From Podarcis gaigeae (lineage: Eukaryota): a DNA stretch of 64,000 nt. Made by a program: the position numbers and the translations under genes. The stretch lies in assembly GCA_964106915.2 (NCBI GenBank), contig OZ066921.1; one strand, 5' to 3'. Positions 1 to 64,000 of the stretch are shown here, piece after piece. Under the pieces are notes generated by a model, which was not told the DNA's origin, did not search any database, and saw only the letters and a program-made list of their open reading frames with translations. The stretch's first letter is position 1, and each line of letters opens with the position of its first letter.

Positions 1-489
1 CGCTAATCTCTTTTTCTGTCATTTGATCCAAGAAGTTAATCTTCCTGTACTTTGTGTTCACAAAGCCAGTAATGTCAGATAATCCGTTTCGCAAATATCA
101 CAGTTAGAGGAGGAATTTTGTCAAGCGTCAGGACTGGAAGAAAACCATTGGGTCATTTTGTCCAACGCCCCACCATGAGCTCACCCACTGTGAGCTCGTC
201 CACACTTCTGCTTGCTCCACCACTTACCCGCAGGGAAACCTGTTCTTTACCACTGAATCATAGCAAATGGCAACTGGGTTTTCTTCAGGTTGATGTTTAC
301 TCCGATTCAGCTCTGAAACAGTGGGTTTTCTCAGGGAAAGCAGCAGGTCAAATAGAAAAAATACTCAGACCTCTGCCTAGAAAGCATGGGCCTAGTGGAA
401 AACCTAGGCCAAGGGTGGGAAGTGTATACAAAAGCATGGGAGATCTTGGATACCTCTGTTCTTCCAGACTTCTGTTTTTGGGAACATAG

Positions 490-844
490 GTAAAGGTAAA
501 GGTACCCCTGCCCGTACGGCCCAGTCGTGTCCGACTCTAGGGTTGTGCGCCCATCTCACTTAAGAGGTCAGGGGCCAGCACTGTCCGAGGACACTTCTGG
601 GTCACGTGGCCAGCATGACAAGCTGCATCTGGCGAACCAGCACAGCACACGGAAACGCCGTTTACCTTCCTGCCAGTAAGCGGTCCCTATTTATCTACTT
701 ACACCCGGGGGTGCTTTCGAACTGCTAGGTTGGCAGGCGCTGGGACCGAGCAGCGGGAGCACACCCCACCGCGGGGATTCGAACCTCCGACCTGACGATC
801 GGCAAGTCCTAGGCGCTGACGTTTTACCCACAGCGCCACCCGCG
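490..844 (-). mobile_element. Sauria SINE, near full length (subtype B)
   Basis: Reverse complement reads acgcgggtggcgctgtgggtaaaac...GGTTCGAATCCC (B box)...cagggGTACCTTTACCTTTAC tail. 13-bp TSD tttgggaacatag at 477-489 and 845-857. Confidence 0.93.
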
Positions 845-859
845 TTTGGGAACATAGCT

Positions 860-3810
860 CCCAGTAATTAATTTGGCTGGTCCGCGACTCACCAAGCTGA
901 CCACCACCAGGGCCCTGACGTGGCTCAATTGGCTAACTGATTGGGAAGGCTCTGGGAATTTTACCTATATCTCCCTGCAGGGAAATAGTATGGTGGACTA
1001 TATTCTGATACCCACTAATTTGATGCCCTATGTGGCTGAGTTTTACATAGGTGATCCTATGCTCAGTGACCATCTCCCTCTACATCGCAAACTTGTCTTT
1101 CCATCGAGGAAGTCAGAACAGTTAATTAATCCATCCCCCCAGGAACCGAGTCTCCAGCACGCAAGGATACAAGTTAACGAGCATACACTATCTCTTTTCC
1201 AAAGCTTGGTGAATTTTGACCATGTGATTCATTTGTTTTCGGTAGAGAAAGGTGAACTTTCCTCTGTTGTTGGAGTCACTCGATTTGAGGAATTTATTGA
1301 CACTTTAAGAACTGTCTCATTTACACTTGCAGAGGCCACCAAAGAAGAGGGGGATTGACGATTGGACTGACAAAGAAATCATAGCAATTAAAACTGAGGT
1401 CAGGAGAACCTATAGAGAGTTCAGAGAGACAGGCAGCTCTCGATTGCCTGACATTTACTTCTCCAGATCTCGACAACTTAGGGAAACTATCCAGCTCAGC
1501 CGGATAATATATAGTCAGGCATGTTGGGATATGCTACTCTCAACCATCCTAAAGAAAGATCATAAGAAATTTTGGGAGGCTGTAGCAGACTCCCCACAGA
1601 CACAGGATGATTCGCTGACGTTGATTCCATCATTGTCATGGGTAGAGCATTTTAAGGCGGTTTTCTTCAATGACTGTATTCCACCTGATAGTCAGGACCA
1701 TGCCAATTTTACTTTCGTGGATGAGTGGGCCCCTGTCTCCATCACCAAAGTTATAACTCTAATTGACCAGATGAAAGCAGGAAAGGCTGCCGGCCTGATG
1801 CTATTCCATCTGAATTGATCAAAGCCAAGCCAGAGTGGTGGGCTCCGATACTAGCGGAACTATTCACTATGATAGATAGATCTGGTATCATACCAAACTC
1901 ATGGCAGCAATCTATAATTATCCCAATCTTTAAAAAGGGTGACAAAAAGCTGCCATCTAATTATCGACCAACAAGTCTACTGTCAAACATTGGGAAATTG
2001 TATGCTAAACATCAGTTAAATAAACTAACTACCTGGCTTGATGAGAATAACATCATAGGTCCAGAGCAGGCAGGGTTCAGGCCGGGGAAATCTACTTTAC
2101 ACAACTGTTTGGTGTTATTTCATTTAGCCACTAAGTACAAGCGACATTCTTTATGAAGTTGCTAAATAAAGCGACTTCATAAAGAATGTCTTTATGTGGC
2201 CTTCCTTGATATCAAGGCTGCTTTTGACACTGTCAACAGGGGGCTGTTATGGTCCAAACTGGAGACAATGGGCCTAGAACCTAGATTACTTTACTTGATC
2301 AAAAAGCTTTACACAAAGAACACCTGTCGCATAAGAACAACACCAGGGAATGTAATGACAGATCCTGTCGTTGTAAACAGAGGTATAAAGGGCTGTGTAC
2401 TCGCTCTCTCTCTTTTTAATCTTTTTCTTAAGGACCTCGCTTCTTTACTAAAACAGGTGGATGCCCACTGCCCAAAACTCAACGCATCAAGTATTCCCAT
2501 CCTTCTATACGCAGATGATATGATTTTGCTTTCACAGACAAGAATTGGGCTAAAACGTTTGTAAAATTACTGTATTGACTATCAGTCCAGAATGAAATTA
2601 TGCATGAACTTTGATTAAAGCAAAATAATGGTTTTGGGGAATTCATGCAAAAGCTATAGCTGGGTATTTGGTGGAAAACACATCCAGCAGGTATTCGAAT
2701 TCAACTACCAGGGAATCACATTCCATAATGGGCTACTATGGTCCTCGCACCGTGCAACGGCAGTGAACGCCAGTAAGATGTCTATGCAGGCCATAATGCA
2801 TTTCTTTATAACAAGAGGTAATTCACATATCCCCTCTGCCCTCAAGGTCTTCAGCGCCAAAGTTATAGCTCAATTGCTCTATGGCATTCCAGTCTGGCTG
2901 CCAGGGTAGAACGAGTGCAGGCAGCTTTCCTTTTTAAGAATTTTGCCGTCCCACGTTGTGTAGCCTTTGCAGCCTTGTGTCTAGAGGGAGGTCAACACAA
3001 GATAGAGACCATAGCTGGGCGAGATTTCTTACATGCTGGTTAAACATCAGCCTCACAACAGATAAAGACACTCTCCTTAGTGATGTTTTGCTAGATCCCT
3101 TTCTTTCCCCAGGGCTACAACGGTTTAACATAAAGGTACAGCAACTTGGGCTGTCAGTGGAATCTTTGCAATCAATGTCTCCACCATCTGCCAAGGCTAT
3201 AATAAAAACTAGATTGTGGGACATTGAATGCCAGGAACTAACAGCAGCAGCAGAGAAAACATGCTCCCCTCTTAACTTTCAACTTTCTTGGGCACATGAA
3301 ATTAACCACAATTATCTTGAATTTTTGCTTAATCCTCAAGAAAGAAGAGCTTTTTTGCTGGCCAGGTTTAATTCAAATTCTTCAAACCTCCTATGAGGAA
3401 GGTTCTTGAGAATGGTGGAAGGAGAAAGAATTTGCCCATGTGAAGACCATCATGTGGAAACTCTTACACATATGGTTCTTAAATGTAAATTATATGTTGG
3501 TCTCCGCCAGCAGTTCCTAGATCAACTCTGCATCCCCAAATGGAAACCAGAGTTAGAGGTCATATATTTTCTATTTTGGGGGAATAATCAGGAGCTCACC
3601 AAGTCAGTGGCTAAATATCTTTATCTGGTTTTTGTTGTCGAAACACATTGCAGACGTCTGATCTCCCTGGAGACCTAGACATGTAATGTTAGACTGCTCT
3701 GCCTCTTTCATCTGACAAATGTTTTGTGTCACTGGGAAGGCGGTAATTCTGTACTAATTTGCTATGGATGTTTGTATGCCATGCCAATAAAAGGTTTGAT
3801 GATGATGATG
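860..3810 (+). mobile_element. Degraded non-LTR retrotransposon (LINE) ORF2, RTE-X-like
   Basis: Frameshifted ORFs from 873 to 3678 carry the APE endonuclease C-terminus (FTY..VDYI..SDHLP), RT motifs (PIFKKGDK..NYRP, QAGFR, FLDIKAAFDTV, YADD) and a C-terminal CPC..E...H....C..Y zinc knuckle. Ends AATAAAaggttt(GAT)n at about 3786-3810. The clade assignment is inference. Confidence 0.88.
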
Positions 3811-4467
3811 AAAACCTATTGGACACACCTTTTAGGCACAGGACAAACAAAGTGTGGGCAAATCCTTAGGCAATGCGGATGCCTGTCCTACATCAGTAGC
3901 CACCAGCCGGATGGCTGAACAAGAACAAAAGCCCAAGTGCGGAGAGGAAGCCTCAGCCTTTGTTCTTGGCAGTAGAAGGAGCCCGGCCCTTTCTGCCCAT
4001 CCATCCCTGCCCATTCAGCCACCCCTGGGCTCTCAGCCTCCTGGAGCAGGCCTGGCTGCTTTCCAGTCTCCCAGCAGAAGGTTACCGTTGGACGGAGACT
4101 GGTGTCTTAGCAGGAAGGGTTTGGTTTACAGGGTGTGCCAGATCCCTGCAGAGTCAGATTTAATCTTCCTATAGAAGCTTCTGGCTGATGCCAGTTCAGG
4201 GGCTGCTCACTTTTCCTGCCCCTTCCCTTGCCCATCCTTCTCCCTCCAAGGCCAAGCCTTCTCCTGCCTTATGCAGACTCTGCTAGATCAAAGGGCGAGG
4301 CATGCCCACATAAAAGAGATCACAAGAGTCAAAGAGGGAAGGGGGACAAGGAAAGCTTCTTAGCATCTATGTTTCCTAGCATTTTGGACTATAGTACCAA
4401 GTTACCCAACCAGTGAGCACTGGCCTATGTAGTGCTCCCCCTTTCTGCATTTCTCTGCCCATGCACA

Positions 4468-4614
4468 CAGTGGCGTAGCGTGGGGGTGCAGGCGGGGCCC
4501 GGCCGCACCGGGCGCATCATCTGGGGGTTAGGGTTAGGGGGCACAAATCCATGGGTTAGGGGGCGCAAATTACTTGCCTTGCCCCGGGTGCTGACAACCC
4601 ACGCTACGCCACTG
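4468..4614. mobile_element. Non-autonomous hAT MITE containing TTAGGG repeats
   Basis: 17-bp perfect TIR cagtggcgtagcgtggg / cccacgctacgccactg. 8-bp TSD catgcaca at 4460-4467 and 4615-4622. Confidence 0.92.
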
Positions 4615-7600
4615 CATGCACAGACCCACAGGCAAATGCCCAGCAGCAAGGTTACCTCTCCAGGGAACAAGAGGCACGGCCTTTCCCTGGATCTCAATGT
4701 AGCAGCCCTTGCAGCTTGCCAGGCTCCCACCCTACTGGGAAGCACCTGGGCAGAGGGCAGCAGTAGGGCAGCGCCCTCTGGAGCTGCTCTTTTGGAAGTC
4801 TGTGACCCAGAGAGAAGGAGCACCAAGAGTTGCCAGAGAGGGTGTGGACATTGGCCATGAAGGTGGTCTTGCAGCTCTGTCACATCTCTTTTGCCAGGTG
4901 GCTCTGGGTCTCTGGTGGTGGCAGTCAAGAGGGGAGCCTGCCATGCCTTGGATGCTGCACCAGGCTGCAGTGAAGCTTTGGGCTGGCATGGGTGGGCAGC
5001 AGCACCTCAGGGCATTGTGTCACACTGCCCTGGGATTGGGATACAAACCCTCTTTCCTGCAGGCATCTTTTGTTTCCTCCACACAGAAGAGCTGTGCTGG
5101 CCGAATAGCTCCTTCCCACACCCGCCCTCTCAGCACACACCTCCATAGGTTGGAGCAGGTGCCTCTCCTGGGAGTTCCCTCCTTTCCTCCTGACAGCAGC
5201 CTTCACACCACACAGCACCCAGCAGTGCAGGACTGGGCTGATCTGCTGCCAGGGAACAACCAGCTCTTCCTGTTGCTTGTGGCTCCTCAAGGAAGCTGGG
5301 CTTGCGACCCCAGGAGGCCCCTGGATCAACAGGAGGTGAGTGAGATGGGAGGCTCTGTGGGAGAAAAGTGTGCGCCTGCCAGTGGGAGAGCATGTGTCTG
5401 TTTCCGCCATGCTGCTTGGATGCCCAGGATCAAAGAGGGAGACACTGACCTGCATTAACAAGTGATCCCTATCGGATGAAAACTCTGCCAGGGATCTGGC
5501 ATAAGGAACAGCAGAGGTAAGGGCCTAGGGGTGTGTTGCAGGGTATTTTACTGCCTGCTTAACTAGTGAAATAAAACCCCACCCTTCTTCCCACAAGATG
5601 GAAGGCGTTGCCCCAACGGCCCCTGGAAGATGAGAGGCAAAGAGGGCAGCTGCTTCCTTCACTGCAGAGAAGCTATACGCTGGCCACCAGATGTGCAGCC
5701 CTGGGCTGTCTTCTGCTTAAGCAGCTGGTGAATGCAGTGGCCACAGAAGGAGAAGTCCAAGGGAGGGTAACAGGGTGGGAGCCCAGTGGAAGATGCAGCA
5801 GGGAGGGAACTGTTTCCAGTCACACAAAAATATTGTGGGTGCATTCATATAGACCTTCCTAAAATTCCAGGTGTCAGATCCGGACTGCTGAGAGCTCATT
5901 GGGCAGAATATGCTCTTGCAGCTTGTCCTGACACAGCTGCCCCTCTTGGAATTAACCCGGCAGTGTGTGAAACTGACTTGTGTGTGGAAAGGGGAGGGAG
6001 CACCTTGCATGGTTCGTCTGTCCAAGAGGCTCTGTTTCTGCTCCCGTGTTGAGGCTGCCAACAACCTGGGGTTTTGCTTTCTTGACATTGGATGTTTTCA
6101 TCTGTGCAGAAGAGGCATTGCTAGCTAGCTAGCTTGCCTTCCCAGATGCCTTAGGTATTACCGTAATTTGCCCTGGCTGCACGAGACTGGCTTCTGAGAT
6201 TGAAGGGCTGAGATAGGAGGTCTATTGCTTCTCTGGAGGCAGCTCAGAAGCCTTTAGTGATTCAGGAGTCTCTGGTGAGGTTTTTTGGATGTAGTGTGTG
6301 TGCGTATGCGTGTGCGTGCACACATGCTTTATTTGCAGTTGGGGGTGTTTAGGTGCTTGCCTATTGTTGATTCTGAGGTTCACCAGTTTTTATTATTTGG
6401 CACTGATATTTTGCGATGCTCATAAGAGATTCTTAGATTCCCAAAAGTGCCTCTTGCACCTGTTCTGTGCTATATTGCTTAATAATTTCATCTTTGATAA
6501 TGCTTCCCACCCGTTTACTCAGAACCAACATTATGCTAACCAGCTTGTAATTCCCCCCTGCATTCCCATTTTTAAAAGGTCAGGTGGCATCTATAATGCA
6601 AGCAACATGGTGGGATTGGCACTGCATGCCACAATGCAGCCCCCTCCCCACCCCACAGGTAAGGAATTCCCAGAAGGATGTCTATTTTAAAAGCATTAGG
6701 GCACTGATTTCCCTTTGGGGGTGGCAGCATTAGTGGCTATAGGCATTTGCTCCCCTGGTCTCTGAGACAGCTCCCACCAAAAACCTCAGAGACTGCCAAG
6801 CTCTGACCCCTCCCCTGCCAACTCCTCACTCAGTTCAGGAACTAGCGGTATGTATGTTTCTTCAAAACCAGTGAAATGAACATGGTGCCCATGAATAATT
6901 TCTGAGCAATTCAAATAGTTTAAGCGTAATAATTTGGAGTACTCCCTGCTAAGGATAGCAGTGATATAAATGTGGGAGAAGGTCTTTCCCAAAGGCTCAT
7001 CTTGTGTTCTCCCTCCCATATATGCTGTGAAGAGAAACCACGTGTCAACAAAATGGTCGCCCTGCACCGCTCTGCATAGAATTCTGTGTTCTTGCCTCTT
7101 TACTGCTTCTGTGTTACTTTTATGATAGTGCAATTTGCCATACTTCATCCAACCTGAGACTGCCACTGATGAGCAATTTCCAGACGGGTAAGATCCAGGA
7201 GAAATACCATGAGATAGCTATGACAAAATAGGGTAGTAAAGGACTACAGTGGGATCAGGATCTACTGGTTGCTTCATAATTCCTGCAATTTCAGTAAGAA
7301 TCCGTGCCCAGAGCACACAGATCCAGGGGCAATGCCACCATGTATAGCAGAATGTCCTCATTTTGCTGCCACTCCTCCAGCATTGTGGAGAAAGGTTTTT
7401 GTTGATGTGCCATAATGGGTTAATCAGGATGCTTGGGATGCAGTACCATCAATATGTTGTTTTGAGCACATCTTTATGAAGTGGGGCTCTCAGGAGCTGC
7501 CTAGACCCATATCCCCTGCCATTTTGTCTTCTGCCCATACCCAATTCCCAGGTTTCCATCAGGTCAGTTGTTTCTCTACAATTCCTATTTAACCTTTCTT

Positions 7601-7936
7601 TATATGACTGACAACACACCCTTTCAAAGTGACAGCTGAATATGCACATGTATATTTAGAAAACATCATGGACCTAAGAACATTATCTGTTCTGGCCAAC
7701 TTATTTGCAAAAGCCAGAATTTGTCCGAGTTGTCCAAGCTGATCAAAACCAATGGATTTGATCAGCCCTTACTTAGCCTGTCTACAAGTGCTTTTCCAGT
7801 TAGCACTCAAACAGCTCTCCAGTTCTGAATACAGGATGGGTGTTGAAAGGTCTTGGCCCTAGGAGCATAGTGGTTCAATTCTCTGAAATGTGTTCTCTTT
7901 CTCTCTCTTTACCCTCCCTCAAGGCTTTGGGCTGCC

Positions 7937-9133
7937 ATGCTGAAGCTGACCAGGTTAATAGTTCTTGTGATCTTGGCGATACACGTCATTGCCCTCACCT
8001 TCTGGTTTCAGCTTCATGGCAGGAAATGTCCCCTGGCGCAGGAGCCATCCCAGGTGCACATTCTCATCCTCTCCTCCTGGAGGTCAGGGTCTTCTTTCGT
8101 CGGGCAGATCTTCAGCCAACACCCTGATGCCTTCTACATGATGGAGCCAGCCTGGCACATCTGGGCAACCATGTACCAAAACAGCGCCAAGGTCCTGCAC
8201 ATGGCAGTGCGGGACCTCATCCGGTCAGTCTTCAAGTGCGACATGTCAGTCTTCGATGCCTACCTTCCACAGAAGAGAAATGTGTCAGAACTCTTCCAGT
8301 GGGAGGTCAGCCGGGCCCTGTGTTCCCCACCAGTGTGCAACTCCTTCCAGCGCAGTGACTTCATCTCCAAGCATGCCTGCAAGATGCTCTGTAGGAAATC
8401 CCCCTTCAGCAAAGTCGAAGAGGCCTGCAGGTCTTACAGCCATGTTGTCCTGAAGGTGGTCCGGATCTTTGACCTCAAGGTGCTCTATCCTCTCCTTAAT
8501 GACCCCTCCCTGAACCTCAAAATCATCCACCTGGTCCGTGACCCCAGAGCCGTTTTCCACTCTCGCAAGAACACAGAAGGTAGCCTGGCCCGGGACACGA
8601 GGATTGTGCTGAGACACAAGAGGAATGCAATGGATACCGAGCCCTACGCTGCCATGCGGGAGATTTGCAAAAGTCATGTTGAGATTTACACTGAAGGCAG
8701 GCAGGCCCTTCCCAGCACCTTCCAAGATCGCTACCTCTTGGTGCGGTATGAAGATATTGCCAGCAATCCCTTGGCTAAAGCTGCTCAGCTCTACAGTTTT
8801 GCAGGACTGCCCTTCTCTCCTAACCTTCAGTCCTGGGTGCACAACATCACCCATGGGCAGGGCCTTGGCAAGCAGGCCTTTGATGTTGACTCCAGGGATG
8901 CAGTGAATGTGTCACAGGCTTGGAGGAAGGCCCTTCCTTATCTCCAAATAGCAAAGCTGCAAGAGGTCTGTAAGGATGCCTTGAAGTTACTGGGCTATCC
9001 GCTAGTTAGGTCTGAGGAAGAGCAGAAGAATATGGCCTCAGACCTCTTTTATGCCCAAACGCCTCTTGTCAATCAGGAAAGCAAAAGGAGCCTGGAAGCA
9101 TCACCTGCAATTTATTGGACTTGGACCAGATGA
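7937..9133 (+). CDS. CHST4: Carbohydrate (GlcNAc-6-O) sulfotransferase 4-like, single coding exon, 398 aa
   Basis: N-terminal type II TM segment, 5'-[14 protein letters not shown] and 3'-[11 protein letters not shown]. The C-terminal half has CHST4-type residues (FQWE, RYLLVRYED, LQSWVHNIT, LPY..., VRSEEEQ). Polypyrimidine acceptor ending AG at 7923 and Kozak gccATG. Confidence 0.85.
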   Translation: MLKLTRLIVLVILAIHVIALTFWFQLHGRKCPLAQEPSQVHILILSSWRSGSSFVGQIFSQHPDAFYMMEPAWHIWATMYQNSAKVLHMAVRDLIRSVFKCDMSVFDAYLPQKRNVSELFQWEVSRALCSPPVCNSFQRSDFISKHACKMLCRKSPFSKVEEACRSYSHVVLKVVRIFDLKVLYPLLNDPSLNLKIIHLVRDPRAVFHSRKNTEGSLARDTRIVLRHKRNAMDTEPYAAMREICKSHVEIYTEGRQALPSTFQDRYLLVRYEDIASNPLAKAAQLYSFAGLPFSPNLQSWVHNITHGQGLGKQAFDVDSRDAVNVSQAWRKALPYLQIAKLQEVCKDALKLLGYPLVRSEEEQKNMASDLFYAQTPLVNQESKRSLEASPAIYWTWTR

Positions 9134-9250
9134 GACATCAGAAGCTTCCTAACACTATTGGTCCATTCGGCTCACTATTTTCCACACTGACTGGCAGTGG
9201 CTCTGCCAGCAAGATGGCAGCTTGAACTGTTCCTGAAATACAGCAGTCAT

Positions 9251-9252
<2 letters not shown>

Positions 9253-9282
<30 letters not shown>
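9253..9282 (+). repeat. Poly(A) tract, 30 nt
   Basis: Uninterrupted A run 120 nt after the CHST4-like stop codon. Confidence 0.95.
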
Positions 9283-9284
<2 letters not shown>

Positions 9285-9754
9285 AAAAAATGCAACAGCC
9301 CACAAGGGAGAAGTTTGCCCAGCTCGTCACAGAATCTTGTCACTTCCATTTCTGCAAGTTTGCAGCCTGTTACAGCTGAAATTACGCCCAGGGACAGGGA
9401 TCTGGACACAGCAATGGAATCACCTCTTCCCTTTCTGTTTGAAAAGCTGGGGGGACAGATGGGCTTGGCTTACATTCAGGCCCTGAATCCAACAAGCACC
9501 CTTTCATAATATGGTCTCTTAATGGTAATATGGTCTGTTTTGCAGACTAGCACACTTATTAAGGCATAGGCTGTGTTAATTGGATTACCAGTGCCAGAAT
9601 GTTTGTGTGGTAACTAGGTTTTGTGGGAATGGCCAGTGTAAATGACATAAAAATCAATTTCTGTACTTTTCTGCATTTTCTTCCCTTCTGACTTAACTGT
9701 TGACAATTCCTACTCCTGAGCTGTGTATGTTTGTACCTGTAACTCAGGATAACA

Positions 9755-9852
9755 CCTTGTGCATCTGATGAAGCCAACTGCAGTTCACAAAAGCTTATGC
9801 CAAAATAAATTTCTAAGTTGTTAAGGTGCCAGAAGACTCTTTGTTGGTTCTG
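9755..9852 (+). mobile_element. Penelope-like element terminal fragment with degenerate hammerhead core
   Basis: catCTGATGAagccaactgcagttcacAAAAgcttatgcc..aataaattt..taaggtgcca resembles the reptilian Penelope terminal repeat. The GAAA strand of the core is mutated. Confidence 0.65.
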
Positions 9853-10039
9853 CTATAAGAGACTAATAAAACTAATCCTAAACCCTCTGTGGGAAATAAG
9901 CTCAATAACTGTCAGTCTGGCTAACTGGCAGACATCTCATACAAACCTGAGCATAGAGGCACCCAGAGACTCCCCCAGATCCTACAAAGGCAGAGTCAAG
10001 GGTCGTTTCTGTGCAGGGGCCAGTGCAGAAATGTAGCCC

Positions 10040-10600
10040 CCACAATGCCTTCAACTCATGAGAGTAACTGAGGAAGATTGGGAGGGGGGGGGCTACAAAT
10101 GAGAGGATTTCTGTGGTTCTTCGTCTCATCCAATCTAGCAGTCCAGTGTCTGCAACTTTCAAACTCACCCGGAGCATCCTTACAAGCCACAACGGAGAGC
10201 TATTGCTAACTCCCAAAAAATCAAGCCTTCTTAAAAGTGCATATCTACTGAAAGAGTTCCTACAGAAAGCCTTGGTATATTTCTCACAATGCAATGACCA
10301 GGAGAAGGTTAGAGAAGCAGGGTATAAAATGTTGGCCCAAAGTACAAGCACCAAGTCAAGAGTGTCTTCCATGATGTTGAGAGTCCTTGGCCATGCTGGG
10401 TGATGGCAAAATTAGGTTTGGTTCAATGGCTTGTATGTGTGAAAGAGCATGAAGTCTGTGGTTGGATGAAAGGAAATGCCAAAGGGCATTGATCCCCTTG
10501 GCTGGGGAATCAGCTGTCAAGAGATAGTTGACCTCCTGTGTGAGGAAAATAAGCCTTTATTGTAGATCTTGAAGCACCTCCCGGTGAAGCAAAAAGAGGC
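10040..10600 (-). mobile_element. Old L2/CR1-group LINE ORF2 fragment (endonuclease end plus linker)
   Basis: Minus ORF 9902-10372 has TLDLVL...FSWSLH (cf. TLDLVF...LSWxDH), RRLDFLG and W....(L)..VAP in the order and spacing of L2 ORF2. Confidence 0.55.
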
Positions 10601-11347
10601 CTCAGATTTCCCAAAGCTGTAAAGTCCCTGACACAATGGGGGCCCTTAACAGCTCATGAGCAAGGCAAAATGAGGTCCTCATTCTTATAGCAAAACACAT
10701 ATATTTTAAAGTAACAGTACTAGTAAAAACTAATTAAGACCAATAGTCAGCGCTTACAAAAACTCATTCCTTTTTCTAACCAAATACCCACAGTCCAAAC
10801 CACTCCTTTCTTGACAGTAAACACTAAGTGCCAGCCCAAAACAAAATATTTCTTTTGTGCAGTTTTTCTCCAACCGCCACCCCTCCCATAGTCCTCTTTT
10901 CATTATCCATAGAATGCTCTCATCCTGAGCAGTGGCATAGCAACGTCCGATGGTACCCAGTGTGGAAAATTTCTTGTCACCCCCACACACATTGAAATTC
11001 TTAAAAGAAGGGGAAATAAGTGTTATTTTCTGGTTTATTTACTTAACATTGTGAGCATAAGCACTTAAAATCTTTTTTTCCTAACTTTGTTCTCTGCAAA
11101 TTTTGAAATCACATCATTAAAATCAATTCTTTGCTACTTTGTTTTCAGTTGACAAGATGGCTAAGCCAGAGAGCTTTGCTGATCCCTGTGGGAATGTTCA
11201 GGGAGGCAGGAGAGGATATATTGTTTAATCATATCCTTCCCAACCTGTGTTAACAAGTTCTATGATTTAGCAGAGTAACATTCCCCTTTTAAACTTACAC
11301 AGCGGATAGATTTGCCAGGCTTGAATAAGCCTCTAAAATAAGTTTCC

Positions 11348-11351
<4 letters not shown>

Positions 11352-11396
<45 letters not shown>

Positions 11397-11690
11397 TGTA
11401 CCCCACCCATCTGGCTGGGCTTCCCCAGCCACTCTGGGCGGCTTCCAACAAAGATGAAAGATACACTAAAATGTCACATATTAAAAACTTCCCTGAACAG
11501 GGCTGCCTTCAGATGTCTTCTGAATGTCAGGTAGATGTTTATCGCTTTGACATCTGATGGGAGGGCGTTCCACAGGGCGGGCACCACTACCGAGAAGGCC
11601 CTCTGCCTGGTTCCCTGTAACTTGGCCTCTCTCAGTGAGAGAACCGCCAGAAGGCCCTCGGAGTTGGACCTCAGTGTCTGGGCAGAACGG
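11352..11690 (-). mobile_element. L2 LINE 3' end with (TTA)n tail
   Basis: Minus translation RAFSVVVPALWNALP...FRRHLKAALF is the L2 ORF2 C-terminus. (TAA)n microsatellite at 11352-11397. Confidence 0.88.
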
Positions 11691-12128
11691 AGCTGGACCG
11701 CAGTGTCCGGGCAGAGTCCGGGTAATTCCCCTTTAATCCCCTTTAAAAGAATAGACATGACACAGTCTTGTATAAAAGTATATAAAATAGTTTACTCACA
11801 TGGCTTATACAGGAAATGTTGTACAGAGGCTCATGTTTCCTCATGCTATGATTATGAGAATGGAAAAGGCTGCTGTGATGGGGATTTTGTGGAAGGACCA
11901 GGAAACAGGAGCCTGTCTGGCCCTATGCATGTTATGCATGTTCGCTGGTGTGATTTTTACAGAGTTCAACTGGGGCTTACTCCCATTTGCACTCACTTCC
12001 TCTACTTTTTCTGTTGCCTCCCTTACTTCAAACTACTATATGGACAGCAAATGCATAATGGCAGGGCAAAATTGTCTTGTTACTCTATAATACTTGATGC
12101 CCATAAACAATGCATGGTGCCCATGATG

Positions 12129-12469
12129 CAGACCCTTCGAGTATCACTATTTTCCAGTGACAGTCCCAGATTTACAGAAGCCACCCCATTTTCTGATTTG
12201 ATCTTGGAATGTCCCACTTTTCCATATAACATCCCTATTTTCAGTGGTGAAAGGCCATGGAAAGTCATGGGAGCCCCGAGCCAAGGAGATAAGTAACCAT
12301 ACCTTTAGAAAACATCTGAAGGCAGTCTAGTATAGGGAAGCTTTTTAATGTTAAATGTTTCATTATGGTTTTTTATACATATTGGAAGCCAACCAGAGTA
12401 GTATTAGTAGTAATAGTAGTAATGTAATAGGACATCCCTATTTTATTGGGAGAAATGTTGGAGGGTATG
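12129..12469. mobile_element. Non-autonomous DNA transposon (hAT-like) carrying an internal L2 3' tail
   Basis: Imperfect TIR cagaccct / agggtatg and TSD catgatg at 12122-12128 and 12470-12476. Internal repeat acatccctatttt. L2-tail-like segment at 12300-12423. Confidence 0.7.
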
Positions 12470-12589
12470 CATGATGTCGCTGCATAAACACCAGCAACAA
12501 ATTTAAGGAAGTTGGCTTTAGCACACGTGAGAGGAGAACAAGTCCATTTTCTGGGCTGTTTTTCCTCCCCACTGAGATTTGCAGTTAAC

Positions 12590-13057
12590 AGAGCTGCTCG
12601 AGAGAAGATGCCCACCTGCCCGCCACCCCCTGAATCTCCTGGGTGGGGGAAAGGAGAAGGCAGGCGGGGGGAGGGGTGTGGGAAATAGAACAGCGTGCTC
12701 CTGCGCACGTTGCTCCTGCCTCTGCCTGATCCCAAACCGGAGGCGTGTTCCCAGTCCAAGGCGACGCGTGTGCAGCCATGCCGTCATGCGGCCTCCCTGA
12801 GGAGGGGGGCTGGTGTCCTGGGGATTCGGGCTTGCACTGACCTCTCCCCACCCTCAGCCTCCACCCCCACCATGCTCTACTTCTTCTTTGCCACCAGAGC
12901 AACCAGCAGTGGCGGCAGAAGGAGCGTGGCAGCGTTGTTTGCCCGAAGTCACTTTCTTTTGGGGGCCGGGAGTGGGCGCGTTGAGCATTCTGTCACCCCC
13001 CTCACGATGACACCCGGGGCGACCTGCCCCCACTGCCACCCACTTCCTACACCACTA
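12590..13057. mobile_element. GC-rich hAT-like element remnant
   Basis: Right end cctacaccacta resembles the TIR of the 4468-4614 family. CpG-rich interior; left end not resolved. Confidence 0.4.
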
Positions 13058-15150
13058 ATCCTGAGACCTCTGCAAAGGAGTTGAAGTGTAATTTAGTCTT
13101 GAAGAATTCATGGTTAGCTTCTGTGTGAAAAGTCCTCTAATGAAGTTCACACATCTGATCTGTTTCAACAACAAAGTTCACATCAAGCCTGGTTCCAATC
13201 AATGTGGTTGCTGTTCTACTTGCTTCATCGAGGTATGGCTGGATACAAGATGACCAAATTAGCCATTTCCTTTTAGGGTTTATGAAGATCCACATGTGCT
13301 CTTATTTATATAAGATTTTTACAGTCCAAATTAATTTTGCAGTGGAGACTTGCATCAGTCCTAACAGTGCTCCCTTTTTCTGTTTTCCACTTTCCATTTT
13401 TGTCATGGTTTCCTGCCATCTCCTTCCATCTCTGCTGATGTTTTCTACCATTTACAGCAGTTTTCCACCTGCCTCATAGACACAATACTGAACGTCAACA
13501 CCCTGGTTGCTCCCACATTTTCTTTGAGAAGTTAGAATGTTCATGAAGATTCCACAACATCACCATCATACAGGGGCAGGGATGGCCAAAAGTGATGATC
13601 AGATAGAATGTATTTATTTCATAGCATAACCTTTTGAGGCTGGCGAGTGCCACATCTATTCCTAGTAGGAGCCTTTGATAATGCCTTAAGGGCCAGTTCA
13701 TGGATGAGTGATCAAGTTTAAGAGCATGTGAAAACGTATATACTTTGGCAGTGGCCAGTGTGGCTCTAGACAGCTGTGTAAACCTACTTAATCTGGCTGA
13801 TTGATCTTTTAGAGCTCCTGGATGTTTGTATTTCACAAAACTCTTGAAAAACCTGTCAAAGAGATAAGTTACTGTTGGCACCTATAACATTTTTTTGCCG
13901 CATGATTTGGGCAGAACATTCAGAGGATGTGGCATTTAATGAGGAAGGGAGCACAGACAGATTCTGTTCACTCATTTGTTCCATCCCTGGCTGTTCAGCT
14001 ATGATTTCTCTTTCCTTATCAACTCAAGGAAGCCAGTGCCACACACAGAGACCTGAATGCATACCTATATTTACTGTACCTCTATCCAAGGTGCATTTGC
14101 CATGATGTGGCAGAAATTTATCACATACTCCAATACCATCATACAAGTTGTTTGCCCTTCTCTACATCTATTTTTAAAAAATTAAGTCTGCAGCCTCTGT
14201 GTCATCGGCTACCTTATTTTAACCAGATAAACTACCCTTAAAAATTAGGTAGAGTTTTTAGGTGGGTTTTTGTTGTTGCTGCTGTTATTGATTTTCAATT
14301 TTTGTATCTTTATTTTTAGATCTTACAATGATTTGTGTGGGAATTGTTCAATTATGGGTGTGTTTTATTTATTGTTTATGACTAGTTTTGTTATGTTTTG
14401 ATTATGTAAATCTTTTCATGTTCATGTACGAAAGGCGGCATACAAATTAGATGATGATGATGATTAAATGTTCTTCTACAAGAAATCCCAGGCTGGTGTC
14501 TGAATAGCCAAGATGAGGAGCAATACTATGCATTTGCTACAGGACATGTAGGTGCTCCCCCTCAGCACTCTTGTTAGCCTAAATGATGGGGGTGGGGTGT
14601 ATGCGTATCTATCTAAGTGGGTGTGTTCTGGCTCCAGAAATCATTCCAGTGACTAAGTGCATCAGTGCTACTGAATATTCTTGTCTGGGTGGAAGCACTT
14701 CTGGAGAGAGGGATGGGGGGTGGGATGACCCCACAGGAAGACCCAAGCAATGCTCCAACCTTAGGGGATTGGCTAAAGTCGAGCCAAAAATGTGTGGCTG
14801 TCTGTTGCCAAGTACCTCAGAATCAGCCACTGCCACACCTAAGTTCCAACTTAAGGCAAGCTGGCGAAGGGAGAATAAAGAGGCTGATTGTACCAGGTCC
14901 ACAGAAATCTCCTGTGAAGTAAATAAAGGCTTTGTGTACAAATGGAAGTGAGGAGAAGGAAAGTCTCAAAGAACGGTGTCTCCATCACAGCAGCTTGCTG
15001 TGCTTTCAGTCACAGAAGACAGTAACTGCAGGTTGCTGGCCTCCAGAGACTTTCCCTCTAGCCTGACACTCAGAAAACTCCTTCTGAAGAAATGTGTGTG
15101 AGAAAGAAGAAGTTTGCTTGCCTCCTACAGTAAACCATGGCTGTTGCAAG

Positions 15151-18100
15151 CTACCTTTTCCTGAATGCCACGCGCCTGTTCACATTCTCCGCTCCATATT
15201 TTGCCACTAGCTTGCTTCTGAGGTCTTCATCCCCCTTCAGCAAGTCCACATCATCCTGCCTGCTCCAAAGAGGGCAGCCACTCAAGGACTGCCCCGTCTG
15301 CAGGCAACATTCCACAGCTGCCACTTCCCCACTGTTTTTCAAAAAAGCTTGTGTCACAGTTGTCAGGTCCACGTCAAACTTCTTCATGAAATACTTTATG
15401 TCCTCTACTGCCGTGGCCACCTCCACAGCTGAGGGAGCTGCAGGCTGCTGCTCTGCCACTGGGGGCTCAGCAGAATCTCCACCAGATACAAACTCAAGCA
15501 CCCTGATTTTGGGATTAGGAGGTGCTTCCTCTTCAGAGGTCTTGAGCTCCATGTGTTCTGAAAAGGTGTCTTCTGTGGAGCTGGGGCTCTCACTGTCTCC
15601 CTAGAAGGAAGGTGAATTAGGACAGTTCAAGATCACTGTTTCTTTCTAAATTTTGTAAGCCTATAAAAGTGCAGATTATCGTCAGTTTCTGGGGCCTGGT
15701 ACTCTGATGGTGATGGGGCAATTCTGTTTCAGTCATTCCATCTCAGACAAGATAGTGAAGGGTTAGAGAACGTACAGAAAAGAAAAAAATGACAATGGGG
15801 TTGGAGAAGTTTCCCTCTGAGGCTTCTGAATCTGCCAGGTGGACAATGTTTACCAGAGGCCCCTTCCCCACTAGAGTCCTTCGGCACTGCAGAGGCACTG
15901 CTTTTCTCTAATCAGCTTGAAGCAAATTAAAGGGAAAGCTGCTTGGAACTTACTTACAAGTAGCCCCACCAGTAATGAGTTAGGCTGGGCTGCAGGTAAA
16001 GGTGGGCATCGAGACTCAAGGCTCCCACTAATGGTTTATAAGCCTCAGAGACAGTCAGGAAAAGAGCCAGAGCACGCCTCTTTTGGGAACACGCCTCTTT
16101 TGGGAGCATATAATACGGTAAGTTGTACCAGAGTGTGGTAGAGGTGGGTTATATTTTCCCCACCCCACCCCCACAGTTGAGCAGGGCTTCTCTGGTCTGA
16201 AAGAAGGCAGAGAGAGGAGTGCAGCCCTGCTCCTGAAGGCAACAAGGAACAGCTGCTTCAAGAGACCCCACAACTGCAACACTACACAACACACACTTGC
16301 TATAGTGCAGAATGGTCTAGCAATCAGCAAAGGTGAAATAGAAACATTAATCAGAAGCCTCCTTCAGCAGCTTCTACCTCTGAAATGGTTCCTGTTTAGC
16401 AGGCTGCATCATTAGTTAATTGGTTAATCCCTGTTCCCCATGTGCAGGAGGCGGGGAAGGTTAATGACTAGTTCCTTCGCTGAAGCTGCAAGGAGCATTT
16501 TTCCAATTAAAAGCACATGGCAATCCTGAAATGCCTCAAGGGTGTTTACTGGCATGCATGCACACACCACAGACTGACACTGTAATTGGTGTGTGTGTGT
16601 TGGATTGCTACAAATACGGTCTGAAAAAATATAAGGGGACAACACTGGAATGAACATGTTGGCACACAGCACTGCCTATATCACCCAGAAAAAGTGCCTT
16701 AATGAAACCTAGCAATTCCAGGCTAAATAGCCAGTGACAAACAAGTTACATTTGCCAATGTCCAAGGCCAAATATGTCAAATAAATGTAATCAGTTCTGC
16801 TTTTAGTCATTCTATAAGCTATGCTGAAACACTCAGTGGCATCTTATGTGAAGGCACTGTACCCCGTTGTCTTCAAATTCTTTGTTAGCTGTCTGGAAAA
16901 TGCTATGTACCTGTGGTCCTTCCGCAGTGTGGCTTTGATCCTCTGGCTGGGGGACATCCTCTACTTCCTCACTTTGGGAAGCTGCTAAAGACAAAGGTAT
17001 GTTGAGGTTCACTGTGACAAAAGTCATCCAAGCCACATTTCCCACCCTTGTGATGATGCACCAATTACCACCTTGGTGCCATGGGCCCTTGAAAAATGGG
17101 AGAAGGAAATGGCAGCTTCAGGTCCTGAAGCCCCACTGGCCTCAGCTAGCTAATGGAACAGGGAATGATGAGTTTTTCCGACTCTTGATTTATTTATTCC
17201 CCGCCCCACCCCCCATATGTAAGGTTGCGATTGTGCAGCTAAAGTGAGTGTAAGCTGCAGGCCCACTGCACTGCAAAAAAGCCCTCTTTTCCAGAGGAAA
17301 CAAAGGGTCAGTTAGACTGGGGACTGAGATATGAAAGCTAGGAGCTAAATGGCACCTTAAACCTAGCTTATGGGTGCAACAACAGAATGTCTAGGTATGC
17401 TTTTTAATAACAAGAATACAAAGCTGAAAATGAATGAACTGCAGCTAAAATATTATGTTCAGTTTTCACATAGTCATCCTTCCCCTGCCCACCCCCCTAA
17501 TACTCTTATGAGGGTCTATTCTCCAGTCTTCAGACAATAACTGGATGTGGGGAGGCAGAAAAAGGTCCTGCTTTCCTTCCACTTTGCAGTTTTAATCTGA
17601 AATCTTTAGGCGCAATACTGCACCCAGAGCTCAGAAACTGCTCACGCGAATGAAATTCCCTGTCACAAAATGCACCTAAAACAATGGCAGTTTTGAACAC
17701 TGGCTGGGGAAGACCCTCACACAAGTGAGAAGGAGCAGCACTGAACAGGCAAGAAGCCCGAGGATTTAAAGAATCCTAAGAGTAGAGTGAATCCCCCTCC
17801 AAAGGGGCAGGCAATCCAGAGGCAAGGTGATCATGGACTGTGAAACTGGAGCCTGGGGGTGGGGGGAATACTCAAAGACAGCAGGGAGTTGAACAAGGGT
17901 AGTGGGGAAGAAGAGAGGAGTGAAAGGGGTGTGTGTGCATGAAACACTTGCACACTCACAGGGGAAGTACTTGGCAGGTCACCAGCAGGCAGAAGCAGTA
18001 GCTTGAAAGCATATGAGATGTTATGGCAGGCAGAAGCCCAGTGTTGACCAAAGGCAGGACTGAGAAGGAAGGAGGAAGCTACTTTAATAGATTTTGAATT

Positions 18101-19220
18101 ATGTCCCCATGATAGGGCTTGGAGGCAAAAAAAGGTGTGAAGAGAAGGGAGAAGGCAGGAGGAAAGAACCCCAAAGGGATAATTTTGCCCGTGGGGGCTC
18201 CTTTGGCCAACACTTGGCCAAAGTTTCATTTCCAGGCAATATAGAAGCCCAGAGGGGACAACAACCTGCAAGATGAGTGGTAGTATTTGACAACCAGGAA
18301 GGTGGAAGCAGGAGGTGGGCCAGGGTGTCCCAGGCAAGTTGCTTCACCATAGTGTAGCAGTGATGCCAGATATGGCCAGCTAGTGGCTAGCTGAACCTTG
18401 CTGCCTTCTGGCTAGGAAAGCATCCTTCTGCCAGGCCTTACTGGTCCTGACTGGCAGCAGTGACTCTCTGTATGGCTTCAGGCAGGACTCCTTCCCAACC
18501 CTAGATGGAGATGATGCCAGGGTCTGAACCAGGGACACTTTCTGCATGCCAAGCAGGTGCTCTGATCCTGTCCTGCGGCAGAAGGCCTTTTGGCCCACTC
18601 CAGCTAAAGCAGCCCTGCTTACCAGCAGCAGATTCAGACGAGCTTCTGAGCTTGCGTCTCTGGGCAGGCAGGCAGAGGTCTTCCTTGCCCCGCAAGTGCT
18701 TCAGGTAGCGGTCGCGCATGGCCTGCCAGGAGTGCCGCGTAACCCGGGCCGCCTCCATCTCCTTCCAGACAGCGTTGCCACTGCCGGATGCCTGCCTGCC
18801 GCTGCTGCCTCTCGTGCTCCTCCGCAGGTGCAGCAGGATGGCCTGGTCTTCCACCTCGCTGAAGGGCAGGCGGCCCTCGGCAGCGCCCGTGTCCGCGGTG
18901 ACCGGCGGTGGTTGCAGGCGGTATGTCTCCAGCGGCAGGAGCTCCTGGCGGGCCACGCAGTCGGCGACGTAGCTGGCGGAGATGAAGACCTCCGAGGTTC
19001 TCGGCGGCACCTCTCCCGGCCGGGCCAGCAGCACCGCGCCCGGCTCCTGCACGCGGCACAGGCGCCCGCCGTGGCGCACGATCAGCGGGGCCAGCTCCAC
19101 CTTGGCCGCCCCGGGGCGCACGTAGAAGCTCAGGGGGCTGCCGTCCTCCCGCTGGAAGAACAGCCGAGGTTGCGGGGCAGAGCCATCCGGCTCACCTTCG
19201 GCCTCCGCTGTGCCCAGCAT
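15151..19220 (-). CDS. TERF2IP: Telomeric repeat-binding factor 2-interacting protein 1 (RAP1), 3 exons, about 389 aa
   Basis: Exons 19220-18623, 16984-16863 and 15600-15151 with GT-AG introns, phases 1 and 0, total 1170 nt. BRCT (FYVRPG..GG.LCRVQEPGA), Myb (FSEVED.AIL...HSWQAMRDRYLKHL) and RCT (TVTQAFLKNSGE...W..QDD..L...KYG.ENV.RR.AF) domains. Confidence 0.95.
18410..18565 (-). mobile_element. Squam3-like tRNA-derived SINE
   Basis: Reverse complement agagcacctgcttggcatgcagaaag..ccctggttca..ggcatc..ctgccagtcag matches the Squam3 body. Confidence 0.65.
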
Positions 19221-19602
19221 CGTCCGGACAGCTGGGGCTGCAGCGGAAGGACGAGCCCCGCGACCGGCTGCTCGGGCCCCCCAATTCCCACCCGACGCCG
19301 CCTACGGGCTGCTCTGCCCGGAAAGGAAATGGCACTCTGCACGCGCTCAGGGGCATCCGCGTGCTCAGATTAGGGGCGGGGCGATTTGACCCGTTGCACT
19401 CCGCCCACTCCTCCTTTCAACGGCGGCGGCAACGTACCGGAAAGTTTCCTTTTGCGGCCGCCGCGCTCCAGTTTGCGCAGACGCGGACGGTGCTTCGTCG
19501 AGGAAGGGCGTGGCGCCGCTTGCGGTAAAAGCGGCTGCTGACCCAGAAGTGCTTTCGCTTTTGTTTCCTGTGGGGTGGAAGAAGCACCTGTCGGCCCTGA
19601 AG
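19221..19602. promoter_or_regulatory. Bidirectional CpG-island promoter TERF2IP/KARS1
   Basis: Divergent ATGs 382 nt apart (19220 minus, 19603 plus). GC boxes at 19373 and 19400, ETS-like ccggaa at 19437, YY1-type AAGATGGCGGC at 19600-19610. The CpG island spans about 18650-20150. Confidence 0.9.
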
Positions 19603-27158
<7,556 letters not shown>

Positions 27159-27239
27159 CCCAACAGGCTGCATTAGGGGGCAGAGGCTGTCCTGGGCCTT
27201 TGAACATGCCAGGGCATGCTTCTGTATTTTACAATCGTG

Positions 27240-27245
27240 AATAAA
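27240..27245 (+). terminator. KARS1 polyadenylation signal
   Basis: AATAAA 82 nt after the stop, followed by GT-rich sequence. Confidence 0.75.
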
Positions 27246-28009
27246 GGAGCTGTGCTATTGCCGTTTGCTATGAATTTGTCCTTTCATGATTTCTGGGGGG
27301 AGCATAGAAAGGCCCCCTCCCCTGCGTATGGGGCATAGGAGCTGCGACTGGCCTGGGCCATTATGTCTCCCCTCAGATTCTACTTGTCTTTAACGGTTAT
27401 TGTGAAAGCACAAAGTGTCTTGGGAATGTCATGCTGTCTTCGGAGCCATATGAAGAATGATAGACATTAGGCAATCTGCTCAGTGTCTGGGCGAATGAGC
27501 ATAACCATGGTTGCAAACATCAGAAGTAAAATGTCACAGCTCAGCTCCCTGTTGATTGCTAACCAACATATAGTGAAAGGGGCAGGATGTCAAGAAAGAA
27601 CCTTGCTTAAGTTTGCAGTGGCGTCCACCCTGCTGGGGTCACCTGCCTTTTCCAGACTCCTTCCGTTGCATTTATTAATATGTTGCATTCCTCCAGCTGT
27701 CTTGCACTTGTTGCTACTTTCTGAGAAATGGCCTGTGGTGTTAGTATGTTGCCGTTTTATGAGCCCCGTTCCCTTTTAACAAAACCCATGAGTCCTTCCC
27801 CTGTATTCAGGTAGTGATTTATTCCTTTATAATCATTAGTAGTTGGGAAATAAACGGAAAGCCACACGGTAGCCCGGTAGCACAGGGGGGCGGGGCTTAG
27901 CTGCTTGAGTTTTCTGAACTGAGCGCGTGATGCTCTTCTAAAGTGCCTGGGTCGCCCGAGGTGATGTAAAAAATAACCAGGAAGTCCACCCTGCAGATAA
28001 ATGAGCAGT

Positions 28010-28205
28010 TACGGATAGGTAGCCGTGTTGGTCTGCCATAGTAAAAAAAAGAAAATCCTTCCAGTAGCACCTTAAAGACCAACTAAGTTAGTTCTTGGTA
28101 TGAGCTTTCGTGTGTGTATCTGAAGTGTGCATGCACACGAAAGCTCATACCAAGAACTAAGTTGGTCTTTAAGGTGCTACTGGAAGGAATTATTATTATT
28201 TTTTT
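28010..28205. mobile_element. Penelope-like element palindromic remnant
   Basis: Inverted repeat at 28056-28188 with arms of about 54 nt. 14-bp TSD gataaatgagcagt at 27996-28009 and 28206-28219. Contains ctgaag-tgtgcatgcacac-gaaagctcata. Confidence 0.8.
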
Positions 28206-28259
28206 GATAAATGAGCAGTCACTCTATACCTTATTGCGTCTAGGATTCGCAATAGCTGA

Positions 28260-28820
28260 AAAGAGGGATGCGCGCAGCCTTCACTTGCAACTTCTGGTCG
28301 GCTAAAGGGAAGAGCCGCTCTGTCCGGCTCGGTCTCTATGGCTTTTGCTGATTGTCGCCCCACGTGGCCCTCTGGGAGCCGGAAGTGCCGCTAAGGCACG
28401 GCGGGAGGCATCCCGGCTCTAATTTTCCCCGAGCGAGAGCACCTCTTAGCGTGTGCAGAGCGCCTCCTTAGATCCCGGCGCTCCCAGAGAGGGGCGGGGC
28501 ACCGTCACCACAGAGCTCTTTCGTCTTCCTCCCGGCGGCCTCCGCCGGTTCTGGACTTCCTGGCCGGTAGCCGCTTCTGCCTGGTGGGTCCTGGGGAGGG
28601 TCGGTGCCTGTTGCGACGAGGCTCTTAGCGGGGATGTTCGGCCGGGCAGCGGAGGCAGGAGGAGCCCGCCTCGTGCTGCGGCAGGTCTGGGACTGCTGGA
28701 CGGTCTCTCTCTCGCTGCCCGCACCACAGTCCCCGGCGGCGGCTGGGAGTTGGAGCCTCGCGACCTCCGGAGGTCCTCGGTAAGGGAGTGAGGCAGGTGT
28801 CCGTCTGGCTGCCCCAAAGG
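28260..28820 (+). promoter_or_regulatory. ADAT1 CpG-island promoter and 5' UTR
   Basis: CpG-rich stretch with ETS/GABP CCGGAAGTG at 28379-28387, E-box CACGTG at 28361 and a GC box near 28491. Confidence 0.75.
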
Positions 28821-31800
28821 ATGTGGACTGCCGACGAGGTGGCCGCCCTGTGCTACAGCCACTACGAGACCCGGCTGCCTAAGCAAGGGAAGCCGGCGGC
28901 TGGTCGAGAGTGGACTCTGCTAGCGGCGGTGCTGCAGGTGGAGAGCGCAGGTGAGGCTCGGAGAGGACCAGATGGGCTCTGGCTTCTGCGGGGGGGACGG
29001 GGAGGCGCCCTGGCCAAAGGGGGCGCCTTAATGGGAAACCCAGCGAGGGCCTTTCATTTTATGGTGTTGATGTCCAAGCTTTCTGTGGCCGTTCTTGATT
29101 AAGCTTATTAAGCATTCCAGCCTATTTCCATGGGTCTGCCTGATGCACCGATATTCCTTGCAGGGGTAGCTGTGCTGCTGGATATAACGGAGGAGGCTGC
29201 TGCTGCCTTCAGCTCCTCCTAGCAGAACTTGGTTGCCCCAAGTGAGTTACCTTAGTTGTGTCCCTGGCTTGTGTGGCAGATCACCTCCCCGCTGACTGAA
29301 GAGGATGGCATACTTGGGGGGAAGAGTTCCATTTGGGATTAGGGTGTTGATTCCAGTGCTTCAAGAGCTTCTGGTCTGTTTCAGAGCACTTGTGCCAGTT
29401 ACTGTCATTAAAGCTTTCAGTGGATTAGGACCTGGTTACTTTATCCCATATAAATATCACACCCCCCCCCAGCACTGAGACTTTCAGGAGAGGGGTTTCA
29501 CTGTCCGCCCCCTGCAAAAAGTAAGTGAGCCTCTCTGTGATTCTGTGAAGCCAGGGTGTTTGGTTCTAGAATAAAGGAAAGAGACAAGAGCTGTGGGTGA
29601 TTTGGTATCTCCCCTGAAGGGGATTGCATTCAGTGGCAGCACCCAGGCTCTGGAACTCCCTTCGCAGGGAGCCTGGGTAGGCTCTCCCATCGTGCCTCCA
29701 ACCCTGAGGAATAACAAGAAATAACTTTCATGGGACCTTCATCTATTGGGACTTAAGAAGTGTGTGTGTGAAATGAGGGTAAGACACCACAGAGGCAACT
29801 GCAGAACTGCCGTTGCTTCAGCCTTGCTGCTCCTGAGCCTGCAGATTTTCTCTACCCTGCTGCGGACATTGTCTGTCCCTCTTCCAACTACCATTATTTC
29901 CCCCCTCAGAAATAAAGGCGATTGTTGCCATCGGAACTGGAACGAAATGCATTGGGCAGTCAGAAATGAGGAAGACTGGTAAGCAGCCCCCTTCCCACCT
30001 GCTGGAGCTAGGTCCCCCCTCCTCACAAGCCCCTTGCAATGGAGCAAGGGCAGCTGCACACTGGTGTGGCTACGTGCTTGGCTTCCTCCTGGAGAGGAAC
30101 CGTGTCGGGCTTACTGTGTTGGTTTTGGTGGTGCTGCTTCTGCAGGAGACATCCTCAATGACAGTCATGCCGAAGTGGTGGCCAAGAGGAGCTTCCAGAG
30201 GTGAGCAATGAGCTTGAGGGTGGACTGGGGGCGGGGGTTGGAAGATTCCCTGGAATGTGCAGCTTCTTTGGGGGCCTGCTTATTCCAGCTCTGTAGCCCT
30301 TTAAGCCAGCTAAACTTTGCACTTTTTCTACCTGCAATGCATCTGAGAAAAGAACAGGACTTGCTTGAATTGGCTGATCAATTATTTTAAGAATTTGTAA
30401 ACTGCTGTACGTTCAAAGAGTACCTGAGCTGCATACAAAAAACAGAATATAAAATGTAATACAAATTACAAAGCAAAGTTAAGAACACAAAGTCAACCAA
30501 AATTAAAAGCTGCAGAAATAGAATGGACTAATTGAGGAAAGCTTGTGGGGGAAAATAAGTTTTCAATGGACATAAAAAAGTGTTTCTGTCTGGCAAATTA
30601 ATCTCATCCAACAGTGCCTGCAGGTGTGCTCCCACCACCACCTCAATCACCCTTCCAAAATAGGGGGATTGGCAACTTGGGATAGTTGTCAAGAACCAGA
30701 GTAGACCATCTCTGCTGATTGGACCATCTTCCAGATACATCCCAATGACAGAATCCAACAGTATGCTAGCAAACATTTACCCACCTAATAATATAAGCCT
30801 GCATTCTAGGGTAGCAGCTCACCCTGCCTAGGTTGTCCTAAGCTTTCATCAGAAGATAGGTTAGTCATACACACCCTCCCCACAGGAATGCTTCTCTCTC
30901 ACCAAGGAGTGCCCTCCAACATCAGGTTCTTTCAGCACTCTCATAAATGCAAATTAAAACAAGCAAATGAAGTGGCAGTTTTTCATCAGTCCCAGGGAGG
31001 ATCGCATTAGATTCAGGTGCCCCCAGAGGGGGTATTGCAGCTGTCCTCTTGCCCCCAGGTACCTCCTTCACCAGCTGTGGCTGGCAGCTGTGTGCCAAGA
31101 GCCCAGCATCTTCCATCCAGGAACAGAGGAAGGGAAGTGGATTCTCAAACCACACATCACATTTATTTTTTTCTCCAGCCACACACCTTGTGAGTATGTC
31201 AGAACAATCCTTTTGGTTGGGGGAATCTCTCCCCTGCCCTTGGTGGCCTCCCTTGGAGCTGGGTGGTAGCCTGGTGTGGCTGTGCTGCATTGGTGGAGGT
31301 GGAAAGTTCCTGCAGTGAAATTGTGAAAGAGCCTGGCTGCCAAATAGCCCAGCATATCACTGAGCCACTGGGCTGGATATAAATGTAACTGAAACTCACT
31401 GTGGATAAGCTATAAAAAGGGTGAATTCTACACTATGCATTGTTAGGAAAGGGATTGAAAATAAATGGCCAGTATCTTGATGCCATTATACAAATTTATG
31501 AGGAGAGCATACTTGGAAGACTGTACAGCTTTGGTTGCCTCACCCCAAATGAGGATGGGTTCTCTGCTCCAGGGAATTTTTCCTCTGTGGGAGAGAGCCC
31601 CTGCTTGTCTTTGTCTTCTAAGAGCCCACCCTCCATTTCTTCTAGGTGGGGATGCTTCAATTATCCCAGTCTTGGAAGTGGAAGCACAGCCTTGCCAGCC
31701 CCTGAAGCCATCAAAGGCAGCTAAGAGGGGCATCAGTGACTGTGGGCCCCTGGCAGCTGAAAGGGAGTCTGAAGAGACGGCAGCTGACCATTTCCCCAAG

Positions 31801-33900
31801 AGACAAAAAGTCTGTGGTGCTGAGCTCCCTGCTGAGGACCGTGTAGGAACCAAAGTGGTGGATGTCCACAGAACTGGGGCCAAGTGTGTCCCAGGAGAGG
31901 CAGGGGATTCCCAGCGGCCAGGTGGCGACTACCACACCGTGGGGCTTCTACGGATCAAGCCAGGCCGTGGGGCCCAGACAGCCTCCATGTCTTGCAGCGA
32001 TAAGCTGTTGCGCTGGAATGTCCTTGGCTGCCAGGGAGCCCTCCTGATGCATTTCCTCCAGCAGCCCATCTACTTTTCAGCCATGGTTGTGGGCCGTTGT
32101 CCCTACAGCCAGGAGGCCCTGCGGAGGGCCATCGTTGCAAGGTGAGCAAGTTGTGAGGATGGGGAGGGTATTAGCCAGGTGGATGGAGCATTGCAGTTAC
32201 TTCTGGGGATCATGCTTGTTTCCTTATTCCAAACACTGGATCGTGTCATGTTGCTGAACGGTGGTTGTGCTATTCTGTCCCCCAGGGGTCTGCCTGTTTT
32301 GTGTTTGCCAGATGGCTTCCGAGTTCAGGAGCTGGAAATCCTGCAGTCCCAGCTGGGCTTCATCCACAGCCGTGAAGCAGTCCAAGCCAACCATGCTCTG
32401 CACCAAGGGAGGGTGGTGCCCTGTGGGGCAGGTGGGTGTCTCCAGGGGCGTTTATGAGGGTGCTTGGGCTTTCTGCTCCCCTTCCCTTGCTTGGAGGTGG
32501 TGGGAGGGAAACCCTGCTGTGGGAATTGATATTGTTTGTATGCATTACCAGAGCCATAAAAGTCTGAGGGCAATTCCAACGTTGCCATCTAACCAAAGAG
32601 ACCAACTTGCATTGCAGGGGTTGGACTAGATGACCCTTGGGGTCTCTTCCAACTCTAAAATTGTATGAGAAGGAAACTTGGAGGTTGGGGTAGAGTGGGG
32701 AGCAATAGATTTCCTTCTGGAAGTTCCCTGGGTATTTGTGCTGACTTGATTGATAAACAGATATTATCGGCAGAGCAAATAGACATTACTGATAAAATTG
32801 CTGTTTGTAATAATAGAAAGCAATGCTGGCTGCATTGGAAGGAATAAAATCACCAGGTAAGAGGAAGGGAAAGGAGGAAAAGGAGAGGCAGCAGCTAACC
32901 AATGTGTGTGCATTTGGTGTCAGCGCATACCTGGGCAGCCGCCTTCTTCTCAGGGATATGGCCAAAGCACTTGTTGAGATGTTGGGTTCTGAGCTGGGGG
33001 TTTTAAGGGAGGGGGAAAGATGTCATTGTGTTACTACCTAGCGATAGGGTTGCCAGCATTGGGGCAGCAAAAGGCAAAGCTGGTGATCCACAGCTGGTAA
33101 CAGTGGTAGGAGCAAAGGCCACCGTCTGTTGGGCTGCCTGCAAAAGAATAACCATCTGAGTTGGGGGCTTTACAGGATGTCACTTAGTGTTTCCCTTGCA
33201 TATTTTGTGGCAAGTGACTCCTCCTTCCTCTCTTTCCTCCCAGCTATCAGCTGGAGTGCTGTTCCGGAGCACCCACTTGATGTCACTTCACATGGCTTCA
33301 AGCAGGGGTCAACCAAGAAAGTGATTGGAAGCCCAAAGTCCAGGTGTGTGTCACAGGTGGCAGGAGCCACAGCTAGGTAGTGGGGTGTGTGTGAGAGAGA
33401 GGCAGATGCAGTCCTTTGGATGATTTCTGTGTGCGCGCTGAGTGAGCCAGACTTGTTGAATTTCAGAGAAGAGGTGAGTCTCAAACCACAAGAGCCCGAC
33501 TCTTTCAATTGACTTCATTCTGTACCACCCCCACCCTGCTTCTTCTGAACTGGTTTCATGGCAGACCTTTTGTCCGGTTTTTAACTTCCTTACCATTAGT
33601 GATAAATGATTCAGGTCAGTTGCTTGGTCTTGCCATAGGAACCTAACAAAAGCCCTAGAGCTGGATTAGGCCAAAGATGGCCCATCTAGCCCTGTGTCCT
33701 GTTCTCACAGTGGCCAACCAGATGCCATAAAGGGAAGCCTACAAGTAGGATCCAAGCACAAACAGAGCATTTTACCACTCAGGATCCCACCAGTGACTGG
33801 TAATCAGAGGCATGTCGCCATCTTGTCTAGTAGCTTATACGCCATCAACATGCCTCCTGCTGTTGAAAGTCATTGTGGCCAAGTGGGCTGTGAAGCATTC

Positions 33901-33936
<36 letters not shown>

Positions 33937-36900
33937 TAAACGCTGGGATCAAGCAACAGAACTGACACACTTAACATACATTAAATGAAAAATAATGCCT
34001 GAAACACACAGTTTACATGAGCTGCAAATGACCATGGAGGGTGGCCTGAATTGGTTGGAATCACCCTGGAAAGAAATCTCTGCCACGGTGTGGAGCAGGA
34101 GCCTGAAGTGTTGCAGCTGTAATCGTAACAGTACCAGCTGCATAGACAATGAGACCATTTATTACTGAGCTGCTTCTAAGGAAATGGGGAAGGAGGCTTG
34201 GCATCTCAGGGGAAAGTTTTTAGTCAGCAGCTGATCAGCTTACAGCCTCCCAGGAGACAAAGATCCTCTGAGGAGAAGAGGGTGGACAGTTGTCATTGCA
34301 GGGTGAGGGGAGGTGTCGGAGTGTAGCACTTTGGCCCTACAAGGATCTATACTGAGAGTGGTGAAATAACCTTGAGAGATGGTGATGATTAATGAGGGAG
34401 TGAGGGCGGTGTTTTCTTCAAATCTACTCGGGACAGTAGCATTCCAAGCAAGACACATGAGCTCCTCACGGGTCTGTGTGCGCGTAGGAACCAGGCAACA
34501 GAGTTGGCACACTTAACATACATGAAGCAGAAAATAATCCCCAAGACGTACAATCTGTCCCAAGGGGGTGAGTTGCCTACAGTCAACCTAGAAGAAAATC
34601 TTGGCCCCAGTGAAAAGGGGCGTGTGTGTGGCTAAGGGCCAGAGTAATTTCATTACAGGCTTGTTGACAGGCTTGAGGCAGGCTGATCATATAACACCGG
34701 ACTTGGCATAGCTGCAGTGGCTGCCGGCACATTTCAAAGTGCTGGTTTTAACCTGGAAGGTCCTTTATGGCTCAGGATCCCAATATCCTTCAGAACTCCT
34801 TTCTCAATACAAACTTTGGCCTTCACCTGTGGGTGGCAACAAGGGCAAGTTTTTTTTTGGGGGGGGGGCTTTTCCATTTATGGAGGTCTGTCCTGACACC
34901 ATCATTAAAATCCTTTTGACACCAGGTTAAAAATTAAGTCATCTTCTTTTGTTGTTGCTTTTCTGCTGGGTTTGTTTGTGGATTATTGGAATTGTTTTAT
35001 AATTTTTCTTTTTGTCTTTTAATCTTTCCTTAAATTGCTTAGGTACTTTTTTGGTAGCAGATGAAAAATAAGTCACTTAACTAATTATATTAATAATGAG
35101 ATGTAAAAGCATCAAGAATCAATACCATGTTCCGTTTTGGCAGCCCCACGTGAAAAAGCATAGTCAGAAATGGGAGTCTTATGAGGCAGGATAGCTACAA
35201 CTCCCAGATTTTAGCCGTAAACATTGTTGAGAAGCAAGTGAGAAATACGACCCAGTGTGTTGTAGTGGGCACAGCCTTGGACTAAGACTTGGGAGACTAT
35301 GGTGATGATGATGTACCAACACAGGGCATTTTACAACATAAAAACAAAAAAATACACAACTTAGTAACAAACAAACTTTAAAAGGCCATGGATGGTTTAA
35401 TTAAACAAAGGCCTGGAAGAAGAGGACTGGTTTTGCATGGGGCCTAAAGACATGTAACAAATATATGCAACAAAGGCACCAGGTGAGCCTCGCTTTGGAG
35501 AACATTCCACAAGCAGAGAGCTACCACAGAAAAAGCCCATTCTGGTGTCCCGTCTCCCATCTCCCATCATCAACCACAGATCCACAGGCCCACCAGAATG
35601 AAGCTGCGGAACCACTGGAGGCCAATGGACCACTGTTTGGGAACCCCTGATGTACACCATCTTGAACTCCTTGGAATATAAATGTACTCATCATCATCAT
35701 GATGCTATTTGTGTACCTTTCCCAGTCATCTGATTTTGGGGAGGCGGGATGCTGTGCTAATTCAAATGATAAATCCTGGCAGTTTTAGTTCCTTAAATTT
35801 CTCAATCCTTAGGCAGCATGCCTCTATTTTTAAAAGGTTTTTTTAATATAACTATCATAAGAACTTGAGCCTCTTCTTAAAACACACTCACACAAGGAAA
35901 AAAAGCCTTATGATGGCAGATTCCCTCATAGATTGCCAATTGCACCAGTCTCCATTGGGCATTAAGTGTTAGGAATCCCTGTCAACCTGCAGATATCAAT
36001 TTCTGAAAAAGCAGAGGTCTTCCAAGAAGTTTTTTTGCAGTGGCCTTTGGGGACAGAAGCTTGGCCAATCAGCGCTTCAACCAACAAGCTGGCACCCTTG
36101 TCTCCTTTTGCAATGAGACTTATGATCAGAATTTGGTCTTCTGTTGCCGATAGGTCTCAAATCTGCAAGGTGGAACTCTTTCATGCATTCCTGAAGCTGG
36201 TGGCCAGCATTCCACAGGAAAAACTGCCAAAAACTCTCAGGTGAGGAATTTCCCACTGTCTTTTAACTGCTGCATGCTCCACTTCTCCGACAGCAGGAGG
36301 GCCCCATGTTCTCCCTGTACCACCATGGGGTTGGCAACTTTTTCCTTTGAAAGGTAAATTGACCAATGGGAAAAGTGAGCCAGTGGACAGAGCTAAAGTC
36401 CAAAGCAGCTGGCATTTGCAGGACTGCTGAGTTTGTTTAGCTCTTTCTCTCTCGCCTTGTACTGCTCCATCCCTTTAGGCTGCCTGCAGCAAGGCTGTGA
36501 GCCAGTTTTGAAACTCAGTTCTATGGGGATTGTATCCTTTCTTTCTAATAGAAAACACTGTATCATTGTTCTTTCCCAAGCTTTCCCTCCTGTATGCTAC
36601 CCACTTTCTGTTTAGCTGCATCTCCCTGTACTGAATGGCTTTCCCCTGCAGTGTCTTACAATCTTTGCATTAATGCTATGTTTGCTTTGGCTGTATTGAG
36701 GTTGCGTGCAGACACTTCCAGGGCCAGGCTCTCATCTTCCCTGTTCTAACACACTCCTGCCAGCACCTGCTTCTGCAGGCTGACTAGATGTGCTGTGTGT
36801 ACTAAGAGGTATGCTGGCCCCATGCTGCTTGCATAACTTCTCCTTCCTCAAACATATTTTGGGCTTTGCTTAGTTTTGCAATTTCCTGGGGTTTTGTTTG

Positions 36901-37911
36901 CACTTTGCCTGTTTCCTGTCTCTCTGTACCCTTGAGGCAGAGACTGGTGCCCAGGCAGCTGGTTCTGATTTGACACGGTTGTCCCTCCCTGTGGGCAGGA
37001 GGGGGCAGTATTTCTATATTCAGGTAACTTGGTCTTCTTCCTGCACACTTTGATGGGGCAGGAGCTGCTGAAGACAGTGGGCCTCTGCCCTGTTCACCTT
37101 GGGTGCTTAACTTCCCTTCTTGTTCAGCCACAGAGTGCCCAGAGAGGAGCAAAACCTGCCCTTCTTCAGCAAAGTTGCAGGCAAGAGCAGGGCTGGACAT
37201 AGCTAAGTTGGTGTGCTGGATACAGTTGGTGTTTTGATACTCTATGGTGGGCAGCAGCTGCATGGCTTTAAAAATAAATAATGGTTACGTAATAAACATT
37301 GGCTGAGTGCAAAGCTTTTGTTCTAGCCTCAGCCTGCCTCACAGCCTTTCAGATGTCTGCAGATATCCCCTCCCACAAAACGCAGCCAAAGCTGTCAACA
37401 GCCTACTCCAGTCTCTGCAAAAACACCAAGTTTTCTTTTATCCTGCTACCCTCCACCTTCAGCAACTTGCCAAGTAGGTGGTATGTGCACAAGCTGGCTC
37501 CTGCTGCTGAGTGTCCCACTTTGTGGGTGTTCGTATGGCCTCCTCTGGGCCTCCCCCTTGCAAGGCAAACACAGGCAGAGCTGCTTGTGACCATTTCTAC
37601 ACCAAAACATTTTATTGCAGCCCTTAGGCCATGAAGTTTTTGTGTGGTTGTTGAATGTTTGCTATTTGTTGGGCTAAGCATGGCCTGAATGGTGATGATA
37701 TCCTTTGTTTACAAAGAGCTGGGAGGGGGGAGCAAGGCAGAACAGTGACCCATTCCAGTACTGTTTGTTTCTCCTCAGAGAGAAGAAATTAAAGACTTAC
37801 TGGGAGTATAAGGAAGCCGCTGCCAGTTACCAAGAAGCCTGGAAAGCACTGCACAGCCAAGCTTTGGGCTGCTGGGTGAGGAACAGTCGTGATTACCTGC
37901 ACTTCACGTGA
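28821..37911 (+). CDS. ADAT1: tRNA-specific adenosine deaminase 1, 9 coding exons, 448 aa
   Basis: Exons 28821-28950, 29910-29978, 30146-30200, 31059-31189, 31646-32141, 32286-32431, 33244-33343, 36154-36240 and 37779-37911; 1347 nt. Starts MWTADE. Motifs GTGTKC, DSHAE, PCGDAS and SMSCSDK. Confidence 0.95.
32607..32668 (+). mobile_element. CR1 LINE 3' terminal fragment
   Basis: ggggttggactagatgacccttggggtctcttccaactcta..attgtatga is the CR1 3' hairpin and tail. Confidence 0.7.
33904..33935. repeat. (TG)n microsatellite
   Basis: 16 perfect GT units. Confidence 0.95.
34670..35090 (+). mobile_element. Degraded L2 LINE 3' fragment
   Basis: Translates [29 protein letters not shown], the typical L2 ORF2 C-terminus. 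Confidence 0.7.
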
Positions 37912-38121
37912 GAGGAGGAAGTTGCACTGTGACACCTGGCTCAGAGCCAAGACTGCCTCACCTAGGGGGTGGGATGCTACTGGTCCCTCCTGTGACTGAC
38001 AGGCATAGAGCTGCAATGATTGAAACGTGAAAGATAAATATTCTTGAAACTTATTTTTAAACCACCACGACTGCTACATACTTAGCCACCACCACCCTTT
38101 ACATTTTAACAAAAGGGCATA

Positions 38122-38366
38122 CAGTGGTACCTCGGGTTACATATGCTTCAGGTTACATACGCTTCAGGTTACGGACTCCGCGAACCCAGTAATAGTACCT
38201 CGGGTTAAGAACTTTGCTTCAGGATGAGAACAAAAATTGCGTGGCGGCGGCGGTGCAGCAGCAGCGGGAGGCCCCATTAGCTAAAGTGGCACTTCAGGTT
38301 AAGATCAATTTCAGGTTAAAAACGGACCTCTGGAACAAATTAAGTACTTAACCCGAGGTATCACTG
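38122..38366. mobile_element. Tc1/mariner-superfamily MITE
   Basis: TIR cagtggtacctcgggtta / taacccgaggtatcactg with TA TSD on both sides. Internal repeats of ttcaggtta. Confidence 0.92.
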
Positions 38367-38662
38367 TACTAAAGCAAGGTAGCAGCCCATGAACCCTGTT
38401 ACTTAATTGTTGCAGCATGGTCTTTTCTGTTTTTGTCTTTCTGTAATTTGGGTGTGACTGAGGGTTATTAAGTCAGGCTGAGATTGCAAACAGCTCTTTG
38501 CAAATCTATTGTTAATTAACTGTAGTAGACAAAAAGTGGGATCTCCAATTGTGTAATGTTTGCAGTTCTGGTGCTCGATATGAATAATTTTAATTGTATA
38601 CTCATTTTAAGAAGTTATTATTTAGGCTTTTGTTGACAGAAGTTTTAGAAACTTATTAAGTA

Positions 38663-38838
38663 CAGTAAGCCTGCAACTTATGCACATTTAACTTGTGTGC
38701 ATTCAGCTTTATGCACTTTGCAATTAAAAAAAAAAAGACTTTGGCAATCCCACCCACTGTTGCACCCAATGTGTTTTGATTGTACAGGATTTTTGGCTTT
38801 AGGTGTGATTCCTGGAACGTAACCCCAGGGTCTTACTG
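38663..38838. mobile_element. Older Tc1/mariner (Tigger-like) MITE
   Basis: TA-cagtaag...cttactg-TA termini with degenerate subterminal repeats. Confidence 0.6.
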
Positions 38839-39787
38839 TACAGGACAGATTGAAAGTGACTCTTGCATGCTGGTTATTTGAACTAGTTGGAGCTCAAACA
38901 TAAATGCTTAGAGCAGGGGTCATCAGTGTGCCCTCAGATGTTGCTGGACCAATCCAGTCATCCTTTACCACTGACCATGTAGTAGTGCAACAATCTGGAG
39001 GGTCCCATGTTTGTTTTCTCTGGCTCAAGAGCCTAGTACTGTTAAAATAAGCCATTTAGGAGTTCTTCTACTGAAGCAAGCTAGGCTACTTTGTATAGTA
39101 AACAATTCCATTTAGCTTTATCAGCTTTTAGAGAATTTTGAGGTCAGCACAGCAACTGTCTAAACTGGATTGTGAGGATGAATGCATTATTGAAAATGTA
39201 TCCTGTGACAGCAATGGATTACACAGCTGTGTTTTAGTATGGCTCATAGAGGTGAGTGTAATTGATAGACCTGTGTAACAAAGGCACCAGGGGATGAACA
39301 CCAAGGAGAGGAAGTCCATTGCTGCTGCAGGAGGGGGAAGGAGGCCAGCTCACTCCTCAAAGATTTAAAGAGCGGCCTGATTTTCTCATGAGTGCCAACA
39401 TATTACTGCATAGGATTATCGGGCCAGCCATCATTGTAAATGCAGCCTTGGGGGAGGTGAAGAATGTTACAGGGCTTGTGAAACTTCCTCATGCCCATCC
39501 TGCTTATTCACTGAAAACCTACGTACTTAATTCATCCAATCTGCCATAGTTGGCTGCCTCTTTGTTAATTATAAACAAGGTACCCACCAAGCCGGATAGA
39601 TGACTAATAACATGTGATGTAATGCTAGTTTTCATGACATCGTTAAGGTGTGCTTAGAACAGAATTGGCTACATCTGGCATCTACCTGCTTTTTGGATGT
39701 GGAGAGCAAATATGACCACCTCCAAGACTGTAGCTAGATATATCTGTCTTTGCTCTGAATACTATCACTACAACATGGTTATTGATT

Positions 39788-40272
39788 TGTTGTTGTTTAG
39801 TCATTTAGTCGTGCCCGACTCTTCGTGACCCCATGGACCAGAGCACACCAGGCACTCCTGTCTTCCACTGCCTCCTGCAGTTTGGTCAAACTCATGCTGG
39901 TAGCTTCGAGAACACTGTCCAGCCTTCTAGTCCCCTGACGTCCCCTTCTCCTTGTGCCCTCCATCTTTCCCAACATCAGGGTCTTTTCCAGGGAGTCTTC
40001 TCTTCTCATGAGGTGGCCAAAGTATTGGAGCCTCAGCTTCACGATCTGACCTTCCAGTGAGCACTCAGGGCTGATTTCCTTAAGAATGGGGAGAGGTTTG
40101 ATCTTCTTGCAGTCCATGGGACTCTCAAGAGTCTCCTCCAGCACCATAATTCAAAAGCATCAATTCTTCGGCGATCAGCCTTCTTTATGGTCCAGCTCTC
40201 ACTTCCATACATCACTACTGGGAAAACCATAGCTTTTACTATATGGACCTTTGTTGGCAGGGTGATAATCAA
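39788..40272 (-). mobile_element. BovB (RTE clade) LINE, 5'-truncated
   Basis: Minus ORFs MVFPVVMYGSESWTIKKA..IDAFELWCWRRLLRVPWTARRSN and YFGHLMRREDSLEKTLMLGK. (CAA)n tail. 11-bp TSD ggttattgatt at 39777-39787 and 40273-40283. Confidence 0.95.
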
Positions 40273-40490
40273 GGTTATTGATTAGCCTTTGTCAATCAAG
40301 AATTATAGCCAGAGCAAGCCTCATGCCTATTGTATACCTTGAAAGATACATCCATGTATATTCCATTTTATTTCCAAATAAAATGGAAATAAGATTGTTC
40401 CATAACTGCCAAATAATTGGGCATGGGTAGCATTCAGCTGACAGCTGCAAAACGTTGTTACAAATTATTATTATTATTTTAAAAAAATGA

Positions 40491-40837
40491 GGACCGGGTG
40501 GCACTGTGGGTTAAACCACAGAGCCTAGGGCTTGCCTATCAGAAGGTCAGCAGTTTAAATCCCCGCAATGGGGTGAGCTCCCGTTGCTCAGCCCTAGCTC
40601 CTGCCAACCTTAGCAGTTCAAAAGCACGTCAAAGTGCAAGTAGATAGGTACCGCTCCGACGGGAAGGTAAACGGCGTTTCCGTGTGCTGCTCTGGTTTGC
40701 CAGAAGAGGCTCAGTCATGCTGCCCACATGACCCAGAAGCTGTATGCCGGCTCCCTTGGCCAATAAAGTCAGATGAGCGCCGCAACCCCAGAGTCGGCCA
40801 TGACTGCACCTGATGGTCAGGGGTCCCTTTACCTTTA
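40491..40837 (+). mobile_element. Sauria SINE (subtype A)
   Basis: ggaccgggtggcactgtgggttaaaccacagagcctagg...ggtcaggggtccctttaccttta. Confidence 0.92.
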
Positions 40838-41614
40838 TTATAAAAATAATACTGTCCACCTCCACCACCCCTTGTTAAAGAAAGGAATGCAGGGACCTGT
40901 CTCCAGATATTAAATAATCCTACAAAGGGAAGTCCTGTCCGATCACTCTTCAAAGTTCCTCACCAAAAGCTCAAGGAAACTGATCTGGCTCCTAAAGAGG
41001 AAGAGTGTGAAGGAACTTATTGGAGGTCTTCTCACAGTCTGAGAAATGCCTAGATCTGCAAAAGCAGTTGCTTCGGTGCTCACAGCTTATGCCGTAGGAC
41101 AGATGCAGGATCACGCCTTGTAAAGCTTGACCTCGTAAGACTGTGTTAGAAAGTGAGGCTGAAGTAAAATAAAACTGAAACGTATTTGTGAGAGGAATTT
41201 TAATCAGTTTCCTCTAGCAAAATTCATCAAGAGGAAGACACTAGCCAAAATCAACATATTAGCATCTTGAGACTGTTTGTAACAATCTAGAAGCGCCCTT
41301 ACTATGAAACTGTAATAATTAATAATTAGTCAAACCTTCATTGCAAAATCCCCCTCCCCCCTCACTTTAATCCCTCAACTACCTTGCTTCAGTATTTAAA
41401 TAATGTCAGTATATGTGTCCCAGAGGAGAGAGACTATGGAATTTACAGCTATGAGTACAATGTGCAATGGGGAAATAAAACTTTCATAAATTACCAGGCT
41501 AACAAAAATCTATCCATATATTAAATCAACCCAGTGACAGATGCAGGATGTGCCCCGGGGTCATGATCACAAACAAGAGGCTATTTACAAGACACAAGAG
41601 GAAAGGAGATGCAA

Positions 41615-44600
41615 TCAGATGCCAAAGGTGTTTTCTCCACTATAGGCCACATACAGGAAGCCATCCTCGTCCTTCTCCTTCTCGTAAAGCTGTCCCATTG
41701 TCAGGCTGAAGGTAAGAAGATAAGACAGTGAGGAACTTGCTAGGGTATCAAAGGAGTCTACATAGCAACTAAGAGGGAATGCAAACTGAATGGAAGCCCA
41801 GGCGATTCTTTAGAAAAGGACCTTTTCTACTTGTACTATGTGTGTCTGTATAATGGTTACTATAACCACTTGCAGCACATCTCTCTCTCATCCTGTGCTT
41901 TTGGTTGCCCAGGATTTTATTGTTTCATCTGGTATTTTATCTTCTGGTGTTTATATTGTGTGTATGTGTGTAAATAATTTGCTGTCTTTTTGAAAACTGC
42001 TTAGAGACTGTTCTGGTATTAAGCTCAATATAAATTCCTGTTAAGCTGCAACATTTTACAAAGACTGAAGTTCATGACAAAAGATTAAAATGTTATCTAC
42101 CTCTTGAGAAATTCAATCTGTAATCTAATAAAAATATGAAGGTTAAAAAAAAAGCTTGGCAAAAATAAATGAACAGAAGCACATTAGATCTATACTTGGG
42201 CTGCAATCTTGGAAATTATGCCTACAGAATTCTAGTGGGCTTACCTCTGAGTAGGTAGGCATAGGATTGAATTAATTGTTTAAAACCATAAAATACTGAT
42301 CCTCTAACATCATGAATTTGGCATAAGGGGTTAACTTCTGACTTAATACTAGGGTTTCGGGAAGATGTAGTCCTCAGCCTTATTTCATGTAAGGGAAACT
42401 TTGAAGGAAAAAATGGCAGAGAGATTAAAGAAAAAGAGTAAACATTTCTACTCCCCAAATCAGTTAAAAGCATTACAAATTTTTCTATAGCAAGCACTGT
42501 GTCCACCTGAGTGATCTTGCATATTCCTGTGTACACAACTTGAGTTCTGCTATTCACACTGCTCTGAAATTAGGAACATTTGCGTATTCTAAGCTAGTAT
42601 AGTTTAACACTAGTTCTGTCTCTGAACAGACATTGGCTGCAGTAAGCAAAAGTTATGGATTGCTGGGGTGGGGCTGGAGCAAAACAGGAAAAGGAGCAGA
42701 AATGGTTTAGAAAAGTTATCTTGTCTGAGGAAAATGCACTAAACCACATTTTAATTCTATAACCAGACACTTTGTGGAGAGTTGAGGAGGAAGATTAGAA
42801 CACCACAACTCAACAAAACTCAGCTATACATAGCCTAACATAGTTAGACTACAGTAGCACCCCCATAGGAAAATCAATATATGAGAGCCCACCTGTATGA
42901 TGCCTCAGGTTCCAGAACAGAAGAAAGGCAGGAGGGATATCCATGAATCAGAAAACCACATACACTCTCAGCTGGCCCCACCAGCCAGCCAGGTATAAGC
43001 TGCAGCCATGGGCCACTGGAGGAAAACTGCTGCTATAACCCACAACAAAACAAATTCTTGCCCTTATGATGACTAAGTAAAAGGGTTAAAGACTACTTGT
43101 TTTCTTAAAACTGGGGAGCATATTTCTACATTCCCTCTTAGCCAGCGGAAGGTCAGCCTAGGCAAAAGCAGGGAGAACCACCTTGCCCTCCTCCCACCAC
43201 CTGTAGCAATTAGCTAGAAATAAAGATTTAAGCTTTTATTTCAACCCTAGTTACCAGAAGGGAGAAGGAGCAGAGAAGTTTAACTCCTTCCCTGACAAGC
43301 TGCACATTCCATGAAGATTTTATCCCCACACAGGCTGTGGAGTGGTGGCAGCAGACGTCTATTAGAAGCTTTCTGAAAGCCTAATTGCAGTGAGTGTGTT
43401 TCTGGAATGGGGTGGGGGGTATCACAGTGCACAGGAAGGGAAGGCTAGGATGAGGAAAGGACACCAAAGTTTGTATGCAGAGGTCCTATGGATGGATCCA
43501 GTCTTTGGACCAAGAGTTCCCCACCTCTCTTAATGGAAGCAGAATATTCAGGAGATGCCTGGGCAATCTCTCACTGCTTGGCTATGTGTGTATGATGCAA
43601 GCGTAGTTCGCCAGGAACCGGACAACTTACAAACAACTGTATGAATATAAGAGCTGTCTCAGTCAGTAGGACATGAGACTCAGTCTCAAGGTTATGGGCA
43701 AAATATTCCTGCACTTCAGGGGATTGGACTAGATGACCCTCATTGTCCATTTAAACTCTGATTCTGGATCAGGCCAAAAGCCCATCTAGCCTAGCATCCA
43801 CGTGCCTATGGGAAGCTCAAAAGCTGGACCTGGATACAACAGCACTCTCCCCACCCATGATTCCTCTGAGGAATGAATAGTCATTCATACTCCAAAATTA
43901 GAGATGGAAAATATCTAGCCATCCAGATATTGCTGGATTACAACTCCTTTCAGCCCAAACCACCATGACTGAGAGTAAGGGGTGATAAGAATTGCAATTT
44001 AGCAATGTATGAAGGTCCATATGTTAATCACCCCTGCCCTAGATCATCTCAGCTGAGGCTGCAAACTGCTTTCTTTCCCTTGGAGTGAGGAAGCCAATTT
44101 CACATTGAACAAACAACTGCAAAGACTGAAAACAGCTATTTCAGGACACAAGCCAAAGTGCCCTGGAGGATCATGCCATTTTAGACAGCTGGTCATCAGC
44201 TTTGTTTTCCATGAGAAAACGGCAGGTGTCGTCCTTGAAGAAGGAAGATCCTCACCTGGATTGAGGGACAGTCTTGTCTACAAAGAGGAATATTGCCTTC
44301 TCAGACGGCAGTTGAATCCTCTTCCGGATGATCCACATAAACTGAGCCACAGTTATGTCAGATGGAACCAGGTACTTCCGCTTGTCAATGTCCACAATCT
44401 GAGAGCCTGAGACCTTTTCAACAATCACCTGCCCAAAGGACAATGGAGGGGGATAAAATGGAGGGGGACAGGATACATTAGAACATTAACACAAGGACAA
44501 TATACGCAATGGCAGTTGGAGAGGCTCAGCAGAAAAAATGATAGACAAGACCAGCCACAGAATGTCACAACCTCTTCTCAGTTCTCTGAAATGCAAAGGG

Positions 44601-46140
44601 AGGGAGGACTTTGGCACTCAAGGTTAAGCCACAAGGGCCTTTTCCCAAACTTCAATCAGTGGCTGCCCCAACCATATCCTTTCCTGGAGGGCTCTGATAC
44701 AGCCAGTGTCACACAATCCTTGATGGCCTTAAGGCTAGATCACAGCCATGTGTTCTATGGGTGTTTGGAACTTCCATTGTTTCCCACTCTCAATATTGGA
44801 ACCCTGTAGGGGTAATCCGATGAAGCTAAATGCTAGAAGATATAGGACAGACAAAAAAAAAAAAAAAAAAGTACTTCTGCACATAATCCATAGTTTAGCG
44901 ATAGAATTTGCTCCCACAATATGTTGTGGCAGATTCTCCGTCATTTGAGGTTTTTAAGCAGAGGTTGGATGGCCATCTGTCACGGATGCTTTAGTTAAGA
45001 TTCCTACATCATTGGGAGTTTGATTAGATGACCCTTGGGGTCCTTTCCAACTCTGCAGTTCTATGATGGTAACCGACTTGGTTGGCTTTAAATGGGATTT
45101 AGACAAATTGATGATGAATATAGCTATCAATAGCTACTAGCCACAGTGGTTATGTGTATCACCAGGAGCACAGGCCTTAGGCCTTTGATTAAAAGATATG
45201 GTGAATCACAAGTGGGAAGAGGACTATGGCTCCCATATCTTTGTCCTGGGCTTCATATTGGAGCATCTGTTTGGCCAGTGTGCAAACTGTTATTTGAGTA
45301 GCCAAGAATCTATGGAAAAGTAAATGATATTTTTCCAATTCTAGCATATTATTCTAGCAGCTGTTAACAAATTATTATTTCCCTTGCCTTTTTGTGATAA
45401 GTTATCCTTAAGATAAACAACATTACCATATGGTCTTTGGGAGGATTATAGTTCCCCCTTTTTGGTACAACTAAATTTTAGAATATCTGAATTTCTGTAC
45501 ACATCCACATAAAGGGGAACCCGTTTGCTTGTTTGCTCTTATGACTGAATAACCCGACTCATGCCGGGAATGGAAGATCCAGGGGAATGTCTTCCCTCGC
45601 TCCCTCCCTCCGCTTTACAAGCCTAAATCAAAGATTCCTACCAACTGGGCGGACAGAAAAAGAGAAAGATGCTCGGGCCAAAGAGGCTGTTTGTTGCTTC
45701 GTTTCCGCAGGGCGGATTTCGAACGGGAGCCAACCTGCACCGATGCTGAAGAGGCCCAGCCCACCGAAACCCCACCCCGCGCGGACCTGCCGGCCTCCTC
45801 CCCGAAAGGCGAAGTAGCGGCCGCGAGAGACTTACCGGGACGCGGTCAGGGTACTTGGCCCGGATCTTGGCGGACTCCACGCAGCGGTGCTCTGCGGGGA
45901 CAAACAAGGGAGGCGCGTCAGGAGCGGCGGAGAGAGACTCCGGCCGGAGGCAGAGCCCGCGGCCCCCTACCCGCCCTTCCCACCCCCGACCCGCGGCGCG
46001 GCGCGTGTGGCGAGAGAGACGCCCCTCCCCCCGAGGCCGGGGACCAGGCCAGGCCTCATCCCTGGAGAAGGCGGCGGCGGCGGCCTCCCTCCTCCTGGCC
46101 CCTCACCCAGCGCGTGGTCCTCCTTGAACATCCACTTCAT
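41615..46140 (-). CDS. GABARAPL2: GABA(A) receptor-associated protein-like 2 (GATE-16, ATG8 family), 4 exons, 117 aa
   Basis: Exons 46140-46107, 45891-45836, 44428-44256 and 41705-41615; 354 nt. [35 protein letters not shown]...YSGENTFGI* with Gly116 retained. Confidence 0.97.
44800..45290 (+). mobile_element. Nested CR1 3' fragments
   Basis: An inner CR1 end at about 44927-45068 (ttagatgacccttggggtcctttccaactctgcagttctatgat) interrupts an outer CR1 (..aggacagacaaaa..gtacttc / ggctttaaa..ttagacaaatt). Confidence 0.7.
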
Positions 46141-46497
46141 GGCGCCGGTGCGGGCGGGGGAAGGAAGGAAGGGAGGGGCCGGCCTGTCGGTCTTCCTCTC
46201 GGTCCGTCGGGCCCGTAGTGCCACCGTCACAACAACAACAACGACGACGAGCAGCAGCAGCCACCACTACGGCACGGCGGGCGGGACTTCCGGCTCACCG
46301 TTTCCCGGCAACCACTCGGGAGCCAGGACTTCCAGAAGGTGGGGCGGAGCGGGACAGCGCAGTGGTCACGTTGCGAGGCCCGGCCCTCCGCGCATACATC
46401 TTCGCGCCCTTCCCGCGCTGATTGGTTGACAGCGCCCGGCCCGCAGTGGCGCGCGGCTGCCTGCGGCCGTTGCCCGGGTGACGGGCTGTCGCCTGCC
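46141..46497. promoter_or_regulatory. Bidirectional CpG-island promoter GABARAPL2/TMEM231
   Basis: Divergent ATGs 357 nt apart. ETS acttccgg at 46286, RFX X-boxes at 46300-46312 and 46469-46482, GC box at 46341 and inverted CCAAT near 46421. Confidence 0.9.
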
Positions 46498-49400
46498 ATG
46501 GCCTGGCTAGAGGTGGTCTCTGAGAGCTGCGGGCGGCGGCACCGGGTTGCGCTGTGCTCGCTGACGGCGCTCGGGCTGCTGCTTCTGGGCGTGCTCACCT
46601 ACGTGCCGCCGCTGCTGGTGGCCTACCGGAGCCACGGTGGGTAGCGCAGGGCCCCCAGGGCGTCCCTTCCTCATCCTGCTCTCTCCTTCCTTCCCTCTGA
46701 CCGGCGCTGCTTCTTCTTCCCTTCCAGGCTTCTGGCTGAAGCGGAGCAGCTACGCGGAGCAGCCGAGCGTCCGCTTCCGGCACGAGGTGCTGCTGGTGGG
46801 GCAGATGGAGGGCGGCGGCTTCGTGGGCTGGAGCTCCTTTCCCGCCTGCAACCGCCTCCTAGGCGACCGCCTGCGCGTCCCGCTCGTCTCGGTAGGCGCC
46901 TCTGAGCGCGTGCAAAGTGCCTCCTGCTGGGGCGGCCAGTGGGGGCGACTCTCAGGGCATCGGCCGCGGACGGGTTTCCTCCCTCCAGTAGCCCTTTAGA
47001 TCCTCCGGTAAATAGGAGCCGGGCATGAGCAGCCTTGGCGATGATGACTGCTGAGCTCAGGCTCTCTGCGGGCTCGGAGTTGACAGCAACTATAGCCACA
47101 AAAGAGTGACTCTTTGCCCAGCTGGAACCCCCGCCCAGCTCCCAGTACAGTATGTTCTCTCTACGATGAAAGGCTGAGTGGAGGTTGCTGGTCTACAGTA
47201 GCCTTTTCCTAGAAACACCTCCTGGCTGCCCTTTCTCTTGGTTTCCAGGTGCGTTTGGAAGAACATCACCTGCTCCCATATCTCCTTCCTAACTTCCTGT
47301 GATAATGGCAGACTCAAGGCTGTGCTACTCCTGTACTGTCTAGATGAGAACGCAATTTTCTCAGCCAATAAAGACCCCTAACCTCTTCCTAACCCAACTG
47401 GTTTTCAGTAGCCAGGGTAAACTTTGGCCCAATTTGCTGCTGGTAGCCAGTTCATTGATGACAGGTCTCTCCTGTTTGAATCAGAGTGCACGTTTCCCGT
47501 ATCAAAGGATGAAACAAAGTGACACTGATTGAAGTTGGAGATGATTGAATTTCTGACACCTCAGACTGGCCCTGTGGTCAAAGCTGTGGCTCGCAAGTTG
47601 AATAGATGAGTGATTTTATCCACAGAGTGTATTGCAAAATCATGGAAGTGGGTAATCGAGGCTTCAAGTGGGGTTCAACTGCTTTTCCTGGGCAGTCACC
47701 ATCTAGGATGGCTGCACTGGGTGAGCCAAGACGGAGATGGTTGCTGCCACAACATAGTCCTTTAAAATGAATCTGTTTGTCTGTTGGTGTGAGGCAAAAA
47801 GTGTCTGTGCTCTGCTTTGTCTGCCTACAGCAGGAGACTTGCTAATGAAGCAGTGGGAGGAAGTACGGTACCTGAGAGCAAATGGGCTCATGGCTGTCAT
47901 GCCACTGGTTAATTAGGCCATAGACCTTGATGGGAAATCAGTGACTCTCCAGATGTTGCTGGCATCACCCTTTGATGAGAGTCCTGTAACATCTGGAGAT
48001 TCAGTTTGCTCCATGGGTCTTTGGCTTCTAGGTCACTGATTTCAGCAAATCTGACATGATTATGGAGGCCCCCAAATCCCAAACTTACTCTGAACAACCA
48101 GCATTAAACTGGATGACTTGAAGGCTGCCTCAGAGACCAATTTGAACCTGAGCCTTTTGTGGCCAGGCCAGAACAGAGGGACTGGGCAGGTGGGGGCCTA
48201 CTCCAAGTTCCCTAGCAAAGGCAAAGGGGAAACGTTTGGTAAAGAGTATTGAACATTTGGGTTAAAGCCTCAGTGCCTAGGACTTGCCGATCGAAAGGTC
48301 GGCGGTTCGAATCCCTGCGGCGGGGTGCGCTCCCGCTGCTTGGTCCCAGCGCCTGCCAACCTAGCAGTTCGAAAGCACCTCCAGGTGCAAGTAGATAAAT
48401 AGGGACCGCTTACCAGCGGGAAGGTAAACGGCGTTTCCGTGTGCGGCTCTGGCTCGCCAGATGCAGCTTTGTCACGCTGGCCACGTGACCCGGAAGTGTC
48501 TCCGGACAGCGCTGCCCCCTGGCCTCTTAAGTGAGATGGGCGCACAACCCCAGAGTCTGTCAAGACTGGCCCGTACGGGCAGGGGTACCTTTACCTTTAC
48601 CTTTATTGAACATTTCCCATGTGGCCTGGGCTTATCATCAGTTTTGCATGATCCTGTAGGTGGCTGTATTCTGCCATTGCAACGGTCCTTTGGTGCAGGC
48701 ACCTTGGCCTATATTGAATCTAGCATCTGTATTGGGGTGCGTGTTTCCTCTTTACCTGGCGTTGCATCTGTGTAGCTGACATGTAATTGAAATTATTGCT
48801 AAGAAGTTTGCTTTAATAAAAGTTCCTGTTATGCTTGCTAGGCTAGAGAGGAAGACTCAAATCAAGATGGAATGATGGACCTGTTAAATTTTCGCCTGGA
48901 GCTTCCACTTCAAGCTACAGAGCAAATAGTTGGGATCCAGCTCATTCTGACATTTACCTATCAGTTGCAGGTGAGTGCCACAAGCCATAGCTTTCTAGGT
49001 GCCACTCAGTGTTTGAGGAAAGGCAGCCTAATCCTCTTACTTGCTGTGGTGATGGCGGCTGCTGTTTCATTTACTCAGTATCCCATGCTCAGCTAGTAGA
49101 ACAGCTTTCTATGCAGGTTTTTTGGTGAGGGGAGGTCATGGTTGGGAGGAGTTAAGCCTCCCTTCCCCAGCTGTGACACATGCACACAAACTGCAATTAA
49201 GCTTTGGTATTCTGAATGTTATGTTTGTATCACTTGTAGAATGATTAAGGCTGAGCCTTAAACCTTTCCTTATCTCTCTCCCCCTCTATGATCCCATTTC
49301 AGAGAATGTCTACATTCGTGATGCAGTGCATGGCCTTTTGGCAGGCCTCTTCCCCTTTGCCAGGGTCAAAGGTCTTTGTGAGTGGAGACCTGAAGCTTCA

Positions 49401-52397
49401 CCAGAGGCAGCCGCTTAGCCATACTGGGCTGGACAGCAGATATAATGTGAGTGGCCTTTTACATTTCAGTCCTTCCAAGCAGTTTTGTTGCCCTTTGTGA
49501 TGTCTTTTCCACTGCAACTGATGCTGCTGGAGTCATGCACTAATTGAAAAGTGTGATCATGCCAGTGAAATGTGCACTGTTTGATATTCAGGTTATACAA
49601 CGGAGGAGATACTAATTTCACATAGCGCTCACCTAGGTAAAGGTAAAGGGACCCCTGACCATTTGGTCCAGTCGTGACCGACTCTGGGGTTGCGGAGCTC
49701 ATCTCGCTTTATTGGCCGAGGGAGCCGGCATACAGCTTCCGGGTCATGTGGCCAGCATGACTAAGCCGCTTCTGGCAAACCAGAGCAGCGCACGGAAACG
49801 CCGTTTACCTTCCCGCCGGAGCGGTACCTATTTATCTACTTGTACTTTGACGTGCTTTCGAACTGCTAGGTTGGCAGGAGCAGGGACCGGGCAACGGGAG
49901 CTCCCCCCTCCCGGGGATTCGAACCGCCAACCTTCTGATTGGCAAGTCCTAGGCTCTGTGGTTTAACCCACAGCGCCACCCGCATCCCTAGCGTTCACCT
50001 ATGTCACAACAATTTACCTGTACTGTGGTATTGCCAAGCAACAATCTCATAAAAGGCTAAAGAAACTTCAGGAAGTCTAGTGATCTCTTTGACCACCACC
50101 CATTCTAGCTGGAACATGACTAACCTGAATAGGAAGGGGTATTGTTAGGGCTGAAGCAGGCAGGGGCCCTTCTGGTCTGCATAACTCTTATCTCTTGCCT
50201 GAGACTTACATTGTGTTGCCTGCCCCAACATGTCTGTTCTTTTTTAATACAAAGTGTTCTCATTGTGACAGGTATCTGTGATCAATGGTACAAGCCCTTT
50301 TGCCCAGGACTATGATCTTGTGAACATTGTTGCAGCATATCAGGAGAGGAATGGTGAGTTTGCATTATGCACAGTCCTTTCTAGGTTAACTGATACTTGT
50401 TTTTCACCAGCTATTTCAGAATTATGACCAAATGCCTACAAGGTCTTTGTTGTTTCCTTTGCAGTCACAACAATTTTGTCTGGTCCCGGCCCTATCTGGG
50501 TGGTTGGAAGAGCACCTGATGCACCGTTTGTGGTCCAGACAACCATCCACTACCCTGTGGAACTGATCCTATATCCTTTGGCTGCCAGGTGGTTGTAGTT
50601 TGGCCCGCTTGGTCTCAGTCTGGCATGAAAGTGGTGGAAGCTGTTTTGAGCTGTGCTTGGCAATCGTGGCACTTGGTAGGTAGTGTGCTACAATCTGAAT
50701 GTGGAGAATGTAGCTGCTGCTGGGTTGGACCAATAGAGAAGAATGCCTGATGAAGAATTCCATGAAACTTGCCTTGAGGCAAGGTGGTGTCACTGTAGAC
50801 CACCAAAGGTGGTTGATTGAAAGAAGATTGAGTAGAGGAATGAAATCAAGAAAGCATCCAAAATAGGAAATGTTGTAGCTGTGGTTGACTTCAACTACCA
50901 TCACATAGACTGGCTACATATGTATTCCTGTCTTGACAAAGAGATAAAATTTCCAGATACCTTAAATGACTGTGCCCTAAACAGTTTGTCATGGAATCAA
51001 CCAGAGGGGACAGTGACCTGGGATCTGATGGTGCCCAGCACCCTTGTGCAAGATGTAAGTGTTGTTGAACCAGTTGGGAACAGTGACCATAGTGCTATTA
51101 GTCAATTGCTAGGAAAGTCCAACACACAGTCACTTTTGACTTCAAAAAAGGAAATGTCCCTAAAATGTAAGTATTGGTAAAAAGAAAGCTGATAGGCAAA
51201 GTCAAGAGGGTCAAATTACTCCAAAATCCTTGGGAGTTGTTTAAAAGCACTGTATCAGAAGCTCAACTGGAGTGTATATCACAGATCAGGAAAGGTACCC
51301 TGAGGAGCAGGAGTATGCCAGCATGACAAAGGAGTCAAATGTGTGTCAAAAGAGTATGAGACGGTGGAGATGTTGAATAAATTATTTGTATCTTCATAGA
51401 GGAAGATAATAGGAGAGATCCTAGGGTGTGAATTTAGGTACTGAGGCAGATGGCATTGATGAGAGATGTAGATTTAATAGACAAAATAAGAACTGACAGA
51501 CTCATCTCAAAAAGAATAGTATAGATTTGGAAAAGGTTCAGAAAAGTGCAATCAAAATGGTCGAGAGGAGGGAGCAACTCCACTGAGCAAAGGTTGCAGC
51601 ATATGCATAGCATGGAGAAAGTGGATAGAGGAAAGTTTTTCTTCCTCTCACATGAACTCATGGGCATCTAGTGAAGCTGAATGTGAGAAGATTCACGGCC
51701 GATAAAAGAAAATACTTCTTCACGCAGCACATCATTAAACTCGCTCTCACAGGAGGCAGTGATGGGCCCCAATTTGGATGGCTTTAAAAAATTAGGCAGA
51801 TTCATGGAGAGCAAGGCTATCAGTGGCTACTAGTCTTGATGACTATGTTCTACCTCCACTCTCAGAATCATTATGCCTCTGAATACAATTGCTGGGAATC
51901 ACAAGTGAGCAGCGTGTTGCACTGCTGTCTAGCTTGCAGGCTTCCCACACGCATCTGCTTGGCAGCTTTGAGAACAGGATTCTGGACTAGATAAGCCGTT
52001 GACCTGTTACAGAAGGCTCATCTTATGTTCGTAACTTGTATTTACATAGGGATGGGAGTTTTCCTTGTGTCTCCTATTGTTTATTGAGTGTTCTCAGCCA
52101 CCTTTCTTCTAGATGCAAGTCTAATCTCTCACTTTGCTGGTCATATGCATTTGAGGTGTGTATTCTGAACTTGTGTGAAGACACTTGAAAATCGAATTTT
52201 CCTTGACTCTTGCTACATATCAGCCAGGTTTCTGGGAGATGATTAAGTTTGCCTGGATTCAGTATGTTGCCATCCTGCTGATCTTTCTTTGGATTTTTGA
52301 AAGAATAAAAATTTTCCTTTTCCAGAATCAAGTACTAAGCACAGTACCAGTGACACCAGTTCCCCCTGGATTGTCATATAAAGAGCACCAGTCCTGA
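46498..52397 (+). CDS. TMEM231: Transmembrane protein 231 (ciliary transition zone), 7 exons, 314 aa
   Basis: Exons 46498-46636, 46728-46891, 48842-48970, 49303-49446, 50272-50353, 50465-50570 and 52217-52397; 945 nt. Motifs [30 protein letters not shown] and [16 protein letters not shown]. The last intron is AT-AC. Confidence 0.95.
48259..48603 (+). mobile_element. Sauria SINE (subtype B), slightly 5'-truncated
   Basis: B box GGTTCGAATCC and (ACCTTT)n tail. 12-bp TSD tattgaacattt at 48247-48258 and 48604-48615. Confidence 0.93.
49636..49988 (-). mobile_element. Sauria SINE (subtype A), full length
   Basis: 13-bp TSD with one mismatch, tagcg(c/t)tcaccta, at 49623-49635 and 49989-50001. Confidence 0.93.
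50571..52216 (+). other. U12-type (minor spliceosome) AT-AC intron of TMEM231
   Basis: Donor ATATCCTTT at 50571, branch site TTCCTTGAC at 52199-52207 and acceptor AC at 52215-52216. Splicing restores the frame ELIL-YQPGFW. Confidence 0.93.
50860..52030 (+). mobile_element. Internally deleted CR1 LINE
   Basis: Endonuclease remnant DFNY..IDW...VGNSDHSAI at 50881-51100, an RT C-terminal fragment at about 51500-51830 and a 3' tail ..ggactagat..cttatgttc. Confidence 0.8.
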
Positions 52398-52434
52398 ACA
52401 TGCTCCTAAAAATACCTAAAACTCCAACAGGATG

Positions 52435-52440
52435 AATAAA
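52435..52440 (+). terminator. Candidate TMEM231 polyadenylation signal
   Basis: AATAAA 38 nt after the stop. A second AATAAA lies at 52847-52852. Confidence 0.55.
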
Positions 52441-53652
52441 TATCCCATGCTTTCACTTTCTTCTTCAGCAGCTTTGCACATTGAAGATGAGGAGGCACCT
52501 GTGTGTTTGTGGTCAAGGCAAGAGTGAAAATAACTCTGTATGTCAGTTCCACTTGAGGTGCTATTTGAGCAGCATATTGGGAACCTAATTTGCTGCCTTG
52601 CATTTTGTCTTCAGTTGTATATGAAACACTATCTGCACACACTCAGATAGTGGCTGAAGGAGCTTCAGTTGATAATGAGATATACTGTTTTAAGTAAATT
52701 CATTCTCTTTAATACTTTTATAATGGATTATGTTTTGTTATTTCTGCACTGAATTTCAGGCTTGCAGGTTTGGTTAATCCCCTGTTGTTGTAATCCTACA
52801 TAGGGATTTTAACATAGAAACAAACACACCCGTGTTAAAAGGCAGCAATAAAATTGCATTTCCAAGAAGGCAGCATTAGCTGGTCTGTTCAGTCTGAGAG
52901 GACAAGGGTAGGGAGAAGCCTGCCCACCTCCCACAGCAGAGCAAGCATGCCTGTTTTGTACAGTTTAGTTCATTTATTCTCACTCTCCAGCATGTTCCTA
53001 GGGTGGTTTACAAAAAAGTTAATGTTAAAACAAATGTTAAATAAACAGTGAAACACCACAAATTAAAAGCATTTAGCAGACATAAAACAAATGCAAATCA
53101 TGAAAGATGAAAGTAATTAACAGAAGATTTTAAAAGCCTGGATTTAGTTTAGTTTTTTTTAATTTATTTTTAGCAAAACTGTCTTCCCTGGGAGTCAAAA
53201 TGACATCCTGGAAACTTGCGCCTGGACATAAAATGGTGTATCCTGGTGAGGTATTTTCAGTTTCTTGTCCCCCAGAAGATTCCTATACATAGCTAAATAG
53301 TGCAAAGGAGGCAACTGTGGAAATTGTAAAAAAATTTGTTCCAGTAGGAACAACAGCAAGGGAAGCATAACTTTTATTAGAATCAACTAAAATGTTACAA
53401 AGTAGTGAGCAAGACTGAGTTCTCCAGAAGTCTTCTGCAACAAAGTAATTTGCCACTAGAATGAAAAAATTAGAGGGGGAGCAGGCAGTGTTTGTAAAAC
53501 AGCCTTAAAATGTAATGTAGGCTCAATTAGGCTAGAACTGTGCATTACTGGAATCAGCCAGCACTCCACCACAGAGCAGAATTGGGTCTTCTGTAAAGCC
53601 AGCCATCCAAGCGTAAGAGACAGGTTCTGATTGGGGCCAGTGGTGTTTTCTA

Positions 53653-53790
53653 GGAACCATAGGAAGCTGCTTTATATTGAGTCTGATTCATCTAGCTTGG
53701 TATTATCAACTGGAATCTTTCCCAACCCTATTGTGGAGAGACTGGGGACTGATGCTTTGCATACAAAAACATCGTTAGACTGTGCTATAG
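53653..53790 (-). mobile_element. Degraded Squam3-like SINE
   Basis: ggaaccataggaagctgctttatattgagtctga is the reverse complement of the Squam3 3' end. Confidence 0.55.
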
Positions 53791-54099
53791 TTTAGCATTT
53801 CCCCTTTGCCTTTAGTGCATTTTGCTGTTAATGTTTTATGGCAGTTTATGAGAAAAAGTCAGTCTCTGCTCTTATTGGTTGCAGCCAAAAGGCTGCTCGG
53901 GACTGCATAGAATGTAAAAAAAATGACCGGCGTCCCCCCTCCCCCAAGTTGAAGGGCATTGGCGTTCAATTGTGTGTATGTGGGGCGGGGCTTACCTCCC
54001 CCCCCTTATTTTATTCAAGTTGGCACTCCTGCGAGAAAGTATTTTATATACTTTTATAAATAAGCAGTGGGGGGCAGGAAGAGAGTGATGGGCAACTAC

Positions 54100-55400
54100 A
54101 GCTGCCTCGTTTACATTGCGGGGGGAGAGGCGGCAGGCTGCACTTTGCATTGCTGCCTCGCCCCCGTCCTTTCACCGACTGCAAATCAGGCGCCAAAGCG
54201 CTGGCCCGGCGTCCTAAGGCCTTCGCATGCATGAGGCCCTTAGGAGGTCTACAAGCAGCCCTGCAAGGTAGACCCGATCAGTGTCGAGTCTGCTTCCTAG
54301 TCCACTACAGGGCTTGCTACGGCCGCAGGCTGCACGAAGCAGCGGGCCTGGTCTACGCGGCTCCTTCTTGCCCTTAAAGCCGCGGGACGGGCGCCTGAGC
54401 GGCAGCGTGCGCGAGAAAGGCGGGTCAGCATCCCGAGTCGAGCAGCCTTGTCGGGAGCGCACCGACGCGGACTCCGCCTCCCCGCGTGTTGGTAGCGCCG
54501 TCGGGTTCCTCCCCCCTCCCCCCGGTGTGGCATCCCCTCACCAAGCATGGGGGGGGGGGCGAAAGGCCGGCCACGCGTAGTAAGCGAGAAGCAGCGCCCC
54601 CGTCGTCCTTGGAGCTCTCGGCTGATGGGCGGAGATGGAGGATGGCGGAGCCTGGACGGCGCGCACCACCTTGCAGGGGGCTGGCCTGGGCGCAGAGCCC
54701 ACCTCCCGCAGAGGGGGCTGCTCGGCCTCCCGCCCTGGACCGGCCCCTCCTTGGCGCCTCCCTCCGGCGGCCGCTCCGGGACGCGGCGGCGGCGGCGGCC
54801 ACGTCTGAAAGCGGCTCATTGTCTGTCTGCGGAGCAGCGGCGGCGGCACCTGGAGCGACCCGGCGAGGGCAGCAAGCCAGTCAGCCAGCGCGCCTCAGCC
54901 CCCAGGCCCCGCCTGCCCCCTCTTTTCCAAATTCCCCACGTCTCTGAGGAAAGCGCTCGTGAGTCTTGGCCGAGGTGAGGAGCCGAAACGGGGCAGCCGC
55001 GGGGACTCCGGCCCAGGACGGCAGCTGGGGGTTCTGCCTCCCCCACCGGGTTCTCCCGGGGGCAGCAGCAGATTCCCTCTGCTTGGCCATCTCCCTCCGC
55101 CCGCCCTCGCTCTCCTCCACCTCCTCCACTCATCTCGTGCGGGACCGGAGAGTCAGGCCCGCGCGGCGTCGAGGGCTTCGAGGCGCGGCAGGCGTAACTC
55201 AGAGAACGAAAGAAGCCGCGACGGCCTTGGAGCGCGTGCAGAGTGCGCCCTTATCCAAGCAGCGTCCTCTTGGCGGACCCTGGCTGAAGCCCTGGCGCAT
55301 CTCAAGCAGCCGCCCTTAAGCTCTCGGGTCGGGAGAAACGTGCATCGCTCTGGGCTTCCTCCTGCAACTGCCTGCCTCGCTGCTTGGCGGTGCATGGCTC
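54100..55400 (+). promoter_or_regulatory. CHST6 CpG-island promoter with probable non-coding first exon
   Basis: Dense CpG. Strong donor GAG|GTGAGG at 54975 and strong acceptor ctctcttttttcctccAG ending at 56700, just upstream of the CHST6 ATG. Confidence 0.72.
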
Positions 55401-55704
55401 ACTTTGGCACAGCTCCGGGGTCTCTTCCTCCTCCTGGCACTGGTTGCAGTTGGTATCTTTTTGCACAGGCTCTGCTTGGAAGTTGACTCTGAGTGGGTCA
55501 TATGTCACGGGAGAAGTTATGCTTTACTTGAGTTTGTTTTTAGTGGGGGGGGGGGAGTGATGGTTACTTGCATTTTCTGCACAGATTCTGCAAATGAACT
55601 AGAACTGTACCCTATACTCTGCCTTGAGTTTCTTGGAATAAAGGTGGGATAGAGCTATGGACAACAAATAAATACTTAAAAAACAGATTTGTCCATCTCT
55701 GTAT

Positions 55705-56035
55705 CTAATGGTCAGGGGTCCCTTTACCTTTACATTTACTTGCCAATCAGAAGGTCACGGTTCGAATCCCCATGATGGGGTGAGCTCCCGTTGCTCGGTC
55801 CTTGCTCCTGCCAACCTAACAGTACAAATGCACGGAAGTGCAAGTAGATAAATAGGAACCGCTCCGGCATTTCCATGCGCTGCTCTGGTTTGCCAGAAAC
55901 GGCTTAGTTATGCTGGCCACATGACCCGGAAGCTGTACACCGGCTCCCTCGGCCAGTAAAATGAGATGAGCTCCGCAACTCCAGAGTCGTCCGCGACTGG
56001 ACCTAATGGTCAGGGGTCCCTTTACCTTTGCCTTT
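55705..56035 (+). mobile_element. Sauria SINE (subtype A), 5'-truncated, preceded by an extra copy of its own 3' end
   Basis: ctaatggtcaggggtccctttaccttt occurs at both 55705 and 56003. The SINE body runs from 55738. Confidence 0.85.
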
Positions 56036-56721
56036 TTACTCATTTAGTATAACTACTTCAAAGCTAAAGGAGACAAGGCTGACCTTTAGCTCTTGTCCCC
56101 TCCCCACAGCATCTCCAAAATTAGGCTGAGAAAGACCCCTGTTAGTAAACTGGTGAACCTCTATGGAGACCAACCTTTGCCAGTCTGGTGGTGCCTTCCA
56201 GATGTTTTGAACTACAAGTCTTTCACCTTGCCTATGCTGGCTGGGGCTGATGGGAGCTGCTGCAGTCCACTAGTCCCTGCACACTTTCCCCTGCAGATTA
56301 GAAGACAAGACACATCTAACTGTTTTCAAAAGATAACTTGAGATTTTCAGAATGCTAAATTGAGCTTTGGGTCTTGCATTCTGTCCTTCCACACACAGCA
56401 GAATACAATCAATGTGGAATAAAGACTGCCTCCATTGCCCTGTTTTCCCCCCACCCGAACAGCAGTGTGTTTGTTCCAAATTCTTTTGTACTCTCTGAGC
56501 ATCACTATTGTCTCATCCTCCAGCCTGCTGTTTCTCATGGCTCTCACTGACATGCATATCTGAACTGGTTAGTCGTTTCCGGGCGTTATCAATACAATAT
56601 GTATGGCAACCCAGGCTGTTACTTGTTTGCATGCAAGGTCCTTGTGTGTCATCGTCATCCTACTGAAAACTGAACAGCTCCCCCTCTCTTTTTCCTCCAG
56701 TTGTGCTCTGCTTCAGCCAGA

Positions 56722-57900
56722 ATGGTGAGGATCCGAATATCCAGCACTACAGTTGCAATCTTCCTTGTGATTCAGACAGGATTTCTACTGTTTTTGTGTG
56801 TTCAGCATGGTGGCTTTATGTCTCAGTCTGAAGAGAAACCACCCCAGGTGCACATTCTCATCCTCTCCTCCTGGAGGTCAGGGTCTTCTTTCGTCGGGCA
56901 GCTCTTCAGCCAACACCCTGATGTCTTCTACTTGATGGAGCCAGCCTGGCACGTGTGGGTAACCATGTACCAAAACAGTGCCAAGGTCTTGCACATGGCA
57001 GTGCGGGACCTCATCCGGTCAGTCTTCAAGTGTGACATGTCGGTCTTCGATGCCTACCTGCCATGGAAGAGAAATGTGTCAGATCTTTTCCAGTGGGCAG
57101 TGAGTCGTGCCCTGTGCACAGATCCTGTCTGTGAATTGTTCCACCGCACTGATATCACCAGCGAAAGTGCCTGCAAGGCTGTCTGTGGGAAGTCCCCCTT
57201 CAGCAAAGTGGAAGAGGCCTGCAAGAGCTATAGCCACGTTGTCCTGAAGGAAGTCCGGATCTTTGACCTCAAGGTGCTTTATCCTCTCCTCACTGACCCC
57301 TCCCTGAACCTCAAAGTCATCCACCTCGTCCGTGACCCCAGAGCTGTTGTGAAATCCCGGGAGCAATCAGCAAAAGCTCTTGCCCGTGACAATGGGATTG
57401 TCTTGAGCATGAATGGCACAAAAGTGGAAGATGGCCAGTACAAAGTCCTGCAGGAGATCTGTAGAAGCCACGTTCAGATTTATGAAACAGCAACCCTGAA
57501 ACCTCCAAGTTTTCTGAAAGATCGTTACTTGATGATCCGGTTTGAAGATCTTGTACGAGATCCTTTAGTGGAAATTACAGCAATGTATAAATTTTCAGGT
57601 CTTCAGCTGACCAGCAAACTTGAAAACTGGATCTATAATATCACCCATGGACAAGGGCCAAGTAGGAAGAGGGAGGCCTTCCAAATCACTTCCCGAGATG
57701 CAGTCAATGTCTCCCAGGCATGGAGGACTGTTCTTTCGTTTCAGAAAGTCAAGCAAGTGCAAGAGGTTTGCAAGGGTGCCTTAAATATACTCGGGTACCA
57801 ACTTGTAGATTCTGAGAAAGAACAGAAAGATCTGTCATTCGATTTAGTGTTGCCACATCGAAAAAGTCAATTCAGCTGGGCATCCTTTAGTGAAAATTAG
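56722..57900 (+). CDS. CHST6: Carbohydrate sulfotransferase 6 (corneal GlcNAc-6-O-sulfotransferase; CHST5/6 orthologue), 392 aa
   Basis: ATG at 56722, TM segment, [49 protein letters not shown] and C-terminal DLVLP....FSWAS. Lies directly downstream of TMEM231. Confidence 0.93.
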
Positions 57901-59864
57901 GGGAAGTATGACTATCTGTAATCTCTTCTTCGTTGCCCAGGTAACTGGAAAATATTTATTTTGATTGCTGAATTCTGTGTTTCTAGTTATCATCCTTTTT
58001 GCCATTTACATAAACTAGAGCAAATGGAATAAAGGGGTGATATGTAGTTTGCAGAAATATATCCTATTGGATCAGTCATTGTACCACACTGTCCTGCTAT
58101 ATTTGTAGGTATCAGGAATGCCGTTTTTTTATTTAATAACAATGTAGAACTTCCAGAAACTGCATTATATTTGACATAACTCTTCAATAGAAAATACTTT
58201 TCCTTTGCTTCTGAGAAAAGGGCAAGAAAGTAACTATGATATTCTGGGTTCTGCATTATTTTTTAAACAAAATATGTTCACATGCTGGGCTGTCAAATTA
58301 CTGATAAATGAGCTTTGGTCTTCTTTGCTCATGTTAGCTAACCCTCTGAATGGCCACCTTGTTTAGGGTGGAGGAGTTGAAAGAAAGCCCAATGTTGCTG
58401 TTCAAATGAACCATTTGGCTGCTGTCTGCTCTGGTGACAGACAATGGGCTGGTCCCTAAAATCATTATATATGTGTTATATATACGTGTGGGAGAAGTCT
58501 CTGTATGCAGTACTGAATGCCCACTTCTAATGAAGGCCATCACTGAACATGTAATCTTTTGTGCTTCATAGCTGCTAAAAAAATAGTGGGGAGAAAAGAA
58601 GGATTCTGCTAGAGATACACAGAAGAAACTTGGGGCTTATTCTCTTCTTTCTCTTCAAAATTAAAATACTGCCATTGGATTGGACAGATGACTATGCAAA
58701 GACTATGCAAACTGGACAGATGACTATGCAAATATTGTTCAGTGCTTCTTAATGTGGCTGCCATATGCAGGTACTTTGGAATATTTCTCCAGAGGCACTT
58801 GCTGGTTGCTTTCTTTCTAACTTTGGCTGGGGTCCTAGCATCTGTTTGTAATGTCATTGAGCTGACCATGGGCCTCAGATATTTCCCCAGAAGGAGGGAA
58901 CCTGCACCTATGGGAGATTTCCTTCCCCGTGAATGGAGTTCCTCGGCCAAAGGCACACTTCACTGTGCAGAGCCTGTACTGTTAATCCAGAATCCAAATT
59001 GCAGAGATGTGGGAATGGGTCCCGCCATGCAGGATCCAGAAGTGGATGGGGGGAAGAGCAGTGGATAGTTTCTCAAAAGTGGAGTGCTGGGAATCAGTTG
59101 TGCCTCTGGAAGCCCCCGCTCCCCACAGTAAGTCATGATTTGGAAGGTGTACAGCTGAACCACAGGCTGGGATGGGGGTTGGGGGTGTGTGGGGAAGGTT
59201 GTGTTGGGAGGGGAAGTAATCTTTTCCCCTCACACATTTATTCTGCCATTAGAATGGTCTCTGGGGCTCCCTTCCAGTTCAGGTTTGTGTTGGGGCTGAA
59301 TCCCACTGCTTTGTACCTTTGTATCTTAATAAAAGTGCTATTTCCATAAGTCTGTGGTGAATTCTCACTTAGAGAACCATTTGCTAATCAGGTTTCCATG
59401 AGGAAGGCCAAGTGGATGTGACCAAGATGTGACCCCCCCACTTAAATTGGGGTGGGTGGGTTCCAGACTGAATGGAAGGGGGATGCTTCTCAACTCATAG
59501 ATACTGCAGAAATAAATGATTAACACTCTGGTAATATTTGAATGTGGGACATCCAACACAATCTATAGCAGGTTCAGAAGACACGGGAAATTCCATCACA
59601 CACTAATCAATTCGCCTGTGGAATTGTTTGCCACTGAATGTTGTATATATAAATTCAATAAATGATGATGATGATGATGACGACGATCATTTCTGGCTCC
59701 AAGAGAATTAAATTGGTCTTTTTATGGCCTCAATAGACAAGGCATTGCAAAATGCAGCCAGGAATATCACATGCTGCTCTCAGGGTTGTGCTTTTTCTAC
59801 ATCTCTGAGTGATCTATAAAGAAAAGCTGCTTCAAATGACAGTGTTGGGGGACACCTTAAAGCA

Positions 59865-60005
59865 TGGCTAGCTGTGCTGTGGATCTTCAGATGTTGTTGG
59901 TCTACAACTCCCAGAGTTCCTGATTGCTGGAATGGCCATGCTGGCTGCCTGAAGCAGACAGGATTTGAGAATCTCAACAACATCTGGAGGGTCACTGGTC
60001 AGCTA
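59865..60005. mobile_element. Short hAT-derived MITE of a common lizard family (related copies near 38911, 43915 and 56175)
   Basis: cagatgttgttgg.ctacaactccca ... caacaacatctggagg palindromic core, shared with the other copies. Confidence 0.6.
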
Positions 60006-62314
60006 CTTCTGCTTTAAAGAGTAATAAAAAACATTTCAGTTTCACCTTTCCTAGATTAAACCTCATGAGAAGGTCTTGCCTGTGGAAGCAAGTTCATGCT
60101 ACAGAACAATATATTCATTAGAAGAGGATGGGGCAGCTGGGTTAGCTGAGGCTTTGCCTTCCTGCCTGCCCACCTGAGCATCTGGGCTTTGGCAGGAGCA
60201 GGGGGAAGGAGACTCACTGCGGCCACCACTTGGATAGCATCTGGGACAGGAAATCTGGGAAACTTGGAGGAATGCTGTCTTTGTGCAGTCAAGGGGTTAA
60301 GGTTGCAGAGATTTATTTATATTTATTCCTTTATTTAATTTGTATCTTGCACATCCTGCCAAAGGAGCCCAGTCCTGTGGGGAACAGCTGTGCCATTGCT
60401 GTGGTGGCTGGCTGCTTCTTCTCTCCCATTAATCTTTGAGTCCTGCAGGTGGGTGTGCTCCCCTTGTTTGTGACAGCTCCATCCAGCACTTTGGGCAGGT
60501 CCTCCAAGGGTATGTGGGACACTGGTCCAGGACAATGAGCTTGTGAGCTGTCCATGGTGTTGACAGTCCTGCTCTCTTCTCTGTGCATACAGGCATGCTG
60601 CTCCTCTGCAGATCAGCAGCCACCATAGATTTGGTGCTTACCCTCCCAACAGCTGCCTCTCTCAGTGCCATCTCCACCATGTCACAGGTACCCCTCCATA
60701 GGATACTGAAGTGCCACAACTCCAACCTGCAGCACACCCCCAACTGGTGCCCCAAGGCCACCTTCAAAGCTGGGCCTTGGAATAATGGAAGAGAATCAGG
60801 AGGAGCTGCCACCTCCAGTGTGTGTGAAAGTCTTGGGGGAAGGGAGTTTCCACCCCTAGCAATTTTGGCGGTCGACCCAGCCTAGTTGCTGAGGATGACA
60901 GGGTGAGTGATGCTGCTACCCTGTTAGAGACACAGACTGAGTCCTTGGCAGGTAGTGTTGGCAAGGAGGAGAAGGGGATTGGTGGTGGTGGGAGCCTTAT
61001 GGCGGAAACTCTGGTGCTAGTGTATCATGCACTTGTAGTGAAGAATGTGGGTGTCTTGGTTGTGGAGGTCATTGTCCAGCTGTCCACATGTGCACGTCCT
61101 GCAGCCAGAGCTGTCGCTGAGGTCTTGTTGCTTTGTGGCAACTGTGGAGTGTAGGAGGCTGGTTGGTGCATGTGGCCAGAGGTGGCAGTTGCTTCACCAC
61201 ACTCCAGGTGGGTAGTGGAGATCTGGTGGTGCAGGTTTGCACACTCAGTGCTGTGGCACCACGTCCACAGGCACTGAGAGACTCTTTGCTGCCTCCTTGG
61301 GCTGGAGCAATCAGATCCTGCATGTGGTAAGAAATGTGGGTTCTCCATCACAGATGGAGCAGGTGAACTCTCCCTGCTTCTCTATAAGCTGGCGCAAGTG
61401 GCTGGTGATCACAGTGGCCTGGCTGGCATGTCTGCCTGTGTGGATCTCCCTGGCTATGCAGTCTTCTTGCAAGGTGCCACTGGTGCACTTGGTCTTTGCA
61501 CCAGCAGCAGGTCTGATCTGGCTTGCATTTCTGCCCCCAGCTCTCTTTGCTCATGCAGCCCCACCTGCCTGCCAAGCCCTTGAGGTTTGACTGTTCCTTG
61601 TCATGTCTGGACCACTGATCTATGGGGTGCCCTCTGGGGGGTTGGTGGGGAGCGAGGATTGCAGAAATCTTTGCTACTATGAACTCCTTTTCTCCTTTGG
61701 TATGTTGCTTGTTTCTTTCATGTCAATAAGGAGCAGTTTTTTGCACTGTGCTCTCTGGTTCCATGGTATCATTGGTGTGTGATGGGGCTGTAGGCATTTT
61801 TGTGTGTTGGGACAGTGATGATCCACCTGTGGTTGAGATGCCACAAGTTGCTGCTAAGTATAGTTGCTTATGGGGTGTGGGGAGCTATGCAGCATGTGTT
61901 TTGGTTACTAATAGGTCATGTGTGTGGTGCTCAGTGTAGCAGTGCATTCTGGGACCTAAGTCTGGATTGGCTTTTCTGGGTGAGATTGCTATGGACATGA
62001 CAGCCATTGGGACATGCCTACACTCCTGCTGCTGACTGTTTCCCCTTTCCTAGCACAGGCCCCTCTCAGCAGATTATTACAGGATAAATGGTGATGCTAC
62101 CTTGCAGGGCTGTGCTATATGTACATGCTGAACTTAAATTGTTCATTGCCTCTTAAATTCAGAAAGGGTTAGGATGTCTGCTTGTCTGTTTGGGGGTTTC
62201 CCCCTGCCTCGCCCTTCCAACACAGGCACACTTCCCTCAGAATAAAACAGAATAAAATGAACTCTATTAGACTAATAGAGTTAAAGAGTCGCCAATATAA
62301 TATAGACTATAGCT

Positions 62315-62445
62315 TAAGGTTACCAGATTTTTTCCAATGCTTCCAGGGACACTTTTCAACTTCAATAGGATGATAGGATTTGTCAGAGGACTGATTTGTA
62401 AATCCGGGGACTGTCCCCAGGAAACGGGGATGTCTGGTACCCTTA
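62315..62445. mobile_element. hAT MITE, 131 bp
   Basis: TIR taaggttaccaga / tctggtaccctta. 8-bp TSD ctatagct at 62307-62314 and 62446-62453. Confidence 0.9.
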
Positions 62446-62691
62446 CTATAGCTCCCAGTATCCTTTGCCTTTATCCCTGTTGGCTGGGGTCTCTGGGAAT
62501 TGCAGTTCGCCTCTTTCTCTGTTGTGTATTAAAACTTAGTCAGTAAAGTCCTTAAATAGTACTTTTCTGTCACCTGGTGACAAAAAAGTATAACTGCAGC
62601 CTCTTTCTGCCCACTGCAAGCATAGTGTGGTAAACTGGTCTAACTGTAGCCTGTTTCTATCAACTCTGCTGCCATCTGGTGGCAGAATAGT

Positions 62692-63046
62692 GTAAAGGTA
62701 AAGGTACCCCTGCCCGTACGCGCCAGTCGTGTCCGACTCTAGGGTTGTGCGCCCATCTCACTTAAGAGGCCGGGGGCCAGCGCTGTCCGCAGACATTTCT
62801 GGGTCACATGGCCAGCGTGACGAAGCTGCTCTGGCGAGCCAGCACCAGCGCAGCACACGGAAACGCCGTTTACCTTCCCGCTATAAAGCTGTACCTATTT
62901 ATCTACTTGCACTTAGGGGTGCTTTCGAACTGCTAGGTGGGCAGGAGCTGGGACCGAAAGACGGGAGCTCACCCCGCCGCGGGGATTCGAACCGCCGACC
63001 ATGCAATCGGCAAGTCCTAGGCACTGAGGACCCACAGCGCCACCCA
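62692..63046 (-). mobile_element. Sauria SINE (subtype B)
   Basis: Same subtype as 490-844. 9-bp TSD cagaatagt at 62683-62691 and 63047-63055. Confidence 0.92.
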
Positions 63047-63357
63047 CAGAATAGTATAGCTGCAGCATATTCCAACTCACTGGTGGCATGAGATGTTGGA
63101 GTTATCTATCTAAAACAAATTTACAAACATATGAAGTATGACTAAACAGGATGTCAAAATTGAATAAACAAAATATAAATATCAAAGTAAACAAAAAATA
63201 TAAATCTGCCTCTCTTCAATTGACACACGCATAGACACTCTCACACGCTCACTCTCTTGCTACCTCCTAACACCTTAGGGCAGCATGACTGGTTCCACTG
63301 CACTGGGCCCAAACCTTTTAATACAGTAGAAAACTTATACCTCCCAAATTCAGAAAT

Positions 63358-63511
63358 GCCTATAGCACAGTATTAGACAATATGCTTTGCATGCAGAAGG
63401 TCCCAGGTTCAATGCTCAGCATCTCCAGGTAGAGCAAATGCCAGTCAATGCAGACAGCGCAAAACTAGATGGACCAATAGTCTGAGTAAAAGGCATATCC
63501 CTGTGTTCCTC
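63358..63511 (+). mobile_element. Squam3-like SINE with internal deletion
   Basis: tgctttgcatgcagaaggtcccaggttcaat..gcatctccaggtag..ctagatggaccaat..tgttcct. Confidence 0.75.
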
Positions 63512-64000
63512 TATTCCTGAAGATGCCTGGCTTTTGCTTTTGCTTTAAACCTGAACTTTTTGTTTTGCACCAAGTTTGACTGAATAAATTCTAGAAGAAT
63601 ATTCAGTACCTGACGAGGACATGAGGAGGACAGCATTGTGGACTATAATTTCATATACAATTGTGTAAATGAGGGGCAAATATTGCTAACATCCCTCAGG
63701 CAGTGAAACCTCTCTGCGCTCACATTGAGGACTATGTCAGTGAGGCCTTAAAGTTCTCTCTCAGGACCATTATCCTGCCTTCCCTTATCTCACAGATATC
63801 TTTCTGCAATATGGTATGCAGAGCATCCTCAAGGTGCTGGATAATTTATCATTACCGCTGATAGGAGTATTTCAGGAACAGAAAGGGAACATTCACTGCT
63901 GGTGAGGTGACTCCTCATCTGAGCAGTCTTTCTCATCTCTTTGATGGTGACCCTTTTTGTGAACTGAAAGGAGAGAACTCTTCTCTGGTGAGCATAGGTG

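Follow-up and report, generated by a model that had tools for sequence, protein, structure and literature searches.

The 64,000-nucleotide stretch of Podarcis gaigeae DNA analysed here (the window) contains two sulfotransferase copies according to a tblastn search, CHST4 and CHST5 only. They have the same orientation and lie 48.8 kb apart. The two genes and the exons recognised between them are listed below.

7937–9133, plus strand: CHST4 orthologue (GlcNAc 6-O-sulfotransferase), an intact single coding exon of 398 aa, assigned from the open reading frame, Pfam and trees
18501–19220, minus strand: TERF2IP exons, between CHST4 and CHST5, with Rap1 Myb and BRCT domains
31465–32145, plus strand: ADAT1 exons, between CHST4 and CHST5
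56722–57900, plus strand: CHST5 orthologue, an intact main coding exon of 392 aa, assigned from the open reading frame and trees

Both proteins have a hydrophobic N-terminus and match the Pfam families Sulfotransfer_1 and Sulfotransfer_3, with the Sulfotransfer_1 matches (1e-15 and 1e-16) extending over aa 41–352 and aa 44–354. The motifs SSWRSGSS and RDPRAV are present in both proteins; we take them to be the 5'-phosphosulfate-binding (5'-PSB) and the 3'-phosphate-binding (3'-PB) motifs of the PAPS site, respectively. The best matches of the window CHST4 are the CHST4 proteins of lacertids (95–97% for Podarcis and Lacerta, 92% for Zootoca), and no exact copy of it was present in the protein collection searched. 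The window CHST5 matches a Podarcis muralis protein (P0100) at 100% identity along 392 aa. A search of PDB sequences returned no solved structure related to these proteins, and the listed sequence sets containing the stretch included no RNA records. In a C-terminal protein tree of 44 taxa, the window genes fall in the CHST4 and the CHST5 clades, each supported at 100/100.

CHST4 has been described as a local duplicate of CHST5 that arose in the tetrapod ancestor, and the pair is found in tandem in tetrapods (PMC7353957). CHST6 is restricted to primates according to the same study, and the 'CHST6' of non-primates is CHST5 (PMC7353957). The partner gene in the window, which the initial annotation had called CHST6, is therefore the single sauropsid CHST5 orthologue. 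A third 'CHST4/5-like' gene has been described in lacertids (PMC7353957) and lies outside the present window. It is noted that this CHST5 orthologue is listed by NCBI as CHST5-like or CHST6-like. As to the neighbourhood in other squamates, the CHST5 model of Lacerta is overlapped at its 5' end by a gene model for TMEM231, and TERF2IP and a class-II tRNA synthetase adjoin CHST4 in Varanus.

The alignment of the two window genes falls into the following parts, where "conversion" stands for the very probable origin of the similar blocks that is argued below.

8049–8303, plus strand: conversion tract 1 in CHST4, aa 38–122, holding SSWRSGSS; 94.1% identical to 56843–57097, dS 0.155
8049–8107, plus strand: a 59-nt stretch identical in both genes
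8304–8395, plus strand: middle segment escaping conversion, aa 123–153, 92 nt, Cys-rich and paralogue-specific; 63% identity
8396–8554, plus strand: conversion tract 2 in CHST4, aa 154–206, ending at RDPRAV; 89.9% identical to 57190–57348, dS 0.32
8555–9133, plus strand: C-terminal part of CHST4, unconverted; dS 2.4 and dN 0.41 versus CHST5, carrying the orthology signal
56843–57097, plus strand: conversion tract 1 in CHST5, from the same alignment; GC3 0.74 versus 0.42–0.57 in the unconverted parts
57190–57348, plus strand: conversion tract 2 in CHST5; GC3 0.72 versus 0.45 in the C-terminal part

A recount of the ungapped alignments gave 15 mismatches in 253 nt between 8051–8303 and 56845–57097 (94.1% identity) and 16 in 159 nt between 8396–8554 and 57190–57348 (89.9% identity), exactly the numbers given in the initial annotation. 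The first 57 nt of 8051–8303, said there to be identical, indeed lie within the perfect run of 59 nt at 8049–8107. The reported collapse of identity outside the core was also seen, with values of 41% at 7937–8048 (ungapped) and 56% at 8555–8800. The paralogue dS (Nei-Gojobori) is 0.155 for 8048–8305 and 0.32 for 8396–8554, versus 1.8 in the transmembrane (TM)/stem part (1.1 when computed on a 12-sequence alignment), 1.13 in the middle segment and 2.4 in the C-terminus. This difference, 0.15 and 0.32 in the tracts against 1.1–2.4 elsewhere, bears out the earlier proposal of ectopic conversion between old paralogues. For dN between the paralogues, the tracts give about 0.05 and the other parts 0.37–0.85. 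When the comparison is confined to codons for the same residue in both proteins, the codon identity is 0.83 within aa 25–204 versus 0.42 outside, and the clustering of synonymous identity in the window was reached by none of 300 permutations. Based on the dS, same-residue codon and permutation results, the mosaic in the window goes far beyond chance and does not follow from amino-acid constraint. The 59-nt identical run is not significant alone at 6% divergence. Whether it points to a very recent event was also considered, but Lacerta has two differences there, and the run was set aside as only a hint.

The affinity of the sequence switches at least four times within 510 nt, at 8048/8049, 8303/8304, 8395/8396 and 8554/8555, and paralogue-diagnostic bases are retained at 8304–8373 and from 8555 on. 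These switches bear on the alternative that a single unequal crossover, instead of short-patch conversion, generated a hybrid gene. Tandem genes in the same orientation have the geometry required for such an event, but a crossover predicts one breakpoint together with 48 kb deleted or duplicated, while the TERF2IP and ADAT1 exons are still located between the two genes. In each gene, moreover, the 5' end, the middle segment and the 3' half have all remained those of that gene. With no fewer than four affinity switches in 510 nt, we regard a hybrid from one crossover as excluded, its probability being very low.

The cores are 90–94% identical with exact runs of 43–59 nt, which could mislead polishing, and it is conceivable that the reads of one paralogue built or corrected the core of the other during assembly, through collapse or polishing. 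To set against this, contigs from four public runs, carrying three organism labels and belonging to two studies, were compared with 7800–9300. The contigs, built independently from the four runs, reproduce CHST4 across 7800–9199 with 0–4 differences. In these contigs 8049–8107 and 8196–8238 appear as separate nodes with approximately twice the flanking depth, and the node at 8049–8107 branches into the upstream flanks of both genes, with the branch at 8045 leading into CHST5's own upstream sequence. In addition, 31 fixed differences are retained within the tracts. Five other squamate assemblies display this mosaic as well, that of Lacerta agilis with substitutions of its own. An assembly or polishing artefact is very unlikely given the double-depth branching contigs, which are contig-level evidence, and the five other assemblies, and the mosaic described in the initial annotation is considered real.

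The window genes were aligned by codon with the CHST4 and CHST5 coding sequences of five further squamates (Lacerta agilis, Rhineura floridana, Varanus komodoensis, Hemicordylus capensis and Eublepharis macularius), giving a DNA-level comparison of six squamate lineages, the window included. The within-species dS values between the two paralogues are as follows.

Window: core1 0.15, core2 0.32
Lacerta: core1 0.17, core2 0.28
Rhineura: core1 0.39, core2 0.21
Varanus: core1 0.19, core2 0.03
Hemicordylus: core1 0.69, core2 2.7
Eublepharis: core1 0.25, core2 0.64

The paralogue dS in the middle and C-terminal parts ranges from 1.1 to saturated in all six squamates. For the middle segment alone it is 1.1–2.9 in all six, with paralogue-diagnostic bases kept in each. 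The dS is non-uniform along the genes in the window and in the five other squamates, as the conversion proposal had led to expect. In five species, the clustering of synonymous identity is stronger than in every one of 300 permutations; in Hemicordylus, it is stronger than in 298 of 300. In the codon map, the outer limits at aa 38 and aa 206 are common to all six lineages. The homogenised span had been described as running from the 5'-PSB to the 3'-PB motif; these outer limits stand, and the span is not continuous, with the 92 nt of 8304–8395 being skipped in six of six squamates. The Varanus paralogues share identical runs of 144 nt and 114 nt. The core dN between paralogues is 0.01–0.11 in the five markedly homogenised lineages and 0.18–0.19 in Hemicordylus.

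It should be mentioned that a mosaic at the protein level was rejected as proof of conversion. The protein identity between paralogues is 72–98% in the core and about 46% in the C-terminus in every reptile pair compared, largely a matter of purifying selection on the PAPS-binding core. Since the protein mosaic is universal in reptiles, the case for conversion rests on synonymous sites and tree topology. The same protein identities are what would be seen if no DNA had been exchanged and the core had been frozen since the duplication by purifying selection on the protein, perhaps also on codons or mRNA structure. Such a frozen core is in agreement with the core dN of about 0.05 and with the near absence of paralogue-diagnostic amino-acid columns in aa 38–206 across sauropsids, where only 1 of the 16 strict columns is found in core1 and none in core2. 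(The diagnostic columns were tried as a map of the tracts as well; 16 are too few, though they exposed the peafowl case described below.) However, the orthologue dS in the core is 0.26–0.8, comparable with 0.45–1.3 in the C-terminus. With an orthologue dS in this ordinary range, the core does not qualify as a cold spot for synonymous change, and synonymous sites there are free to vary. Constraint also cannot yield synonymous states shared by the two paralogues in a lineage-specific manner, as in the long identical runs of Varanus.

Region-specific trees provide a further comparison of conversion with a frozen core. In the C-terminus tree, CHST4 and CHST5 are reciprocally monophyletic with support of 100/100. 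In the core1 tree, the CHST4 and CHST5 of the same lineage group together in Varanus (100/99), in Eublepharis (98/92) and, for the four lacertid sequences, with only moderate support (88/86). Monophyly of CHST4 was rejected by the AU test for core1 (p=0.028) and for core2 (p=0.013). When only third codon positions of the core are used, the lineage grouping is recovered again (Varanus 100/99, Eublepharis 97/98, lacertids 91/95, the last again moderate), and a monophyletic CHST4 is rejected by the AU test (p=0.0005). Outside the core, third positions from the middle segment plus the C-terminus split CHST4 from CHST5 at 100/100. The core tree does not unite the Rhineura CHST4 and CHST5 as sisters, although a tree forcing them together was not rejected (AU p=0.07). 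The trees are incongruent, by lineage in the core and by orthology in the C-terminus, in the manner predicted by the initial annotation. Because the third-position trees group by lineage, selective constraint is excluded as the explanation of the mosaic, and we consider a core frozen without DNA exchange to be highly improbable. Repeated non-allelic gene conversion between CHST4 and CHST5, affecting two blocks of the core, is very probably the explanation.

The timing of the exchange in lacertids can be approached from the core tree, in which the window CHST4 and the Lacerta CHST4 are sisters within the lacertid core clade (100/99). The lacertid paralogue dS of 0.15–0.19 is larger than the Podarcis-Lacerta orthologue dS (0.10) and smaller than the lacertid-Rhineura orthologue dS (0.26–0.58). 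The sister grouping and this bracketing by dS place the last large homogenisation of tract 1 on the lacertid stem. The main lacertid event is thus old, falling after the amphisbaenian split and before the Podarcis-Lacerta split, and is not private to the window species. The two species-specific shared sites at 8206 and 8318 are candidates for exchange after the Podarcis-Lacerta split, as are approximately four sites with a CHST4-derived base in one CHST5; the candidate sites overall are 8095, 8098, 8138, 8206, 8318 and 8398. They are suggestive only of CHST4/CHST5 exchange after that split.

The direction of copying can be read at the 3' end of tract 1. In the 44-taxon core protein tree, the window CHST4 pairs with the window CHST5 (95/96), and this pair is nested among the CHST5 proteins (97/94); in the corresponding C-terminal tree, the window CHST4 sits with the Rhineura CHST4. 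The lacertid CHST4 reads QKRNVS(E/D)LFQWEV, and other CHST4s read E(Q/R/P)(K/R)N(K/Q)(S/T)ALFQWE(A/V). The window CHST4 falls in the CHST5 core clade because the lacertid CHST4 has CHST5-type residues at aa 112–122, and copying at this end of the tract proceeded from CHST5 to CHST4 in lacertids. At 8166, both Varanus genes have the CHST4 state and both Eublepharis genes have the CHST5 state. The direction of copying differs among lineages.

Separate conversion events are indicated in Varanus, where the event would be very recent, and in Eublepharis; a separate event probably occurred in Rhineura as well. In a peafowl, the core of CHST4 clusters with the CHST5 of birds (99/90) and the C-terminus with stork CHST4, and CHST5 residues are found at aa 123, 143 and 145. 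At the protein level, the peafowl probably underwent an independent event that covered the middle segment too. The recurrence of conversion asserted in the initial annotation is seen across squamates; in lacertids, the main event predates the Podarcis-Lacerta split.

The base composition of CHST5 differs along the gene. In the six species, its GC3 is 0.57–0.83 in the cores (at least 0.68 in all but the core2 of Eublepharis) and 0.37–0.57 in its remaining parts (TM, middle, C-terminus), while GC3 is high along the whole length of CHST4. The high GC3 of the CHST5 core may reflect either GC-biased conversion or a net import from the GC-richer CHST4.

We propose the following course of events for repeated conversion. 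CHST4 and CHST5 duplicated in an early tetrapod, and their synonymous sites are saturated outside the core. Short patches of one gene have then very probably been copied repeatedly onto the other, without reciprocal transfer, within aa 38–122 and aa 154–206, two blocks bounded by the PAPS-site motifs for 5'-phosphosulfate and 3'-phosphate binding. Purifying selection may keep the core protein nearly identical in the two paralogues, which could leave enough DNA homology for strand invasion, and conversion would in this way sustain itself. Outside the two blocks (TM/stem, 92-nt middle segment, C-terminal half), the genes may have diverged too far to pair, or selection may guard functions specific to each paralogue. 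The GC3 of the CHST5 core could have been raised above that of the rest of the gene by GC-biased repair or by import from CHST4. The significance of the finding is that paralogues of approximately tetrapod age, with unrelated genes between them, can still exchange sequence where purifying selection keeps them alike.

A chimeric enzyme with altered specificity, as suggested in the initial annotation, finds no support in the comparison: in the five markedly homogenised lineages the two paralogues have an almost identical core protein, and conversion has left the parts specific to each paralogue alone. Purifying selection acts on CHST4, as seen from a dN of 0.03 and a dS of 0.10 in the C-terminal part between the window and Lacerta. 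The map of converted and protected segments offers a testable guess at the segments that determine acceptor specificity in GlcNAc 6-O-sulfotransferases. A more far-reaching reading, which we put forward tentatively and consider rather unlikely, is that conversion is a standing process across tetrapods with limits set by selection, the parts never homogenised in the six squamate lineages (TM/stem, the 30-residue Cys-rich middle segment and the C-terminal half) being the modules by which CHST4 and CHST5 differ in acceptor choice and localisation, and the PAPS core an interchangeable cassette. If this were true, the tract map would amount to a domain swap carried out by nature, from which the site of specificity could be predicted, and published full-length trees, including the budding of CHST4 from CHST5 in tetrapods, would be partly distorted by concerted evolution.

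Interlocus conversion between old linked paralogues in conserved exons is known from the globin genes, the primate L/M opsins, RHD/RHCE and CYP21A2/CYP21A1P. The sodium-channel paralogues of newts are another example of interlocus conversion (PMC8476164). The CHST4/CHST5 case resembles the known ones in having short non-reciprocal tracts within diverged flanks, depressed dS in the tracts, and grouping by species in the tracts with orthology elsewhere; the raised GC3 of the CHST5 tracts may be a further parallel. Unlike in the known cases, the two genes are duplicates from the tetrapod ancestor with at least two unrelated genes between them, and the same two blocks have been converted independently in several squamate lineages. 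A full-text search of openly accessible literature returned no report of gene conversion or concerted evolution for these genes (CHST4/5/6, GlcNAc6ST). In human macular corneal dystrophy type II, rearrangements of the CHST5/CHST6 upstream region are known, which concern a different, primate-specific pair. The process is an ordinary one in a gene pair for which it is apparently unreported, and neither a new mechanism nor a changed enzyme is indicated.

The C-terminal trees obtained here agree with the history that Ocampo Daza and Haitina (2020) give for the C6OST family (PMC7353957). The words 'conversion' and 'concerted' are absent from that paper, and its full-length protein trees average two conflicting histories for this pair. 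For CHST4, CHST5 and CHST6, neither full-length trees nor dS dating can be relied on as long as the core is included. These genes are named inconsistently by annotation pipelines; the Lacerta agilis CHST4 is annotated as 'CHST6-like', a misnaming that is possibly due to its CHST5-like core.

Two exons of other genes lie between CHST4 (7937-9133, plus strand) and CHST5 (56722-57900, plus strand) in the window:

18501-19220, minus strand, TERF2IP exon 1 with the Rap1 Myb and BRCT domains
31465-32145, plus strand, ADAT1 exon with the A_deamin domain

At least two unrelated genes therefore separate the exchanging paralogues, and their placement is consistent with the gene order beside the Varanus and Lacerta copies. 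The surroundings of TERF2IP exon 1 are CpG-rich, with a GC content of 0.64.

The degree of core homogenisation was compared among lineages. In Varanus komodoensis, the synonymous divergence (dS) between CHST4 and CHST5 (coding sequences L005 and L006) is 0.03 in core2, the second conversion block, and stretches of 144 and 114 nt match base for base between the two genes. The conversion in this species is very recent, being far younger than the lacertid one. The weakest core homogenisation was found in Hemicordylus capensis, in which CHST4 (coding sequence L007:301-1512) has long branches and an extreme GC content at third codon positions (GC3) of 0.90-1.00 along the whole gene, while GC3 is normal in the neighbouring CHST5.

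The codon at 8270-8271 / 57064-57065 is CAG (Q) in lacertid CHST4 and TGG (W) in lacertid CHST5. The corresponding CHST5 codon of Rhineura and Hemicordylus is CGG (R), from which each of the two lacertid states is a single CpG transition away. This seemingly diagnostic site may lie inside the converted tract after all.

In the peafowl Pavo cristatus, the core and middle segment of the CHST4 protein (P0038) have residues of the CHST5 type at amino acids 123, 143 and 145. They cluster with bird CHST5 (support 99/90), whereas the C-terminus of the protein clusters with stork CHST4. Judging from these sequences, a separate CHST5-to-CHST4 conversion probably took place in this galliform. The galliform conversion would take in the middle segment, which is spared in squamates.

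The Lacerta agilis CHST4 orthologue (P0225) is annotated as 'CHST6-like'. In Candoia aspera, a 510-aa model named 'tyrosine aminotransferase isoform X2' (P0009) bears sulfotransferase domains; it is probably a read-through model joining neighbouring genes.

A repeat is located immediately 3' of the CHST4 stop codon:

9170-9290, repeat marked by a contig depth jump and an A run

At 9177-9227 the contigs of four sequencing runs show a roughly 10-fold rise in depth. Further on, at 9245-9290, there is a stretch of some 35 A residues. The element has the appearance of a SINE-type insertion carrying a poly-A tail, within or close to the CHST4 3' UTR.
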